Origin: Candidatus Altiarchaeota archaeon
Lineage (GTDB): Archaea; Altiarchaeota; Altiarchaeia; IMC4; SCGC-AAA252-I15
DNA length: 64,000 bases
Reading direction: 5' to 3'
Assembly: GCA_043800255.1 (NCBI GenBank)
Contig: JAZDNF010000009.1
Location: 160,001 to 224,000 of the forward strand
Part shown: piece after piece, positions 1-64,000 of the stretch
Numbering within the stretch: the stretch's first letter is position 1
Layout of the letters: the number at the start of each line of letters is the position of its first letter
Notes under the pieces: generated by a model
Told to the model about the DNA's origin: nothing
What the model saw: only the letters and a program-made list of their open reading frames with translations
Databases searched by the model: none
Made by a program: the position numbers and the translations under genes

Positions 1-3
1 GGA

Positions 4-498
4 GTGACAAGACACGCGGATTACATATTCTTCATGAGCCTCCTGAATTCTAAGAAGAGGAGGTACCTGGTCGAGGAGCAGCTGATCGGAGCGCCGCTTG
101 TGAAAAAGCTGGGCATCACTCCGATACCGATGGGCTATCTGCTCATAAGCACGAGCAGGGAGCAGACTACTGTCGAGAAGGTTGCGGATCCTGACATCAT
201 AAGGGCGTCTGACATTGAGAAGGCGAAAGCGTATGCGCTGACTGCGCAGTACTTTGGGATGCACTGCGTCTACCTTGAGGCAGGCTCCGGCGCCGACAAG
301 CCGGTCCCGCCTCAGATGGTAGAAGAGGTTAAGGGCTTCCTGGAAGTCCCCCTAATCGTCGGCGGGGGCATAAAGGATTCTGTGAGCGCCGAAAAAGCGG
401 CAACGGCAGGCGCCGATGCCATAGTCACAGGCACCATCGGCGAGCGGGACACTAAGACCCTGGCAGACATCATAAGAAAGGTTAAGGGATTGCGATAA
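4..498 (+). CDS. Geranylgeranylglyceryl phosphate synthase (PcrB/GGGPS family), 5' end truncated by the window
   Basis: FFMSLLNS, PMGYL, YLEAGSGA, IVGGGI and IVTGT motifs. Confidence 0.9.
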   Translation: MTRHADYIFFMSLLNSKKRRYLVEEQLIGAPLVKKLGITPIPMGYLLISTSREQTTVEKVADPDIIRASDIEKAKAYALTAQYFGMHCVYLEAGSGADKPVPPQMVEEVKGFLEVPLIVGGGIKDSVSAEKAATAGADAIVTGTIGERDTKTLADIIRKVKGLR

Positions 499-499
499 G

Positions 500-1105
500 A
501 TGAAGGTCGGCCTGATAGACTACGGAGCAGGGAACCTGAGGAGCATAAAGAACGCGCTCACACTGCTGAAGGCTGAAACGCTCATTGTCGAAAAGCCCGA
601 ACAGTTGGCTGATGTAGATGCTATCATACTGCCTGGCGTCGGGAATTTCGGAGATGCCATGGAGAAGCTCAAGGACTTCAGGAAGCCGCTGGAGGATGCC
701 ATAAGCTCCGGAGTCCCTTTCATGGGATTGTGCCTTGGGATACAGATACTGCTTGAGGGTAGCGACGAATCGCCTGGCGCGGAAGGCCTTGGAATCTTCG
801 AAGGACGGTGCGAGAGGCTCCCCAGGAGAGTTAAGATCCCTCACATGGGCTGGAACGCCTTGGACATCGTGAGAGACGACCCCATACTTGGAGGGCTGAA
901 GGACGGCGATGACGTATATTTTGTGCACTCCTATTTTCCAAATCCCAAAGACAAGAGATTGATAATAGCTGAGACAGACTATGGATTAAGGTTTCCATCG
1001 CTCATAGGCGATGGAACAGTATATGCTACGCAGTTCCACCCTGAGAAGAGCGGTAAAAATGGGTTGAAGATTCTGGACAACTTCCTCAGCATCGGGCGCA
1101 AGTGA
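500..1105 (+). CDS. hisH: Imidazole glycerol phosphate synthase glutaminase subunit
   Basis: IDYGAGN, LPGVG, GLCLG, PHMGWN, YFVHSY and QFHPEKS motifs. Confidence 0.97.
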   Translation: MKVGLIDYGAGNLRSIKNALTLLKAETLIVEKPEQLADVDAIILPGVGNFGDAMEKLKDFRKPLEDAISSGVPFMGLCLGIQILLEGSDESPGAEGLGIFEGRCERLPRRVKIPHMGWNALDIVRDDPILGGLKDGDDVYFVHSYFPNPKDKRLIIAETDYGLRFPSLIGDGTVYATQFHPEKSGKNGLKILDNFLSIGRK

Positions 1106-1142
1106 ATAGTAGAGTCTAATCTCAAAGGGATGCGATAGTCCA

Positions 1143-1313
1143 TCATCTGCCTACCCTTTGCAATCTGGCATAGGTTACCCTCTTCGAAGCAGGTCTTGTA
1201 ACCCAGAGCATCGCTCGTTTTAATGCCTCGAAAATGCCTAACACTAGGCCGAGCCTCAGCACCTTGGCTCCGTAGAAGATAACCCGGAACAACAGGTCTA
1301 CAGACTCTATCAT
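1143..1313 (-). CDS. Putative small hydrophobic protein, 56 aa (not in the ORF track)
   Basis: Manual translation MIESVDLLFRVIFYGAKVLRLGLVLGIFEALKRAMLW...; ATG lies 1 nt after the stop of the upstream small ORF. Confidence 0.45.
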   Translation of the reverse strand: MIESVDLLFRVIFYGAKVLRLGLVLGIFEALKRAMLWVTRPASKRVTYARLQRVGR

Positions 1314-1314
1314 C

Positions 1315-1401
1315 TCAGACCACCCACCCTGTGAGCATTCTCACCAACGTCCAACCGTAGAAGACTAGTTCCACGGTCCTTAACATGGTTATTTTGTCCA
1401 T
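1315..1401 (-). CDS. Putative small hydrophobic peptide, 28 aa (not in the ORF track)
   Basis: MDKITMLRTVELVFYGWTLVRMLTGWVV, preceded by a GGGGTGA RBS-like motif. Confidence 0.45.
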   Translation of the reverse strand: MDKITMLRTVELVFYGWTLVRMLTGWVV

Positions 1402-1598
1402 TCACATCACCCCCAATTTAAGGGATAGGTTGGCCGCACGTCAACTTATGGTTACGCTCGTTCTCGTTCCCTGCATCACCTCCTGTCGTGTTTTCATATT
1501 ATACTGTAATATACTAGGTTAGCCCGATAAAAGAATATGGTGACAAATCAGGGTGACAATAGTGTTAAAACAGTGTCAGGGCAAGAATAGGGTCATTT

Positions 1599-4500
1599 CT
1601 ATCTGATAGGCAGGACCACGCTAAAAATCGAACCCCTACCCTCCTCGCTCTCTACTCCGATAGTGCCCTGATGAGCCTCGACGATCTTCTTACAAACAGC
1701 GAGCCCTAGTCCAACACCCTTGTATTTCCTCCTTCGGGAGGAGTCAACCTGGTAGAAACTCTCGAATATTTTACCAACCTCGCCCTTGGGTATCCCGATG
1801 CCAGTATCCTTAATCTTGATGACGATGTTCCTGCCCAATCTAGAAACGCTGACTGTTATGCTCCCGCCGCGGGGCGTGAACTTGAGGGCATTGTCCAGAA
1901 GGTTGGAGACGACCTGAGACAGCCTGTCACTGTCACACCTGATGAGTGGAATCTTAGAAGGCATTCTGAAACCCAAGTTTATGCCCGACCGCTCGGCAGC
2001 AGGCCTGACATAGTTCACAACATCTTTGACGACTGTTCTAACGTCCAGCTTACGGAAGTTGAACTCCAGCTGGCCGGCCTCTATCCTGCTAAGGTCGAGT
2101 ATGTCGTTCACCAGCTTTATGAGAGCGTCGATGTTCTTCACCATGATGTCGATCTTCTCCTTCTGTTTGGGGTTCAAAATGCCGAACGTCTCGTCCTGGA
2201 GCAGCTCGCCGTAGCCTCTGAGTATGGTCAGAGGCGTCTGAAGCTCGTGGGATGCTATGGAGACGAACTCAGACTTCAGGTTGTCAAGCTCCTTGAGCTG
2301 CTCGTGAGCCTCCTGCAATCTCCTGTAGTTGTCCTCAAGCTGCTCCTGCATTTCCATCCTCTTGGTGACGTCCCTGAAAACGTAGACCGCCGAGGTTATC
2401 CCCCCTGCAGAGTCCTTCAGCGGGTAGGCTCTCACATCATGCCATATCCTCCTGCCTTTTTCAATGTGGTGATGCAGGTCTGCCGATTTTTTTCCGCTCT
2501 TGAACATTTCAGACACGACGCAATAGGAGCAGGGTTTCTTGAAATTGTGGATGACACTGTAACAGGACACGCCCTCAATCCTCTTTTTAGGCTTCCTCAG
2601 GCTCTTTCTGAAGGCCTCATTGTAGCTCACAATCCGCATGTCTCTGTTTATGACCACAAGGCCCTCGTCTATCGCATTGATTATCGTTTCAAGATGGTTC
2701 TTGATGGAGAGTATCTCCTCCTGGGCCCTCTTTCTTTCGGTTATGTCATGTATTACGGCGATCCCTCCCAGGATATCCCCCTTCTCATCGCGCAATGGAA
2801 AATAGTGCCCCTCAAAGTAACCGGTATTCCCTGTTTCGGGCACGATGTAAGGCCTATCCTCTGCAATGACCGTCTCGCCCCTCAGAGCGGCCTTGAAGAA
2901 CTTGTCTTCTCCGGTCTTTTTCAGGAATGGGAAGACGTCGAATGCGACCCTCCCCAACGCTTTGCCATTTTTTATACCAGATATCCTCTCCATACCTGGA
3001 TTCCATATGATGTACCTGAACTTCCTGTCAAAGGCCAGGATGCCGTCAACGCTCCCAGTGATCACGCCCGCTGAGAGGATTTTCTCCCTAAGCATCGCCT
3101 CCTGGGCCCTCTTCTCCTCAGTGATGTCGTGGAAGGCTGCCTGAATGTATCTCTTACCGCTGATTTCAACATCTGTTGTTGAGATCTCAATGTCCCTGAC
3201 TTCGCCGTTCTTTCTTATGATCTGAAGCTCATAGCGCGGTGGGACATACTTCCCCTTATCCCTCTTCTTTATCCTCTCCAGCACCAGCTTCCTCGAACTG
3301 GGGGCGATGGTACTCAAGAGCTGTTTCTTCTTGAACTCATCAAGAGACGTGTAGCCGTATATTTTCAGGAGCGCATCATTGGCGTCCACGATACGGTTGC
3401 CCTGCGATATGCCGATGCCCTCGATCGAGCTCTCGAAGAGGCTCCTGTATTTGGCCTCCGATGCCGCAAGCTCCCTCTCAGCCTTCTTTCTTGCAGTTAT
3501 GTCCCTGAAGATGCCCTCAACCCCGAGAACCTTGCCATCTTTGTCCCTGTAGTAGTGGGAGCTGGTGCTCACCGTAAAGACGCTGCCGTCCCTCCGCCTC
3601 AATTCAACCTCATAGTCCGCCACCCAGCCACTCTTTTTCAGATCGCGGAGGAACTTCTTCCTGTCCTTAGGATGGGCATAGATGCTATTGGCGACGTCTA
3701 AGCCTAGCATATCATCGGGGGATGCGTAGCCGAGTTTCTTCGCAGTTGACGGGGAGACCCAGACGAACCTGCCTTTCGCGTCCGTCCTGTAGAAGGCGTC
3801 CTGCATGCTGTTGAAGACTGAGCGCAGGCGCTCCTCGCTCTCCTTCAAGGCCTCAACAGCCTTTTTCCGCTCTGTGATGTCCTCGATTACGCCGTCAATA
3901 TAGGTTAGACTTCCTTTTTTGTCGTTTACAAGCACTGCTGAGACCGAGCCGATGAACTGTGTGCCGTCTTTTCTCTTGAGATGCAGCTCCTCGTCCTTTA
4001 CAAAACCCTGTCTTCTTATCTTTCTGATGAATTTCAGCCTGTCCTTAGGATTCTGGTATGTATCCCTGACCTTGGCCTTGAGGAATTCACCGCGGTCTTT
4101 ATAGCCCATCCGCCTGATGAGGGCTGGATTAGACTCAATGAATCTGCCGTCTCCCTCGACTGTGCTCCTGTAGACTCCGACGTTCAGGTTCTCGGTCAGC
4201 GTCTTGTACTTTTCCTCGCTCACCTTAAGCTGTTCGTATAGATTCTGCAGCTCCTTGAAGTTGGACTTTAAAATCACCTCGTTTGCTCGCTGAGTCCCCT
4301 CAAGTTTCTTCCGCTTCGTGATATCCCTCACGGCTGCGATAAAACCGCTGGGCTTCCCCTGCGAGTTCTTCACCAAGGCAGCGTTTAATTCGCCGGTGAA
4401 ACGGGTTCTGTCCTTCCTCAGCATGGCATACTCAAGATCCCTTACGACACCCTCCCTGAAAGTTTTGCGAAGGTTCTTAAGCGCCCGCTGACGGTCTTCC

Positions 4501-5066
4501 GGCGCTATAAAATCCAAAGCATTCTTTCCAAGCATATCCTCAGGCTTTCTGAAACCGTGCAACCTCAGGGTTTGGGGCGAGACGAAGGTTAGGCTCCCTT
4601 CAAGGTCGGACATCGTAACAGCCTCGGGAGACGTCCTTACTAGGCCCCTGTAGAGTTCCTCAGAAGACCTGATAGCATCTTCTGCCGCTTTCCACTCGGT
4701 TATGTTACGCGCTACGCCAAGCACTCCGACAATCTTGCCATTGTGCACTATCGGATTAGCATCAACCTCCAGTTCGACAAGCGTCTTTTTCTTCGTGACA
4801 AGGGAAATCCGGTAGGGTTTGACCTTCAAACCGCGCACCCTCCTGATGAAGTTCTTACGGGACAATTCAGCCGATTTTTTTGTGAAGAACCTGTCGAATT
4901 TCCTGTTGATGACCTCAGAAGCCTTATAGCCTGTGAGCTTAAGCGCGACCTTGTTGACGTAGATGAACCTGCCATCCATGTTTAACGCGAACACTATGTC
5001 GTTCAGCTTGTCAGCTACGGAGATGAAATCAGACGAACCCAGACTTTCCAAAGCCCTTCGTGGCAT
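1599..5066 (-). CDS. Cytoplasmic multi-PAS (about 7 PAS/PAC) sensor histidine kinase
   Basis: Repeated DITxxK PAC ends; SHELQTPLT H-box, NLLDNALKFT N-box, DTGIGIP and GLGLAV. Confidence 0.95.
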   Translation of the reverse strand: MPRRALESLGSSDFISVADKLNDIVFALNMDGRFIYVNKVALKLTGYKASEVINRKFDRFFTKKSAELSRKNFIRRVRGLKVKPYRISLVTKKKTLVELEVDANPIVHNGKIVGVLGVARNITEWKAAEDAIRSSEELYRGLVRTSPEAVTMSDLEGSLTFVSPQTLRLHGFRKPEDMLGKNALDFIAPEDRQRALKNLRKTFREGVVRDLEYAMLRKDRTRFTGELNAALVKNSQGKPSGFIAAVRDITKRKKLEGTQRANEVILKSNFKELQNLYEQLKVSEEKYKTLTENLNVGVYRSTVEGDGRFIESNPALIRRMGYKDRGEFLKAKVRDTYQNPKDRLKFIRKIRRQGFVKDEELHLKRKDGTQFIGSVSAVLVNDKKGSLTYIDGVIEDITERKKAVEALKESEERLRSVFNSMQDAFYRTDAKGRFVWVSPSTAKKLGYASPDDMLGLDVANSIYAHPKDRKKFLRDLKKSGWVADYEVELRRRDGSVFTVSTSSHYYRDKDGKVLGVEGIFRDITARKKAERELAASEAKYRSLFESSIEGIGISQGNRIVDANDALLKIYGYTSLDEFKKKQLLSTIAPSSRKLVLERIKKRDKGKYVPPRYELQIIRKNGEVRDIEISTTDVEISGKRYIQAAFHDITEEKRAQEAMLREKILSAGVITGSVDGILAFDRKFRYIIWNPGMERISGIKNGKALGRVAFDVFPFLKKTGEDKFFKAALRGETVIAEDRPYIVPETGNTGYFEGHYFPLRDEKGDILGGIAVIHDITERKRAQEEILSIKNHLETIINAIDEGLVVINRDMRIVSYNEAFRKSLRKPKKRIEGVSCYSVIHNFKKPCSYCVVSEMFKSGKKSADLHHHIEKGRRIWHDVRAYPLKDSAGGITSAVYVFRDVTKRMEMQEQLEDNYRRLQEAHEQLKELDNLKSEFVSIASHELQTPLTILRGYGELLQDETFGILNPKQKEKIDIMVKNIDALIKLVNDILDLSRIEAGQLEFNFRKLDVRTVVKDVVNYVRPAAERSGINLGFRMPSKIPLIRCDSDRLSQVVSNLLDNALKFTPRGGSITVSVSRLGRNIVIKIKDTGIGIPKGEVGKIFESFYQVDSSRRRKYKGVGLGLAVCKKIVEAHQGTIGVESEEGRGSIFSVVLPIR

Positions 5067-5067
5067 T

Positions 5068-5439
5068 CTAATCTTCCAACGAGCTTATTACCCTTAACAG
5101 CTGCCTCTTGTCGAACGGTTTGACCAGATAATCTGACACAACGTCCTGCAGGCCGAATATCTCAACGCCTGGGCCCTTCTCCACAGTCAGTATCAGGACC
5201 TTTGACTTGTCGGTGACCTTCTTCTCCTTCAGGCTCTTCAGAACCTGCCAGCCGTCCATGCCAGGCATCCTAATGTCCAATACCAGGATGTCGGGCGGGG
5301 ACTGCACTACCTTTCTGATGCACTCCTCGCCGCTCAGCGCGGTTGAAACCTTGTGGCCGTGAGACTCGAGCATGTGCTTCAGGATTTCGACCATGTCAGC
5401 CTCATCGTCCACCACCATGATGTTTGCCAACTCATTCAC
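5068..5439 (-). CDS. Single-domain response regulator (REC)
   Basis: VVDDE, LDIRMPGMDG and KPF motifs. Confidence 0.95.
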   Translation of the reverse strand: MNELANIMVVDDEADMVEILKHMLESHGHKVSTALSGEECIRKVVQSPPDILVLDIRMPGMDGWQVLKSLKEKKVTDKSKVLILTVEKGPGVEIFGLQDVVSDYLVKPFDKRQLLRVISSLED

Positions 5440-6913
5440 CCCCTTCAGGTCCGACCGGACTTGTTAATATCTTCTTGCCTCTCTCAGTGACCTCGAGAAG
5501 CTTGTACTTGCCGTCCTTTATGACCTTCAGCAGGCCCTTGGATTCCAGCTCGGTTATCCTGCTCCTTGCAGTCGTTTTAGTGATCGAGAACCTGCTTGTG
5601 ACATCGACGAAGGACGGCATCTTCCTCCCCCTGTTCTCGTTGTGGACGAACTCCAGAAGCTCGTAGGATTTCTCAGGCAGGACTATGCTGTCAGCCCCGC
5701 TGACATTGTGGAGCTCCTGATACAGGAGTGAGAGCTCGTTGAGCTTCAGGGTGTCCGGGTTCACAGAGACCAGCAGGATGCACCTGCCGCTCATGATACT
5801 GTCATTCAGGGACTGTATGAACCTCAGAACATCCTCGAAGCTGTTCTGCACTATCAGATAGTCCAGCCTCTGCAGCAGTATGACAGAATCGATGTTGTGC
5901 GAGATGAAATCTTTTATTATCAGCCTCAACCTTTTCAGGTCGGTCGGCTTGACAGACTTCTCATCGGACTCGCCGTCCGTAAGCCATAGTATCGGAGTGG
6001 TCCGCAGATTGTACCGTTCCCTGACCTCTGTAGGCCGCAACCGGGAGATGCAGAAACCGTAGTGGCCTTTGGAAATCAGGTCCAGAAATATCTCAAAGCT
6101 CTTCTCGTGGTCTGGGTCTCTGACGAGATAGGAGTGACCCTCCTTCAGCCGGTACTTTGGCTTGTAGTCCTTGACCTTCTCCTTCTTCGGGGTCAGATGC
6201 ATGCCCCTGATCTTGGCCTCCTGCATCAGCATGGCCGCGCAGAAGATGAGCAGCAGGTTGGCGACGAGGTCGAACATCACGCCAGTGAACCGTGTCAGAT
6301 ACTTGGAACTAATGTCGAGAGCCGAGACGTAGTAGTACGTTCTGAGAGACGGGTCAACCAGGAGCAGAACCGAACCAAAGCGTGCGCTGGCATACACGAT
6401 GTTATGGTACTCGGGTATGTAGTTTCTGGCTATCTTCCCTATCGACAGGTAGACGATGACCAGAAGGATTATGCTGAGGTTGTATGCGATAAGGTCCAAT
6501 AATATGATGGCTGACAGTTCCCTGAAGACATAGGCTAGCAGGGGTACGCCAACCCCTATGATGCCAAGTGAGATGCACGTTGCCTTGGTCTTCCCTATGC
6601 TTATCTTCTGGAACCTCAGCAGCGACACTGACGCATAGGCTGCGGCAGACGTTCCCAACAGCAGGATGAGGTCGGCGATTATCCTATTGGAGAGAAACGT
6701 GTCCCCGTACTTCCAGTAGTCGTAGGTCTTCAGGGCAGAATAGAGTATCCCGGAAACGAGGGCTACTAGAAAAAGCCTCCACTGCGTCCTGTATTTGGTG
6801 TATACTTCGATGTTGTAGGAGAGCATGGTCAGGACTATGAACGGAAAAGACCAGGTCACCCACGTCAGGACGTTCGTAGCAGCAACTATTGTGTTTGGCA
6901 TCACCCTCCCCAA
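5432..6913 (-). CDS. Multi-TM membrane protein with a DUF835 (inactive KaiC-like) domain and C-terminal winged HTH
   Basis: About 7 hydrophobic segments; CISR..P, TPILWLT and LDYLIVQNSFEDVLRF; C-terminal ITKTTARSRITELESKGLL. Confidence 0.8.
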   Translation of the reverse strand: MGRVMPNTIVAATNVLTWVTWSFPFIVLTMLSYNIEVYTKYRTQWRLFLVALVSGILYSALKTYDYWKYGDTFLSNRIIADLILLLGTSAAAYASVSLLRFQKISIGKTKATCISLGIIGVGVPLLAYVFRELSAIILLDLIAYNLSIILLVIVYLSIGKIARNYIPEYHNIVYASARFGSVLLLVDPSLRTYYYVSALDISSKYLTRFTGVMFDLVANLLLIFCAAMLMQEAKIRGMHLTPKKEKVKDYKPKYRLKEGHSYLVRDPDHEKSFEIFLDLISKGHYGFCISRLRPTEVRERYNLRTTPILWLTDGESDEKSVKPTDLKRLRLIIKDFISHNIDSVILLQRLDYLIVQNSFEDVLRFIQSLNDSIMSGRCILLVSVNPDTLKLNELSLLYQELHNVSGADSIVLPEKSYELLEFVHNENRGRKMPSFVDVTSRFSITKTTARSRITELESKGLLKVIKDGKYKLLEVTERGKKILTSPVGPEGGE

Positions 6914-6976
6914 TTAGTTATGATAATCGTCGAATAAAAGACCACTTTTTTAACGCATCACAAGATAGTTAACACC

Positions 6977-7318
6977 ATGTTGGACAGGGAGTCTCTGATG
7001 AGGGAGCTTATGGAATGCTCTGACGTGCCGGCCGTCGTCGAGGGTAGGAAGGACAGGGAAGCTCTGGCATCATTGGGGTTCGAGGATGTCGTGGAATTGA
7101 ACAATGGCGGCTCCCTGCTGTCGACTGTAGAGTCACTGCAGGATTGCGGCAGGGTCTCGATACTAACTGATCTGGACCAGGAGGGCAAGATACTGAGGAA
7201 GAAGCTGCTGAAGCTGTTTAATCTCTACGGCATCGCAGAATACAAAAAACCGAGGGAGATTCTCGCGAACATGAGAGTGCAACACGTTGAAAGCCTGAGG
7301 AGAGTGCAGTATGAGTGA
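6977..7318 (+). CDS. Small Toprim-domain protein (UPF0292/RNase M5-like)
   Basis: VVEGRKD and ILTDLDQEG motifs. Confidence 0.85.
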   Translation: MLDRESLMRELMECSDVPAVVEGRKDREALASLGFEDVVELNNGGSLLSTVESLQDCGRVSILTDLDQEGKILRKKLLKLFNLYGIAEYKKPREILANMRVQHVESLRRVQYE

Positions 7319-9038
7319 CAAGACGAGGGAGCCGATAATATCAGTATTGGGGCACGTTGACAGCGGCAAGACGACGCTGCTCGATTACATAAGGGAGAGC
7401 ACGGTATCCCAGAGGGAGGCGGGAGGGATAACACAGCACATCGGCGCCACAGACGTTCCTTTCGAGGTCGTGAGGAAATTATGCGGCCACCTGCTGGACA
7501 AGCTGAACCTGAAGATAATCATAAGAGGCCTCCTCTTCATCGACACCCCAGGCCACGCGGCGTTCATAAACCTCAGGAAGAGGGGCGGGAGCGTCGCAGA
7601 CATAGCGATACTGGTCGTGAACATAAACGAGGGGCTGATGCCGCAGACCATCGAATCCATAAACATCCTAAAACAGTATAAGACGCCGTTCATCGTCGCA
7701 GCTAACAAGGTCGACATGATAAGCGGGTGGATAAAAGACCAGCCGCTTGAAGCGCAACCGCAGCGCGTCAAAGACGAATTCTACAAGAAATTCTACATTC
7801 TGGTCGGCCAGATATCAGAGCACGGTTTCGACTCCGACCTGTATAACAACATAACGGACTTCACAAAGCAGGTTGCCATAGTCCCGCTCAGCGCCAGAAG
7901 CGGATACGGCATTCCCGAACTATTGATGATGCTAACAGGGCTTGCGCAGCAGTTCCTCTCCAAAAAACTGTCGGTTGAGATAACGTCCCCCGGGAGAGGC
8001 ACCATACTGGAGGTCAAGGAAGATGTGGGGCTGGGGACGACCATCGACGTGATACTGTATGATGGGATAATACGAAAGGGCGACCCGATAGTGGTCGGCG
8101 CAATCGGAGAGCCGATTGTTACTAAGGTTAAGGCCCTATTGAGGCCCAAATCGCTTGACGAGATGAGAGATCCAAGGGAAAAGTTCAAAAACGTCGACGA
8201 AGTTTATGCGGCATTCGGCGTGAAGATATCTGCTCCAAGCCTGGAGAGGGCGCTTCCCGGTGCGCCGGTCTACGTCGGGGGCCAGGAGCTTGTCGAGAAG
8301 GTCAGGAGGGAGATACAAGAGGTTGAAGTCTCAAAGGATGCGATAGGAGTGATAGTGAAGACTGACACTCTGGGATCGCTTGAGGCGATGATAAAGATAC
8401 TGTCAGACAACAATATCCCCATAAGGAAGGCTTCCATCGGAAAAGTGTCCAAACAGGATGTGACAGAAGCCATCTCAGTAGAGCAGGACAACAGGTTCCT
8501 CGGGGTCGTGCTCGCCTTCAACTCGCAGGTTCTTGAGAACGCCAGAAAGTCGGCCGAAGACAATAGGATCAGAATCATAGAGGGCAACATCATCTACAGG
8601 ATACTTGAAGACTATCAGGAGTACGTGAAAACCGAGAGGGAAGCCGAACGGCTGAAGAAGCTGAAGGAGGTCACCATGCCTGTCAAGTTCAGGATACTGC
8701 CAGGCCACACGTTCAGGCAGAGCAAGCCCGCGATAGCTGGAGTGGAGATAGTAGCCGGGACGTTGAGGACAGGCTACAGCATAATGCGCGACGACGGCAG
8801 GGTTATTGGAAAGATAAGGGGGATGCAGTCTGAGGGGGAGAGCATAGAGGAGGCCAAGGCAGGGGAGAAGGTGGCGGTCTCCATGGAAGACGTGACAATG
8901 GGCCGCAACCTCGACGAGAACGACATGGTCTACTCGTTCATACCATCAGAAGAGGTCGCGCAGCTAAGCAGGGACGACCTCAGCGACGAGGAGAGAAAAG
9001 TCCTGAAGGAGATACAGGAGATAAAGAAGAAAAGATGA
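7311..9038 (+). CDS. infB: Translation initiation factor aIF5B (IF-2 homolog)
   Basis: GHVDSGKTT, GGITQHIGA, DTPGH and NKVD; archaeal length. Confidence 0.97.
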   Translation: MSDKTREPIISVLGHVDSGKTTLLDYIRESTVSQREAGGITQHIGATDVPFEVVRKLCGHLLDKLNLKIIIRGLLFIDTPGHAAFINLRKRGGSVADIAILVVNINEGLMPQTIESINILKQYKTPFIVAANKVDMISGWIKDQPLEAQPQRVKDEFYKKFYILVGQISEHGFDSDLYNNITDFTKQVAIVPLSARSGYGIPELLMMLTGLAQQFLSKKLSVEITSPGRGTILEVKEDVGLGTTIDVILYDGIIRKGDPIVVGAIGEPIVTKVKALLRPKSLDEMRDPREKFKNVDEVYAAFGVKISAPSLERALPGAPVYVGGQELVEKVRREIQEVEVSKDAIGVIVKTDTLGSLEAMIKILSDNNIPIRKASIGKVSKQDVTEAISVEQDNRFLGVVLAFNSQVLENARKSAEDNRIRIIEGNIIYRILEDYQEYVKTEREAERLKKLKEVTMPVKFRILPGHTFRQSKPAIAGVEIVAGTLRTGYSIMRDDGRVIGKIRGMQSEGESIEEAKAGEKVAVSMEDVTMGRNLDENDMVYSFIPSEEVAQLSRDDLSDEERKVLKEIQEIKKKR

Positions 9039-9295
9039 CAGACTACGACCTCGAGATTGAGAGGATCATGAGGGAGATAAGAAACTCGAACGCGAAGGTG
9101 GTCGGCCTCCAGTTCCCGGAAGGCCTGAAAGAGAAGGCGGTCGAGATTGCTGAGAGGATAGAGGAGGAGACAGGCTGCATCGCAGTCATATTCGTAGACC
9201 CAACTTACGGAGCCTGCGACACCAAGGACTCCGTCTCAGAGAGGGTTGGCGTCGATTTGTTGGTTCATTTCGGCCACACTGAATTCGGCCTGTAG
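9035..9295 (+). CDS. Diphthamide synthesis Dph2 N-terminal domain only (86 aa)
   Basis: VGLQFPEGLK, PTYGACD and HFGH motifs, followed directly by a stop. Confidence 0.8.
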   Translation: MTDYDLEIERIMREIRNSNAKVVGLQFPEGLKEKAVEIAERIEEETGCIAVIFVDPTYGACDTKDSVSERVGVDLLVHFGHTEFGL

Positions 9296-9358
9296 GCATT
9301 AGTTTTCCTCTGCTCTAGGCCAGGCTATTTTTATGCGCCGCGAAAAAGTGAGTGTACA

Positions 9359-9448
9359 ATGAAAGCCAACAGCAGAGCAGAGGAAACCCTTAACATAATC
9401 TACTTTTCGATGCTCCTCACAGTAGGAGCGTCGGCGCTGATGTTCTGA
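9359..9448 (+). CDS. Putative 29-aa hydrophobic peptide (not in the ORF track)
   Basis: MKANSRAEETLNIIYFSMLLTVGASALMF; TTTTTATG about 25 bp upstream. Confidence 0.3.
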   Translation: MKANSRAEETLNIIYFSMLLTVGASALMF

Positions 9449-9495
9449 ATCAGAAGCCAATTTTGAGTCAGACGAAGGCGCAGTAGTTCAGAGCG

Positions 9496-10383
9496 TCAGA
9501 GCAGGCTCTCAAGGTACATCCTGACGTAATCCCTCCTGCCATCCTTCGAAGCCCTCTCCCTGAAGCCCTTCTCCTTTGCGAGCCTCTGCAATATCTTGTG
9601 AGAGCCGGAGCCGTACTGTGCAGCCCTCTTCCTCCTGTTGATTATGTAATCCGGGACCTCCGATTTCTCAGCCATCTTCCGCAGTACGTACTTTCTTATG
9701 AACTTCCTCCCGCCGGCAACGTCAACGCAGTCGTACTCTCCCCCGTCTTTGACCTCCCGTATCTTAAGCTCCGGCGGAATTCCTTTGGCATAGTTCACAA
9801 ACGCTTCATCTGTGAACGGAAACCTGAGTTCGATGCCGTTCCCCCTGCAGACCGCGGCATCATACCGCAGCTGACCGTCGAACAGGCTGCTGACATCATA
9901 ATCCAGAGCCTCCTGCAGGCTGCCGTAGCCGTCCTCCGAGAGGATCTCCAGATACCTGTTGTAGCCTCCGAAGAGCTCGTCAGGGCCCTGACCGCATAGC
10001 ATCACCCTCAGGCCGTCCTCGCCCGCTCTCCTAGAAGCGAAGTAGAAGGGCACGGCAACTGAAACCTTCAGAGGATCGGGAACTCCGACAAGCCGCACGA
10101 TGGGCTTCAGCGCAACTTCAACGTCTTCAACCGTGAATTCGATGATTCTGCCCTCAAACTTGGATGACTCCAGAAGCAGTCTAGCATATTTCAGGTCGTC
10201 TGAATCTGCAATACCCACAGAATATGAAGTCACTTCAGCAAGACGTGATGCGGTGACTGCCACGAGAGTTGAATCAAGACCGCCGGACAGTATAACGCCG
10301 ACCCCTCCATCAGCGCACTCCCGTCTGACAGCGTCAACGAACAATTCTTTCAGATTCCGCACGTAATCTTCCAAAGGATTCAT
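9496..10383 (-). CDS. Asparagine synthase C-terminal (synthetase) domain protein, lacking the glutaminase domain
   Basis: LSGGLDS PP-loop, GQGPDELFGGY, KYVLR and KRAAQYGSG. Confidence 0.85.
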   Translation of the reverse strand: MNPLEDYVRNLKELFVDAVRRECADGGVGVILSGGLDSTLVAVTASRLAEVTSYSVGIADSDDLKYARLLLESSKFEGRIIEFTVEDVEVALKPIVRLVGVPDPLKVSVAVPFYFASRRAGEDGLRVMLCGQGPDELFGGYNRYLEILSEDGYGSLQEALDYDVSSLFDGQLRYDAAVCRGNGIELRFPFTDEAFVNYAKGIPPELKIREVKDGGEYDCVDVAGGRKFIRKYVLRKMAEKSEVPDYIINRRKRAAQYGSGSHKILQRLAKEKGFRERASKDGRRDYVRMYLESLL

Positions 10384-10426
10384 AAGAGGGGGATTTTAGT
10401 ATATACTCCTATAGCTAAAAGAGCAG

Positions 10427-11686
10427 GTGATTAAATTTAGGATACACTTTCTAGGAGGGGCGATGGAAGTCGGCAAATCCGCCTTCCTCATTGAATCGGA
10501 GGACGCTTCGGTCATGCTGGACTTCGGAGTTAAACTGACTGAACCGCCAACCTATCCCCAGGTCCCGAAGAATGTTGACGCTATCGTGCTCTCGCACTGC
10601 CACCTGGACCATAGCGGCGGCATACCGATACTGCACAAGAGTGCTAAGGTACCGGTTTATGCGACAGACATCACCCTCGAACTCGCACGGCTCCTCCAGC
10701 TAGACTCGCTCAAGATAAGCACTATGAGAGGGTTCCCTTCCCCGTATACGGAGGAGGATATCGAACGCATGCACCCTGACGAGGTGCCAGTAGACTTCAA
10801 CTCCAGCCGCAAGATAGGAAGGAACGTGAAATTCGAGCTCACACGGGCAGGGCACATCCCAGGCAGCGCTGCAGTGCTTATGGAACTTGACGGGCGCAGG
10901 CTCCTCTACACTGGCGACATCAACACCTCAGACACCCTGCTGATGGCTGCCGGAAGCGTGCCTGAAGCTGACATGCTGATTCTGGAGTCAACATACGGCG
11001 ACAGGGACCACCCTCCAAGGGAGGAGACCGAGAGGAAGTTCCTGGAGAGGATAAAGACGACACTCGTCGGCGGTGGCGTCGCCCTAGTCCCGGCCTTCGG
11101 GGTCGGAAGGTCGCAGGAGATGCTCCTGCTGCTCCAGAACCTCGAGTACCCAGTATACTTGGACGGGATGGCGAAGACCGCCACAACGCTTATGCTCGAA
11201 TACCCTGAGTACCTGAGAGACCCGGATGAACTCCAGAAGGCTGCCGAGAATGCAGTCTGGATAAGGAACAACAGGGACAGGAAGGATGCTATCCGGCAGC
11301 CCTGCGCCATAGTCACAACTGCAGGGATGCTCACAGGAGGCCCTGTTGTGAAGTACATACAGCTGTTGAACAAGAACAAGAAGAACAGTATAACGCTCAC
11401 CGGATACCAGGTCGAGGGCACGAACGGCAGGCTTCTCCTTGAGAGCGGCTACATCATCGACGAGATGACGAACAGGAAAGTAAAAGTCAGGCTCGACGTC
11501 GAAAAGTTCGACTTCTCAGCCCACGCAGACCATAAGGACATACTTAGGATAGTGAAGGACGTGAACCCGGAGAATGTGGCGCTCGTCCACGGCGATCCCC
11601 AGGTCATAGAGACGCTGGCAAAGGAACTAACGCCAAATCATAAGGTCTATACGCCTGAAGTGGGAACAACCGTCGATATCAGATAG
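10427..11686 (+). CDS. Beta-CASP metallo-beta-lactamase ribonuclease
   Basis: HCHLDH, AGHIPGS, YTGD, ESTYG, FSAHAD and VHGD motifs. Confidence 0.93.
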   Translation: MIKFRIHFLGGAMEVGKSAFLIESEDASVMLDFGVKLTEPPTYPQVPKNVDAIVLSHCHLDHSGGIPILHKSAKVPVYATDITLELARLLQLDSLKISTMRGFPSPYTEEDIERMHPDEVPVDFNSSRKIGRNVKFELTRAGHIPGSAAVLMELDGRRLLYTGDINTSDTLLMAAGSVPEADMLILESTYGDRDHPPREETERKFLERIKTTLVGGGVALVPAFGVGRSQEMLLLLQNLEYPVYLDGMAKTATTLMLEYPEYLRDPDELQKAAENAVWIRNNRDRKDAIRQPCAIVTTAGMLTGGPVVKYIQLLNKNKKNSITLTGYQVEGTNGRLLLESGYIIDEMTNRKVKVRLDVEKFDFSAHADHKDILRIVKDVNPENVALVHGDPQVIETLAKELTPNHKVYTPEVGTTVDIR

Positions 11687-12080
11687 CAACAGGAGACAGC
11701 TGAGCCCTGCAGTTAGGGCACTTGGGATAGGACAACGCCAGGGATATCTTGCACTTCGGGCACCTTATGTCAGACTCGATATTAGATATGATAGTCTCCT
11801 TCTTCTTCACGGTTGCCTCCTTGTTCTCCAGGACGGCTATCCGCCAGCAGTCATAGGAGATTATTACGCCAGCTGCAAGCGAACCTGGAATGCCAAAGTA
11901 GTAGCTTAACGCAAGGTTAGCCATCAGAAAAATCAACCCTCTGCCGATTTTCCAAACGTACAGGTAAGCTATCGGCCCGAACAGTAGGCCAAGAAAGGCT
12001 GCAACATGAGGGTTCTTCGGCTTATGCTGAACTCTAGATTCAGATTGAGGCTTAACAACCGGGCTTCCGACTTCTTCCAT
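11679..12080 (-). CDS. Small membrane protein with C-terminal zinc ribbon
   Basis: KNPHVAAFLGLLFG TM segments; CPKC...CPNC. Confidence 0.7.
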   Translation of the reverse strand: MEEVGSPVVKPQSESRVQHKPKNPHVAAFLGLLFGPIAYLYVWKIGRGLIFLMANLALSYYFGIPGSLAAGVIISYDCWRIAVLENKEATVKKKETIISNIESDIRCPKCKISLALSYPKCPNCRAQLSPVAI

Positions 12081-12147
12081 CCTCTACTAATATGTAATCA
12101 ATGTTTAAAACATAGTAGTACTGAGAGCATATATCCGTTACATAACA

Positions 12148-14256
12148 CTAGATAACATAACCCAAAGATTTAAGTCGTTCGACCTGCTCCGGGGTGAGCT
12201 CGATTACCCCAACAGTGACGTTCTCCGCCAGCCTGCTGTTCTCAGCCTCCCAGGCATACAGCATCTGCCTCAGGCCTTCAGCCATTTCTGGAAGTTCTTG
12301 GGATAAATCCTCTTTTTCGTTGGGGTCATCTTCGAGGTCATACAGGGCATAGAATTCTCCGAGGGGGAGAGTATCATCGTTAGAGAATACCCTCCTTGCA
12401 TGACTGCGCATCAGCTTCCAGTTTCCAGTGCGGACGGAGTCCTGGCCGAAGAGGATTGCAAGGTCCTTTCTAGACCAGTTGGGGTATGCTGCAGAGAACA
12501 GTCCATGCCTGAACACCTCAAGATCAGAATCATGGTTGGTTTCATCTGCTGAACAGGCTGCCGAGCTTAGAATTCTGTCAGCTAGGCCGTAGTCAAAATC
12601 CGAGCTAGATGAGAGTGAGTAGAGGCCGGTTGAATAATATGTGCCACCGCATGACAGAATCCTGGATAGGCCGTGGACGCCCTGAATTCTAGTAACTGGA
12701 GAGACATCCTCAGCCCTTAGTTCCAGCCCGCTCGAAGTGAAATCGACAGTGATGTCCCCAGGAGAGATGGACTCGGATATTATTTCAGTCGCATTGCCAT
12801 CGATGAACGCCCGAACGCAGTCTTCGATTGCCTTATTGTCCTTGCATTCGACAACGTCGAACCGTAGCATGAATGCGTCATTCTCGAATACCGTAAGCGG
12901 GGTTAGTTTGAAATCCCCAACAAAAAAATAGCTAAAAGGCAGTTTCTCAATGTGGAAAGTACTACTGAAAACAGGAACCTCTGCACCCGTATTGCCGTAT
13001 AACAGAGGGGCGAAAGACACTCCCTGCAGGTTGTCCTCTGGGCCAACTCCCAAGAGATCGAGGATTGCTGGCATGATATCGATGGTTCTAACGGTATTGC
13101 GAATGCGTTTACCCCCGCTAAGAGATGGTATCAGGACCAGAAGCGGCACGTGTATAGTCTCGTCGTACAATTGACCGTGACCAACAAAGCCATGTTCTCC
13201 GAACTCTTCGCCATGGTCTGAGGTTATTATTACAATAGTCTTATTGGAGATGCCAAGACTGTCTAATTTTTCGAAAATTGTACCAATAAATGAGTCTACA
13301 TAGGTTATCTTCCTGTCGTACATTCCGATGATCGTATTAATATCGTCCAGCCCGGATATGTTGACCACGAACGACTCGATCAGTCTGCTGTCGGAGTTAC
13401 CAGCGCCATTGAAGTTCTGGTCCGGCTGGAATGAAAGGTAGGAGTCATGTACGCTGTAGGTGTGGAAGAACATGAAGAACTGTTCATCATAATTCTCATC
13501 CAACCAAGCCAACAGCAGGCCACTGTTTTTGTCAGGGTCATCATAAAACAAATCGAAGCCCCTTAATCCAATATCCTCTATCACCTGACCGCCTCCGGTG
13601 AATGCGACAGTCCGGTAGCCCTCGCCGTTGAGTATCTCCGGTAGAGTGCGTATGGACTCGTCCAGTTGGAAGCTGCAATCCGGATTCGATTGTTGTTCTA
13701 GATTGCATATCCTGTGTACTGAAGGATAGAATGACGTTAGCATCGTCATGTGAGATGGGGCGCTTGCCACGGACTGTGTGAAAGCGTTCTCGAACAGTAT
13801 GCCATCGGCTGCAAGACTGTCAATGATGGAGCTTGTGTTCCTCTCGTATCCGTAGCATCCCAGATGGTCCGCCCTGAGAGCATCTATTGAGACAATGATG
13901 ACATTCATGCCATACAGGGAATCAAAGCCGGAACAGTCCTCATCCACTCCATCAAGGGGAATCTCAACAGCCTGTGAATTTACCCGCATATTGGTGTCGT
14001 TACAGTCGCTGCCACCGACCATAAGCGATGCGAAACCGTCTCCATCAATATCAACAACGTCAAAACCGTCACAATCCTGGTCGACACCATCATACGGAAT
14101 CTCAACACCACCAGGGTGGACACTCTCCGACATATCATCACAGTCGCCGCCTCCGAAAAAAAAGTTTAAGTATTGGTCACCATCCCTGTCCAAGATTCTA
14201 GAATAGAATACTAGAAGCAATAGGACTATTAGAGGTGCTACTTTCCCCGAAGTCAT
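12148..14256 (-). CDS. Exported sulfatase/alkaline-phosphatase-superfamily enzyme with N-terminal Asp/Cys metal-binding repeats
   Basis: N-terminal hydrophobic segment; DCxD...EIPxDGVDxDC repeats; SIDALRADH, SAPSH, TSDHGEE, LYDLEDDPNE and LKSLGY. Confidence 0.85.
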   Translation of the reverse strand: MTSGKVAPLIVLLLLVFYSRILDRDGDQYLNFFFGGGDCDDMSESVHPGGVEIPYDGVDQDCDGFDVVDIDGDGFASLMVGGSDCNDTNMRVNSQAVEIPLDGVDEDCSGFDSLYGMNVIIVSIDALRADHLGCYGYERNTSSIIDSLAADGILFENAFTQSVASAPSHMTMLTSFYPSVHRICNLEQQSNPDCSFQLDESIRTLPEILNGEGYRTVAFTGGGQVIEDIGLRGFDLFYDDPDKNSGLLLAWLDENYDEQFFMFFHTYSVHDSYLSFQPDQNFNGAGNSDSRLIESFVVNISGLDDINTIIGMYDRKITYVDSFIGTIFEKLDSLGISNKTIVIITSDHGEEFGEHGFVGHGQLYDETIHVPLLVLIPSLSGGKRIRNTVRTIDIMPAILDLLGVGPEDNLQGVSFAPLLYGNTGAEVPVFSSTFHIEKLPFSYFFVGDFKLTPLTVFENDAFMLRFDVVECKDNKAIEDCVRAFIDGNATEIISESISPGDITVDFTSSGLELRAEDVSPVTRIQGVHGLSRILSCGGTYYSTGLYSLSSSSDFDYGLADRILSSAACSADETNHDSDLEVFRHGLFSAAYPNWSRKDLAILFGQDSVRTGNWKLMRSHARRVFSNDDTLPLGEFYALYDLEDDPNEKEDLSQELPEMAEGLRQMLYAWEAENSRLAENVTVGVIELTPEQVERLKSLGYVI

Positions 14257-14747
14257 TTGGAATTTAGTACTTGTGACATGGCCATTTTAACAGCATCAGC
14301 CGGCCTGGCACGATTAACTTGAGAGATGCCCTTCAGAGTACCATCCACAGTATCTGTTACACCTCCTGTGCCGTCAACCAGAACAACAGGCCTGTTGTAA
14401 TTCAACGCCAGTGCAATCTCGGAGAGAGTGCCCTTGCCACCGTGAATCGCTATAACAGCGTCTGACGAGGAGACGACCAACGCATTTCGGGCGTATCCCA
14501 TCCCCGTTGGGAGGACGATGTCAACGTATTTGTTGGCGTCATTTTTGTCGGCAGATGGCAGTATGCCAACTGTCAATCCTCCAGCACCTTTAGCGCCCCT
14601 GCAGGCTGCCTCCATGACGCCGCCCCGGCCGCCGCAGACGAGAACACACCCATTTTTTGCGATATCACTGCCAACGGTTTCGGCAGCCTCCCTCACTTTA
14701 TTGGGAATCTCACCATCGCTCCCGATGACGCCGATGCACGTTCTCAT
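14253..14747 (-). CDS. LOG-like (TIGR00725) family protein
   Basis: GGRGGVMEA, GILP, RNAL and GTLSEIALA motifs. Confidence 0.9.
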   Translation of the reverse strand: MRTCIGVIGSDGEIPNKVREAAETVGSDIAKNGCVLVCGGRGGVMEAACRGAKGAGGLTVGILPSADKNDANKYVDIVLPTGMGYARNALVVSSSDAVIAIHGGKGTLSEIALALNYNRPVVLVDGTGGVTDTVDGTLKGISQVNRARPADAVKMAMSQVLNSK

Positions 14748-16066
14748 CTGATGTTACCGCCTATCCGGCTGAAGAAGTCCCTAATGGAATCCTCCTTCCC
14801 CTTCCGCCTCTGGTTTATGAACTCGACGCTGAAGCAGACGCTCTTCAGGTTCCTCCCGAGTTTATCGCTCCTGTAGACGTCCTTGACCGTTACGCCGATT
14901 ATCTCAGGGTTATGCTCTGAGAGGATTTTTGATATGAACTTCTCATCAGCATTGTCCTGCAACAGAACAGAAAAGTCCCTCGAGGATGCCCCATACTTCT
15001 GCACCTTGAATTCTATCCTGTCCTCCTCAGAGAGCACCTTAACATTCGACAGCTTAAGCGTTGACTCCTTTCCCATATCCTCAAGGGTAACAGACTCAGG
15101 AGTTACCGTCTTCACTATCCCAAGATGGCATTTTCCGGAGTATATGTGGCACAAACATATCTCCCGCCCGACGGACTCCTTAAGGGCTTTCAGCTCCGCC
15201 GCCAAGGAGCTTATGGCCTTGTCGGACCGCCCCATCGCGCTGTCAACGTCGTCAAAGTTCTTCGCAGCCTCGGCCATAGTCTGCACGAAACTCTTCTCGT
15301 CCTTCTCTCTGACTATGTCCTTCAGCTCGGAAACGCTTCTGAGAAAAGCCTCATGGGCTTCTCCCACATGCGGATTCATGAACTGTATCTCGGCGTAAAG
15401 GTGAGGGTCCTGCCCGATGATCCTGCCTACCATGTCAAGCATCAGCTCGTAAACCGGTGATGAGAATTTCCTCGACTTCTTGATGTCAAAGTTCAGGTCC
15501 TTAAGAGCCTTGGCGAACGATATGTAGCTGAAATGCGTGAGCCCCTGGACCACCGCCATGATCCGGTCATGCTCCTCGGGTGTGGACTCGTAGACCCGGG
15601 CATGGCGGGCTTCAAAGATCTTCCTGACCTTCTGAGTCCACTTCGTTCCCCTGAGGGAAGTGAGAACCAGCACCTGGTTTTCCAGCCCTCCGACGCGGGG
15701 GCCGAAGATGGGATGGCAGCCGAGGACTTCAACGCCCTTCCCAGAGTGGTTCAGCATAGCCTTGCAGGGGCCCTCCTTGATGGAAGTGAGGTCCATGAGC
15801 AGGCTCTTCTCCCTGACATGCGGCGCAACTTCCTTGATGATGTCAACCGTGACGCTGATGGGAACCGTGACTATTACTATGTCGGCAGTTGAGGCTGCGC
15901 CAGCATTGTCCCTGCTGTACGAAACTCCAAGCTCCTCCGCGGCCTTCCTGCCCTTCCTCTCGGTCGGGCCCGTAACCGTAACGTCAAAACCCTCCTCTTT
16001 GAAGAGCCTGGCGAAAATTCGCCCCATACCCCCGTAGCCGCCTATAATAGCAACCCTGCTAGCCAT
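14744..16066 (-). CDS. tyrA: Prephenate dehydrogenase with C-terminal extension (FDX-ACB-like end)
   Basis: IIGGYGGMG, DLTSIK, HPIFGP and HDRIMAVVQGLTH; C-terminal RDFS...DVY...KSVCF. Confidence 0.9.
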   Translation of the reverse strand: MASRVAIIGGYGGMGRIFARLFKEEGFDVTVTGPTERKGRKAAEELGVSYSRDNAGAASTADIVIVTVPISVTVDIIKEVAPHVREKSLLMDLTSIKEGPCKAMLNHSGKGVEVLGCHPIFGPRVGGLENQVLVLTSLRGTKWTQKVRKIFEARHARVYESTPEEHDRIMAVVQGLTHFSYISFAKALKDLNFDIKKSRKFSSPVYELMLDMVGRIIGQDPHLYAEIQFMNPHVGEAHEAFLRSVSELKDIVREKDEKSFVQTMAEAAKNFDDVDSAMGRSDKAISSLAAELKALKESVGREICLCHIYSGKCHLGIVKTVTPESVTLEDMGKESTLKLSNVKVLSEEDRIEFKVQKYGASSRDFSVLLQDNADEKFISKILSEHNPEIIGVTVKDVYRSDKLGRNLKSVCFSVEFINQRRKGKEDSIRDFFSRIGGNIR

Positions 16067-16118
16067 ACTGGTAATAATATGTTTTATTTATGCATAAAAC
16101 ACGGAAGATAATATTAGA

Positions 16119-16829
16119 ATGGCTGACCAAAGTCGCGGACCACAAAAGGAGAAGAAGAAAGTTACTGGAGAATCTCAACAGTCTGAGAGGGAGATAAAAG
16201 AGATAGAGCCAAAGAGACCAGGATGGTGGTCCAGATTCCGGGAGAGGGGAGAGCTTAAGAAGTCCCTCCCAACCAAGACGGCGCTCACAACATCGAAAGG
16301 CGAGATGGTCATAAACCTGAGGAAGGAGGTCCTCAGCAGATTCCCCCTAAAGTCCTCAAAGGTTGTCGAACTGGCTGACGAAGTCTTCGGCCAACCGGAA
16401 GAGGATGCGAAAGGGATTTCCAGCAGAGACCATGCTCTGCTCTCACTAGTGAGAATGGACAAGTCTCTCCCGACCGTGTACCAGGATAGGTTCAGGCAGG
16501 CTGCGGCTCTGCTGATTATCGACGGCATCCGGGACATAACAGACATAAAAGATAAGAACCTCACCCTGTCCAAACCTCATGCCATCTTGGACGCTCTGAG
16601 GAGCAAAGGCAACGAGCTTGTCACATCCAAGAGCGACAGGCAGGGCATAGACGCCCGTGTAAAGTTCTTCACAACAAGCGATGGCGCACTGAAACTGTTG
16701 AAAGACGTCCGTGACGCGGTTAAAGGCGAACTGAGTGTCGGACACACAGTAGACGATGAAAAAGTGCTGAAACTCGTCAAAGGCTACGACATCTCTCGCG
16801 ACTTCCGCAAAACAACACCACTGCCCTGA
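16119..16829 (+). CDS. Hypothetical protein with charged, disordered N-terminus
   Basis: Long ORF filling the intergenic space; no recognised motif. Confidence 0.6.
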   Translation: MADQSRGPQKEKKKVTGESQQSEREIKEIEPKRPGWWSRFRERGELKKSLPTKTALTTSKGEMVINLRKEVLSRFPLKSSKVVELADEVFGQPEEDAKGISSRDHALLSLVRMDKSLPTVYQDRFRQAAALLIIDGIRDITDIKDKNLTLSKPHAILDALRSKGNELVTSKSDRQGIDARVKFFTTSDGALKLLKDVRDAVKGELSVGHTVDDEKVLKLVKGYDISRDFRKTTPLP

Positions 16830-16901
16830 CAGATATTGGAGTCTATTAGGCAGGCATACTGCGAATGAGCGTATTTTTTCCGATAGTCCCCTATACTATC
16901 C

Positions 16902-17984
16902 ATGCGAGTAAGCTACCGCAGCGGCGGAGGCGGCATCCACGGATCACCATCTGATGATAGGAACTTCGCTAGGACAACAGACTACAGCTCGATAGCTGAA
17001 AGAGCCTCCGAGAGAGTGCTCAACGCGTCCGCGGTGAACTATTTTTTCAGGGACAAATTCAGCATCTTAGTGGACAGGCCTGAGGTTAATGATAGATTCT
17101 TCAAGGGCAGGAGCGGGGCAGAGAAAAAACCGTTGAACATCGCGATTGCGATACTGGAAGCGCATCCCGGATGGCTCAAAGACAAGGAGCCTGAAGGCGT
17201 TAAAAGATTGCTCGAGGGCGTGGCAGACATGACAGAGGACGTTAACCTGCAGGACACGCGATGCACTGCCGATGAGGTGAAAGCAGTTGAGGCAACGCTT
17301 CAATTGGGATTAGAAGACGTTGGCGTTATTGAAAAAATCGACAAATGCAGGCTCCCGGCGCCGGTGGAACCGGACGCATACTCCAGGCCACCGCGCCCTG
17401 AGAGGAGGCAGCTGCTGGAGGTGAGCAGACAGCACGGTCTGACAAAGTTGGTGGGCGACGTCTGGTCCGCCTTTGGAAAGATGAACGTCGTCGCCAATCC
17501 AGAAGATGCTGCTAACAGATTGGTTAATGACGTCCTGAACCCAACAATATTGGACCTCCCGATTCACGGGTTAAAATTCGAGGGTGACGGGCCCAGACAA
17601 TCCATCAACGAGAGAGGCATCCGGCTCTTCAAAACATTTGACCCGCCTACGAGGGTTCTGATACTGGATGTGATAGAGACTGAGATGGACAGCAGACAAA
17701 GGGACGGGACGAGGAACGACGCACTCCAGGTCTGCGCTAACCTGCTCGATGAGCTGCCTGCAAGAGCATGCGCTGAGATGCTGACTGAGATTGAGCCGAT
17801 AAAGGGCGCGATGATGCTGGAGCTGATGCGACCTGAAAATGCCGCCAATTCTGTCGAAAGACTTCTCAAAAACAGGGACCCGGTAGTAGTCCACAAGGGC
17901 GGCAGCCTGATGCGTTACATCCACAGGGATGTTGGCGAGGATATACGGGGAAGATTGGGCAAATCAGCCCTGAAAAATTTATAG
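16902..17984 (+). CDS. Hypothetical protein with MgtE-N/FliG-like helical repeats near the C-terminus
   Basis: LLDELPARACAEMLTEIEP..AMMLELMRPENAA periodicity. Confidence 0.55.
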   Translation: MRVSYRSGGGGIHGSPSDDRNFARTTDYSSIAERASERVLNASAVNYFFRDKFSILVDRPEVNDRFFKGRSGAEKKPLNIAIAILEAHPGWLKDKEPEGVKRLLEGVADMTEDVNLQDTRCTADEVKAVEATLQLGLEDVGVIEKIDKCRLPAPVEPDAYSRPPRPERRQLLEVSRQHGLTKLVGDVWSAFGKMNVVANPEDAANRLVNDVLNPTILDLPIHGLKFEGDGPRQSINERGIRLFKTFDPPTRVLILDVIETEMDSRQRDGTRNDALQVCANLLDELPARACAEMLTEIEPIKGAMMLELMRPENAANSVERLLKNRDPVVVHKGGSLMRYIHRDVGEDIRGRLGKSALKNL

Positions 17985-18083
17985 TAATTATTAACCTGCC
18001 ATGAGAAAGCCGTGTGAAGAACCACCGGTCAAAGACGGGTGGGATAGAGCGTTTTAATACGGCTTTTCTATATTGTTATTAGA

Positions 18084-19628
18084 ATGTCCTACGACTATGA
18101 CATCAACCTAGAGCACGAGTACCATAATCTGGGGAACGATTACTATAAGCTGGGCGAGTTCGACAAGGCAGTTGAGCACTACAACAAGGCCATCGAACTG
18201 AAGCCAGACCTCCTTGAGACCTATTTCAACAGAGGCCTCGCATACACGAGAAAGCAGATGTACGACAAGGCCATAGAGGACATAAACAAGGTCATAGAGC
18301 TGAACTCGAACCTGGCCGAAGCATTCTACACCAGAGGGCTGGTGTACGAGTACAAGGGGGAATACGACAGGGCTATCACCGACTACGACAAGGCCCTGCA
18401 GATTGACCCCAAATACAGCAAGGCAGAGAGCCAGAGGGAGGTTGCCAAGAGCAAGAAGTCCAGCGGGACGCCGCCGTCAGGGGGGCCTGCAAAGCAGACA
18501 TCAGGCGGAGAGGAGGGCGAGGGGCTGACGAAGTTCGACGTCCTCAAGAAGCCGAAGATGAACTTCGACAACGTCGCAGGCCTTGAGAAGACGAAAGAAC
18601 TCATCAAGGAGTCGATAGTCTACCCTCTCCTGGACCTGGAGCTTGCTAAAAAGTATGGCAAGAGGACGGGAGGCGGAGTCCTATTCTACGGGCCTCCTGG
18701 AACAGGTAAGACTTTCATCGGGAAGGCGACTGCAGGAGAGTGCGATGCGGCGTTCATAAACGTCAAGATATCCGACATCGTCGACATGTACGCCGGTAAC
18801 ACTGAGAAGAACATGCACAACGCATTCCACACCGCACGAGACAACAAGCCATGCATACTGTTCTTCGACGAAGTCGACGGCATGGGAGGCAAGAGGGAAG
18901 GCCAGCAGCAGAGCTTCGAGAGGAGGGCGATAAACCAGTTCCTGACTGAGATGGACGGGGTCGAATACGACAACGAAGGCGTGCTGGTCATAGGCTCGAC
19001 CAACGCACCATGGGCTGTGGACTCGGCCCTGAGAAGAGCGGGACGTTTCAGCAAGATGATATACTTCCCACAGCCTGACAAGAAGACGAGAAACGAGCTT
19101 CTCAGGCTTTACCTGAAGGACAGGCCGGTCGACCCTAAACTAAAAATAAGCAGACTCGCTAGGATGACCGAGGGATTCTCCGGAGCCGACGTCAAGGAGC
19201 TGTGCGACGCAGCAGCCGCAATACCCTGGAAGGAGGCGCTTAAGACCAAGAAGGAGAGGCTGGTAACGTTCAAAGATTTCAGAAAGGCTACGAGCGGTGA
19301 CCGGGCAGTCATGTCATCGCTCCCAGCGTGGTACAGTTCCGTTAAAAAGTATCTGATAGAGGAGGAAGATGAGGAGGACGGCAAGAAGGGGAAAAGCTTC
19401 AGCGCGAAGATATTCAGGGACATCTTCGACCTAAGTCCAGCACAGCAGACAGGCGGTGGAGACTCTTCCAGCACTACCGTGAGGCACAAGAAGGACCAGG
19501 AGGAACTCCTTGGCGAGGAGGAGAGGAGACTCTTCAACGACCTCATAAAGGACATAAAAAAGCACACGGACCCGATGTACAAGATGTCCAGGAAGGGGAG
19601 GATGATGTTCGCGAGATATGTGACATGA
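18084..19628 (+). CDS. TPR-repeat plus classical AAA ATPase (Vps4/Cdc48-like)
   Basis: Three TPRs; VAGLE, GPPGTGKT, FFDEVD, STNAPWAVDSALRRAGRF and GFSGAD. Confidence 0.92.
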   Translation: MSYDYDINLEHEYHNLGNDYYKLGEFDKAVEHYNKAIELKPDLLETYFNRGLAYTRKQMYDKAIEDINKVIELNSNLAEAFYTRGLVYEYKGEYDRAITDYDKALQIDPKYSKAESQREVAKSKKSSGTPPSGGPAKQTSGGEEGEGLTKFDVLKKPKMNFDNVAGLEKTKELIKESIVYPLLDLELAKKYGKRTGGGVLFYGPPGTGKTFIGKATAGECDAAFINVKISDIVDMYAGNTEKNMHNAFHTARDNKPCILFFDEVDGMGGKREGQQQSFERRAINQFLTEMDGVEYDNEGVLVIGSTNAPWAVDSALRRAGRFSKMIYFPQPDKKTRNELLRLYLKDRPVDPKLKISRLARMTEGFSGADVKELCDAAAAIPWKEALKTKKERLVTFKDFRKATSGDRAVMSSLPAWYSSVKKYLIEEEDEEDGKKGKSFSAKIFRDIFDLSPAQQTGGGDSSSTTVRHKKDQEELLGEEERRLFNDLIKDIKKHTDPMYKMSRKGRMMFARYVT

Positions 19629-20203
19629 AAAAGAAGGTTCTGGGGGTGAGCGGCTCCCACAGGCACGCCAACACAGACGAGCTTGTGAAGAGGGCGCTGG
19701 AGTACTGCGGCAAAAAAGGGTTGGAAACGGAATTCATACCACTGGCTGACCTGGAAGTCGGGTACTGCACAGACTGCGGCGTCTGCAGGACGGGATTCGA
19801 ATGCTCAATAGACGATGATGTATTCCCAGTACTCGAGAAGATGAGCAAAGCTGATGGCATGATTGTAGGAAGCCCCGTTTACTTCTCAAGCGTCTCCGGA
19901 AAACTGAAGGCTCTCTTCGACCGCACTCTCCCGCTGAGGAGGAACGGCATGATGCTCTCTGGGAAAGTTGGGGGAGCAGTAGCAGTCGGGGGCTCAAGGA
20001 ACGGCGGGCAGGAGTTCACAGTAAGGGACATTCAGAACTGGATGCTCCTGCAGGAGATGACAGTAGTGGGAGACGTGAAAACCGCGCATTTCGGCGGCAT
20101 CGTCCATGGTAGGAATCCAGGCGACTGGGAGAAAGACGGGATAGGGCTTGAAACCGTTGATAACCTAGCTGAGAATATCGTCAGGTCCCTCAAGCGAAGT
20201 TGA
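19625..20203 (+). CDS. Iron-sulfur flavoprotein (flavodoxin-like Isf family)
   Basis: GSHR..NT, CTDCGVC....C, GSPVYF and GGSRNGGQE. Confidence 0.9.
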   Translation: MKKKVLGVSGSHRHANTDELVKRALEYCGKKGLETEFIPLADLEVGYCTDCGVCRTGFECSIDDDVFPVLEKMSKADGMIVGSPVYFSSVSGKLKALFDRTLPLRRNGMMLSGKVGGAVAVGGSRNGGQEFTVRDIQNWMLLQEMTVVGDVKTAHFGGIVHGRNPGDWEKDGIGLETVDNLAENIVRSLKRS

Positions 20204-21292
20204 TGCAGCACCTGCGATACCGATAGCTGACCTCATTTTTTCAACAAAAAGGGCTAGGTCGAATCTCGCAGCCTGCTGCTCGCAAGCCACCCTATACTTC
20301 AGCGGATTGGCTGAGACTTCTCTCACAACCCTCAGAAGCGAGTTGATGTCAGCGTCAACCAATCTGCCGGTGACGCCGTCCACTACAGTTTCGAGATAGC
20401 CGCCCTCTTTCACGGCGACAACAGGCTTCCCTGATGCCATCGCCTCAAGGGGGGTCATGCCGAAATCCTCATCCAATGATGTCGTGATGAACGCCTCGCA
20501 CTCGCCGTAAAGCTGCCTCAGCCGGTCCTCGGAGACGCGCCCCAGCAGGAAGACGTTCTCAGGCAGGTCCTCGATGACGCCCTTCCTGTAGGCGTCGGCA
20601 TGGTCGCCCCTCGCGAATCCTCCGACGATTATCAGCTTCTTCTCCGGAAGCCTCCTGAAAACCTCGGTCTGCAATTTTATTCGCTTCTCAGGATAGAACC
20701 TGTTAACGCTCAGCCAGTAGTCACCAGCCTTAACGTAATGGTATCTGGAGCAGTCAGCGAACGGGTATATCACATCAGAATCCCGCCGATAGTATTTTTT
20801 CACTCTCTCTCGGGTATTCTTAGAATTTGAGACCAGCTTATCGACATGTCCTATGAAATGCTCAGTGAGGGGCCTGTGAATGCACACCCACAACCTGAAC
20901 AATAGTCTTCTGAAAAAGCCAAGACGGCTGAGAAAGACATCATACAAGTCATAAAAGTGCCTGGGAGGAGTATGACAGTATAATAAGTTGGGCGTGTGTC
21001 TTTTCGCTGCGAACACGCTCCACTCCCCGCTGAATATGAAAAAATCATACTTCCTACTGAAATCGCACATCAGAAACTTCAACGACGTGTGTATCTGCTT
21101 CAGAGGAGGAATGGTTAAAGTATCCCCAAGCGAGATTATGTTATCGCACGTGAAACCCATCTGCCGTACGATGCCCTCATCCAGGTTAGTCGTGACGACG
21201 TCAGCGCCAAGCTCCCTGGCAAGGGTGAGAACCAGCTTTTCCCCCCCTCCGATGGTATCCAAGTAATTGTGGAATATTAAAACCCGCATCAA
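20165..21292 (-). CDS. Glycosyltransferase family 4
   Basis: GGGEKLV, YCHTPPR and EDFGMTPLEAMASGKP. Confidence 0.92.
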   Translation of the reverse strand: MMRVLIFHNYLDTIGGGEKLVLTLARELGADVVTTNLDEGIVRQMGFTCDNIISLGDTLTIPPLKQIHTSLKFLMCDFSRKYDFFIFSGEWSVFAAKRHTPNLLYCHTPPRHFYDLYDVFLSRLGFFRRLLFRLWVCIHRPLTEHFIGHVDKLVSNSKNTRERVKKYYRRDSDVIYPFADCSRYHYVKAGDYWLSVNRFYPEKRIKLQTEVFRRLPEKKLIIVGGFARGDHADAYRKGVIEDLPENVFLLGRVSEDRLRQLYGECEAFITTSLDEDFGMTPLEAMASGKPVVAVKEGGYLETVVDGVTGRLVDADINSLLRVVREVSANPLKYRVACEQQAARFDLALFVEKMRSAIGIAGAASTSLEGPDDILS

Positions 21293-21298
21293 GTATAT

Positions 21299-22441
21299 AT
21301 GACCGATAGATTGAAAAAACAGATGGTTGGGGGGGAGAGAGAGTTGAAAAATCTGCCACTGATTTCACTAGTAATCGTTAACCACAATGGCAGGGATTTG
21401 TTAGAGGATTGTCTATCGTCAATCCGCGATCTTGAGTATCCAAAAGAGAAACTTGAAATCATCATGGTGGACAACATATCAGAAGACGATTCCATGTCAT
21501 TTGTCAGCGAAAGTTTCCCAGAGTGTAGGATCATAAGGAGCGGGGAGAACAATTACGCCAAGGCGAACAATATTGGGATAAGAGAATCAAAAGGTAACTT
21601 CGTCGGCCTGCTGAATAACGATGTCAGAGTGGAACGGAATTGGCTGGTAGAACTAGTTAGAGTTATGATGTCTGACGCGAAAGTGGGCGTTGCCGGTGGG
21701 AAGATTCTGTTCGAGAACGGCAGGATACAGAGCGTAGGGCATGTCGAACTTGGGAATTACTACTGGAGCGACAGGGGATTCAACGAGACCGACCGGGAAC
21801 AGTATGACAGAGTGGAAGACGTCAAAAGCCTGTGCGGGGCGGCAGTCCTCTATAGGAGGAAGTGCCTGGACGACGTTGGACTGTTTGACGAGGACTTCGT
21901 CATGTACTACGAGGACGTCGACCTGAACCTGCGGTGTGGGGAAAGAGGGTGGAGGAGGGTGTACGTTCCCAAAAGCGTCGCATACCACAAGTTCAGGGGA
22001 ACCGCAACAGAGGATACAGTGAAAAAATGGTGTGAAAGGAACAGGTTGATGCTAATAGCCAAGAAAGAGCCGAACGCGTTTTTGGAAAAACTGATTCGAA
22101 CAGAGTATTACATCAAACAGAATTCAAAAAAGGCGGAAGAGGACTTGAACGCCATTCTAAAAAAATGGTTTGATAGTATGAAGGATGGGAAAAATGTCGG
22201 AAGCCTTCAGCAGAGACTGCTTGTCCTATTGAACCTGTCCTACGCTGAACTCTATGGCAGGGACAGTGGGATAGAAAAGATGGAGGAGGAGATAAAGCTG
22301 ATGAACCAGCAACTGGCTGATAGGAACCAGTACATAAGGCAGAAGGAGGAACAGCTGGATAGGATATTCAACTCCAGGGGCTGGAAGTCCCTAACTGCAT
22401 TCCACGACATAAAAAAGTCGTTAGGTCTTGTCAAAGAATGA
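21299..22441 (+). CDS. Glycosyltransferase family 2 with C-terminal coiled coil
   Basis: VDNISED, LLNND and FDEDFVMYYEDVDL; tail ending SRGWKSLTAF. Confidence 0.9.
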   Translation: MTDRLKKQMVGGERELKNLPLISLVIVNHNGRDLLEDCLSSIRDLEYPKEKLEIIMVDNISEDDSMSFVSESFPECRIIRSGENNYAKANNIGIRESKGNFVGLLNNDVRVERNWLVELVRVMMSDAKVGVAGGKILFENGRIQSVGHVELGNYYWSDRGFNETDREQYDRVEDVKSLCGAAVLYRRKCLDDVGLFDEDFVMYYEDVDLNLRCGERGWRRVYVPKSVAYHKFRGTATEDTVKKWCERNRLMLIAKKEPNAFLEKLIRTEYYIKQNSKKAEEDLNAILKKWFDSMKDGKNVGSLQQRLLVLLNLSYAELYGRDSGIEKMEEEIKLMNQQLADRNQYIRQKEEQLDRIFNSRGWKSLTAFHDIKKSLGLVKE

Positions 22442-23832
22442 AAGTACTGCTTATAAACCCACCGACAACAAATGACCAGGTTCCAGAGAACCCGCCATTG
22501 GGGCTGCTATACCTCGCAGCTAGCATAAGAGACCAGCATGACGTCTGGGTAGTCGACTTGGACGCGCTGAAATACGATGATATGCAGATTCAACGCAGAC
22601 TGGTAAAGGAAGCCCCAGACATTATAGGCATCACTGCCACAACGTTTAGCTACAATAGCATGAGAAGACTATGCGAACTATCCCGGAAGGTTCTGCCAAG
22701 GACAGAAATCGTAATCGGAGGCCCGCACGTTTCCTCATGCCCTGAAAAGAGCTTGGAGGAGACTGGAGCAGACCATGTGATAGTGGGAGAAGGCGAATTA
22801 AGTTTTAAGAAAATGTTAGATGACCCGAAGGATGAGAACCGGAAGATTATCAAAGGATTGAGAGTGGAAGAGTTAAGCTGTCTTCCGCTTCCAGCACGCG
22901 ACCTCCTAGAACCCGACATCACGTACTATAACGGTAACATCCCAAGACATGTGAAGCCTGAGACTGTGATGATGTGGAGCCGCGGCTGCCCGCACAACTG
23001 CCTGTTCTGCTCAAACACAATCTACATGAGACAGAAAACCCGGTTCAGACCTCCTGAGGACATCATATCAGAGATAAAAATCCTAAGTGAGTTCGGAATC
23101 AATGAGATATTTGTCTACGACGACGAGCTTGTTGGCATGAGCGAAAATCAAAACAGGTGGCTTCAGAAAGTATGCAACCTTATCATAAGCGAAGGACTTA
23201 ATGACATTTTTTTCAAATGCCAAGGCAGATGCTCCAGACACGTCGACTTGGAAACGCTAGCCATCATGAAAAAGGCAGGTTTCAAGACCATAATGTGGGG
23301 CTGTGAATCTGGCTCAGACAAAGTCCTGAACGTGATAAGAAAGGGTACAAAGGTGCTGGACATAGAGCATACTATAAGAACGTGCAAAAAGTCGGGAATC
23401 GAAGCTTGGATGTTTCTTATGATAGGGAATTACAAGGAGACGTTGGATGATGCTGAAAAGACTGTCAGACTCGTAAGGAAGTTGAGCCCGGACTTCATAC
23501 AGGTGACATATGCTACTCCGTATCCGAGCGACTTCGAAAAAATCTGCATTGAAAAAGACCTCATCATAGAGCCTGACAGGTCGAAATGGAACACAAATGT
23601 TCCCGTAGCAAAATCAGAGCACATGAGGGTAGAGGAGATGGAACAGATTAGAAACAAACTCCTAGTCGAAGGCAGGATTTATCAAATAAAAAAAGCCATC
23701 TTAAAAGAACTCATGAGAATGGAGTTCCCCTACAAGCACCCAATCATGCTCTTTCACCAGCACTATAAGAACCAAGGTCTCACTTATGCGTCAAAAAAAG
23801 CAATAGAATACGCCAAGAGAGGGTTCAAATGA
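22438..23832 (+). CDS. Cobalamin-binding radical SAM protein (class B methyltransferase-like)
   Basis: PPLGLLYLA, GGPH, GEGE, SRGCPHNCLFC and GCESGS. Confidence 0.92.
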   Translation: MKVLLINPPTTNDQVPENPPLGLLYLAASIRDQHDVWVVDLDALKYDDMQIQRRLVKEAPDIIGITATTFSYNSMRRLCELSRKVLPRTEIVIGGPHVSSCPEKSLEETGADHVIVGEGELSFKKMLDDPKDENRKIIKGLRVEELSCLPLPARDLLEPDITYYNGNIPRHVKPETVMMWSRGCPHNCLFCSNTIYMRQKTRFRPPEDIISEIKILSEFGINEIFVYDDELVGMSENQNRWLQKVCNLIISEGLNDIFFKCQGRCSRHVDLETLAIMKKAGFKTIMWGCESGSDKVLNVIRKGTKVLDIEHTIRTCKKSGIEAWMFLMIGNYKETLDDAEKTVRLVRKLSPDFIQVTYATPYPSDFEKICIEKDLIIEPDRSKWNTNVPVAKSEHMRVEEMEQIRNKLLVEGRIYQIKKAILKELMRMEFPYKHPIMLFHQHYKNQGLTYASKKAIEYAKRGFK

Positions 23833-23841
23833 ATTTTAAAC

Positions 23842-24915
23842 ATGATGAAGGTACTCCACATAAACGACCATAAGGATTATGCTGGCGCGGAAACAGCAGT
23901 GAGGATGCTACGCAACTCTCACCAAGCGATGGGTTTGGAAACATCACTGATGACTGCAGACGATTTCCAACTTCAACCATTTTTGCCTAATAGGATGAAA
24001 GATAGACTATACCGCTCTTTCTTCAGAAAGTTCAAGCCAGACGTCATACACGTGCACAACATATCGCGATTTGGACTGGGACCGATAAAAGTTGCGAAAA
24101 AGGAGGGCATCCCAATCGTGTGGACATTCCACGATTACGCTGGAGTATGTCCCAACACACTGCTTTTCAGGCCGAATAGGACAGTCTGCAAAGACAGAAC
24201 CCAGTGTATGAGCTGCAACAATCTTGTGGTACCATACAATTACAGCCAATTATACGAGTTATTGGATGATGTTTCATGCGTAGTGGCCTCAGACTACGTC
24301 AAATCCCAGTACGCTGAGGTCATAAGCACTAAGCGAGTATATTGGGACGCTGACCCCTTTCTTTTAGACATGCCATCAAGAGATTTTAGAGGTAGGACAA
24401 TACTCTTCGGCGGCAGGCTTGATGAAGAGAAAGGTGTGAGATTTGCAATAATAGCTTTCAAGAGGATAGTAGGGAAATACCCGGATTCCAGGTTGATTCT
24501 TGCAGGAACCTATAGGCAAGACATCTTCACAAGATTACTGAGGATATATGACATAGAAAAGAATGTGGATTATGTTGGTAGCATGCCATGGCAAGAGTAT
24601 ATTAACACAGTCCGAAACTCTGCGGCAGTATTATGCACCTCCATATGGGCTGAACCATTCAATCTGAGTATGCTTGAGGCGATGGCCTTGGGCAAGCCTG
24701 TCATCGCAACAGGCGTTGGAGGACAGACTGAAGTTGTGGGCGATTCGGGAATCATCATTCAGCCTAAGTCATCACATGCCATATTCGAGGCAGTATGCGA
24801 TATATTCTCAGATAGGGGGAGATATAAACAACTATGTGAAAAAGGTAAGAAACGAGCCAAAAACTTCAGGGGAGGCGCTGAAGAATATCTGAAAATTTAC
24901 GAGTCATTGATTTAA
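23842..24915 (+). CDS. Glycosyltransferase family 4 with Cys-rich insert
   Basis: HDY..CP...C....C..C, GRLDEEKG and EPFNLSMLEAMALGKP. Confidence 0.9.
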   Translation: MMKVLHINDHKDYAGAETAVRMLRNSHQAMGLETSLMTADDFQLQPFLPNRMKDRLYRSFFRKFKPDVIHVHNISRFGLGPIKVAKKEGIPIVWTFHDYAGVCPNTLLFRPNRTVCKDRTQCMSCNNLVVPYNYSQLYELLDDVSCVVASDYVKSQYAEVISTKRVYWDADPFLLDMPSRDFRGRTILFGGRLDEEKGVRFAIIAFKRIVGKYPDSRLILAGTYRQDIFTRLLRIYDIEKNVDYVGSMPWQEYINTVRNSAAVLCTSIWAEPFNLSMLEAMALGKPVIATGVGGQTEVVGDSGIIIQPKSSHAIFEAVCDIFSDRGRYKQLCEKGKKRAKNFRGGAEEYLKIYESLI

Positions 24916-25685
24916 TGCAGAAGAAGATGCCAAGCCATTATTTACCTCTGATAAGGGAGCTAGCATGGACTGACTTCAAATTGAGGTATAACCGGTCAAT
25001 TCTAGGGTTTCTATGGTCGCTTCTAAAGCCGCTTCTCATGCTTGTGACATTATATCTGGTCTTTCACGTTCTGATGAGGTGGGACATACAGAACTACGAA
25101 CTGTTCCTGCTGCTGGGCATAGTGGAGTGGAACTTCTTCGTCGAGGGTACGCTGAATTCAATGAACAACATCCTCGCAAAAGGCAACCTCATAAAAAAAG
25201 TCTATTTTCCAAGGGAGTTCGTCGTCCTGAGCTCCTGCCTGAGTTCGTCGCTCACCTTCGCCTTGAACCTTGCAGTCTTCTTCGCCTTCATGCTCGCGTT
25301 GGACGTGATGCCAGGCTGGCAGGCAATGATGATGCCGGTATTGGTGGTGGAACTGTTCATCTTGGTCCTCGGACTGTCGCTTGCGCTCTCGGCCCTGTAT
25401 GTGATGTACCGTGACATGGTGCACATATGGGAGGTTCTCCTTCAGGTTGGGTTCTGGGTATCGCCTATAGTCTACTCCGTAGACGTCATACCAGAAAGAT
25501 ACGTGAAATGGTACATGCTGAACCCGATCGCCAGGGTCATAAAAGACTCTAGGGATGCCGTCATATCCCATGGCATACCATCGCTGAGGCACATGACGAT
25601 AACTCTCGTAATCTGCCTGGTCATACTGGCTGCAGGGTATGCTATGTTCAGGAAGCTATCACCGAAAATACCGGAGACGCTATGA
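24915..25685 (+). CDS. wzm: Polysaccharide ABC transporter permease
   Basis: DFKLRY.SILGFLWSLLKP, LIKKVYFPRE and SPIVY. Confidence 0.92.
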   Translation: MQKKMPSHYLPLIRELAWTDFKLRYNRSILGFLWSLLKPLLMLVTLYLVFHVLMRWDIQNYELFLLLGIVEWNFFVEGTLNSMNNILAKGNLIKKVYFPREFVVLSSCLSSSLTFALNLAVFFAFMLALDVMPGWQAMMMPVLVVELFILVLGLSLALSALYVMYRDMVHIWEVLLQVGFWVSPIVYSVDVIPERYVKWYMLNPIARVIKDSRDAVISHGIPSLRHMTITLVICLVILAAGYAMFRKLSPKIPETL

Positions 25686-26896
25686 CAAACGCCATCGTGA
25701 CAAAAAAACTCACAAAGTGCTTCAGGATACAGCACGAGAAGAAGACGACGCTGTTCGAGAACATCCTAGGGCTTATGAAGAAGAGGCTCACGTATGAGAT
25801 ATTGACTGCAGTCGACAGCCTAGACCTTGAAGTCAGAAGGGGAGAGACTCTGGGCGTCATAGGACCCAACGGCAGTGGAAAGAGCACCCTGCTTAGGATG
25901 ATCGCGGGCACTATGGAGCCGACTTCAGGCACGGTCAGCGTCGACGGCAGGGTAAGCCCATTCCTGGAGCTCGGCGTTGGATTTCAAGACAACCTGACAG
26001 GCAAGGAGAACATAATATTGTACGGGACGCTCATGGGCCTATCAAGACAGGACATCGAAAGCGGCTTGAGCCGGATACTAGAATTCTCAGGACTCGAAAG
26101 GTTTTGTGACACAGAGATAGGACACTACTCCGACGGGATGAGGATGCGACTGGCTTTTTCAACAGCAATAGAGTCGAATGGAGACGTATATCTCGTCGAC
26201 GAAGCATTCGCTGTCGGAGACGAGAGGTTCAGGAAGAAATGCCTCAAGGAGATAAGAAGACTTAAGTCAGAGGGGAGGACCATACTACTCGTAACCCATT
26301 CAACGGACATAATCGATGAGCTATGCGACAGAGCCGTACTCCTAGACCAGGGCAGGATAATATCAGACGGCAACCCAAAAAAAGTTGTTGAAGACTACAA
26401 GAGACTCCTCAGCATAAACAACAAAGGAGAGCTGAAGGACGAGACGAACAGGTGGGGGACTGGAGACGTTGAAATCGTCGGCGTAAAACTGTTCGGCGAC
26501 GAAGGTAAGACCAAGTCGGAATTCAGAAAAGACGAGAGCATAACAGTCAGGATGGAGTATAAGGCTAACCGGAGGGTTAAAAATCCAGAGTTCGGACTAG
26601 CAATCCACTCGGCTGACGGCAGCTACCTTGTCGGCCCCAACAACGTGAACTCGGGAGCGCATATCGACGAGATAGAAGGCTGCGGACAGATTACGTGCAG
26701 GCTGAACCCGCTTCCCCTGAGGAATGGACGATATCAACTCAGCGTGGCAGTCCACGGAACTGAAAAGAGGAGAGAATTATGCTACGATTTTCGGAAGAAT
26801 ATCATGGGATTCTCAATCGGCAGAGGGAAGGGCATAAGACAGTTCGGTAACATAGACGTCGGATGCAGATGGGAGCACGTCAAGAATAATAAGTAG
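25682..26896 (+). CDS. wzt: Polysaccharide ABC transporter ATPase with C-terminal Wzt_C domain
   Basis: GPNGSGKST, YSDGMRMRLAF, LVDE and VTHS; about 150-aa beta-rich tail starting RWGTG. Confidence 0.92.
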   Translation: MTNAIVTKKLTKCFRIQHEKKTTLFENILGLMKKRLTYEILTAVDSLDLEVRRGETLGVIGPNGSGKSTLLRMIAGTMEPTSGTVSVDGRVSPFLELGVGFQDNLTGKENIILYGTLMGLSRQDIESGLSRILEFSGLERFCDTEIGHYSDGMRMRLAFSTAIESNGDVYLVDEAFAVGDERFRKKCLKEIRRLKSEGRTILLVTHSTDIIDELCDRAVLLDQGRIISDGNPKKVVEDYKRLLSINNKGELKDETNRWGTGDVEIVGVKLFGDEGKTKSEFRKDESITVRMEYKANRRVKNPEFGLAIHSADGSYLVGPNNVNSGAHIDEIEGCGQITCRLNPLPLRNGRYQLSVAVHGTEKRRELCYDFRKNIMGFSIGRGKGIRQFGNIDVGCRWEHVKNNK

Positions 26897-26914
26897 GAAT
26901 GTAATAAGAAATAT

Positions 26915-28414
26915 ATGTCAATTCTGACGGAAAATCGAACCCATAATCAGCTTATATTCCTGCTGATACTGGTATTGACTTTTTCGACAGTTTATTCAGT
27001 GCACAAGAATTACAGGTTCCCGTTGCACGCCGATGAGTGGCAGCATCTTGCGCTTTCGATCCAAATCATGGAAGAGGAGGGTTTGAGCAGTCTGAACCCC
27101 TATGACCTGAGCTTGCATGTTGACACCGAGCCGGGATTCCACATACTCGTCTCAGAGATTCTTATGATAACAGGAGTAGAGCCGGTGACATACTATCGTT
27201 TTCTGCCGGCAATATTCGCCTGCATTTCGAACATCATGTTATTCGCGTTCGTATGGAAGCTTACCAAGAACAGGGGAATAGGATTTTTATCGATGATATT
27301 CTTCTCAACTTTGAAGAGCAACGTTAACATACTGGGCCCAGTATTCCTCGTGCCGCTTACCGCATCCATACCGCTAATCTACTTGTTCTTCCTGACCGTC
27401 CACCAAGCGTTAGCCTGGAAGAGCATGCGACGGGTTTACACCCTCATAAGCGTGTGGATTGCGCTCTTCCTGATACACCCAATCTCCGCGGCGTTTACTG
27501 CCTTCGTCTGCTTCATCTACGCCCTGACAGAGTACAAGAGGACTATGGATCTGATGCGAAAGCTGAGCGTCTTCATAGTCATACCCGTTGCAGTGTTCGT
27601 CGTCTTTATAAGGAGCCTTGAAGAGCATTGGGGTGGGGGGATCACATACATATTCGTGGACCACATCGTGTACGAGTACGGTTGGGGTAAGACTGAGATA
27701 CTGTACGCGCTCCATGATTTTTACGGGTACACGCCACTGCTGCTGGCCTTGCTCGGCCTTATAGTAGAGGCCAGAAGGAAGGAGCCGCTGGTTCCACTCT
27801 GGAGCCTCTACGCCGCCCTGAACATTTACGCATATGGTTTCTTGGAAGCCACAGTGATTGCGCCGTTCCAGAGGATGCTCTATTACGCGATGTTAGGGCT
27901 TACAGTACTTTCCGGGATAGGATTGTACAGACTCCTGGATTATGTCAGAACCAGCTTACAGAGGATAACTCTGGAGGCTCGGCTCAGGGGCTATGTCACT
28001 CAGATTGCGATTACCCTGACGCTTGCGGCAGTATTCTACGTCAGCTTCTCAACCTACTTCGATTTCCCAACGAGAGCGAAACTGTATCAGGTGATAGAGG
28101 AGGACGAGTACTCGGCCATAAGATGGATTGGAGACAACTACGGGGGAGACAACATCGTATTAGCAGACACTTGGACCTCCATTGCAGTTTATCCGATTAC
28201 AAGAAACAGGGTCGTTGGATTTGTATCAGCCCATATAGAAAGCGACGGTGATGATTTTGCCGATGAATTTTTCAAAAGTGACTGTATCAACATGGCTTCC
28301 ATGATTGAAAGGGAGGGTATTAGTCTGGTAATAACCAAAGAGCGCATAAGCTGTCCTGGCATCGAATTGGTCTACGGAAACAAGACACTCGTATATGAAA
28401 CAAAAAGGGTATAG
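26915..28414 (+). CDS. Polytopic membrane protein, GT-C-like
   Basis: More than 10 TMs; DE dyad (HADEW) after the first TM; soluble C-terminal domain; last gene of the glycan cluster. Confidence 0.6.
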   Translation: MSILTENRTHNQLIFLLILVLTFSTVYSVHKNYRFPLHADEWQHLALSIQIMEEEGLSSLNPYDLSLHVDTEPGFHILVSEILMITGVEPVTYYRFLPAIFACISNIMLFAFVWKLTKNRGIGFLSMIFFSTLKSNVNILGPVFLVPLTASIPLIYLFFLTVHQALAWKSMRRVYTLISVWIALFLIHPISAAFTAFVCFIYALTEYKRTMDLMRKLSVFIVIPVAVFVVFIRSLEEHWGGGITYIFVDHIVYEYGWGKTEILYALHDFYGYTPLLLALLGLIVEARRKEPLVPLWSLYAALNIYAYGFLEATVIAPFQRMLYYAMLGLTVLSGIGLYRLLDYVRTSLQRITLEARLRGYVTQIAITLTLAAVFYVSFSTYFDFPTRAKLYQVIEEDEYSAIRWIGDNYGGDNIVLADTWTSIAVYPITRNRVVGFVSAHIESDGDDFADEFFKSDCINMASMIEREGISLVITKERISCPGIELVYGNKTLVYETKRV

Positions 28415-28422
28415 TCGATAAC

Positions 28423-28698
28423 ATGGCCCTCAGAGCCCGCATTATTGTCTCGGGAAGGGTGCAGGGAGTGTACTTCAGGGCGCACGCGAAAGACGAGGCC
28501 TTGAAGCTTAACCTGAGGGGATGGGTGAGGAACCTGCCGGACAGGATGGTCGAAGCAGTTATCGAGGGGGACGATAAGTCTGTGAAGAAGATGGTTGATT
28601 GGTGCAGGACTGGCCCGCCGAGCGCAAGAGTCGAAAGCATAGAGGTTGAGTGGGAGAAGCCGTCAGACGAGTTCTCTTCCTTCACGGTAAGGTACTAG
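28423..28698 (+). CDS. acyP: Acylphosphatase
   Basis: GRVQGVYFR, GWVRN and GPPSARV. Confidence 0.95.
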   Translation: MALRARIIVSGRVQGVYFRAHAKDEALKLNLRGWVRNLPDRMVEAVIEGDDKSVKKMVDWCRTGPPSARVESIEVEWEKPSDEFSSFTVRY

Positions 28699-28699
28699 T

Positions 28700-29593
28700 A
28701 TGTTCTCAGACTCATGTAACGCTAGGAAGGCACTGCCAAAGTACTTCGACATCGTTGAAGGCAGGGAGAAAGCCAGATTCCTGGACGCGGGGAACCTGGA
28801 GGGGAGGGCCGAGCAGGCTGACATCATCTTCAAAAGCTGCCGCTTCTGCGAGAGGAGATGCCGCGTTGACAGGAGCATTGGGAGGAAGGGAATTTGCGGC
28901 GTCCTGGATGCGAGAATTTCAAACGAGTTCCTACATCTGGGAGAGGAGCCTGAACTCGTTCCATCGCATACCATATTCTTCACAGGATGCACCTTCAAGT
29001 GCGTCTTCTGCCAGAACTGGGACATCAGCCAGTACCCTGACGGCGGAGCCAGCATCAGGCCTGAGAACCTGGCAAGGGTGATAAAAAGCAGGGGATGCAG
29101 GAACGTGAACTGGGTCGGCGGCGACCCGACGCCGAATTTGAATTACATCCTCCGGGTGCTGACGTTCTTGGATAAGAACATCGCGCAGGTGTGGAACTCG
29201 AACATGTATCTTTCGGAGGAGAGCATGCAACTCTTGGAGGGGGTTATAGACGTATACCTGACCGACTTCAAGTACGGCTGCGATGAATGCGCCATGCGAC
29301 TGTCCTCTGCACCATACTACTGGAGGATAATGACGAGGAACCACCTGCTGGCCTCACAGCAGTGCGAACTCCTCATAAGGCACCTTGTGCTGCCAGGGCA
29401 CTTTTACTGCTGCACCAAGCCAGTGCTGGACTGGATTGCCGAGAACGTTCCTGATGCCAGAGTCAACGTGATGGACCAGTACCGGCCGGAATACAGGGCA
29501 TGCGACTACGATGAGATATCAGAAAAGCTCACAGGAGAGGAATACTCAGAAGCGCACGCATACGCCAAAGACCTCGGACTGAGCCTAGTATGA
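28700..29593 (+). CDS. PflX-like radical SAM protein
   Basis: CRFCERRCRVDR, GEEPEL, GCTFKCVFCQN, GGDPTP, RHLVLPGH and MDQYRP. Confidence 0.9.
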   Translation: MFSDSCNARKALPKYFDIVEGREKARFLDAGNLEGRAEQADIIFKSCRFCERRCRVDRSIGRKGICGVLDARISNEFLHLGEEPELVPSHTIFFTGCTFKCVFCQNWDISQYPDGGASIRPENLARVIKSRGCRNVNWVGGDPTPNLNYILRVLTFLDKNIAQVWNSNMYLSEESMQLLEGVIDVYLTDFKYGCDECAMRLSSAPYYWRIMTRNHLLASQQCELLIRHLVLPGHFYCCTKPVLDWIAENVPDARVNVMDQYRPEYRACDYDEISEKLTGEEYSEAHAYAKDLGLSLV

Positions 29594-29628
29594 ACAGATA
29601 CTCGCTGGTTCAAATCCCGATCGGGGCG
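29593..29628 (+). repeat. att-like tRNA 3'-end fragment (left boundary)
   Basis: GGTTCAAATCCCGATCGGGGCG is a T-loop plus acceptor 3' strand; no tRNA 5' half upstream. Confidence 0.6.
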
Positions 29629-29654
29629 TCCAACCCGTAGACCCAATTTAGGGG

Positions 29655-30986
29655 CTAATTGACACCCCTAATCTCCTCGTACTTGTAATCATCAGCAATG
29701 TTGAGATAACCCCCTTGATACCCAAGGATATGGAGTAATAGCCTATCGATAAAATGGATGAGCCGGTGATTAATCTCAAGGTGTTCTTTAGTATCGTCAG
29801 GATACATCCCGCGATGTATGAAATGCTTTCTTAGCCCATACAATTCTTGCTCACCCTGTTTATACTCCATACCAAAATCTCCCATCAACTTGTTTATAGA
29901 GTCGGGTAATGTGGGGTAAGAATATCCCACTTCCTCGGCGATTTTTCTGATTGTTTCCTCCCCGAGATTATGGCTCGATGGTAGTATTTCATTTAGCTTT
30001 TTGATGTTTGACTTGGTTAGACTAGCTACTATTGGATTGCCATTTTTTTCGTAATACTGCTGTGCCTTGCTTGAAAGACATTCGAGGAGAATAAACCCGA
30101 AAAGACAACGAATATCCATAATTGAACCCGTTTTCATTAGCAGGTAATAGTCGATAATCACTGGAAGATTAAAAGAATCTTTGTATTTTAGATAATCCTC
30201 GTAGGTCTGCTCAACAAATTCTTTAATCTCCTCAGTAGGATGCTCGCGTATCAAAGAATCCAACCCATTGTAACGGTCAACTCTACGTATATAACTATTC
30301 TCCCCTATAACTTTCTCTCCATCAATTTTTCGCTCTATAAGCGGCACGATCGAATTACCCATCGCCAAAGATAGCAATATGCAGATATTTTTCACAATCT
30401 CAGACAAATGTTCGAATTCATCAAACCGTGCTTTTACAACGATTCTGGCCGTTATCGCAAAAGGATTGTCTTTCCTCTTCAAGCACTTCACAATATCTTC
30501 ATAATTCTGGATATGCTGAAACGTAAATTCGTATCCCTCAAGCGAAATAGTGAATCTATCTAATCGAGTAACCCCATCTGAATGTTTAGTGTAGTCGCAT
30601 CCGGTAAATACAAAATTACTTACGAGAAACTCTAACTTCTGCTCATCTGAATCCTTTGAATCCCGATCGATGGTCATAAAGTAGGCATTGTATATTTTTG
30701 GCAGAGGCTTTCCTCTCTTGAGGCCCCCTTTTGATGTTAAATAAAGCTCGTTAATCTTGATTCTCCTTCCATCTGACAAGATTCCTTCAAGAGATGCTTT
30801 CTCTGGTAACTCGTGAAAAAGTCCGTTCAATGCATCGGGCAGACTTGAATCGCCCTCCTTTTCATGAAAATGTACCTTTAAAGGCTTATCAATATAGCGA
30901 ATTACTTCAAATTGCCCCTCAGAGTCTCCTTCACGGGTTGATAGTTTACCTGTTCCCTCTATCTTGTCAATAATGTTTTGGCACAT
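29655..30986 (-). CDS. ApeA/YopA-like protein with C-terminal HEPN motif (putative RNase)
   Basis: Beta-rich N-terminus; LLECL helix; RKHFIH matches the Rx4H HEPN motif. Confidence 0.6.
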   Translation of the reverse strand: MCQNIIDKIEGTGKLSTREGDSEGQFEVIRYIDKPLKVHFHEKEGDSSLPDALNGLFHELPEKASLEGILSDGRRIKINELYLTSKGGLKRGKPLPKIYNAYFMTIDRDSKDSDEQKLEFLVSNFVFTGCDYTKHSDGVTRLDRFTISLEGYEFTFQHIQNYEDIVKCLKRKDNPFAITARIVVKARFDEFEHLSEIVKNICILLSLAMGNSIVPLIERKIDGEKVIGENSYIRRVDRYNGLDSLIREHPTEEIKEFVEQTYEDYLKYKDSFNLPVIIDYYLLMKTGSIMDIRCLFGFILLECLSSKAQQYYEKNGNPIVASLTKSNIKKLNEILPSSHNLGEETIRKIAEEVGYSYPTLPDSINKLMGDFGMEYKQGEQELYGLRKHFIHRGMYPDDTKEHLEINHRLIHFIDRLLLHILGYQGGYLNIADDYKYEEIRGVN

Positions 30987-31020
30987 TTCTTTTTACTCAC
31001 CTATTTTATCAGGCCACTAT

Positions 31021-32216
31021 TTAATTGTTCGATTTCAATGGTAAAGTCCCTTCCTTGAATTTTGTCTCTAGCCAGCCTCTGAATTCCTGGTTTTTGTACA
31101 GTTCTACGAAGAATTTTCTGGCTTCTTGTTCTTCCTGTTCAATTGCTCCGAGGGCTTCTGGGATTAGGGGCGTTGCGCATCGGTTGCAGAACCAGCCGTC
31201 TGGGGGGTTGACTTTGTTGCATTTGCTGCATTTCCTCGGTTCCCTGGTCTCTGTGTGTTCTTTGGGTTTGATGCCATTCATCCCCAATATAACGCTGTCT
31301 ACGTCCCGGCCGCTTAGGTGGACGTAGGTTGCTGCCATGTCTGAGCCCATTATCCACCCGAAGAAGGCGCAGAGCTGGCTTTCAGTCATTACTTTAGCGA
31401 GTTCCGTTGCCCGGCTGTGTCTGAAGTTGTGGGGGTAACATTTGTTTAATGGTATTCCTACTTGTATGCCTTTTTTCTTTATCATCTGCCGTATCGCGTC
31501 GTATCTAATGGGCTTCTTGTATTGGAAGTCTATCCATAGCGGGGAGTCAATGTCGTCGCCGTAGGGGTGGTTTCTGATCCAGACTCGCAGGTATGGTTCC
31601 GGCTCCAGGACGAGTATGCTTCTTGCTCCGGTCTTTCCTTTTTGTACGTGGACCCGAACCCCGTTTTCCTCAAACACTATGTCCTTTATCCGAAGCTCTC
31701 CCAGTTCCCCAACCCTTAATCCGCCATAATAAAGCAGGGGTATTATGGCCCGATCACGGTCGAACTTGCATGCCCTAATCAATTGGTCAACTTCCGAGAT
31801 TGACAGGAGCTGTTCTGGGAGTTTTTTGTCTCTTCTTTTGACCGAGCATTTTATGAAATCTACCTTTTCAGGGGGTTTGCCTCCGTTCATTACCTTGTAA
31901 AATTTCTTTAGGCAGACCTTCAGGTCTTTTTTGGTTTCTGCTGCGGAGTCGCAATAGTTTATCCCTATGACCAGCTCTCTGAGGTCTTTCTCTGTGGCGT
32001 CTGGGAAGTCGAATTTGTAATCTGTTAGGCGCATAAGCTTTCCGAACATGCCATAGTATTTGCGGATGCGCATTTCCCCGATATTCTCGGAGGCTAGCAG
32101 GTTGACGAACTCAGTTATTACGTCCTGTTTTTCTGGCTGATTTTTGGGTTTAGGTTGAACCGGTTCTTCTCATATCCTACCCCATATTTGCCCCGATATA
32201 TTGAGTTAGCGTCCAT
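31021..32216 (-). pseudogene. Tyrosine recombinase/integrase with C-terminal Zn ribbon, frameshifted near the N-terminus (main ORF 31021-32073)
   Basis: GLRVGEL, KGKTG, HNFRHSRAT, FFGW, TYVHL and CSKC..CNRC; the N-terminal 32 codons (32118-32216) are in another frame. Confidence 0.8.
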
Positions 32217-32430
32217 TTTCCCTCAAACACCTGCAGGCATCATCCCAAGACAGCCCACAGCCCCTGATAAGCCGCCTGAACAACAATATATGCTCCGGGA
32301 GGGCCTTCTCCAACAAAACCTCAAAATCCTCATCCACACAAACATACAGGAAGCCAAACCACTTGTCAGTATCGAACAACCCAGACGGCCCGAAATTAAG
32401 CTCCCGGCTGCTAAACGCTAAACTAGCCAT
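32206..32430 (-). CDS. Small hypothetical protein coupled to the integrase
   Basis: Its 3' end overlaps the integrase ATG at 32216. Confidence 0.45.
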   Translation of the reverse strand: MASLAFSSRELNFGPSGLFDTDKWFGFLYVCVDEDFEVLLEKALPEHILLFRRLIRGCGLSWDDACRCLRENGR

Positions 32431-32731
32431 TATCCCACGTACACCACGTGAGGCACACAACTATAAAAACGACTAGGGTTCCGACAAGAAGAGTGAGATC
32501 TTGATTTGTTTCCAGAGGAGTAGCTCGGCTTCAAATCCGATAGGGGATAATATCCATGGTTGCGACTTGTGGTATGGGCACGGGTATGTTATAGCCTATT
32601 CTCTCTTTTCGTTGAGTAATACTAACCGAGAAGATAATTTATATGTCCCAGTACCATTTCTAGCTATATGGCCAAAAAAATAACCTTTTTAGCCAAAACA
32701 AAAGTAAAGAAAAGAGTTTCTTTTAGGTCAG

Positions 32732-33391
32732 GTGGAAGAAAGATATCCTTTACTGCAAAATTGCCTTCTAGGAGGAGGAAAAGAGTTACATTTTATGCAA
32801 GATGATAAAATGACACTGAATGTTTATATAGACTCTGATGTTATGATCGCTTCAGAAATTAAAGATGAACAGAATCATGTAGAATCCAAAAAGTTTATGG
32901 ATTATATTATAAAAAGTAGGGGGGAGGATATAAAATTTTTTACTTCCCAGTACACGTTCGTCGAGCTAGCTTCTGCAATGATTCGCAGAACAAAAAAATC
33001 GGATAAGGCATATTCACTACTATATCGTGTAAGAAACTCCTGGAAGAAATTTATTAATCCGTTACCACCCATGGAAAAAATGACCTCCTTCTCAAACTTA
33101 GTAGATAATCTCATAGAAACTGCGATTGGTTTTAAAACACCTGCAGGAGATACCATTCATGCCCATACCTTTGCTGAATATGAGATGGATTATCTTATAA
33201 CTTGGAATATAAAACACTTTGTTGGAATGAGAAGGAAAATAAAAAATATAAAACTTTTAACACCTACGAACGTCCTAAAAGAATTTGAGAAAATTCAGGA
33301 CGGGATACTTCCAAAAAAAGATAAGTATATCCTTAAGGAGACTCTAACAAGATTACTTGAGGAAAGGAATAAGTTAGTGCATCGTAAGTAA
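32732..33391 (+). CDS. PIN-domain protein (real start probably about 32795-32810)
   Basis: YIDSDV, TSQYTFVEL, GDTIHA and ITWNIKHF. Confidence 0.85.
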   Translation: MEERYPLLQNCLLGGGKELHFMQDDKMTLNVYIDSDVMIASEIKDEQNHVESKKFMDYIIKSRGEDIKFFTSQYTFVELASAMIRRTKKSDKAYSLLYRVRNSWKKFINPLPPMEKMTSFSNLVDNLIETAIGFKTPAGDTIHAHTFAEYEMDYLITWNIKHFVGMRRKIKNIKLLTPTNVLKEFEKIQDGILPKKDKYILKETLTRLLEERNKLVHRK

Positions 33392-33424
33392 TACTATAGG
33401 GTGTATACCCGGGGGGAACATTAG

Positions 33425-33919
33425 ATGATAAACTGGCAATACTATCCTAAGTCAGATGATATACCTGCAGCAGTAAAACGTGTTATCGACTGTTTTGAAA
33501 AGTCCAGAGAGAATATAGGGTCGCCAAAAAAGCACCTTCAAAGCAATGAAGTACTGGGCCACATACGAGACAATCTCATAGACATAGGGTTCAAGGTCGA
33601 AGGCCCGGAAAGGATAGTAGTACCTGTCCTCTTTGGCATGAACGGGAAGCTTGAGAAATCCTTCCAGGCAGACGCATACAACGAGAAAGACTCTATAGTC
33701 CTAGAGGTAGAGGCTGGGCGTGGCGTCCTTAACAACCAATTCCTTAAAGACCTCTTCCAGGCTTGCATGATGCACGATGTCAAATACCTGGCCGTAGCAG
33801 TGAGGAACAATTACAAGGGCAATAAGGACTTTGGGACAGTAATCGGTTTCTTTGACACACTCTACGCCAGTAGGAGGTTGACACTACCACTAAACGGGAT
33901 ATTAGTAATAGGGTACTAA
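33425..33919 (+). CDS. PD-(D/E)xK restriction-endonuclease-like protein (BglII/BstYI-like)
   Basis: ADAY...VLEVEAGR...NQFLKDL; located next to vsr and dcm. Confidence 0.65.
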   Translation: MINWQYYPKSDDIPAAVKRVIDCFEKSRENIGSPKKHLQSNEVLGHIRDNLIDIGFKVEGPERIVVPVLFGMNGKLEKSFQADAYNEKDSIVLEVEAGRGVLNNQFLKDLFQACMMHDVKYLAVAVRNNYKGNKDFGTVIGFFDTLYASRRLTLPLNGILVIGY

Positions 33920-33961
33920 GCTGTAACACCACTCGATACAACAGTCCTTGGGGATGCTTAT

Positions 33962-34387
33962 ATGACGGCTAAGTTCACTAAACTATCGCCACCATCTAAG
34001 GCCACGACGAATGTCATGAAGGCCAACAGGCCGGAGGACACTCAACCTGAGCTTATCATGCGTCAGGCACTCCGTAAGGTCGGATTAGGTGGCTATCGGC
34101 TGCATTGGGACGTCCCTGGAAAGCCTGACATAGCCTACCCCGACAAGAAAATTGCTATCTTCGTCCACGGGTGCTTCTGGCATAGATGTCCCTACTGCAA
34201 GTACCCTATGCCAAAGACCAATAGGGCATACTGGGCATGGAAGTTCAGGAGGAACATAAAACGGGACAAGAGGAAGAAGGCCGAGCTTAAGAGATTAGGC
34301 TGGAGAGTATTGAATTTTTGGGAATGCAAGGTGAAGAAGAATACGGATAGATGTGTTGAGAGGGTGAGGGCTTCAATAATTAGATGA
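33962..34387 (+). CDS. vsr: Very short patch repair endonuclease
   Basis: DTQPEL, PGKPDI, FVHGCFWH, NIKRD and LGWRVL.FWEC. Confidence 0.95.
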   Translation: MTAKFTKLSPPSKATTNVMKANRPEDTQPELIMRQALRKVGLGGYRLHWDVPGKPDIAYPDKKIAIFVHGCFWHRCPYCKYPMPKTNRAYWAWKFRRNIKRDKRKKAELKRLGWRVLNFWECKVKKNTDRCVERVRASIIR

Positions 34388-34475
34388 CTCTAGGCCATAA
34401 ACGTACGTTTAATTACCACCCGGTCAGGGGGTTCTTTTAGTATATATTCCAGATATAACTATCGTATAGTTATGG

Positions 34476-35564
34476 GTGGTCATCATGGTCAGCATTGAAG
34501 GTATTGAACCTGTAGAGCAACTTTTCCATAATGTTCGTATTAATGTTTATCCTAAAAAAGTTCGTTTTGAGGATATTAAGTTCTGGAAAGAGAACCTTAG
34601 GACACTTCTAGCTTTTGAACTGCTCGAAAAGGAGAGTAATAAGTCATTAGATGAGCTGACATTAAAAGAGATTACAGAATTTTTAGCTAAGAAAAGGGAA
34701 TTAGCGCTAGAGAAATTAGCTAAATCAATTGAAAGAAATGGAGTGCGTGTGCCGCTGATAATTCTACAAGATGGAACCTTGTTGGATGGGAACCGTAGGT
34801 ATTTTGCTTGTCAGCATTTACTACAAACAAGTGAGTCGAGACCATCTGCCTTAGATTCTATTCCCGTCTGGGTCATTAGAAACTCGGATATTGATGAACG
34901 AAAAAAACAGAAGATACTTGCGGAGGCAAACTTTTTACCAGAAGAGAAAGTCGAGTGGCCATTAGAGGTGAGAGCGAAAGTTATCTATGACTGTGTCACG
35001 TCATGTAAGCAGAGTGGAATGTCAAGGGAAGAGGTATACAAGGAGGTAACTGACCTGTATGGTGTTGATAAAGATACGGTGGACGCATATCTAGATGCAA
35101 TGAAGTTATCAAAGGAGTTCGTGAGGTCTGCGCCTCGAGCTAAAAGAGATTCATACCGAGAAATTGTTCAGGATAAGTTCGTGTATTTCTGGGAGTTCAG
35201 GAACAAGGCATTTACGAAGAAACTTAACTTGAACAAGAGAACGGAATTGCCTAAGGTTAAAAAGATATTTTATTCCATGGTGGCAAATGACCTTTTCAAA
35301 AACCTGAAGCAGGTAGAGCCGATGGCACGTGCCATTAGGGATAGGAGACAATGGGGGATATTACGTGATTCTAATGGTGCCAAGATAGACCAAGTAGAAG
35401 CGTTGTATAAGAGCGAAAAGGCCATTCGGTCTGCAGAAGACAAAATCAGAAACTTCAATAGCTGGTTGAATGAACTAAACACCAAGGCACTTTCTGAGGT
35501 TTCTATTACTCTGCTAAAGAAAACGATTGAAAAATGCCAGGGTATCTTAAAAAGAAGGGTATAA
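34476..35564 (+). CDS. ParB/Srx N-terminal domain protein with HTH-like and helical C-terminus
   Basis: ENLR, SIERNGVRVPLII, LLDGNRRY and KVEW. Confidence 0.8.
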   Translation: MVIMVSIEGIEPVEQLFHNVRINVYPKKVRFEDIKFWKENLRTLLAFELLEKESNKSLDELTLKEITEFLAKKRELALEKLAKSIERNGVRVPLIILQDGTLLDGNRRYFACQHLLQTSESRPSALDSIPVWVIRNSDIDERKKQKILAEANFLPEEKVEWPLEVRAKVIYDCVTSCKQSGMSREEVYKEVTDLYGVDKDTVDAYLDAMKLSKEFVRSAPRAKRDSYREIVQDKFVYFWEFRNKAFTKKLNLNKRTELPKVKKIFYSMVANDLFKNLKQVEPMARAIRDRRQWGILRDSNGAKIDQVEALYKSEKAIRSAEDKIRNFNSWLNELNTKALSEVSITLLKKTIEKCQGILKRRV

Positions 35565-35567
35565 AGG

Positions 35568-36728
35568 ATGTCACCAAAAAGGATCCTAGTATTTGCTGGC
35601 ACGAAGTCTCAGACCGGCATTGCAACATTGAGGAGGTTCCCGGGTCTTGAACTTGAAGGAGTAAATGATTTTGATGATATTGCTAGGATGATAACAACAG
35701 AGCCAGCATTAGCAATATTGCCTCTTTGGAACTCCCATGAGGGGGAAATACCAAAGACAAACGTTTTGGATATGGTCTTTGAGAGAGACGTTAAGATCCA
35801 AGAGTTATGGTCTAAGGAGATAACGTTTGAGTTGATATGTAGGCCAGGAACGGCAGAGAAAAACATAAAAAAAGTCATCTCCGTTCGTGTTGCAAAAAGC
35901 CAATGTAGTGAATACCTTGCAGGCAAGGATTTTCAAGAGATGAAATCTACTGTAGAAGCATATAAAGAATTCGAAAAAAGCGAAAACTTTGATGCTGTTC
36001 TTTGCCCCCCAGACCTTTACGAACAAGGCAAGTTCATCCAATTGAGAAACGATGTTTCGAATCCTGCGAACTTCACTACCTTTGGGTTATTGGGTAATGT
36101 AAATTGGAAGCATTGGAGCGGCAAATCCTGGGCACCTTTACGAAGTTATGGGCTGCCTAAGTCATTTATACTCTCAGGGATTGAGATGTCAATCCCATCG
36201 CCTTCTGGACTTTCAGAGGATCAACAAGACTTATTTGACGATATGACCCTGGGAGTGAATCACTTAGATGAGATACCACGGATTATTTTTATTGCGAGAC
36301 GAGGGAGCAGTAGGTGCGGCTTGATATTAGAATCAAAAACGTATACTGACGTATTAATACCCTCTGGTGATAATGGCACTCTTACAGACATTCAAGTAAA
36401 AGAGGAGTTAGGCGAAACAAAAGATTCTTATGTCGGTAACATACTCAATTTTATGGAGGGTAAATTCCCGAACCTTCTAAAGCATGATTTCATTAAGCAT
36501 TTAGGCCACAACACTTGCCTATTTGCATGCCCAACCTTAAATGTTATAACCCATGGTTTTGAGGAAAACCTAACGGAGATGATAGTAAGGAGGACAATTA
36601 ATAAATATTTTGAATTAATAGACAACGGTGTGCCTTGTTCGGATGCTCAGAGGAGACTATTCGAGAAGTATAAACAGAATTACTACGATAAAGGTTTGGG
36701 CTTTATTAATTTCATCAAGGCATGCTAA
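35568..36728 (+). CDS. Prephenate-dehydratase-fold protein with altered active-site motifs and unknown C-terminal region
   Basis: LPLWNSHEG ~ VPIENSxEG; VISVRVAKSQC ~ VYSHPQALAQC; STVEA ~ STAEA; NFTTF ~ NxTRF. Confidence 0.7.
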   Translation: MSPKRILVFAGTKSQTGIATLRRFPGLELEGVNDFDDIARMITTEPALAILPLWNSHEGEIPKTNVLDMVFERDVKIQELWSKEITFELICRPGTAEKNIKKVISVRVAKSQCSEYLAGKDFQEMKSTVEAYKEFEKSENFDAVLCPPDLYEQGKFIQLRNDVSNPANFTTFGLLGNVNWKHWSGKSWAPLRSYGLPKSFILSGIEMSIPSPSGLSEDQQDLFDDMTLGVNHLDEIPRIIFIARRGSSRCGLILESKTYTDVLIPSGDNGTLTDIQVKEELGETKDSYVGNILNFMEGKFPNLLKHDFIKHLGHNTCLFACPTLNVITHGFEENLTEMIVRRTINKYFELIDNGVPCSDAQRRLFEKYKQNYYDKGLGFINFIKAC

Positions 36729-36766
36729 TGTTGTAAGTAAATCCGATGATCTTTTTATCGTTATGC

Positions 36767-37882
36767 TTACATGGAGTGGAGTATACTCTTCCCTATAGCA
36801 TTTGCCAATTTTACCGGGACAGCATTGCCTATTTGTTTGTATTTTTGGGTCAGGCTTCCCTTAAAAACCCATCCTGGGGGGAATCCTTGAACTAGCGCGC
36901 ATTCTCGGTAGGTAAGTGGGCGGGGCTTGTCGGGGTGACAGAGGTTTGTGGCTCGCCCTGAAGGTGTGGTCAGGATTGTTGGGGATGGCTTGTCCCAGGA
37001 TAGCCTGCGGCAGAAGCCGACCTTCCCGCCAGTTGCGTGCCAGCCCTTGCCCATGACCTTTTTTTGCAGCCTGACAGGCAACGCTTTCCAGTTTTCCCCT
37101 GGGCCGACGAGCCCTTTAGAGAATATCTCATGCCGAGTGTCATCATAAGGCAAGTAGTCCACATGTTCCCTTTCACGTAATCCTCGTAAACGCCTTATTG
37201 CTTTCTTAAGTGGCAGATGGTTGTTGTAGTATCTTGCCTTTGGCTTGGCTAGGTCATAGCCCTTCTTGGCCCCTACGATGAAGACACGTTTTCTTAATTG
37301 CGGCGCCCCATAGTCAGCAGCGTTCAACTCCCACATGTGTATCCGGTAGCTGTCCTTCCCTTTATTGCTGAGCGTAAGGTTGAACTCAGCCATGATGGCA
37401 TCCCATGCAGAGCCGAGGCGTTCGTCTTCTGAAAGCCCAGCGCCTTGAGTCCGACGTTTTTCGAGTGGCCTGTGCTTTTTCGCGGCGGATAATATGCCCC
37501 TCACGTTCTCAAAGATGAAGAACTCAGGCCTAATGCCCCAGACTATGTCCAAAAAGTTCTTGAACAACAGGCCCTCCTCGGAAGAGATTGACTGCCTCCG
37601 CCCGACAGTGCTGAATGGCTGGCAAGGGGGACCGCCAGAGACTACTGCGACTTGGCCTTTTTCCAGGCCAGCGATCGTAAGTATCTCCTTGACATTGACG
37701 CCTCTTATATCCTTATTGAGGATACAGTCCCGGAGGCCAGGCCTATTGGCAATGATTGTCTGTACAGCAGTCGGATCCTTCTCGACGCACGCCCGAACAT
37801 TGAAGCCGGCCTGTTCAAGCCCAAGGTCAAGGCCAAAAGCACCTGTAAACAGCGAGACTACCGTTGGTTCCATCAAAGCCAC
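36767..37882 (-). CDS. dcm: DNA (cytosine-5)-methyltransferase
   Basis: SLFTGAFG, GGPPCQ, ENV, QLRKRVF, RECALVQGFP and QIGNAVP. Confidence 0.95.
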   Translation of the reverse strand: MALMEPTVVSLFTGAFGLDLGLEQAGFNVRACVEKDPTAVQTIIANRPGLRDCILNKDIRGVNVKEILTIAGLEKGQVAVVSGGPPCQPFSTVGRRQSISSEEGLLFKNFLDIVWGIRPEFFIFENVRGILSAAKKHRPLEKRRTQGAGLSEDERLGSAWDAIMAEFNLTLSNKGKDSYRIHMWELNAADYGAPQLRKRVFIVGAKKGYDLAKPKARYYNNHLPLKKAIRRLRGLREREHVDYLPYDDTRHEIFSKGLVGPGENWKALPVRLQKKVMGKGWHATGGKVGFCRRLSWDKPSPTILTTPSGRATNLCHPDKPRPLTYRECALVQGFPPGWVFKGSLTQKYKQIGNAVPVKLANAIGKSILHSM

Positions 37883-37906
37883 TTATTGAATGTTGAATAA
37901 TCAGCC

Positions 37907-37933
37907 AACTCATAACTAATTAGGTTATGGGTT
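37907..37933. promoter_or_regulatory. Imperfect palindromic operator next to the dcm TATA box
   Basis: AACTCATAAC-TAATTAG-GTTATGGGTT; minus-strand TATAAATAA at 37932-37940. Confidence 0.5.
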
Positions 37934-38016
37934 ATTTATACATATTAGGTCGGAGCTTTGATCTTATCACGTATTCTACGGCTCAATCTGTTTTGGGTTC
38001 GTAATCGACAAGTGGT

Positions 38017-38556
38017 TTGGCGTCTATATCCTTGTTTATGAAGAAGGTTACTGGTGTTGGGTATGGGCGAGTTGATTTTGATAAGGTGGTGCATGCAAAA
38101 CGGGGTTTAAGCGAGGGGTACATTGATATCCTCTTGAGGAATGGCTATAGACAGATTCGGGATCCTGGGTTTTCTCAGGGTATGGGAACCGCTTATTATA
38201 TCATGAATTTGACTGATGAATCGGACGAGCATTTCATGTTATGTAACCTCCTGCTTGATGAAATCCGGAGGTATACTCCCAGGGCGGAGTATGCTCTTAC
38301 TATGTTGCCGGACATTACCTTCGGCTTGGATGATGGTCGCTGGGTGGCTGTGGAAATCGAAGACAAGCGGAAGAGCGAGGAAGAGCTAGCACCCAAGCTG
38401 ACTAAGATGAGCAACTATAACGATTTCTTCTATGTGGTCACGGACTGGGAGCTTCTGGAGCATTACAGGGAATACGGGCCAACCTTCACCAGAAGGTCTG
38501 TCCGGGACAAAATACGCTCATATTTTCGAGGCGAATCCCAGGCCCTAAATGAGTGA
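38017..38556 (+). CDS. Hypothetical PD-(D/E)xK-like protein
   Basis: ESDEH...LPDITF...VAVEIE. Confidence 0.5.
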   Translation: MASISLFMKKVTGVGYGRVDFDKVVHAKRGLSEGYIDILLRNGYRQIRDPGFSQGMGTAYYIMNLTDESDEHFMLCNLLLDEIRRYTPRAEYALTMLPDITFGLDDGRWVAVEIEDKRKSEEELAPKLTKMSNYNDFFYVVTDWELLEHYREYGPTFTRRSVRDKIRSYFRGESQALNE

Positions 38557-38843
38557 TTAGGGAGTAAATCAAGCTCATTTTCAAACAAAAGCCAACCAAC
38601 GAGTAGATTCTATTCCCTAGAGCTACTCCAACTGCTTTATCAGCTAAACAAGAAGCAAAGCAAAGACTTCCCTGGAGGTATATGTCTACCCCTATCTGGC
38701 GGAGAGTCTATTCCCTACCAGGCTGTTTACTCGAAAACTGGTTCAGTGTCAAAAATACTGGGGCCCCGAAAATCAATAAGTTTTTAAGCTTATGTTCACA
38801 TGTTATACTACTTAATTATGTTAAGTATAAGAGGTGGTTATAA

Positions 38844-39062
38844 ATGAGTAACAAAAACTTGGAAAAAATAAGGGAGGTAGTCAGAACGGAGTGCAATGAG
38901 GAGGGATGCACTATTGGAGAGTTGGCACAAAGGGCAGGCGTTTCACGAAACACTGCACGAGCATATTCGGAAAGGCTGATCGGGGAAGGATACGTAAAAG
39001 TGAGGGAAGTAGGCCCAGCGAAGTTACTTAAATATAATCCCCACTCTGAGAGGGAAAGATAG
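38844..39062 (+). CDS. Small winged-helix DNA-binding protein
   Basis: TIGELAQRAGVSRNTARAY..L...G.V; GAGGTG RBS. Confidence 0.85.
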   Translation: MSNKNLEKIREVVRTECNEEGCTIGELAQRAGVSRNTARAYSERLIGEGYVKVREVGPAKLLKYNPHSERER

Positions 39063-39063
39063 A

Positions 39064-39216
39064 ATGGACGAGAAAAAAATCGAGCAACTATTTGATGCCG
39101 TATGCGGGAAAAAAAGAGATAGATGCACCTGTAAATTAGTAGGTGAAACAGGACAGGTTGACTTGATACCCATCGAGAGCACCAAGATAGTATGTGAGAG
39201 GATAATCTTCCCTTGA
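39064..39216 (+). CDS. Putative 50-aa Cys-containing protein (not in the ORF track)
   Basis: MDEKKIEQLFDAVCGKKRDRCTCKLVGE...; starts 1 nt after the wHTH stop. Confidence 0.5.
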   Translation: MDEKKIEQLFDAVCGKKRDRCTCKLVGETGQVDLIPIESTKIVCERIIFP

Positions 39217-39509
39217 TGTTAAATTTCTCCGAGGCTTTGAAGCCTTAGACAGCGCGACATCAGGCCGCCACTCTTGTTCCCGTTGTACATTTGTTTGTTC
39301 TGGTGCAACCTAGCCTTTTGGTAGGGGGATCGGCTTTCAGGACATACCATCAAGCCCTAGATATAGCCCAGATATACTGTTGGCCCCCGTTCTTGGTTGT
39401 CTGTTGGTGGTTTCGATCGGGGCGATTACATAGTGATTGTTCAGTATTTTGAGCTTTTAGAGCGTATAATTCGTGCTGTCTAAACCTCTTGGGGGATTTG
39501 AACACTTTG

Positions 39510-39935
39510 TTAGCGTTTTTTGATGAATTCCTGCGGGGTTAATATCCGTATGCCTTTGTGTTCTTTGAGTTTTAACAGGTGCTGGTCGCCTGTGATTATA
39601 TAGTCTGCTTTTGCTTCGATCGCGCATTCAAGTATTCTGTTGTCTGCTGGATCCTCTCGGATTACTTCAAGTTTATGTCGTGGAGTAATCTTGACTGATA
39701 GCTCTTCGACTAATGCGATGAATCTTTTTCGTTCTGGTTCAGGGACCCTATCAGCTATCTTCTTGCGACATGTAACTCTTGTATATTCCCCTAGGATATC
39801 ATCCGATATATAGTTGATGATAATCCCTTCCGCAACGTTTTTAAGGATTCCTGATAGTTCACTACTTGGGTTGATTAGTGTTGATATAAGGATATTCGTG
39901 TCAAGTACGACCCTAATGGCCTTTGCGATAGGCAT
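39510..39935 (-). CDS. PIN-family toxin (VapC-like)
   Basis: VVLDTNILIS, DPADNRILECA and ITGDQHLL. Confidence 0.92.
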   Translation of the reverse strand: MPIAKAIRVVLDTNILISTLINPSSELSGILKNVAEGIIINYISDDILGEYTRVTCRKKIADRVPEPERKRFIALVEELSVKITPRHKLEVIREDPADNRILECAIEAKADYIITGDQHLLKLKEHKGIRILTPQEFIKKR

Positions 39936-40188
39936 TTATCTCCTCCTCTATCTCCTTAGATGTTAGGCCTCCTGTTCTCCGTAATATCCTTTGTCGTATC
40001 CCAAGTAACTCGGATACCACCTTCTGTCTGTCGACCTTCTTTAGGATTATTGTCTCATCATCCACCGCGCCGACCATGAATAATGCGTCCTTTCCGACCT
40101 TCAGCCTATCTCTGATGGTTTGGGGGATGACTATCTGACCCCGGGTGGACATCTTGGCAGGCTCTACAGTGATATTCCCATAAGCCAT
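39913..40188 (-). CDS. AbrB/MazE-family antitoxin
   Basis: KMSTRGQIVIPQTIR; overlaps the toxin start. Confidence 0.9.
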   Translation of the reverse strand: MAYGNITVEPAKMSTRGQIVIPQTIRDRLKVGKDALFMVGAVDDETIILKKVDRQKVVSELLGIRQRILRRTGGLTSKEIEEEINAYRKGH

Positions 40189-40203
40189 GTTATCACCTCA
40201 TAT

Positions 40204-40224
40204 CTTACTAGTAAGTATTACTTA
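40204..40224. promoter_or_regulatory. Overlapping palindromes upstream of the antitoxin (probable autoregulatory operator)
   Basis: CTTACTAGTAAG and TAAGTA-T-TACTTA. Confidence 0.55.
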
Positions 40225-40490
40225 ATAAATGCGTAACATACCCTCTAGAAGACTTCGAAGAACGACATTACGGTCCCCCGCCTAATCCAAACAGATACTT
40301 CTAGTCCCGACCGGCGCTCTAACAGCGATTCTGCCTTTGGTCTAAACAGTTAGTGGTATGCTTATGATGTTCCAGCCGAGGGCGAACTGTATCTGCACAT
40401 TGAGTAGTTGTATCTGCCCGCCTACGGTGTACGTTGAGAAGTGACTGATGTTCGCCCATATAAGCAATTTGAAGAAATACTATTACGATC

Positions 40491-40982
40491 ATGGTTGAGG
40501 TAAAACTGCGGGACGGTTCTAGGGTGAGGTTGAGGCCCATCAGAAAGGATGACGTTGGGGGGATGGTAGACCTCTTCCACAGGTTCAGCGAGGAGACCAT
40601 ACAGCAGAGGTTCTTCGAGAGCATCGAGGACATGACAGAGGAGAAAGCCCAGTATTATGTGAACGTTGACTACAAGGACACGTATGCGCTGGTCGCGGAA
40701 CTGCCGAGGAAGAAGCAGCTGATTGGAGTCGCCCGCTACATGGGCTCAGACGGCGAGGCCGAGTTTGCCATAGTAATAGCTGACGAGTGGCAGAACAGAG
40801 GCCTTGGGACGATAATGTTCAAACACCTTATCAGGATTGCAAGAGAGAACGGGCTGAAAAAGCTCATAGGGATAGTCTACAAGAGCAACCCGAGGATGAT
40901 ACACATCATAGAAAAGACTGGATTGCATTTGACAGTCTCGGAGGCCGACCGGGATGCGCTGGAGTTCGAGCTGCGACTGTAG
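40491..40982 (+). CDS. GNAT acetyltransferase (Pat-like)
   Basis: LRDGSRVRLRPI, IGVARY and AEFAIVIADEWQNRGLGT. Confidence 0.9.
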   Translation: MVEVKLRDGSRVRLRPIRKDDVGGMVDLFHRFSEETIQQRFFESIEDMTEEKAQYYVNVDYKDTYALVAELPRKKQLIGVARYMGSDGEAEFAIVIADEWQNRGLGTIMFKHLIRIARENGLKKLIGIVYKSNPRMIHIIEKTGLHLTVSEADRDALEFELRL

Positions 40983-40988
40983 CTGACT

Positions 40989-43238
40989 CTAGTACCCCTC
41001 CAGTTCGAAGGTTTCCAGCTGCAGCGAGTCCACGTGGATGTGAGTCACCATTATAATCTGCCAGTCAGCGCCCATCTTGTTCAACGCCTCGCCCAGGACT
41101 TCCCTGTGGTCCTGGTCTAATGACCCGAAGGGCTCGTCGAGTATCAGAAGCCGGACAGGTGAGAGCATCTCTATCAGGGCTATCCTGAAGGCCACAGCCA
41201 GCTGCACCTTCTCCCCCCCGGATAGCTGGTCGAGCGATAGTGTGCCTGTTGTAGAGTTCAACCGTAGGTTATAGTCCTTGTCGAATTCAACGTCCCGGTA
41301 CGCTGGATTCTGGTTTATCCTCTTGAAGAAGTAGGTCAGCATATCCCCCAGACTCGAAACGTACCTGTCTCTCAAGTATTTGGGCAAGCCCTTGTCGGTG
41401 TGGAAGACGTCCCTCGCCTTGACAAGAAGCTTTATCCTCCTGCCAACCCTGTCCCTGTCCTCCAGAACCTGCAGGTAGTCCGCTATCCTGTTCTCGAGTT
41501 CGTCGACCTTCCCCTTAGTCTCCCTCATCTGGTACTCCGTCTGGGTCAGCTCAGATTTTATGTTGGATTTTTCCTCTATAAGGGAGTCCTTCTCCCCCGA
41601 AAGGCCGATGAACTCCGAATCATCATAGCTTAATGCCGCAATCTTCCTGCTGATCTCCTCCTCCTCCGTCTTCAGCTTGGAAAGAATCTGCGATAGAGAG
41701 TCCCGCTTGGACAGCAGCTCCCTTTCGGCGGCGACCTCGTCCTCAAGGATGCTGATCTTGCCCTCTGCGCTCTGGAGTTTCATTATGTTCTCCTCGACCT
41801 CCCTCAGGCTCTCCTGAGCGTAGCCTTCAAGGCTGAGCCTGCCTCCCACTTCGACTGCCCTCCGCTTAAGGTCTTCCAGTTCCCGGGTCTTCTCCTTTAT
41901 GGATTTCCTCAGTTCGTTAGCCCTCGCCTCCGCATCCCTCATCCCGTCCAACTCATCCCGGAACTTTCCGACAACCTCCCGGACGCCCTTAAGCTTGGCC
42001 TTAAGGTTAGCGTGCCTGGAATCGAGTTTCCTTATGTGCAGGTCCGCAGTCTGCTTCTCGGAGAATATGTGAACCTCGGATATCTTCTGACCGCACCGCG
42101 GGCATTTGGTCGCCTCAGTAAGCTCGTCCAGGCTCTGGCGGTAGCTCTTCTGCTGTTCGAGCTCGTGAGAGCATCTGGTGACGTCAGCCTGCAGGTTCTC
42201 CAGGATAACGCTGTTTGCGTCGAATTCCTTCCTCAGGTCTTCCTCTCTGGCAAGGACATAATTTATCTTCTCAAGCTCATCTTTCATGGAATCGATGCTG
42301 CCAATATCTTCCATGCGCTCTCCCAGCCTCGAAAGCTCGCCCAAAAGCTCCCTGAAACCCAGATACTTCTTGAGCGAGGACGCCTCGCCCCTGAGGCGTG
42401 CGAGCTCGCTCTTTTTCGAACCGACTGCTGCAAGCTCCCTCTCAACGGACTCGGCATCCTTCTTAAACCCGGCCTTGGAAACGTCAAACCTCGCTGACCT
42501 CTCCTTCAGCGACTCCAACTCCCTCTTCAGATTGGCAAACTCGTCAAGCCTCTCCTGCTTTCTTGCCAGCTTTTCGGAGATTGACTCAAGCTTCGCGTTC
42601 AGATTTGTTAAGTCGTTGCCGAGCTCCGCTATAAGCGACTTTAAGTTGGTAATCTCAACCGTGTACTCCTGCTGCAAATTCTCAGGATACTTTGCAAGCT
42701 GCTCGTCGAAGACGGTAAACCTCGCCTTCTCCTCCTTTATCTTCTCACCAGCAGACTGCCACACTCTCTCGAACCTGTCCAGCCCGAAGAGGGAGTCGAG
42801 CTCCTGCTTCCCGCCCTTCTGCTTCAGCCTGTCGACTATGGAAGTCAGCCCCCCCTGGGGGATGTAGAGGAGCCTGTCAAGGACGTTCTCGCTGAGCATG
42901 CTGTCAAGCGCCTCCGAGACGCTTGAGGGGTTGTCAGCCACAACATTATCGTCGCAGGACAGCTGGGCCCTGGAGGACTTGTCAACGCTCAGGCTCTTGT
43001 CGATCAGGTAATTTTTACCGTCCTTGGCGAATTCCAGCAGAACCCTGCTCTCCCTCGTACCGTTCTTTACCTTGCCCTTGTATCCGAGAGCGCTTGAGGC
43101 GAACGCGAACCTGATGGCCTCCAGTATGCTGCTCTTGCCCGCACCGTTCCTGCCCTCTATCTGAAGGCTCCGGGTCAGGTCTATTTCAAGCCTGCTGTGG
43201 CAAGCCCAGTTCGTTATCGTAAGCCTCCTCAGGCGCAT
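40989..43238 (-). CDS. Rad50/SbcC-like SMC ATPase with zinc hook
   Basis: GRNGAGKS, YIPQG, coiled coils, CPRC hook, LSGGE, ILDEP and VTH. Confidence 0.9.
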   Translation of the reverse strand: MRLRRLTITNWACHSRLEIDLTRSLQIEGRNGAGKSSILEAIRFAFASSALGYKGKVKNGTRESRVLLEFAKDGKNYLIDKSLSVDKSSRAQLSCDDNVVADNPSSVSEALDSMLSENVLDRLLYIPQGGLTSIVDRLKQKGGKQELDSLFGLDRFERVWQSAGEKIKEEKARFTVFDEQLAKYPENLQQEYTVEITNLKSLIAELGNDLTNLNAKLESISEKLARKQERLDEFANLKRELESLKERSARFDVSKAGFKKDAESVERELAAVGSKKSELARLRGEASSLKKYLGFRELLGELSRLGERMEDIGSIDSMKDELEKINYVLAREEDLRKEFDANSVILENLQADVTRCSHELEQQKSYRQSLDELTEATKCPRCGQKISEVHIFSEKQTADLHIRKLDSRHANLKAKLKGVREVVGKFRDELDGMRDAEARANELRKSIKEKTRELEDLKRRAVEVGGRLSLEGYAQESLREVEENIMKLQSAEGKISILEDEVAAERELLSKRDSLSQILSKLKTEEEEISRKIAALSYDDSEFIGLSGEKDSLIEEKSNIKSELTQTEYQMRETKGKVDELENRIADYLQVLEDRDRVGRRIKLLVKARDVFHTDKGLPKYLRDRYVSSLGDMLTYFFKRINQNPAYRDVEFDKDYNLRLNSTTGTLSLDQLSGGEKVQLAVAFRIALIEMLSPVRLLILDEPFGSLDQDHREVLGEALNKMGADWQIIMVTHIHVDSLQLETFELEGY

Positions 43239-43356
43239 AGTCTAATAATACGATTAATGGAATAAATGGATTTTAAGCCGAACGCCAAGCCATGCAAGAC
43301 GATGTTCTGCGATCATTTCCTCGATTCTTATTAAGCGGATATGATAGTTAAATGTC

Positions 43357-44319
43357 ATGGGATACTCGGTCATAGGCTATGATGAGAAGGGTTCAAGCGA
43401 GCTGAAGAATGCGACTATAGAGGATGCGAGCAAGCTTTCCGGGAAATTCTGGATAGACTGGACGAACCCGAAGAGGGATAATCTGAAGGAACTGGAAAAA
43501 CACTTCGGATTCCACCACCTCACACTGGATGACTGCATTCACGCAGTCCAGAGGCCTAAGGTTGAAGAGTACAAGGACCATTTCTTCCTCATAGCGATAG
43601 CGGTCAACTACAGGAACAATAGCAAGGTCGAAGGCGAGCAGATCGGGTTCTTCATCGGCAAGAATTATCTGGTAACCGTACATAAGAATGAGCTACCGTT
43701 GATAGAGAACACAAAGAAGGCGTTGCTGGAAAACAACCAACTCATACTCAGCAGAGGCCCCCGCTTCCTCATGTACCGGATATTGGACACGATCGTGGAC
43801 GAGTACTTCACCGTATTAGACGACATCGAGGACGACATATCAAAAGTCGAGAACGAGATCGTAAAAAAACCGACCAAGGTCACAGTACAGAGGATATTCA
43901 AGCTGAGGAAGGACCTCCTGCTTCTCAGGAAAATCGTGTGGCCCCTGAGGGAAGTCGTAAACCTGCTGCGGAGCAGCGGCCTGCCTAACATAAGCGAGGA
44001 GACCATGCACTACTACAGGGACTTATATGACCACGTCATACAGGTCATAGACCTGATTGAGACGTACAGGGAACTCCTTATAGGCGCGTTGGACACCTAC
44101 CTGTCCTCGGTCTCGAACGCCCTCAACGAGGTCATGAAGGTGCTCACAGTCATAACCGCGCTGATACTAGTCCCGACTTGGATAGCCGCAATCTATGGCA
44201 TGAACTTCAAGTACATGCCGGAACTGCAGTGGAAGTTCGGTTATCCTTTCGCACTCCTCCTGATGCTGGCGTCGATGATAGTGATGTGGATATACTTCAG
44301 GCGCAGAGGATGGGCCTAG
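43357..44319 (+). CDS. corA: Magnesium/cobalt transporter CorA
   Basis: QRPKVE, NEVMKVLT and YGMNF.YMPEL. Confidence 0.96.
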   Translation: MGYSVIGYDEKGSSELKNATIEDASKLSGKFWIDWTNPKRDNLKELEKHFGFHHLTLDDCIHAVQRPKVEEYKDHFFLIAIAVNYRNNSKVEGEQIGFFIGKNYLVTVHKNELPLIENTKKALLENNQLILSRGPRFLMYRILDTIVDEYFTVLDDIEDDISKVENEIVKKPTKVTVQRIFKLRKDLLLLRKIVWPLREVVNLLRSSGLPNISEETMHYYRDLYDHVIQVIDLIETYRELLIGALDTYLSSVSNALNEVMKVLTVITALILVPTWIAAIYGMNFKYMPELQWKFGYPFALLLMLASMIVMWIYFRRRGWA

Positions 44320-44329
44320 GTTCTTATTC

Positions 44330-45055
44330 TTAAATCCAGAAGAATAGGATCTTCAGCAGTAGGTTGAATATTATCTTGATCCAGCCTATGTAAGGCAGTC
44401 GTATCCAGCCTCTCGCCGTCAGCTGCCTGTCGTTTACAGGATAGGATATCCCGCCCCTGAACCCGCACTGGTCCGTGCCGGGGTTATTGTCACCCTTGGT
44501 TATGTAGAAGTTAAAGTCACCGCCTTCGGGGTAATCAGGATATGCGCAGTCTCCGCCGCTCTGGCAGTCTCTCACCATGCCAACGTAGTCCCCGACGTCA
44601 TCAGGGCTGATGCAGTCCAACGTGCCGCTGACGTTGCCGACAGAGTAATCCTCTATTGAGACGACACCCACAACACGGTGTATTATAGGCTCCGTCGATG
44701 CGAACATGTTCAGATGATCAAGGTCTCTTTTATAGATTACAACATCCCCCAAGCGCGTCTCCGGGAAGACACCATACTTGCCGGGAGAGACCGTGAATAT
44801 CATGTCACCCCTTGCGAAGCCCTTCTGGAAGCGGAACGACTCCAGAGTATCGTTGCCTATGCCATGTCCTGCCAGCCAGATGCTCCACCCCTCATCCAAG
44901 TGCAGCATGCTGCCGCTCGTCACCACCACCAGAGGCACAAGGGTCTGGGAGCCGAAACCCAGTCTGAGGACGACTATTATGACGCTGATCGTCACCAGCA
45001 CCTCAAAGGTGTCCTTAACCCACAACATTACCTGCTTTTTCAGCTCATTTAGCAT
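44330..45055 (-). CDS. Archaeal signal peptidase I (S26/Sec11-like) with Cys-containing insert
   Basis: VVTSGSM, IIHRV, TKGDNN and LPYIGW; start placed at MLNELKK. Confidence 0.85.
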   Translation of the reverse strand: MLNELKKQVMLWVKDTFEVLVTISVIIVVLRLGFGSQTLVPLVVVTSGSMLHLDEGWSIWLAGHGIGNDTLESFRFQKGFARGDMIFTVSPGKYGVFPETRLGDVVIYKRDLDHLNMFASTEPIIHRVVGVVSIEDYSVGNVSGTLDCISPDDVGDYVGMVRDCQSGGDCAYPDYPEGGDFNFYITKGDNNPGTDQCGFRGGISYPVNDRQLTARGWIRLPYIGWIKIIFNLLLKILFFWI

Positions 45056-45113
45056 GTCAGCAACCAGACGATTTAAATAATTGCAAACCAATGAATATAA
45101 AATCAACATTAAC

Positions 45114-46250
45114 ATGAAATTCGATGAAATACGGAAGGCTGAGGCGAGATACTACTCAGGCGTCTTCTCAAGGTTCCCTGTGGCAGTTGAAAAAGGCAGG
45201 GGGATGTACGTATGGGATACTGACGGCAGGAAGTACCTGGACATGTTCTCAGGCATCGCCGTTAACTCGGTCGGCCACTGCCACCCCAAAGTCGTTGACG
45301 CGATAAAAAAGCAGGCTGAGACCCTGATACACGTATCGAACTGGTACTACACTGTCCCGCAGGTTCAACTGGCTGAAAAGCTTGCTAAGCTCACAGGACA
45401 GGAGAAGGTCTTCCTTACGAACGACGGGACAAGCGCCGTCGAGACTGCGATAAAGCTGGCGAGGAAGGCTAAAGGCAAGCCGGGGATAATAGCGATGGAG
45501 AACGCGTTCCACGGCAGAACCCTCGGCTCATTGAGTTTAACCTGGGGGGAGAAGTACAAAACCCCATTCAAGCCTCTCCTCGACGATGTGAAGTTCGTCC
45601 CATACAATGACGCGTCAAAAGTGGAGGAGGCGATAACGGACAAGACGGCGGCAGTCATAGTGGAGCCTATACAAGGCGAGGCCGGGGTTCTCATGCCAGA
45701 CAAAGGATACCTGAAGGAGCTGCGGCAGGTTGCTTCAGATAATGACGTGCTCCTGATTGTTGACGAGGTTCAGACCGGCTTCGGCAGGACAGGCGTCATG
45801 TTCGCCCACCAGAGGGATGGCATCAAACCAGACATACTGTGCCTATCCAAGGCGATGGGCTCAGGCCTGCCAATCGGGGCGGCAGTCTACTCAGGCTTCG
45901 ACTTCGAGCCTGGAGAGCACGGGGGCACGCTCATCGGAAACCCGGTGACCTGCGCAGCAGCGCTTGCCACGATAGATGTGATAGAGAAGGAGAAGCTGGT
46001 TGAGAACTCGAAGAAGATGGGCGATGCAATCGTCAAAAGGCTGAATGAGAACGGAGTGGACTGCAGGGGTGCTGGGCTCATGATAGGAGTCCCCGTCAAA
46101 GATGGCAGAAAGGTCGTCTCAAGCCTCATAGGGGAGAGCGTGCTGGCTGTCTACTCCAAAGATACCCTGAGGCTCCTGCCCCCCCTTATAATTAATGACG
46201 GACATGTTGACGAGTTCATGAAAGCATTTAAGAAGGTGATGGAATGGTAG
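45114..46250 (+). CDS. argD: Acetylornithine aminotransferase (class III PLP)
   Basis: GIAVNSVGHCHP, FHGRT, EPIQGEAG, DEVQTGFGRTG and KAMGSG. Confidence 0.9.
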   Translation: MKFDEIRKAEARYYSGVFSRFPVAVEKGRGMYVWDTDGRKYLDMFSGIAVNSVGHCHPKVVDAIKKQAETLIHVSNWYYTVPQVQLAEKLAKLTGQEKVFLTNDGTSAVETAIKLARKAKGKPGIIAMENAFHGRTLGSLSLTWGEKYKTPFKPLLDDVKFVPYNDASKVEEAITDKTAAVIVEPIQGEAGVLMPDKGYLKELRQVASDNDVLLIVDEVQTGFGRTGVMFAHQRDGIKPDILCLSKAMGSGLPIGAAVYSGFDFEPGEHGGTLIGNPVTCAAALATIDVIEKEKLVENSKKMGDAIVKRLNENGVDCRGAGLMIGVPVKDGRKVVSSLIGESVLAVYSKDTLRLLPPLIINDGHVDEFMKAFKKVMEW

Positions 46251-46438
46251 ACAAGAAATTGATCTTAAGCATATACGAACTGCTCCCGCTGACGGACTGC
46301 GGACAGTGCAGCCTGAAAACGTGTAGGGAGTTCGCCGAAAAGGTCGCGCTCGGCGAAAAGAACGCATACGATTGCATTCCGATAGCGGAGGAGAATGCCG
46401 AGAAGATCATCCTCATAATGGATGACTATTTCAGGTAG
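46244..46438 (+). CDS. Small stand-alone Fe-S domain protein
   Basis: LLP.TDCGQC...TC..FA........C (FeS domain as in RnfB/AcsC). Confidence 0.8.
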   Translation: MVDKKLILSIYELLPLTDCGQCSLKTCREFAEKVALGEKNAYDCIPIAEENAEKIILIMDDYFR

Positions 46439-46931
46439 CAGGATGATACTTGGAAGAGCTGAGATTCTGAGATTGACTGAAGAGGATGGCCTGATAGAGA
46501 ACTTCGACGAGAAGTGCCTGGAGAGCGCGGGATACGACCTCAGAGTCGACAGGATATATACGCTGGACAAGGCCTCCTCGATAAAGGTTTCGGCCGTTAA
46601 TCCGCCGGAGATAACCGAGGCCGACTTCGGCCTTTACGAGCTGAAGCCTGGCCAGTACATCCTACTAGAAACCTACGAGAAGGTTAACATGCCATCAGAC
46701 ATTGTAGGCAGGATACTGCCCAGGTCAAGCGTGTTCAGGTGCGGCTGCATGCTGGCAACGGCAGTCGTAGACCCAGGCTTCCACGGCACGCTAACCCTAG
46801 GCCTCAAGAACGTGTCATCTGCAGTCTTCAAGCTGGAGAGAAAAGCGAGGGTGGCCCAGATACTATTTGAGGAAGTCCGAGGGCTGACGAAACCCTATTC
46901 AGGAAGATACCAGGGCGGAAAGGTTGTTTAA
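46422..46931 (+). CDS. dCTP deaminase / archaeal dUTPase family protein
   Basis: YDLR, PRSS, VDPGFHG, RVAQ and YSGRYQ. Confidence 0.88.
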   Translation: MTISGSRMILGRAEILRLTEEDGLIENFDEKCLESAGYDLRVDRIYTLDKASSIKVSAVNPPEITEADFGLYELKPGQYILLETYEKVNMPSDIVGRILPRSSVFRCGCMLATAVVDPGFHGTLTLGLKNVSSAVFKLERKARVAQILFEEVRGLTKPYSGRYQGGKVV

Positions 46932-46936
46932 ATTTT

Positions 46937-49777
46937 ATGAGTAATATACTATTGATGCATCCAACATCAATCAGATTATTCCTGCTGCTTGCCGTACTAG
47001 TATCTGCAGCAGCTTCTGCCCAGATGATATTTGTTGGCGTCGAGAACATACCCCCCACAGTAGGACCTGTCAACGCCAAACCTGTCACCCTTACCCCAAG
47101 CAAACAGGAGACTGTCAACTGTTGGGCTATTGTCACGGACATGAACGGTTACGGCGATTTAACCCGTTTTGAGGGAATCCTGTGGAATCCTGCCCGCACA
47201 GACAGACTGGGCAGAGACGACAACAGGACACATTATACAACAAGGACTGGAACAGGTAACTTACTTTCTCAGCTGTCCTCGAACGTGACGATAGGATTCC
47301 AGGTTCACTCACAATCCGAGCCTGGCGAATGGTACTGCGAGCTCATCGCATACGATAACTCCACGAGCGGCAGCAATGTCACAAACATGACAATATTCTC
47401 GCTTGACTGCAACAACAGCAGGAAAGACGCCGGAGAGGTTCTGACAGACTGCGGAGGGAGTGACTGTCAGCCGTGCCTCCAAGGGACTAACCTTCAGTTA
47501 ACCAGTCTCACGGGGGAGACGGTAACCGGTCTTATTATAGTCCGCTCGAACACGCCAGACAGCATAAGGATCTCGACTGTTGACGCGACAAGACTGCAGT
47601 CTGACGTGAACTCGATAAGCAGGAGCAAGATGAGCATAACACCGTATAACATAACGCTGGGGCCCTACCAGGCAGCTAACTTTAGCGTCAGGATAGAGGT
47701 ACCATCGAACATAACCCCCGGAGTCTTCACATCCAACATAAGCTTCAGGACAGACTCGCTCCCTGAGTTGAGGGCAACCTTAACGCTCAACGTGAACGCG
47801 CCAATGATAGCGCCGAGCGTTTCCAACGTCAGGATAAGCTATCCGATAGTGCTGGAAGAGGATGCGACGACCAGCGTATACTGCAACGGCTCTGTGACAG
47901 ATTATAACGGCTTCGGCAGCATAGGCTCGATTGACGCCATTTTCGGCGCAGCAGGACAGCAGGCTGGGCGAATCCAGCTGGCATCAGACGGCAGCATCAT
48001 CAGCTACGTTCCAAGCAGCGTTAACATAACACAGGCTTCGAACACGACAGGCCTCGCCACCTTCCGCTTTGAACTGGAGCCCAACACGATGACAGGCACG
48101 TGGAGGTGCACGATAACAGCGGAGGACAACACAGGCTTGACAGGTTCAAACTACTCTGATGCAGAAGTATACGGCCAATCATGCAGCAACGGCATAAGGG
48201 ACGCGGACGAGGAGCTCGCAGACTGCGGGGGCGGATGCCAGCCATGCCTACTAGGACAGGACGTATACGTTGAGACGAGACCTGGGAGGAACGTTCAGCC
48301 TATAACAGAGCTAACATCATACGCCTCCCAGCCAATTGAAATCATAGGGTACAGCATCAGCGACATGGTTTCGGACACGGGTGTCATACCTTCAGAGAAC
48401 ATAGGCGTGACACCCCCGTCACTTATTCTGAACCCATATGAAAGACGCGAGATAACAGTGAGTATCGCAATACCCCATGAGTTAAACAAAAGTTACTATA
48501 ATGGGACGATTTCAGCCAACACCGGAGTGGGAATCAGCGCGGATATGAGATCATACGTTAACATACGGAGCAGAGGGGAAGGGTGGATAAACGTCTTGAC
48601 AGACTACACCTGCATCCGATATCCAGCCTATTTGACGGTACTGGATGAGGACAGCCTCCAGCCGATCGAGAACTCCTCCATATCAGTCTACTTCGGAGGC
48701 AGCCTGTACGCCGCATTGAGCTCTGACTCTGACGGCGAGGCGAAGTTCATCCCGGAATTCGCCGGGACATACAACGTCACAGTCGAGAAAGAAAGATACA
48801 ACACTGAAGAGACACTGCTGCAGGTCACAGTCTGCGCTGAAAACGAGATGTGCAGTGACGGCATACAAAACCAGGGTGAAAGTGGGATAGACTGCGGGGG
48901 GCCGTGCCCTAACATATGCAGCTTCTGCGAGGACGGCATACTAGATGAAGGCGAAGTCGAAGTGGACTGCGGGGGACCGTGCCCGCCATGCCAGTGCCAG
49001 AACGGCTTGAAAGACGGGTGGGAGGAGGGGATAGACTGCGGAGGGCCGTGCGCCCCCTGCCCGGAGATACCGAGAGTCTCGAAACTTGTGATATCAGCCA
49101 ACAATTACGTGAAAAAGGGGGATATCCTCGACATAAGAGTCCATGACGACCTTGGCAACCCCGCAGATGCGATCGTGAGGATAAAGAAGAGGGACGGGAG
49201 CCAGATCAAGGTCAGAACCGACTCAGAGGGCAGATACCTAATGAGAGTCAACGATGTCGGAAGCATCTCGGGGAAATATGGATTTGACGACCGCTTTCAG
49301 GTTGTCGGAGAGTGGACAGTAACAGCCTACAGAGCAGGTTACCTGCCGGGAGAGCTAAGGGTTATAATACTCGACCCTGCTGCAGCTACGTCCTCGATCT
49401 TTTTAGCGGTCATCCTCGGAGGAGCGATTATTTTCCTGCTCAGGAGAAGGTCGAAGACGTTGGTCGACTATAAGGCAGCCATCTACTTGGTCAGGGAAGA
49501 CAGATTGCAGGATTATCGGAGACTGTACGTTACCGAGGACACCTTTGACAGGCTTCCCCCTGAGATACCGAAGAAGCGCTTCAGGAGGGTTCAGCTCAGC
49601 CTGGAGGACATCGAAAACGCGGAGAACGTCTCAGAGGAGTATGGGATGGACCTGGACATTGCGAAACTGCTGGTTGCAGCCGAAAAGGCAAAAGCCAGGG
49701 AAGTTCTTCTGGTCTCCGAACCGTCTGCTGGTGTAAAGCAGAAATTTCACAGAATAAAAATCAGAGTCCTGGAGTAG
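46937..49777 (+). CDS. Large surface protein: signal peptide, Ig-like and Cys-rich repeats, TM helix, cytoplasmic PIN-like tail
   Basis: Five C...E...DCGG.C..C repeats; many NxS/T sequons; TM followed by RRR. Confidence 0.75.
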   Translation: MSNILLMHPTSIRLFLLLAVLVSAAASAQMIFVGVENIPPTVGPVNAKPVTLTPSKQETVNCWAIVTDMNGYGDLTRFEGILWNPARTDRLGRDDNRTHYTTRTGTGNLLSQLSSNVTIGFQVHSQSEPGEWYCELIAYDNSTSGSNVTNMTIFSLDCNNSRKDAGEVLTDCGGSDCQPCLQGTNLQLTSLTGETVTGLIIVRSNTPDSIRISTVDATRLQSDVNSISRSKMSITPYNITLGPYQAANFSVRIEVPSNITPGVFTSNISFRTDSLPELRATLTLNVNAPMIAPSVSNVRISYPIVLEEDATTSVYCNGSVTDYNGFGSIGSIDAIFGAAGQQAGRIQLASDGSIISYVPSSVNITQASNTTGLATFRFELEPNTMTGTWRCTITAEDNTGLTGSNYSDAEVYGQSCSNGIRDADEELADCGGGCQPCLLGQDVYVETRPGRNVQPITELTSYASQPIEIIGYSISDMVSDTGVIPSENIGVTPPSLILNPYERREITVSIAIPHELNKSYYNGTISANTGVGISADMRSYVNIRSRGEGWINVLTDYTCIRYPAYLTVLDEDSLQPIENSSISVYFGGSLYAALSSDSDGEAKFIPEFAGTYNVTVEKERYNTEETLLQVTVCAENEMCSDGIQNQGESGIDCGGPCPNICSFCEDGILDEGEVEVDCGGPCPPCQCQNGLKDGWEEGIDCGGPCAPCPEIPRVSKLVISANNYVKKGDILDIRVHDDLGNPADAIVRIKKRDGSQIKVRTDSEGRYLMRVNDVGSISGKYGFDDRFQVVGEWTVTAYRAGYLPGELRVIILDPAAATSSIFLAVILGGAIIFLLRRRSKTLVDYKAAIYLVREDRLQDYRRLYVTEDTFDRLPPEIPKKRFRRVQLSLEDIENAENVSEEYGMDLDIAKLLVAAEKAKAREVLLVSEPSAGVKQKFHRIKIRVLE

Positions 49778-49810
49778 CAGGTTAAATGAGAGTGATGTGA
49801 ATAATTAGCA

Positions 49811-50743
49811 ATGAAAGAGAAGAGGATACTGTTAGCCGAGATAGCTGCCTTACTCCTTTTGGCAATTTCCGTAACGGCAACCGGGGACGTCTCTCTGACT
49901 GTTGAGATAGAGAACATACCGCCAGAGGTAGGTAGGATAACAGTAAATGACCTGGTGCTTTCCGAAAACGGGACTAATAGGGTAACCTGTGATGCGCAGG
50001 TGAGCGACAAGAACGGTAACAGTGACATATTGGACGTTAAGAGCGTGCTCTGGCATTCAGCACTGTCGGTTGAGGATGGTTCAGACAACGACACCATACA
50101 CTACAGCCTTAACGAATCGGTCTCGTCTGTGGATTCCGCGCTGGCGAAGAATGTGACATTCGCCTATGACATAGGATTGACCGCAGAACCTGGAGAATGG
50201 CTGTGCAGGATAACAGCCTACGACAACCATACGGCAGGCAGCAATCACTCATTAGCCAATGTCTATCCAATAATATGCTCGAACGGGATGCTCGACCCGG
50301 AGGAGGTTGACGTGGACTGCGGGTGGCCTTGCCCGCCATGCCCGGTAACTTCGCCGATACCCCAGCTCAGGATCTCGACTGATAAGGTAGCGGTCGTTGG
50401 CGATATACTGGAGGTGAAGGTGACCGACGAGAGGAGCAGGCCTGTCAAGACGGAGATAACGATCATCATGTCAGACGGCAAGACGATCGACCTTCAGACA
50501 AACCCTGAGGGAAAAGCATACGTCAAGGTTGAAGAGGCCGGGGCTCTTAAGAAGACAAGATTCGAGGAGAACATTTTCATGCTTGGAAGGTGGAAGATCG
50601 AGGCGGAACGGAGGGACTACCTGCCAGTCGACCTTCAGATACTGGTGGTGAACCCCGTAAGCGTTTCCACGACAATCCTGACCGCGTTGATACTGGTTAT
50701 AATTGCCATCAGCGTGTATCATCCAAAGAAGAAAGCAGATTAG
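49811..50743 (+). CDS. Short paralog of the preceding surface protein, without the cytoplasmic domain
   Basis: Shared ENIPP.VG, EPGEW.C...AYDN, one Cys repeat and GDIL...V.D; C-terminal TM. Confidence 0.75.
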   Translation: MKEKRILLAEIAALLLLAISVTATGDVSLTVEIENIPPEVGRITVNDLVLSENGTNRVTCDAQVSDKNGNSDILDVKSVLWHSALSVEDGSDNDTIHYSLNESVSSVDSALAKNVTFAYDIGLTAEPGEWLCRITAYDNHTAGSNHSLANVYPIICSNGMLDPEEVDVDCGWPCPPCPVTSPIPQLRISTDKVAVVGDILEVKVTDERSRPVKTEITIIMSDGKTIDLQTNPEGKAYVKVEEAGALKKTRFEENIFMLGRWKIEAERRDYLPVDLQILVVNPVSVSTTILTALILVIIAISVYHPKKKAD

Positions 50744-50755
50744 GGACAGTCCAGA

Positions 50756-51343
50756 ATGGTAGAACATATCGCATCGTCGAAACTTCCAACAGACTTCGGA
50801 GAGTTCGAGATTCATGCCTTCAGAGGCGTGAGCGGAGAGGAGGTAGTTGTCCTAACAAAGGGTGATGTCAGCGGCGACTCAGTGCTGCTGAGGATACATT
50901 CCGCGTGCATGACCGGCGACGTCTTCCACTCGAGGAGATGCGACTGCAGGCAGCAGCTCGAAAAGAGCATGAACCTCATGGAAAAGGATGGCAGGGGCAT
51001 TATAATCTACTTGCCTGGCCATGAGGGGAGGGGCATCGGAATCCTCAACAAGATCAGGGCATACAGGCTGCAGGATGGGGGGCTGGACACCGTGGAGGCG
51101 AACAGGAGGCTGGGTTTCGACGCCGACCTCAGGGATTTCTCATCGATTCCCGGTGTCCTCAAGCACTTCGGCGTTAAATCTGTGAGACTGCTGACCAACA
51201 ACCCGAAGAAGATAAAAGGCTTGGACGACTCAGCCATCAGGATAACCAGGGAGAGTTTGGAGGTCAAGCCTAACAAAACCAACAGGAAGTACCTTAAGGC
51301 CAAAAGGGACAGGATGGGCCACATGCTGTCAGAAGAACGATGA
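50756..51343 (+). CDS. ribA: GTP cyclohydrolase II
   Basis: RIHSACMTGDVFHSRRCDC, EGRGIG, LLTNNP and MGH. Confidence 0.96.
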   Translation: MVEHIASSKLPTDFGEFEIHAFRGVSGEEVVVLTKGDVSGDSVLLRIHSACMTGDVFHSRRCDCRQQLEKSMNLMEKDGRGIIIYLPGHEGRGIGILNKIRAYRLQDGGLDTVEANRRLGFDADLRDFSSIPGVLKHFGVKSVRLLTNNPKKIKGLDDSAIRITRESLEVKPNKTNRKYLKAKRDRMGHMLSEER

Positions 51344-52416
51344 AAGACGAACAATTTATGAGAAGAGCCCTGGAGCTGGCCTCAAAGAGCAATCCCAGCC
51401 CGAATCCCAGGGTCGGCTGCGTTATCGTGAGAGACGGCAGAATCGTAGGCGAGGGCTTCCACAGGAGGGCCGGCAGCCACCATGCCGAGGTAAACGCCTT
51501 GAGAGAGGCTGGCAGGAAGGCGATAGGAGCAACCATGTACGTGACCTTGGAGCCCTGCTGTTTTTTTGGTAGGACGCCGCCCTGTACGGACGCCGTTATC
51601 TCATCCGGAGTGAAAAAGGTCGTGGTCGCCATGAGTGACCCTAATCCCAGAGTTAATGGCAGAGGCATCCGCCTCCTGAGGAAGAGCGGCCTGAATGTTG
51701 ACGTCGGCCTCCTGGAGGACGACGCCAGGATGTTGAACCAAGCTTACATAAAGCACATAACGCAGGGGATGCCGTATGTCATCCTGAAGTCTGCGATGAC
51801 GTTGGACGGAAAAATCGCATCAAAGACCGGAGACTCCAAGTGGGTTAGCTCAGAGGCGTCGAGGAAGCTCGTGCATGAGCTTCGCGGCAATGTTGACGCA
51901 GTGGTCGTCGGCGTCAATACCATCCTGAAGGACAACCCAACGCTCACCTCCCACAGAAGAGGCAGAAGGAATCCTCTGAAGGTCGTCATGGATGGCAGAT
52001 TGAGAACTCCGCTGGACTCCAAAGTCGTCGGCGTTGGAACCTTGATCGCAACCTCGAAAAGATTTGACAGGCTGAGGAGGAAAGCTCTGGAGAGTAGAGG
52101 CGTCGAAGTGGTCGTGCTCGACGACGGCAGGGGAGGCGTCAGCTTCAGGAAGCTTCTGAAGTTCCTGAGCAGGAGGGATGTCATGTCATTGCTTGTCGAG
52201 GGCGGCGGCGAGTTGAACTGGTCTGCGCTGTCTTCCAAGGACGTTGACAGGGTTCTGTTTTTCATAGCTCCTAAGATCGTAGGTGGGAGGGATGCTGTAA
52301 CACCAGTGGAAGGCGAAGGTGTAAGGATTATGCGCAAGGCGTTCATGATTCATGACTTGTCTGTGACTCAAATAGGGGAGGATGTAAGGATTGATGGCCT
52401 TGTCTGCAGGTACTAG
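51340..52416 (+). CDS. ribD: Bifunctional pyrimidine deaminase/reductase
   Basis: PNPRVG, HAE, LEPC...GRTPPC, TLDGKIA and LVEGG. Confidence 0.96.
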   Translation: MKDEQFMRRALELASKSNPSPNPRVGCVIVRDGRIVGEGFHRRAGSHHAEVNALREAGRKAIGATMYVTLEPCCFFGRTPPCTDAVISSGVKKVVVAMSDPNPRVNGRGIRLLRKSGLNVDVGLLEDDARMLNQAYIKHITQGMPYVILKSAMTLDGKIASKTGDSKWVSSEASRKLVHELRGNVDAVVVGVNTILKDNPTLTSHRRGRRNPLKVVMDGRLRTPLDSKVVGVGTLIATSKRFDRLRRKALESRGVEVVVLDDGRGGVSFRKLLKFLSRRDVMSLLVEGGGELNWSALSSKDVDRVLFFIAPKIVGGRDAVTPVEGEGVRIMRKAFMIHDLSVTQIGEDVRIDGLVCRY

Positions 52417-52450
52417 CCTCTACAGGGGTATTTTTATAATTCAGGGACAG

Positions 52451-52566
52451 TATCGTGATAATTTCATGCATTTCTACGTTTCTTGTCGAATTTTGTCGTG
52501 AATCTGTCACGACTGAAAACGTAACCTTTTTATACTAGTCATGACTAAGTCATAACTGTCATGAAA
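52451..52566. promoter_or_regulatory. Periodic array of GTCRTGA-like palindromes around a TATA box
   Basis: Pairs start at 52451/52462, 52494/52505 and 52537/52548, plus one at 52557; TTTTTATA at 52527-52534. Confidence 0.6.
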
Positions 52567-53016
52567 GGCTCCATCAACAATCACGTGCAAGAGTTCGACG
52601 AACTCGTAGGAGACCTATCAGAATCGATACGCAACATCTCAGATCCCATGGCAGTAGGAGCCATGCTATACTCCATAGCCCAGGAAAAGAAAAGCTCAAA
52701 CCTCGTCATAAGGGACATAAACGCAAAATTCGACCAGATGATACAAAAGCTGGAAGAGATATCAGAGAAGATAGGAAAAATCAGTGACACCTTCTCAAAG
52801 AGCGACGCAAACGACGTGGAACTGTCAGAGAGAGACCAGGAAGTCCTGGACTTCATAAAAGAGAGCGAAAGAGTGTGCGCAGACGACGTCCAAGGGAAAT
52901 TCCAGTACAGGGGAAGGAACGCCGCCTCCGCAAGACTCAGCAAACTCTTCAAGGAACAAAAGGTCAAAAAGATATACGTAGGCAGGAAAGTCTACTACAC
53001 CATAAAATCAGGCTGA
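52561..53016 (+). CDS. Coiled-coil plus C-terminal winged-helix protein
   Basis: Heptad region, then LSERDQEVLDFI...AASARLSKL...GRKVYY. Confidence 0.75.
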   Translation: MKGSINNHVQEFDELVGDLSESIRNISDPMAVGAMLYSIAQEKKSSNLVIRDINAKFDQMIQKLEEISEKIGKISDTFSKSDANDVELSERDQEVLDFIKESERVCADDVQGKFQYRGRNAASARLSKLFKEQKVKKIYVGRKVYYTIKSG

Positions 53017-53040
53017 TATCACATCACCCCAACCACCCCC

Positions 53041-53139
53041 CCACCCTCGGTCCTGAAAAATGACCGAGGGTGGTCATGCTCGCATCATAGGTAATTCAGC
53101 CAAAAACCACCCCAAATCGGCCCCCGAAAGGGGGCCGAT
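53041..53139. terminator. Two perfect GC-rich hairpins between convergent genes
   Basis: 12-bp stem at 53041-53073; 10-bp stem with GAAA loop at 53116-53139. Confidence 0.5.
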
Positions 53140-53154
53140 CTACAATTCTAAGAA

Positions 53155-54117
53155 TCAGACTACGTTTCTGGCAAACCACTCGGCGTCAAATGCTTTTAGG
53201 TCAGAGTACGACTGACCTATGCCGACGAAGAGTATTGGCTTCCTTATCTCAGAGGTTATGGATATGGCAGAACCTCCCTTGGCATCGGCATCCATCTTAG
53301 ACAGTATTATGCCATCAACGCCGACCATTTCATTGAATTGCCTGGCCTGCTCCAGCGCGTCATTCCCTGTCAGCGCGTCTCCCACGAAAACTTTAAGATT
53401 AGGCTTGTTAACTCTCACGATCTTCCGGAGCTCGTCCATGAGGTTGACGTTGGTCTGCATCCTGCCAGCCGAATCCGCGAGGACGACGTCAACGCCCCTT
53501 GCGCGGGCGTGCGCGACTGCGTCGAATACGACTGCTGCCGAATCAGCCCCCCTCTCGTGCGAGATTACCTTGATGCCAAGAGCATCGGCGTGCCGTTTTA
53601 TCTGCTCTATCGCACCGGCCCGGAACGTGTCGCCTGCGGCCAAAACGACGCTGAAGCCGTTGTCCATCAGGTATCTGGCGAACTTCGCCATAGTAGTAGT
53701 CTTGCCTGTGCCGTTCACTCCCAGAAACAGTATCAGGTAGGGTTTCTCAGAATTCCGGATCGTCTGGACGATGTCAACGCTGCCGCCCGACAGTAGGATA
53801 TCCGCCAGTATGCCCCTGAGAGTGTCCTTGAGGAAGCTGTCGAGTTTGCCGGTCTCAACTTCGGAGTCGACCAGCTTCTCCTTCAGCATTCGACCTATCC
53901 GCTCAGCGGTCTCGGCGGCGACGTCGCTCTGCATGAGGTCAATCTGCAAATCCCACAGCAGGTTGTCAAGGTCTGACTCCGTCAGCCTCACCTTCCCGGA
54001 GACGAGGGATTTTACCCTGCTGGTGGCGGTGATTTTCTTCTGCGGATGCGATTCCTCACACTGCTCCTCAGTCCTTCGTATGAAAGAGTCAAATCTCTTC
54101 CTCAGGGATTCGAACAT
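53155..54117 (-). CDS. ftsY: SRP receptor FtsY
   Basis: GVNGTGKTTT, DTFRAGA, DSAGR, KMDADAKGG and GIGQ. Confidence 0.97.
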   Translation of the reverse strand: MFESLRKRFDSFIRRTEEQCEESHPQKKITATSRVKSLVSGKVRLTESDLDNLLWDLQIDLMQSDVAAETAERIGRMLKEKLVDSEVETGKLDSFLKDTLRGILADILLSGGSVDIVQTIRNSEKPYLILFLGVNGTGKTTTMAKFARYLMDNGFSVVLAAGDTFRAGAIEQIKRHADALGIKVISHERGADSAAVVFDAVAHARARGVDVVLADSAGRMQTNVNLMDELRKIVRVNKPNLKVFVGDALTGNDALEQARQFNEMVGVDGIILSKMDADAKGGSAISITSEIRKPILFVGIGQSYSDLKAFDAEWFARNVV

Positions 54118-54127
54118 TTTTAGAAGA

Positions 54128-54556
54128 CTAGCCTCGCATGCCCTGCATCAGGGTCTCAGCCTCCTGGTTGAGACCGCTTATCCTTCTGCTGAGCTCGACA
54201 GCCGATTTCTGGAGGCCTTCCAATGAGCCTGTCAGGCTCTTCACCCGCCCTTCCAATATTTCTTTCGCTTCGCTGACTGATTTCTCCAAGGAGATGTCGC
54301 CTCCGACGCCTACCAGAATCTTCTGATTGTCGGCAAGCTTCGCCTTGACGTATGAGCCGCTCCCTATCGGGACTATCAGCTCCGACCCGACCTTGTTCTG
54401 GGATATCCCCTCGATAGCCAGCATCGTGGACTTCAAGTCCATGACGGTAACGTCTATCATCTGTATCTGCTTGTTGAGAGCCTCAAGCTGCTGCCGTCCA
54501 TACTCCAACTGCCCTACTATTTCCTGCAACCTTTCCTGCCTGTTTTCGCCTGCCAT
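54128..54556 (-). CDS. pfdA: Prefoldin alpha subunit
   Basis: Coiled coils flanking LIVPIGSGSYV..ILVGVG; adjacent to ftsY. Confidence 0.92.
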   Translation of the reverse strand: MAGENRQERLQEIVGQLEYGRQQLEALNKQIQMIDVTVMDLKSTMLAIEGISQNKVGSELIVPIGSGSYVKAKLADNQKILVGVGGDISLEKSVSEAKEILEGRVKSLTGSLEGLQKSAVELSRRISGLNQEAETLMQGMRG

Positions 54557-54557
54557 C

Positions 54558-55229
54558 TTAATCGTTCCTCATTATGTCGTGTTCCTTTCCCTTTCCGACT
54601 ATGACAATCTCGGGCTGCCTTATGGAGAATATGCCGTTCTCCAGCACGCCGGGGATGTTGTTGAGCTCCGTCTCAAGGGCGAGGGGGTCCGAAAAATCAA
54701 GACCCTTCACGTCGATTATTACATTGCCGTTGTCGGTCTTGAATCCCTTCCTGATCTCCGCGCCCTCCCCTATCTCCAGCAGCTCGTTCAGGACATAGTT
54801 CTGGGCGAAGGGTATTACCTCTATAGGAAGCGGGAAAGTCCCGATTTTCTTCACAAGCTTTGACTCGTCGACTATCACCACGTATTTTAGGGCGGCTGAT
54901 GCTACGATCTTCTCCCTTGTGAGCGCCCCGCCACCCCCTTTTATGAGGTTGAACTTCTTGTCAACCTCATCGGCGCCGTCGACGCAGAGGTCAAGTATGT
55001 TCTTGTCGTTCAGCTCGGCAGTCGGGATTCCGAGGGATTTGGCCAGCTTCTTTGTCCTCTCCGATGTTGGTATTCCGAGCACTGACAGGCCCTTTTTGAC
55101 CTCCTTAGCCAAGGCCTCGATGAAGCATTCTGCCGTTGAGCCAGTGCCGAGGCCGACGGTCATGCCGTCCTCCACGTACTTCAAAGCCGCTGTCGCAGCG
55201 GTCTTTTTTGATATTTCGGCTGATGCCAT
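54558..55229 (-). CDS. rpiA: Ribose-5-phosphate isomerase A
   Basis: GLGTGST, DGADEV and IKGGGGALTREK. Confidence 0.97.
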   Translation of the reverse strand: MASAEISKKTAATAALKYVEDGMTVGLGTGSTAECFIEALAKEVKKGLSVLGIPTSERTKKLAKSLGIPTAELNDKNILDLCVDGADEVDKKFNLIKGGGGALTREKIVASAALKYVVIVDESKLVKKIGTFPLPIEVIPFAQNYVLNELLEIGEGAEIRKGFKTDNGNVIIDVKGLDFSDPLALETELNNIPGVLENGIFSIRQPEIVIVGKGKEHDIMRND

Positions 55230-55254
55230 CCTAAAGTTATTGTATTAGTTTAAA

Positions 55255-57126
55255 TTATCCTACGAATTTCGGCCGCCTTGAGATTAGCGTCGACAGCGGC
55301 AGGCTCCTATATGGTTTGCCAGTGTTGAATCCTTGAATCTCTTGGGTGATATCCTCCAGTTTCTCCTGCTTCTGCTCGCCTGTCTCTCTAATTCTGACGC
55401 TTAATCTGCCGCTCTTTTTCTCGTTCTCGCCGTAGACTATTATCCTCGGAACCCACTCCTTCTCCGCGTCCCTTATCTTCCTGCCGATGGACTCGTTCCT
55501 ATCGTCGACGTCGGCCCGTATCTTGTCCTCGGAGAGCTTCTCAGCGATGCCAACAGCATCAGCAGCATAGTCTTCGGAGACGGGAATCACCCGCACTTGA
55601 GTTGGCGAAAGCCATACTGGCAGCATCGGCTTCTCACCCTTCTTCATCGTCAATGCCGCTTTCTCCAGCAGAGCGTATATTATCCGCTCTATCGCCCCTG
55701 ATGGGGAGCAGTGCAGTATGATTGGATGCTTTTCCTTCCCGTCGGCGTCCGTGAATTTTATGTCGTACCTTTCGCCGTTCTCGACGTCAATCTGGTCGGT
55801 GCTCAGGCAGGACGCCTTGTCCAACGCGTCAACGAAGTTGAGCTCGTACTTCAGCACGAAGTAGAATATCCTCTCATCCCAGATTTCGACGAGCGCCGGC
55901 TTCCCGATGGTCTTCACGATGTGCTGGACGAACTCCTTATGCTCGTCGTAGAACTGCCTGGTGACCCTGACCGCAGGCTCTATGTCGTCTAATGTAAGGC
56001 CTACGCCCCTTATCACGTTGATGCACAGGTCCAGCCTCTTCTTGTACTCTTCCATCGCCTGCTCCTGGCCGGAGCATATCGCGTGGACGTCGGGCATCGT
56101 GAACGCCCTCAGCCTCCTCAACCCGGTCAGCTCGCCGCTCTTCTCCCTCCTGAAACTGTACCGGGTCATCTCATACAGTTTCAACGGCAGGTTCCGGTAT
56201 GAGAGCGTCGCATCGTGCGCCATCAGGAACTGCCCGAAGCAGGCCGCGAACCTGAGGAAATAGTTCTTGTCGTCCGACTGTATCGTGTACTGTCGCGCCG
56301 GGAACCTGTTCAGATATTTCGACAGCGTAGGATGCTCGAAGTCGTACATTATGGGAGTCTCAACCTCCGTCCCCCCGTATTCAAGTATCTGCTCGGTCAC
56401 GTACTGCTCGAGCAATGCCTTGACCATCCTCCCTTTGGGGTAGTATCTCATGTTCCCTGGGTCGCTGGCAGGCTCATAATCGACAAGCTCGAGATGCCGC
56501 ATCAGTTCAATGTGAGGAGGAACCTTATCGACAGCCCGTGACTTGGCCTCCTCGTAGACTGCGAACTTCTTCAGGTTCTCATGGCCTTTGTAGTCGAATT
56601 TGCCGATGTCGTGGAGTTTCCCGTCAGAGGTCATGATATGCCAGCTGCTCTTTATCTTATCCTCCTTCTTCAGCGCCTCGGACTCATCTGCTTTTTTCTC
56701 CTTCATGCCTGCAGGCAGGATAGTCCTTGACAGTTCCGAGAGGGGATGGCCCTTGCATTTCAGTTCGAAGCTCTTGTACCATCCGAAGGGCGCCTTGATT
56801 ACGTTATAATCGCCTCTCAGCAGCTCATACGCTTTCTCGAGCATCTCCTGCGCCACCTTGGGGCTGCTCAGGTCGGAGCTCAGGTGAGCGTATGGGTACA
56901 GTACTATGGATTCCGCACCCACTTTTCCGTAATTCTCCCTGACGTCTTTGACAAGCTGCTCCACCACAGAATCAGGGTCCTTCTCGTCGGCCTTCTCCCC
57001 GGCCACGAAGACGACGAGGACGTTCTCCGCCCTGCCAGTCTTGTCCTTGACCTCCTCGGCCGACTTTATCGCCTTCCTCTTGGCCTCGAACTCCAGATAG
57101 TCGGAGTGTATGAGCAGGACGCGCAT
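55255..57126 (-). CDS. thrS: Threonine--tRNA ligase (archaeal type)
   Basis: N-terminal editing domain (YPYAHLS, APFGWYK), LRFAACFG and HCSPSGAIER. Confidence 0.97.
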   Translation of the reverse strand: MRVLLIHSDYLEFEAKRKAIKSAEEVKDKTGRAENVLVVFVAGEKADEKDPDSVVEQLVKDVRENYGKVGAESIVLYPYAHLSSDLSSPKVAQEMLEKAYELLRGDYNVIKAPFGWYKSFELKCKGHPLSELSRTILPAGMKEKKADESEALKKEDKIKSSWHIMTSDGKLHDIGKFDYKGHENLKKFAVYEEAKSRAVDKVPPHIELMRHLELVDYEPASDPGNMRYYPKGRMVKALLEQYVTEQILEYGGTEVETPIMYDFEHPTLSKYLNRFPARQYTIQSDDKNYFLRFAACFGQFLMAHDATLSYRNLPLKLYEMTRYSFRREKSGELTGLRRLRAFTMPDVHAICSGQEQAMEEYKKRLDLCINVIRGVGLTLDDIEPAVRVTRQFYDEHKEFVQHIVKTIGKPALVEIWDERIFYFVLKYELNFVDALDKASCLSTDQIDVENGERYDIKFTDADGKEKHPIILHCSPSGAIERIIYALLEKAALTMKKGEKPMLPVWLSPTQVRVIPVSEDYAADAVGIAEKLSEDKIRADVDDRNESIGRKIRDAEKEWVPRIIVYGENEKKSGRLSVRIRETGEQKQEKLEDITQEIQGFNTGKPYRSLPLSTLISRRPKFVG

Positions 57127-57160
57127 GGTAAAGAATGGTGAGAATAATATATTAAAGTAA

Positions 57161-58186
57161 CTACCCGGTTTCAGGCAACCTCATGATAAGGCTCATGTCA
57201 TCTCCGTAGTGGTCTCTCCTCTGCCGCTCTTTTTCTATCCCCAGAACCAGGTTAACTGCGATTGTCTGGGGGTCATGGACTCCTTTTTCTTCGATCATTT
57301 TCCTGAGATAAGTTGATAACACGATTCGTGATTTCTTCAGGAACATGTCCGATAAAGCCCTGCTCACGCCATCGCTCATGAGCGCTATGGAATCCGTTTT
57401 TGGATCGAACCCGTCAACCACTTTCACCCGGCTGGGGATGTTTATCTTTTTAGGCGCGTTTCCCAGAACATTCTCTCCGAATGTTACTTTTTGATCGTCT
57501 GCCAACAACCTTCCCTCTATTTTATTCCGGAAGACGTATGCTCTTGAGTCGCCGATGCTGCCAACTGCGAGATCGTCTCCTACAAGCGCAACCGTCACTG
57601 TACTCGCAGGCCCTTTTGAGATTTCATGAGCTTTTTTAGAATCCTTAACCCCCTCGATAAGCATATCCAACTGCTCCTCTTCCGACAGCTCATCAGGAGG
57701 TTTCCAACCGTGGGCTTTCTTGTAGTATTTCCTCAACTCGTCGTTGGCCCAGCCTAGGGCATCAACTATTAGTGACTTTGGGTCACGGTACCCTGAAGCC
57801 TTTTCCCTGATAAAAGCGTCCAGAAATTCGGCAGATTTCAAGCTGGCCTCCGCTGAGTTAGCCCTCCCGCCCAAACCGTCAAACACCGCCAGAAGGTCGT
57901 ATTTTCTTTTATTTCCCAAGGTCACGTCCTGCCGGACCAGTATCGCATCTTCACATTCGGTGCCTTCCAGCTTATGCCTGCCCCCCTGTCTGACCACGAC
58001 CCCGATATTCTTCCTCAATGATGGAACATTTGTTAACGCCCTCCCCTCTTCGATTATCCCATGTCTCTCGAGATCCTTAATCGAAGACCTGACAGCATCA
58101 CCTTTCCCTCCCATAACAGGCGGCAGCTGTCCTGTTGGAGATTCTTGAGGCCGGATCACCCGCTTCTCGGATCGTTCTTCTAACAT
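57161..58186 (-). CDS. PP2C/PPM-family protein phosphatase
   Basis: CEDA, VFDGLGG, IGDSRAY, MSDGV and GDDMS. Confidence 0.85.
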   Translation of the reverse strand: MLEERSEKRVIRPQESPTGQLPPVMGGKGDAVRSSIKDLERHGIIEEGRALTNVPSLRKNIGVVVRQGGRHKLEGTECEDAILVRQDVTLGNKRKYDLLAVFDGLGGRANSAEASLKSAEFLDAFIREKASGYRDPKSLIVDALGWANDELRKYYKKAHGWKPPDELSEEEQLDMLIEGVKDSKKAHEISKGPASTVTVALVGDDLAVGSIGDSRAYVFRNKIEGRLLADDQKVTFGENVLGNAPKKINIPSRVKVVDGFDPKTDSIALMSDGVSRALSDMFLKKSRIVLSTYLRKMIEEKGVHDPQTIAVNLVLGIEKERQRRDHYGDDMSLIMRLPETG

Positions 58187-58235
58187 ACTCTTTTATTCTA
58201 CACAAGATTCGAATAAATATCGTGGGAAGCCGGGC

Positions 58236-59378
58236 TCAAGTTAGGAATGGCCTTTTGACGATTACGCTCATGTCGTCTCCGTATATCTCTCCCTGTTTCG
58301 CGTATGAACTCCCAGTTATTTCGATTGAAGCTCGCCTGGCTGCATCGACTAGTGCATCTGCCATGCCTTGCGCGTTCTTGAGATGTGGTCTGATGATGTA
58401 GCTTAGACTTTCTGCTTGGGCGTCTTCCGAATCCTCGCCCTTAAGCTCATCCCTGTACGCCTGCACGGCTCTGTGCACGTCAAACGCGCCTTTTTCGTTC
58501 CATCCTGCTATGTAATTGCTAATGCCGTCGCTGCAGACTATAAGGGTATGCTTCTTTGCGTCATACCGTTCAGGTATATTCTGCCCAGGCTTTTCCTCTC
58601 GTAAAGATGCTAGCTGCCGGTCAACATCGTAGACCCTGAAATAATCCTCATCCACCCGCCCCATCATATGCCATACCTGGCTCCGCTCACCCTGGTCTGA
58701 GGTGATCTGGAAGGCTCTCCCGTTTTCATCAACAAGGTACAGTCTGCTGTCGCCGACATGGGCTACCATAGCCTTTCCAGTCTTGCCTAGGAGCAATGCC
58801 GTGAAAGTCGTGCCAGGTTTCTCATTCCCCTTCTCTTTCCCGTTTTCTGCAACATTGTCATTAGCGTACCTCATCGCATCCTTGATCATTTTGTCCACGC
58901 GGACAACATTCCTGCCACCAGGATTCTTTTCAACATATCTCCTAGCAGCTTCCGGCTTGCTCATCGTGTCTCTCATGAACTCGTAGAATGAAAGCGCGGC
59001 GATGCTGCTGTCTTCACCTGCCGTCCGGCTTTCGCCTAATCCGTCGGCAATAATAGACAATGAGCCCAGATCAGGCCTCCGGTAGTATAATGCAAAGTCC
59101 TCATCCCCCTTATCCTTGAATTCATGTCTCTCGCCCACCCTAGTGGAGATTCCCGTCCTCATGCGATTCAACTTGCCGTCAGGGGTGATAACAGCGTATC
59201 TATCCCGCTCAACCTTCCCCGACTTTTCCAGGTAGTCAACAATAGTTCTCTCTTCTTCAGGATGCTGCCTTTTTTTGAAAATCCGGAAAAACCTGCCCCA
59301 ACCGAATTCTCGCGGGTCTTCTATCTCGCCTCCAGGCTGCCCGGTAGTAAGTCTGGCTTTGTCCTTTCCCCTTATCAT
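58236..59378 (-). CDS. PP2C/PPM-family protein phosphatase (tandem paralog)
   Basis: DEDF, IADGLG, VGDSRLY, CSDGI and GDDMS; start placed at MIRGK. Confidence 0.85.
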   Translation of the reverse strand: MIRGKDKARLTTGQPGGEIEDPREFGWGRFFRIFKKRQHPEEERTIVDYLEKSGKVERDRYAVITPDGKLNRMRTGISTRVGERHEFKDKGDEDFALYYRRPDLGSLSIIADGLGESRTAGEDSSIAALSFYEFMRDTMSKPEAARRYVEKNPGGRNVVRVDKMIKDAMRYANDNVAENGKEKGNEKPGTTFTALLLGKTGKAMVAHVGDSRLYLVDENGRAFQITSDQGERSQVWHMMGRVDEDYFRVYDVDRQLASLREEKPGQNIPERYDAKKHTLIVCSDGISNYIAGWNEKGAFDVHRAVQAYRDELKGEDSEDAQAESLSYIIRPHLKNAQGMADALVDAARRASIEITGSSYAKQGEIYGDDMSVIVKRPFLT

Positions 59379-59440
59379 AGATAATTTTAGCCAAAACTCG
59401 GAAATAAATGCCATTATTCACATTCCTAATCGAGGTCAGC

Positions 59441-60202
59441 ATGTTGAAACTGATTGCATATTCGGAAAAGGACGTCGCAGGGTCGAACATCGCCAAGCTT
59501 TTGGAGGAGAAGATGGACGGTCTGAAGGGCGTCCGCCTCCAAGCTTACCCTGATTCCCTCCTCTATGTGACTGAAACACCAGATGATGCTGGCCTGTTGA
59601 TTGTGGCCTCACGCCACCGCTCAGAATCTGGCATGCCAACCCTGACATGCCATGTGACCGGGAACTTCGGCAGGGCGGAGCTGGGAGGGGAAGACATGAG
59701 CCTGGCTTTCGCTCCAGCACTCCATCTGAGGAAGGCGCTGATGAGCCTGCAGGAGCATGGGATGGGGCTTGACTATACGGTGAGTTTGGAGGTCACCCAC
59801 CACGGCCCGACTTCCCTGAGATGCCCCCTAATCTTCGTCGAAGTCGGCTCCTGTGAGAAGCAGTGGAATGACATGATAGCGTGCGAGGCGGCTGCGAAGA
59901 CGATTCATGACCTTGTTGCCGAAGAGCCTGAGGAGACGGCTGTTGCCATCGGCTTCGGGGGGCCCCACTATGCCCCCAATTTCTCGAAGATTATGGAGAA
60001 GGTAGCGTTCGGGCACATCATGGCAAAATATTCGATAGGCAGCCTCAGCAAGACCATGGTGGAACAGATGATGGAGAAGACGATACCCAAGCCAGAACTG
60101 GCAGTCCTCGACTGGAAGGGCTTGAAAGGCGAGGAGAAAAAACAGGTTGTGGGCATCCTGGAAGAGATCGGAGTAGAATGGAAGAAGACGTCGGACTACT
60201 AG
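59441..60202 (+). CDS. dtdA: D-aminoacyl-tRNA deacylase (archaeal DTD2)
   Basis: SRHRS, HVTGN, EVTHHGP, FVEVGS and GGPHYA. Confidence 0.93.
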   Translation: MLKLIAYSEKDVAGSNIAKLLEEKMDGLKGVRLQAYPDSLLYVTETPDDAGLLIVASRHRSESGMPTLTCHVTGNFGRAELGGEDMSLAFAPALHLRKALMSLQEHGMGLDYTVSLEVTHHGPTSLRCPLIFVEVGSCEKQWNDMIACEAAAKTIHDLVAEEPEETAVAIGFGGPHYAPNFSKIMEKVAFGHIMAKYSIGSLSKTMVEQMMEKTIPKPELAVLDWKGLKGEEKKQVVGILEEIGVEWKKTSDY

Positions 60203-60771
60203 GCAGAGTAAGGGGGCTCCCATGGACTTGGATCCTCATCGGCATCATGATCGGCGTCGTGTTAGGCGTGATGGTGACCAACACCGCCAGGCTGAATGTC
60301 TGTCCCCTGAAGAACTGCGTCAATGAAGCGGAGATCATCCCGGTCTCGGACAGAGGCTACTTCCAGCAGGCTATTGAGGTGTTGGAGGGCGCGCAGGAGT
60401 CCATCCACATCGTCACATTCGAGCTCAAATATTATCCCAACTACCCTGACAGCTCACAGAACCGGATTATAGAGGCCTTAATAGATGCGAAGAAGAGGGG
60501 AGTTGACGTCCGCATCGTCGTCGACGATTATTCGAAGGAGAACAACGCCTTCGGAATCCTGGAGGAGAATGGCGTCGAAGTGAGGATGGACCCGGATGAT
60601 GTGACAACCCATGCGAAGCTGATAATAGTGGACGGCGAGACGGTCATGATAGGCAGCACCAACTTCTCATACTACGGATTGGAAAAGAACAACGAAGCCA
60701 ACCTGATAGTGAAAAGCAGGAAGGCGGCAGACTACTATGAAGCATACTTCGAGCGACTGTGGAGAGGTTGA
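60178..60771 (+). CDS. Membrane-anchored phospholipase D/nuclease-family protein (single HKD)
   Basis: HAKLIIVD...IGSTN.S..G...NNE; N-terminal TM. Confidence 0.88.
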   Translation: MEEDVGLLGRVRGLPWTWILIGIMIGVVLGVMVTNTARLNVCPLKNCVNEAEIIPVSDRGYFQQAIEVLEGAQESIHIVTFELKYYPNYPDSSQNRIIEALIDAKKRGVDVRIVVDDYSKENNAFGILEENGVEVRMDPDDVTTHAKLIIVDGETVMIGSTNFSYYGLEKNNEANLIVKSRKAADYYEAYFERLWRG

Positions 60772-60777
60772 TTCAGG

Positions 60778-62328
60778 CTATGCCGTCCGCCTGCGCTCGT
60801 AGGATGTGAATCTTGCCTTGGATGACAGTTCGTATTCTTTTTGTGCCGCCTTCCAGCTCTGCCGGTCGGATGCTGGTTTCGGCTTGTCCTTTGAGAGGCT
60901 CACGGTGTCGTATCTCCTTTGGAGGATGGTCTTAAGCTGCTCGTAGCCTTCTCGTATGTTCTCAAAGCCTTCGGCCTGCTGGATGCCCCAGGGCCTGAAG
61001 TTCTTCTCAAGGATGAGAGAGTCGAATTTTCCGGCCAGTTCAGAATGGCCGTGAGCTCCTGCGACGACGCCTCTCCTTGCGATGTCTATGATGTCTGCGG
61101 GAGTCAGCTTTATGTCAGCAGCTCTTGACGAGTATCTGGCGTACTCATGTTCTGATATCCTGCCGATATACTCTCTGAACTTCTTTTTGTCGCCGCTCAG
61201 CTCGAAACCTATCTTATCAGCAACCACTTCGTCCAGCACGGCCCAGACGCTGTCGACCGCCTGCCTCGCGTCGAAGCGCCCTGGACTCGGATAGGCGAAC
61301 ATCCTCTGCAGGTCTGTCGGGACGTCATTGATGGTGACGTCATCATAGCCTGCAAGATAGGGATGCTTCCCGAACTTCCCTTCCATCTTCTGTATCAGCC
61401 CGTAAGTGCTCACAACATGCGCCATCTCATGCGCGAATATCTCCTTAGGATACTGTGCCATGAACTGCGGCTGAACCTGCGTCAGCAGGCTCACATAGAG
61501 CGCTGGTTTCCCAGTCTCCGACATGAAATATAAGCCAGCCGACTCTTGGGGGTTGAACGATAGCTTCACCTGGGCTATCCTGAACTCCTCCCCTGTGATG
61601 CCCTTCATCTTTTTTTCTATTGGCGTCATGCTTTCCCTGATGCCTGACAGCAGGCTGCCAAGAAGCCGATCGTCGTAGCCGTTTACCTGCGCAGCAGTCC
61701 ACGCGTTCTCCAACTCAGGACTCCACTGTCCGCCAACGGCTTTCCTGAAATCGAAACCGCCCTTAGGCTGCCGGACAATTGATGTGACGTCCAATTCAGG
61801 GGCTTTGACGACTGATAACATCATTGGCCTGCCCTTTTCGCGGTCCGCGAAAAACCTTATCCCGTTGCCGTCCTTCCGGTAGAGAGTGAAACACCGGCCT
61901 GACCTGAAGTTGGGGCTTGAGTTGTCAGGCTCTATTATGTCGAAATCTGCTCTCGCGTCAGAGTACTCGCTTCTCAGCTTTTCTCTCAGCTTCGGATTAT
62001 GTTCTGTGACCTTGTCGACGATGCGCCATATCTCGCCAACGGAAGCCTCAGGCCTCTGAGCATGCTCCAGTTTGGCAGGTATCTCCATCACAGGCGGCGT
62101 CAGATCCCCGACCTCCTTTTTGAGCGTGAAATGGGAGTGAACTGCCATGGCGGCCAGCATGCCGAGGCTGAATATCCCAGCCCCGATCTCAGCCCGGTTG
62201 GTTTTGATAAAATCCCCGATGGACCTTCCCACACCCCCATAACCCTTCATGTATCTTTCAACGGCTTTCGGGTCGTTCCAATCGATTTTTGTGGAATCCG
62301 GTCTCTTGAGTCTCTCCTTCTGGCTCAT
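60778..62328 (-). CDS. Hypothetical TM-anchored protein with HExxH (gluzincin-like) motif
   Basis: AHEMAH and downstream EVVAD; hydrophobic segment at about aa 46-64. Confidence 0.55.
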   Translation of the reverse strand: MSQKERLKRPDSTKIDWNDPKAVERYMKGYGGVGRSIGDFIKTNRAEIGAGIFSLGMLAAMAVHSHFTLKKEVGDLTPPVMEIPAKLEHAQRPEASVGEIWRIVDKVTEHNPKLREKLRSEYSDARADFDIIEPDNSSPNFRSGRCFTLYRKDGNGIRFFADREKGRPMMLSVVKAPELDVTSIVRQPKGGFDFRKAVGGQWSPELENAWTAAQVNGYDDRLLGSLLSGIRESMTPIEKKMKGITGEEFRIAQVKLSFNPQESAGLYFMSETGKPALYVSLLTQVQPQFMAQYPKEIFAHEMAHVVSTYGLIQKMEGKFGKHPYLAGYDDVTINDVPTDLQRMFAYPSPGRFDARQAVDSVWAVLDEVVADKIGFELSGDKKKFREYIGRISEHEYARYSSRAADIKLTPADIIDIARRGVVAGAHGHSELAGKFDSLILEKNFRPWGIQQAEGFENIREGYEQLKTILQRRYDTVSLSKDKPKPASDRQSWKAAQKEYELSSKARFTSYERRRTA

Positions 62329-62393
62329 CTTTGATAATAGGGAATCCTAAGGTAAAATAATGAGAACGCTGTTATAGTATTATAGGATTTCCG

Positions 62394-62783
62394 ATGAACC
62401 ATAGAGAGATAATTAATAGGGAACCGGCCAACGATGGCCTGCCCGGCCCAAAGCAGACGCTGACCTACGGGCAGCTGAAGAAACTCCCGCCGCAGGAAAT
62501 CCAGGATAGGATAGACGAGCAGGTGGTTAAGATAGGCACCGACGGCGCAGGATACATTGGAAACCGGCTCGCACCCCCTCTCGCATTATTAGTTCTGAAA
62601 AGGTTACACCACGATGATTTTGACAAGCTGGGAGGGGGAATCCGAAGAGAGGAGAGGGAGAAGTACGAAAGCAAACCTGAAACTTACTGGAGAGTAAAAG
62701 GTACTGAAGAAATCGAAGAACACATTCATGGCTGGGTCAAAGACAAGCTTAAGATAACCGACGAGACCGTGGTCTCACTCTGA
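62394..62783 (+). CDS. Hypothetical protein
   Basis: ORF fills the intergenic space; no recognised motif. Confidence 0.55.
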   Translation: MNHREIINREPANDGLPGPKQTLTYGQLKKLPPQEIQDRIDEQVVKIGTDGAGYIGNRLAPPLALLVLKRLHHDDFDKLGGGIRREEREKYESKPETYWRVKGTEEIEEHIHGWVKDKLKITDETVVSL

Positions 62784-63995
62784 TGTGAACTCTACTGCTG
62801 TGAACACCGGACCCTTCAAGGATATTGTCTTGTTTTTGGACTCTATGAAGCGCCTAGCCTGCTCTCCCACGTTGACGTTAACGTCCGCAGACCCCTTCGC
62901 CATCTTAACCTGATAGAAGCCTTCCCTCTCGCCAGCTTTCACAGCCTCCTCAACCATAGAGGCGAAATAATTCGAAATCGCGTCCAGGAACGTGAAATCC
63001 AATTTCAATCCCTTCTCTTTCACTACGGCGACGTTCTTCTTCAGCTTGGACACATCATCAGGCAGGCCGTAGACTCCGCCATCGTGGACGTATACCTGGT
63101 TCAAAGCCGCAGGTCCCAGGAGTCGGGTGTTATCCTCCTTCTCGACCACATTCACCCTTATCTTTTTCCCGAGGAAGCTGCCCTCGAATGCCGTGTAAGA
63201 GCACGGCGAATTCGCATTAGCGTGTTCTGAGGCAATCTGCCTTATTTTTTCGGCAAGCTTTTTCCCTTCAACGGTTACAGGCATCCTGTCGATAGTAATC
63301 TGCTCTGCGATTTCCTTGTCAGACAGCTCAAGAGCCTGATAGAATTGGGGGTAGAGTAACTCCCGCACGTCCTTCAGATTGTTTTTTACCATGAGTATCC
63401 TCTCCAACCCGAAACCGAGGTTGAACACGTCATAGTCTATGCCATACTTTTTGAGGGACTCCCTGTTGTAGAGGCCTATGTCTGCAACTTCTATGCTCCC
63501 AGAGTAGACCTCATATTCCGTGCCAGGCGCATAATAGTTGGAGGTGGCCTTCTTCTGCACGAACCTGACGTCGCCGAATTCCAGTTTGTTGAGAATCTCC
63601 TCGGTGATTTTCTTGCCCTCCTCAAGGTCAAATTTTCGGTCCACGATGACCATGCTCCCCCCATAGTGTGCCCTCAGGTGGGTGGCGTCCACCTTCTGCT
63701 CCCGCCTGAACCGCAGGCCGATTGAGAACAACTTCATAGGCAGGTTCCGCGAGCCCCTCAAAGCGGCAATAGTGGGGAACCACGCGCCAGTCATGTGACT
63801 CCTCAAAGTCATCTTCTCAGGGACAGGCTTCAGGCTCCTGAACTCAGGGAACAGGTCTATAATCTTCGCAGCCTCGTCTGTCTTGATTTTCAGGCGGCCG
63901 ACCATCGTCTCTAATAGGTTATCGCCTTCGACGGCGCCCTCCCGGTACTCCCTCAGGATTTGCTTAAGGGTTTCTACGTCAATGGATGCGCTCAC
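62775..63995 (-). CDS. sepS: O-phosphoserine--tRNA(Cys) ligase (SepRS), 5' part beyond the window
   Basis: TLRSHMT..WF, LFSI...FRREQ..DATHL, NLGFGLERI, LYPQ and LLGPA. Confidence 0.9.
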   Translation of the reverse strand: MSASIDVETLKQILREYREGAVEGDNLLETMVGRLKIKTDEAAKIIDLFPEFRSLKPVPEKMTLRSHMTGAWFPTIAALRGSRNLPMKLFSIGLRFRREQKVDATHLRAHYGGSMVIVDRKFDLEEGKKITEEILNKLEFGDVRFVQKKATSNYYAPGTEYEVYSGSIEVADIGLYNRESLKKYGIDYDVFNLGFGLERILMVKNNLKDVRELLYPQFYQALELSDKEIAEQITIDRMPVTVEGKKLAEKIRQIASEHANANSPCSYTAFEGSFLGKKIRVNVVEKEDNTRLLGPAALNQVYVHDGGVYGLPDDVSKLKKNVAVVKEKGLKLDFTFLDAISNYFASMVEEAVKAGEREGFYQVKMAKGSADVNVNVGEQARRFIESKNKTISLKGPVFTAVEFTSE

Positions 63996-64000
63996 CTTCC

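Follow-up and report, generated by a model that had tools for sequence, protein, structure and literature searches.

A mobile ParB-like and prephenate dehydratase-like gene pair that travels with one clade of C5 methylases is probably an undescribed restriction-like defence system

We describe a compact module in which a ParB-like protein and a prephenate dehydratase (PDT)-like protein, encoded by adjacent genes, accompany a C5 DNA cytosine methylase of a single clade, and we conclude that it is probably a restriction-like defence system not described before. The methylase, ParB-like and PDT-like genes form one unit, with or without Vsr or a glycosylase, and this unit is mobile and patchy in its spread.

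The module was analyzed within a stretch of 64,000 nucleotides, referred to here as the window, and the features that matter are listed in Table 1. The TAA of the ParB-like gene (35562-35564) and the ATG of the PDT-like gene (35568) leave a gap of 3 bp, and open reading frames, Pfam matches, GC content and empty sites all agree with the description in the earlier note of a pair spaced in this way between vsr and a convergent C5 methylase, inside an integrase island. The methylase is the only member of the pair-linked clade found in this genome. The small protein upstream of vsr, orf164, had no match in sequence searches of Pfam, NCBIfam, PADLOC or PDB, and its homologs (E about 1e-57 to 1e-59) directly adjoin the module in two loci only, L030 and L034.

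Table 1. Features of the module and of the element that carries it (window positions)
Feature	Position	Strand	Description
ParB-like gene	34476-35564	+	362 aa from GTG; public gene call ATG 34485, 359 aa (probable start)
PDT-like gene	35568-36728	+	386 aa; PDT domain, predicted ACT-like domain and tail
vsr	33962-34387	+	PF03852, E 6.4e-18; T:G mismatch endonuclease, repairs deaminated 5-methylcytosine; optional accessory
C5 DNA cytosine methylase	36767-37882	-	PF00145, E 2.2e-59; pair-linked clade; presumed self-marking enzyme
orf164, small protein without known family	33425-33919	+	possible optional accessory
Tyrosine integrase	31021-32073	-	PF00589, E 1.4e-18; belongs to the mobile element carrying the module
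Integrase-borne element, approximate extent	29600-39425	.	inside an 11.4 kb insertion, about 29.6-40.98 kb

The pair is carried by an integrase-borne insertion of roughly 10 to 11 kb. Over most of 30-37 kb the GC content is 0.385-0.43, against about 0.50-0.55 outside, and the radical-SAM and SMC-like genes that flank the insertion are 11.4 kb apart here and 0.6-1.2 kb apart in two relatives, where the site is empty. DNA copies of the integrase, 76-85% identical, are found elsewhere in the relatives G002, G012 (two copies) and G027. A related element in the relative L097 has 29600-29680, the integrase, 38068-38526 and 39249-39425 in common with the one described here and carries different cargo, and in a related element of a relative the same slot is occupied by Vsr, a different C5 methylase and a HATPase_c_3 protein. 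The only candidate for an attachment site was a weak 11-nt direct repeat (E 0.12), no tRNA and no Rfam match was found at the element ends, and these ends are approximate.

A scan of one genome per species, covering 185,579 species within the limits of the peptide patterns used, gave 13 genome loci, from Margulisiibacteriota, Verrucomicrobiota, Bifidobacteriaceae, Lentisphaerota, Fibrobacterota, Pseudomonadota and others. An ortholog was present in none of 40 relatives; within the phylum of G000 (61 genomes) the module was found in G000 only, and in another phylum (401 genomes) in the centre genome only. Searching both proteins by tblastn against the PLSDB plasmids gave no match, and a scan for the ParB-like protein gave six loci. 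The module is rare and occurs mostly in uncultured lineages, which may explain how it has escaped screens.

The pair is conserved as a unit in loci from many phyla. Of the 59 unique loci that leave 1150 bp or more for it, 57 have the ParB-like gene as the immediate upstream neighbour of the PDT-like gene; eight duplicate loci had been removed beforehand. The distance from the ParB-like stop to the PDT-like start falls between -8 and +19 nt in 65/67 loci. Among 35 complete modules the pairwise distances of the two proteins are closely correlated (r 0.95, Mantel p 0.001). Among the 21 unique loci whose flanks reach 3 kb or more upstream and 1.9 kb or more downstream, 19 have a methylase of one clade adjoining the pair; along their full length the pair-linked methylases share 39-85% identity, compared to about 27% for second methylases in the same loci, and the one in the window is 39-64% identical to those linked to the pair in other loci. 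Vsr is present in 19 of the 35 complete modules, and in three Vsr-less loci (L008, L020 and L040) an HhH-GPD glycosylase adjoins the module, so that repair of 5-methylcytosine deamination recurs beside it, an observation that speaks for a restriction-like reading. The earlier note had proposed to check whether homologs co-occur with ParB, dcm and vsr genes, and these counts support a conserved pair. Since a single clade of methylases travels with the pair, the unit is restriction-modification-like.

The orientation of the methylase varies, as it does in restriction-modification systems: in the 35 modules it is upstream and co-directional in 21, downstream and convergent in 12, downstream and co-directional in one and otherwise placed in one. 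Methylase distances follow pair distances weakly over the same complete modules (r 0.33-0.34), from which we conclude that methylases have been exchanged among sublineages. This weak co-variation counts against a restriction-like reading, as does, though as weak evidence, the result that no fused ParB-PDT protein was found and no form longer than 700 aa scored.

Several loci deviate from the complete form. L011 keeps an intact methylase and Vsr but has lost the ParB-like gene and the 5' end of its PDT-like gene, and in L100 the PDT-like gene is interrupted after about 20-36 codons by inserted DNA; this pattern of decay fits a restriction-like system. A HerA/DUF87-like ATPase in L100 was considered as an alternative partner and rejected, since tblastn shows the first 20-36 codons of the PDT-like gene followed by unrelated DNA, which makes the ATPase an insertion. 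A 365-aa ORF in L079 was likewise rejected as a ParB-like gene, and this locus holds a PDT-like relic only, covering residues 160-386. In two further loci the pair is intact without a working adjoining methylase: L051 has no methylase of the clade in the 6.0 kb upstream and the 3.5 kb downstream, and the methylase of L002 carries a +1 frameshift at residue 229/230. Both speak against a restriction-like reading, since with a classical restriction enzyme either state would be lethal, barring an error in the MAG sequence or protection of the site by a different methylase.

The PDT-like protein matches Pfam PDT (PF00800; EC 4.2.1.51) over residues 18-177, with an E value of 1.4e-18 and 67.7 bits against a cut-off of 25.2. 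The active-site motifs of PDT are known as ENS, SHPQ and TRF. Alignment with three real PDTs places WNS at ENS, SVRVAKSQC at SHPHAxAQC and TTF at TRF, in line with the altered motifs that the earlier note had read from this sequence, and the family as a whole reads WNS, SVxVA and T(T/S)F. The Asn of ENS, the Ser of SHPQ, the Gln-Cys of AQC and the Thr and Phe of TRF are kept. Given that the Glu of ENS, the His-Pro of SHPQ and the Arg of TRF are replaced, prephenate is an unlikely substrate.

The AlphaFold model of the protein (pLDDT 91.5, pTM 0.89) matches four PDT-type structures, 2qmx, 3mwb and 2qmw among them, with Z scores of 16.1-17.2, the best being the whole PDT chain 2qmx_B (Z 17.2, rmsd 3.6, 255 residues, model 4-291 versus chain 4-279). 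It also matches, with a Z of 12.2, the PDT-fold structure 7alz, which its PDB title gives as GqqA, a quorum-quenching acylase; GqqA is a PDT homolog with another activity. Because the model aligns with whole PDT chains up to residue 291, it indicates that an ACT-like domain is kept at about residues 195-291. At the sequence level Pfam finds no ACT domain, hhalign of the family against the three real PDTs covers the PDT domain only, and an ESRP-type motif is absent. The claim that some 200 aa of unrecognised sequence stand in place of ACT was not upheld by the model, which leaves a family-specific tail of about 95 residues (about 292-386). For this tail, an ESM Atlas look-up gave a poor Atlas model (pLDDT 0.55) with neighbours at TM of 0.36 or less, and a PDB sequence search with the tail profile gave no credible match.

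The residues lining the cleft are W54, N55 and S56, Q112 and C113, and N165, N168, F169, T170 and F172. W54, N55, Q112, C113, N165, N168, T170 and F172 are invariant in 57/57 unique full-length sequences, and they stay so in relatives of 21-25% identity. Judged from this alignment, the cleft is altered yet under strong constraint. The whole PDT plus ACT fold of the model, with an invariant cleft of small-molecule type, is what one would expect of an enzyme or metabolite sensor more than of a DNA reader, and this counts against a restriction-like role.

That we are looking at an ordinary, divergent prephenate dehydratase for phenylalanine synthesis beside a partition ParB is an idea to which we give next to no credence. 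The Pfam PDT score above cut-off, the PDT fold at Z 16-17 and the ParB-type fold of the first protein are what one would expect from it, but the changed ENS, SHPQ and TRF motifs are not, and the NCBIfam PDT equivalogs score far under their cut-offs (NF008865 43.1 bits versus 219; NF008866 35 bits versus 359). The host genome moreover has a true PDT on another contig (188.7 bits), while none of the 40 relatives has the gene described here. A Pfam scan of 64 of the 92 neighbouring ORFs returned methylases, Vsr and further genes of restriction or repair beside the pair and no aromatic-pathway genes, so that the placement in aromatic amino acid operons that the earlier note had named as contrary evidence was not seen. 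Neither did we find a parA-type gene adjoining the pair, in the window or in these 64 ORFs, as a partition context would require.

The ParB-like protein carries LLDGNRRY and is harder to place by sequence. Pfam ParB_N gives E 0.024 (15.1 bits, below the cut-off of 26.3), TIGR00180 in an NCBIfam search E 0.0081, and two PHROG ParB-like families E 3.2e-8 and 4.2e-8. Its predicted model (pLDDT 88.3) has better matches by fold: a pNOB8-like ParB-N (Z 9.2), PadC (Z 8.5, rmsd 2.3), KorB with CTP (Z 8.2), Spo0J (Z 6.8), sulfiredoxin (Z 6.2) and HTH domains (Z about 5). In the predicted layout a ParB N-terminal domain of NTP-binding type is followed by an HTH-like region in the centre (about residues 160-220), and the C-terminal part is helical. 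LLDGNRR, which contains the GxRR box of the nucleotide pocket and aligns with GERRWRA of PDB 7bnk, is invariant in 12/12 sequences, distant SNF2-type relatives included. As modelled, the protein resembles a complete ParB-type protein, N-domain and HTH included, more than a bare nuclease module. In the available parts of the sources (PMC5512222, PMC12839542), ParB/Srx domains of conflict systems are described as NTP-regulated, non-specific DNases or nickases.

More distant relatives provide a further view of how the module is built. Three loci (L101, L104 and L105) encode a full-length ParB-like homolog that is 22-25% identical, and 24 columns, LLDGNRR among them, are invariant. The next gene in these loci is for an SNF2 helicase (SNF2-rel_dom, Helicase_C, ResIII), and their methylase belongs to the clade linked to the pair (41-56% identical). 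The PDT-like family has no domain in common with the SNF2 or HerA-like proteins. On these comparisons the ParB-like protein is the constant partner, which in distant relatives pairs with an SNF2 helicase in place of the PDT-like protein. These sister loci are like DISARM in combining a DNA methylase with an SNF2/ResIII-type helicase but differ in holding a ParB-like protein, and the other DISARM genes were not found among the ORFs scanned.

We favour, at somewhat better than even odds, a mobile, compact, three-gene, methylation-keyed system of restriction-like type, whose mechanism would be as follows. The C5 methylase would mark a short motif in host DNA, and Vsr, or elsewhere an HhH-GPD glycosylase, would repair the T:G mismatches arising from 5-methylcytosine. 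The ParB-like protein is predicted to be an NTP-switch DNA binder (probably CTP) with an HTH, and as such the DNA-engaging core of the non-self half. The PDT-like protein, with its predicted PDT plus ACT fold and a cleft that would bind a ligand other than prephenate, may act as a unit with the ParB-like protein to gate or execute the action against unmethylated incoming DNA, and in the sister systems an SNF2 translocase would take its place. What the data show is a conserved gene unit tied to one methylase clade, mobile and patchily spread, with its predicted folds and its invariant cleft; these, along with the recurring repair genes, the decayed copies and the sister systems, speak for this reading. 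Gene linkage and co-variation suggest that the ParB-like and PDT-like proteins bind each other. We infer that methylation protects and that the pair acts on DNA, and the same applies to which protein, if either, cuts and to the identity of the ligand; cutting is assumed because other ParB/Srx proteins are reported to do so. Counting against a restriction reading, neither protein has a recognised nuclease domain in Pfam, NCBIfam, PHROGs or PADLOC. Palindromes are avoided in the genome (GATC 0.41, CTAG 0.63, GGWCC 0.64, GGCC 0.70), with no word attributable to the methylase.

A more specific version, which we hold to be less likely than not, is a class of restriction-like systems with a ParB-type CTP/NTP-switch DNA clamp at the centre in place of a classical endonuclease. 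The clamp would read the methylation written by one C5 methylase clade and recruit a swappable subunit, either an SNF2 motor or a PDT/ACT fold with a cleft altered for a new ligand. On this version the PDT metabolic fold would for the first time be seen as gate or effector of a DNA defence system.

The pair could instead belong to a modification half. The PDT-like enzyme would then supply the C5 methylase with a newly made or altered small-molecule donor or regulator, or would help to load it on DNA, as DpdB does, and the module would give an unusual cytosine mark or tuned methylation with no restriction of its own. We think this unlikely. Its appeal is that the predicted PDT plus ACT fold is complete and the cleft invariant, as for an enzyme, that a different catalytic use of the fold is on record in GqqA, and that the pair without a working adjoining methylase in L051 and L002 would not be lethal. 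ParB-like proteins also stand on the modification side elsewhere, DpdB as an ATPase aiding base insertion and DndB as a regulator in the portions of the sources available to us (PMC12839542, PMC10853773), and this precedent weighs against a restriction-like reading as well. Against a modification role, a Vsr or T:G glycosylase recurs beside the methylase, which points to plain 5-methylcytosine; the replaced Glu, His-Pro and Arg of the PDT motifs do not favour prephenate as the substrate; and the sister systems place an SNF2 helicase of restriction-enzyme type (ResIII match), not an enzyme, in the PDT-like position. DNA hypermodification is typically a phage trait, and no relative of the PDT-like protein was found in viral contigs.

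We judge it improbable that the pair is a defence or addiction module in its own right, for example a ParB-like sensor switching on a metabolite-directed PDT-like effector, which shares mobile elements with a methylase-Vsr cassette and is not keyed to methylation. Such a module would account for the pair without a methylase in L051 and for the weak co-variation of methylase and pair. A structure look-up also gave, as a lead, whole-length look-alikes of the ParB-like protein, among them a cluster with a HEPN_Swt1 domain fused on, and such a fusion hints at a sensor with swappable effectors. This account is opposed by the methylase of one clade that directly adjoins the pair in 19/21 well-flanked loci and accompanies the distant SNF2-type relatives too; chance clustering in defence islands would give varied neighbours, not one clade.

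Among known systems, type II restriction-modification cassettes with a C5 methylase and Vsr (M-R-V) are close to the module. It resembles these in methylase and Vsr, compactness, mobility, variable order and patchiness, and in having decayed copies that keep the methylase and lose other genes, but two proteins without a recognised nuclease fold, predicted to be of ParB type and of PDT plus ACT type, stand where the restriction enzyme would be, and two loci have no working adjoining methylase. GmrS/GmrD (GmrSD), SspE and BrxU likewise combine an NTPase-type module of the ParB/Srx superfamily with a second effector module. According to the accessible parts of the papers, GmrS and GmrD occur as two separate proteins (PMC4619093), and DUF262 in systems of the GmrSD/SspE/BrxU type acts as a sensor and switches on the nuclease by way of its NTPase activity (PMC12065111). 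These systems, however, attack modified DNA, work without a methylase and use a DUF1524 HNH partner, whereas the module described here is methylase-linked and has a PDT-like partner; neither PADLOC nor Pfam gave a DUF262 or DUF1524 match in the pair at E up to 10.

The CTP-switch clamps ParB, KorB, PadC and pNOB8 ParB share with the ParB-like protein the predicted N-domain and HTH, and the arginine pair of GxRR is kept as GNRR; the protein differs from them in its lack of a parA or partition context and in a predicted family-specific helical tail of about 150 residues. PheA and other PDTs are alike in the predicted PDT plus ACT-like fold (Z 16.1-17.2) and differ in that here Glu has become Trp, His-Pro-His/Gln is lost, the Arg of TRF is Thr or Ser, a tail is added and the context is that of a methylase. 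DpdB of Dpd and DndB of Dnd, as far as the parts available describe them (PMC12839542, PMC10853773), are ParB-superfamily proteins within DNA modification systems, but those modifications are 7-deazaguanine or phosphorothioate and are made by other enzymes, and no PADLOC model for Dpd or Dnd matched. The ParB-like and PDT-like proteins hit none of the families in PADLOC-DB 2.0.0 at E 0.01 or at E 10, and the methylase and Vsr matched generic models only. The literature searched on PDT, ParB, SNF2, Vsr and C5 methylases in defence did not contain the pair, although supplementary tables may list such neighbourhoods, and the word 'prephenate' is absent from the available text of PMC12839542, PMC12065111, PMC10853773 and PMC5512222. 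The earlier statement that no named defence system has this pair thus stands within PADLOC and this literature.

If our reading is correct, this would be, after the GqqA acylase, the second clear case of a new job for the PDT fold. The systems that tell self from non-self by cytosine methylation would gain a branch built on a ParB-type switch and a PDT/ACT metabolic fold, neither of them known from restriction enzymes, and the biology of ParB, with its CTP-dependent clamping, would extend from partition and gene silencing to immunity. The invariant cleft poses a ligand question that can be tested directly, and with three genes in about 3.4 kb the module would be easy to test in a laboratory host, the SNF2-type sisters offering a natural comparison.

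ORF order and Pfam assignments place the ParB-like and prephenate dehydratase (PDT)-like genes between vsr and a convergent C5 methylase, in an island carrying a tyrosine integrase, and the ParB-like stop codon and the PDT-like ATG are 3 bp apart, all as the earlier note had described. GC content is 0.385-0.43 over most of 30-37 kb compared to ~0.50-0.55 outside in the window. The distance from a radical-SAM gene (end near 29590) to an SMC-like gene (start near 40980) is 11.4 kb here and 0.6-1.2 kb in two relatives, and the stretch between them is therefore an insertion.

Features of the island (nucleotide positions in the window)
Feature	Position	Strand	Match or remark
Element left end	29600-29680		
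Stretch with direct repeat, left	29605-29628		contains GATCGGGGCG
443-aa ORF	29655-30986	-	
Tyrosine integrase	31021-32073	-	
219-aa ORF	32732-33391	+	
orf164	33425-33919	+	directly upstream of vsr
vsr	33962-34387	+	PF03852, E 6.4e-18
ParB-like gene, 362-aa ORF	34476-35564	+	
PDT-like gene, 386-aa ORF	35568-36728	+	
C5 DNA methylase, convergent	36767-37882	-	PF00145, E 2.2e-59
orf179	38068-38526		
Element right end (probable)	39249-39425		
Stretch with direct repeat, right	39406-39424		contains GATCGGGGCG
PIN-domain toxin and MazE/AbrB-type antitoxin	39510-40188	-	PF13470, E 7.5e-23; antitoxin E 2e-4

An element in the genome of a relative (L097, G012:C4:2500-10500) shares with the window the left end, a homologous integrase, orf179 (44% amino acid identity), and the right end. 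Its cargo, located between integrase and orf179, consists of Vsr, a C5 methylase distinct from that of the window (25% identical), an HATPase_c_3 protein of 634 aa, and two uncharacterised ORFs, and comparison with the window shows that the same slot takes alternative Vsr-methylase-effector cargoes. Several relatives have the right-end segment (39250-39425 in the window) at 76-88% identity, in some cases close to copies of this integrase family, and the segment probably marks the conserved right terminus of the element family. A stretch repeated at both element ends contains an 11-nt direct repeat (E 0.12); its left copy resembles a tRNA 3' end by eye, and ARAGORN and Rfam report nothing. The PIN toxin-antitoxin genes sit just right of the conserved end, within the 11.4-kb insertion. 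The 443-aa ORF between the left end and the integrase is of very low GC content (~0.385), lacks a family match, and has no counterpart in the related element. The 219-aa ORF gives faint PIN-domain matches alone (E 0.05-0.07), and its adjacency to the module is not kept in other loci. Close homologs of orf164 (59-60% identical, E ∼1e-57) directly adjoin the module only at L030:1542-2084 and L034:4713-5219; database searches gave no match for it, and its conserved D..EVE..K-type pattern, seen by eye on the residues rather than by a tool, is reminiscent of PD-(D/E)XK nucleases.

The pair is conserved far beyond this genome. A single-sequence search returned 29 relatives of the PDT-like protein (∼385 aa, 33-57% identity), and pattern scans yielded 13 genome loci, spread over many phyla, and 68 metagenome loci, with none in viral contigs; removal of 8 duplicates left 73 unique loci. 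In 57 of the 59 unique loci offering at least 1,150 bp of room, the immediate upstream neighbor of the PDT-like gene is the ParB-like gene. The exceptions are L011, which lacks the ParB-like gene and has a PDT-like gene truncated at the 5' end, and L079, a relic with PDT-like residues 160-386 alone. Stop-to-start spacing is -8 to +19 nt in 65/67 loci. Across 35 complete modules, taken as those in which the genes are full-length and the methylase scores more than 250 bits, the pairwise distances of one protein track those of the other (r 0.95). The distribution is patchy: none of 40 relatives has an ortholog of the PDT-like protein (weak matches there are their own PDTs of ∼270 aa), its tail domain occurs only in the host among 61 genomes of the phylum, and among 401 genomes of another phylum only the centre genome has a full-length ParB-like member.

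Pfam PDT matches PDT-like residues 18-177 (E 1.4e-18, 67.7 bits, cut-off 25.2), while the NCBI PDT equivalogs score 43.1 and 35 bits, under their cut-offs of 219 and 359. The motif changes read from the sequence earlier reappeared in an alignment with three real PDTs, the host's own included: ENS becomes WNS, SHPHAxAQC becomes SVRVAKSQC, and TRF becomes TTF. Asn55, Ser56, Gly59, Ser105, Gln112, Thr170, and Phe172 are common to the PDT-like protein and the real enzymes. The host encodes a true PDT elsewhere (188.7 bits). That the pair is simply an ordinary PDT beside a partition ParB is extremely improbable.

The predicted structure of the PDT-like protein (pLDDT 91.5, pTM 0.89), searched against 48,161 solved chains, best matches Chlorobium PDT (2qmx_B; Z 17.2, rmsd 3.6 over 255 residues, model 4-291 versus chain 4-279), followed by PDT 3mwb (Z 17.0), 3luy (Z 16.4), PDT 2qmw (Z 16.1), the PDT-fold acylase GqqA (7alz; Z 12.2), and periplasmic binding proteins (Z up to 8.9). 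Since the model aligns across the entire crystal chain, the region after residue 195 is predicted to begin with an ACT-like domain. The proposal that unrecognised sequence replaces the ACT domain was therefore mistaken on this model, and the added tail would comprise only residues ∼292-386, modeled as three short strands and two long helices. When 1.84 billion proteins were searched with a profile of the part beyond residue 194, no more than 59 cluster representatives matched; long matches are ∼330-406 aa with the region at ∼190-390, others are shorter pieces, and the PDT domain precedes it in 17 of the 19 representatives scanned.

Among 57 unique full-length PDT-like sequences, 35 columns are invariant or have one exception, 22 of them in the PDT domain. 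With relatives of 21-25% identity added, S14, P52, W54, N55, I85, V108, A109, Q112, C113, L145, N165, N168, T170, and F172 remain invariant, as do F241, E255, P322, and G330. A metal-dependent nuclease site in the tail was considered and rejected, as His311, Cys317, Cys321, and His329 are lost in distant relatives. In PDT, the ENS and TRF motifs line the active site, and the conserved residues of the PDT-like protein center on the corresponding cleft. The replacement of the acidic residue of ENS by Trp and of the basic residue of TRF by Thr or Ser argues, at the level of sequence, that the ligand is not prephenate, a dicarboxylate, but another compound.

The ParB-like protein contains LLDGNRRY, and its sequence similarity to ParB is weak: Pfam ParB_N falls under the cut-off (E 0.024), TIGR00180 gives E 0.0081, PDB 7bnk is matched over the GxRR box (E 0.007), and two PHROG ParB-like families are matched at E 3.2e-8 and 4.2e-8. 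Its predicted structure (pLDDT 88.3, pTM 0.74) matches the pNOB8-like ParB-N (5k5d; Z 9.2, 214 residues, model 19-298), PadC (6ryk; Z 8.5, rmsd 2.3), KorB with CTP (8qa8; Z 8.2, rmsd 10.0), Spo0J (Z 6.8), and sulfiredoxin (Z 6.2). These Z values are modest, yet the four best matches of the model are all ParB-family proteins. Many HTH DNA-binding domains match model residues 160-220 (Z ∼5). The ParB-like family is the larger of the two, with at least 427 clusters at 90% identity, whose named members are ParB N-terminal domain-containing or hypothetical proteins.

Co-occurrence with a C5 methylase, noted at first for this locus, extends to the family: in the Pfam scan of the pair's neighbors (64/92 ORFs, 13 genome loci) one adjoins the pair in 12 of 13 loci, the exception being L013, a cut contig. 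Over the full length, pair-linked methylases share 39-85% identity, and second methylases within L005, L006, and L008 are ∼27% identical to them. Of the 21 unique loci whose flanks reach at least 3 kb upstream and 1.9 kb downstream, 19 contain a methylase matched by a profile of this clade (scores 279-683), leaving L051 and the relic L079 without one. The methylase is placed upstream and co-directional in 21 complete modules, downstream and convergent in 12, and otherwise in 2. Of the 35 complete modules, 19 have Vsr; in three Vsr-less loci (L008, L020, L040) an HhH-GPD glycosylase adjoins the module. Glycosylases of this kind repair T:G mismatches next to m5C methylases; a literature search for such repair in this setting found no paper.

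Methylase and pair distances are weakly correlated (r 0.33-0.34, 35 complete modules). At L051 the methylase's place beside the pair is taken by a DUF2971 protein and an HATPase_c_3 protein of 692 aa, and at L002:5092-6379 a +1 frameshift, from a MAG sequence error or a genuine inactivation, interrupts the pair-linked methylase at residue 229/230 with both partner genes intact. Each of these two loci counts against a restriction-like role or does not decide the matter. A module working independently of methylation is, given the methylase's presence at nearly all well-flanked loci, quite unlikely in our estimation. In the host genome as a whole, GATC is strongly avoided (observed/expected 0.41) and GGWCC (0.64) and GGCC (0.70) moderately so, tied to no particular system.

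A ParB-like profile scan of viral contigs found six loci. In three (L101, L104, L105) a full-length ParB-like homolog (22-25% identical; 24 invariant columns, including W37, N40, R42, LLDGNRR, and N152-F153) is directly followed by an SNF2-family helicase of 595-608 aa with SNF2-rel_dom and Helicase_C, and ResIII too in L104 and L105. Their methylase belongs to the pair-linked clade (41-56% identity to the methylases beside the pair), and L101 and L105 also carry an HhH-GPD glycosylase. L102 and L103 combine another C5 methylase, a ParB-like protein, an SNF2 helicase, and a PD-(D/E)XK nuclease. Because these sister loci exchange the PDT-like protein for SNF2, methylase and ParB-like protein form the constant couple and the third protein is exchangeable. 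An upstream ORF of ∼230-286 aa is common to L101, L104, and L105. L100, with Vsr and a ParB-like protein (52% identity), was rejected as a third variant: its PDT-like gene, interrupted after 20-36 codons (L100:1667-1774 and downstream) by unrelated DNA with genes for a HerA/DUF87/Zot-like ATPase and a Dam-type methylase, seems to have been hit by a mobile-element insertion.

The best-supported reading, which we hold somewhat more probable than all others together, is that pair and methylase form a restriction-modification-like defence module. The methylase would mark self, with Vsr or the glycosylase offsetting the mutations that 5-methylcytosine brings. The ParB-like protein would be a DNA-engaging NTP switch, whose working partner against unmarked DNA would be the PDT-like protein here and SNF2 in the sister systems. 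Two papers report that ParB/Srx domains of other conflict systems, those of GmrS, Osa, and a Bacillus ParB-methylase, are DNases or nickases that lack sequence specificity and are regulated by NTP (PMC5512222; PMC12839542), and a third describes DUF262-type ParB-like domains as sensors switching on a nuclease (PMC12065111). No nuclease fold was recognised in the ParB-like or PDT-like protein, which speaks against a restriction-like role or leaves the choice where it stands; the same holds for the PDT and ACT fold, which the model predicts to be kept and which would suit an enzyme or metabolite sensor. A further point of this kind is that in Dpd and Dnd proteins resembling ParB serve the modification side (PMC12839542; PMC10853773). 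Action of our pair on that side is an unlikely alternative to a restriction-like module, and a small share of the probability is assigned to no named reading.

In PADLOC, neither the ParB-like nor the PDT-like protein matches a model, whether at E 0.01 or at E 10, in line with the earlier impression that no named system has this pair, and literature searches, with supplementary tables of comparative-genomics papers outside their scope, found no paper on it. The names given to the two proteins in any source are no more specific than "ParB N-terminal domain-containing protein", "ParB-like chromosome segregation protein Spo0J", "ParB-like nuclease family protein", "prephenate dehydratase", and "hypothetical protein". 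Set against PADLOC and the literature searched, the module would be a defence system linked to methylation in which the subunits other than the methylase are without precedent.
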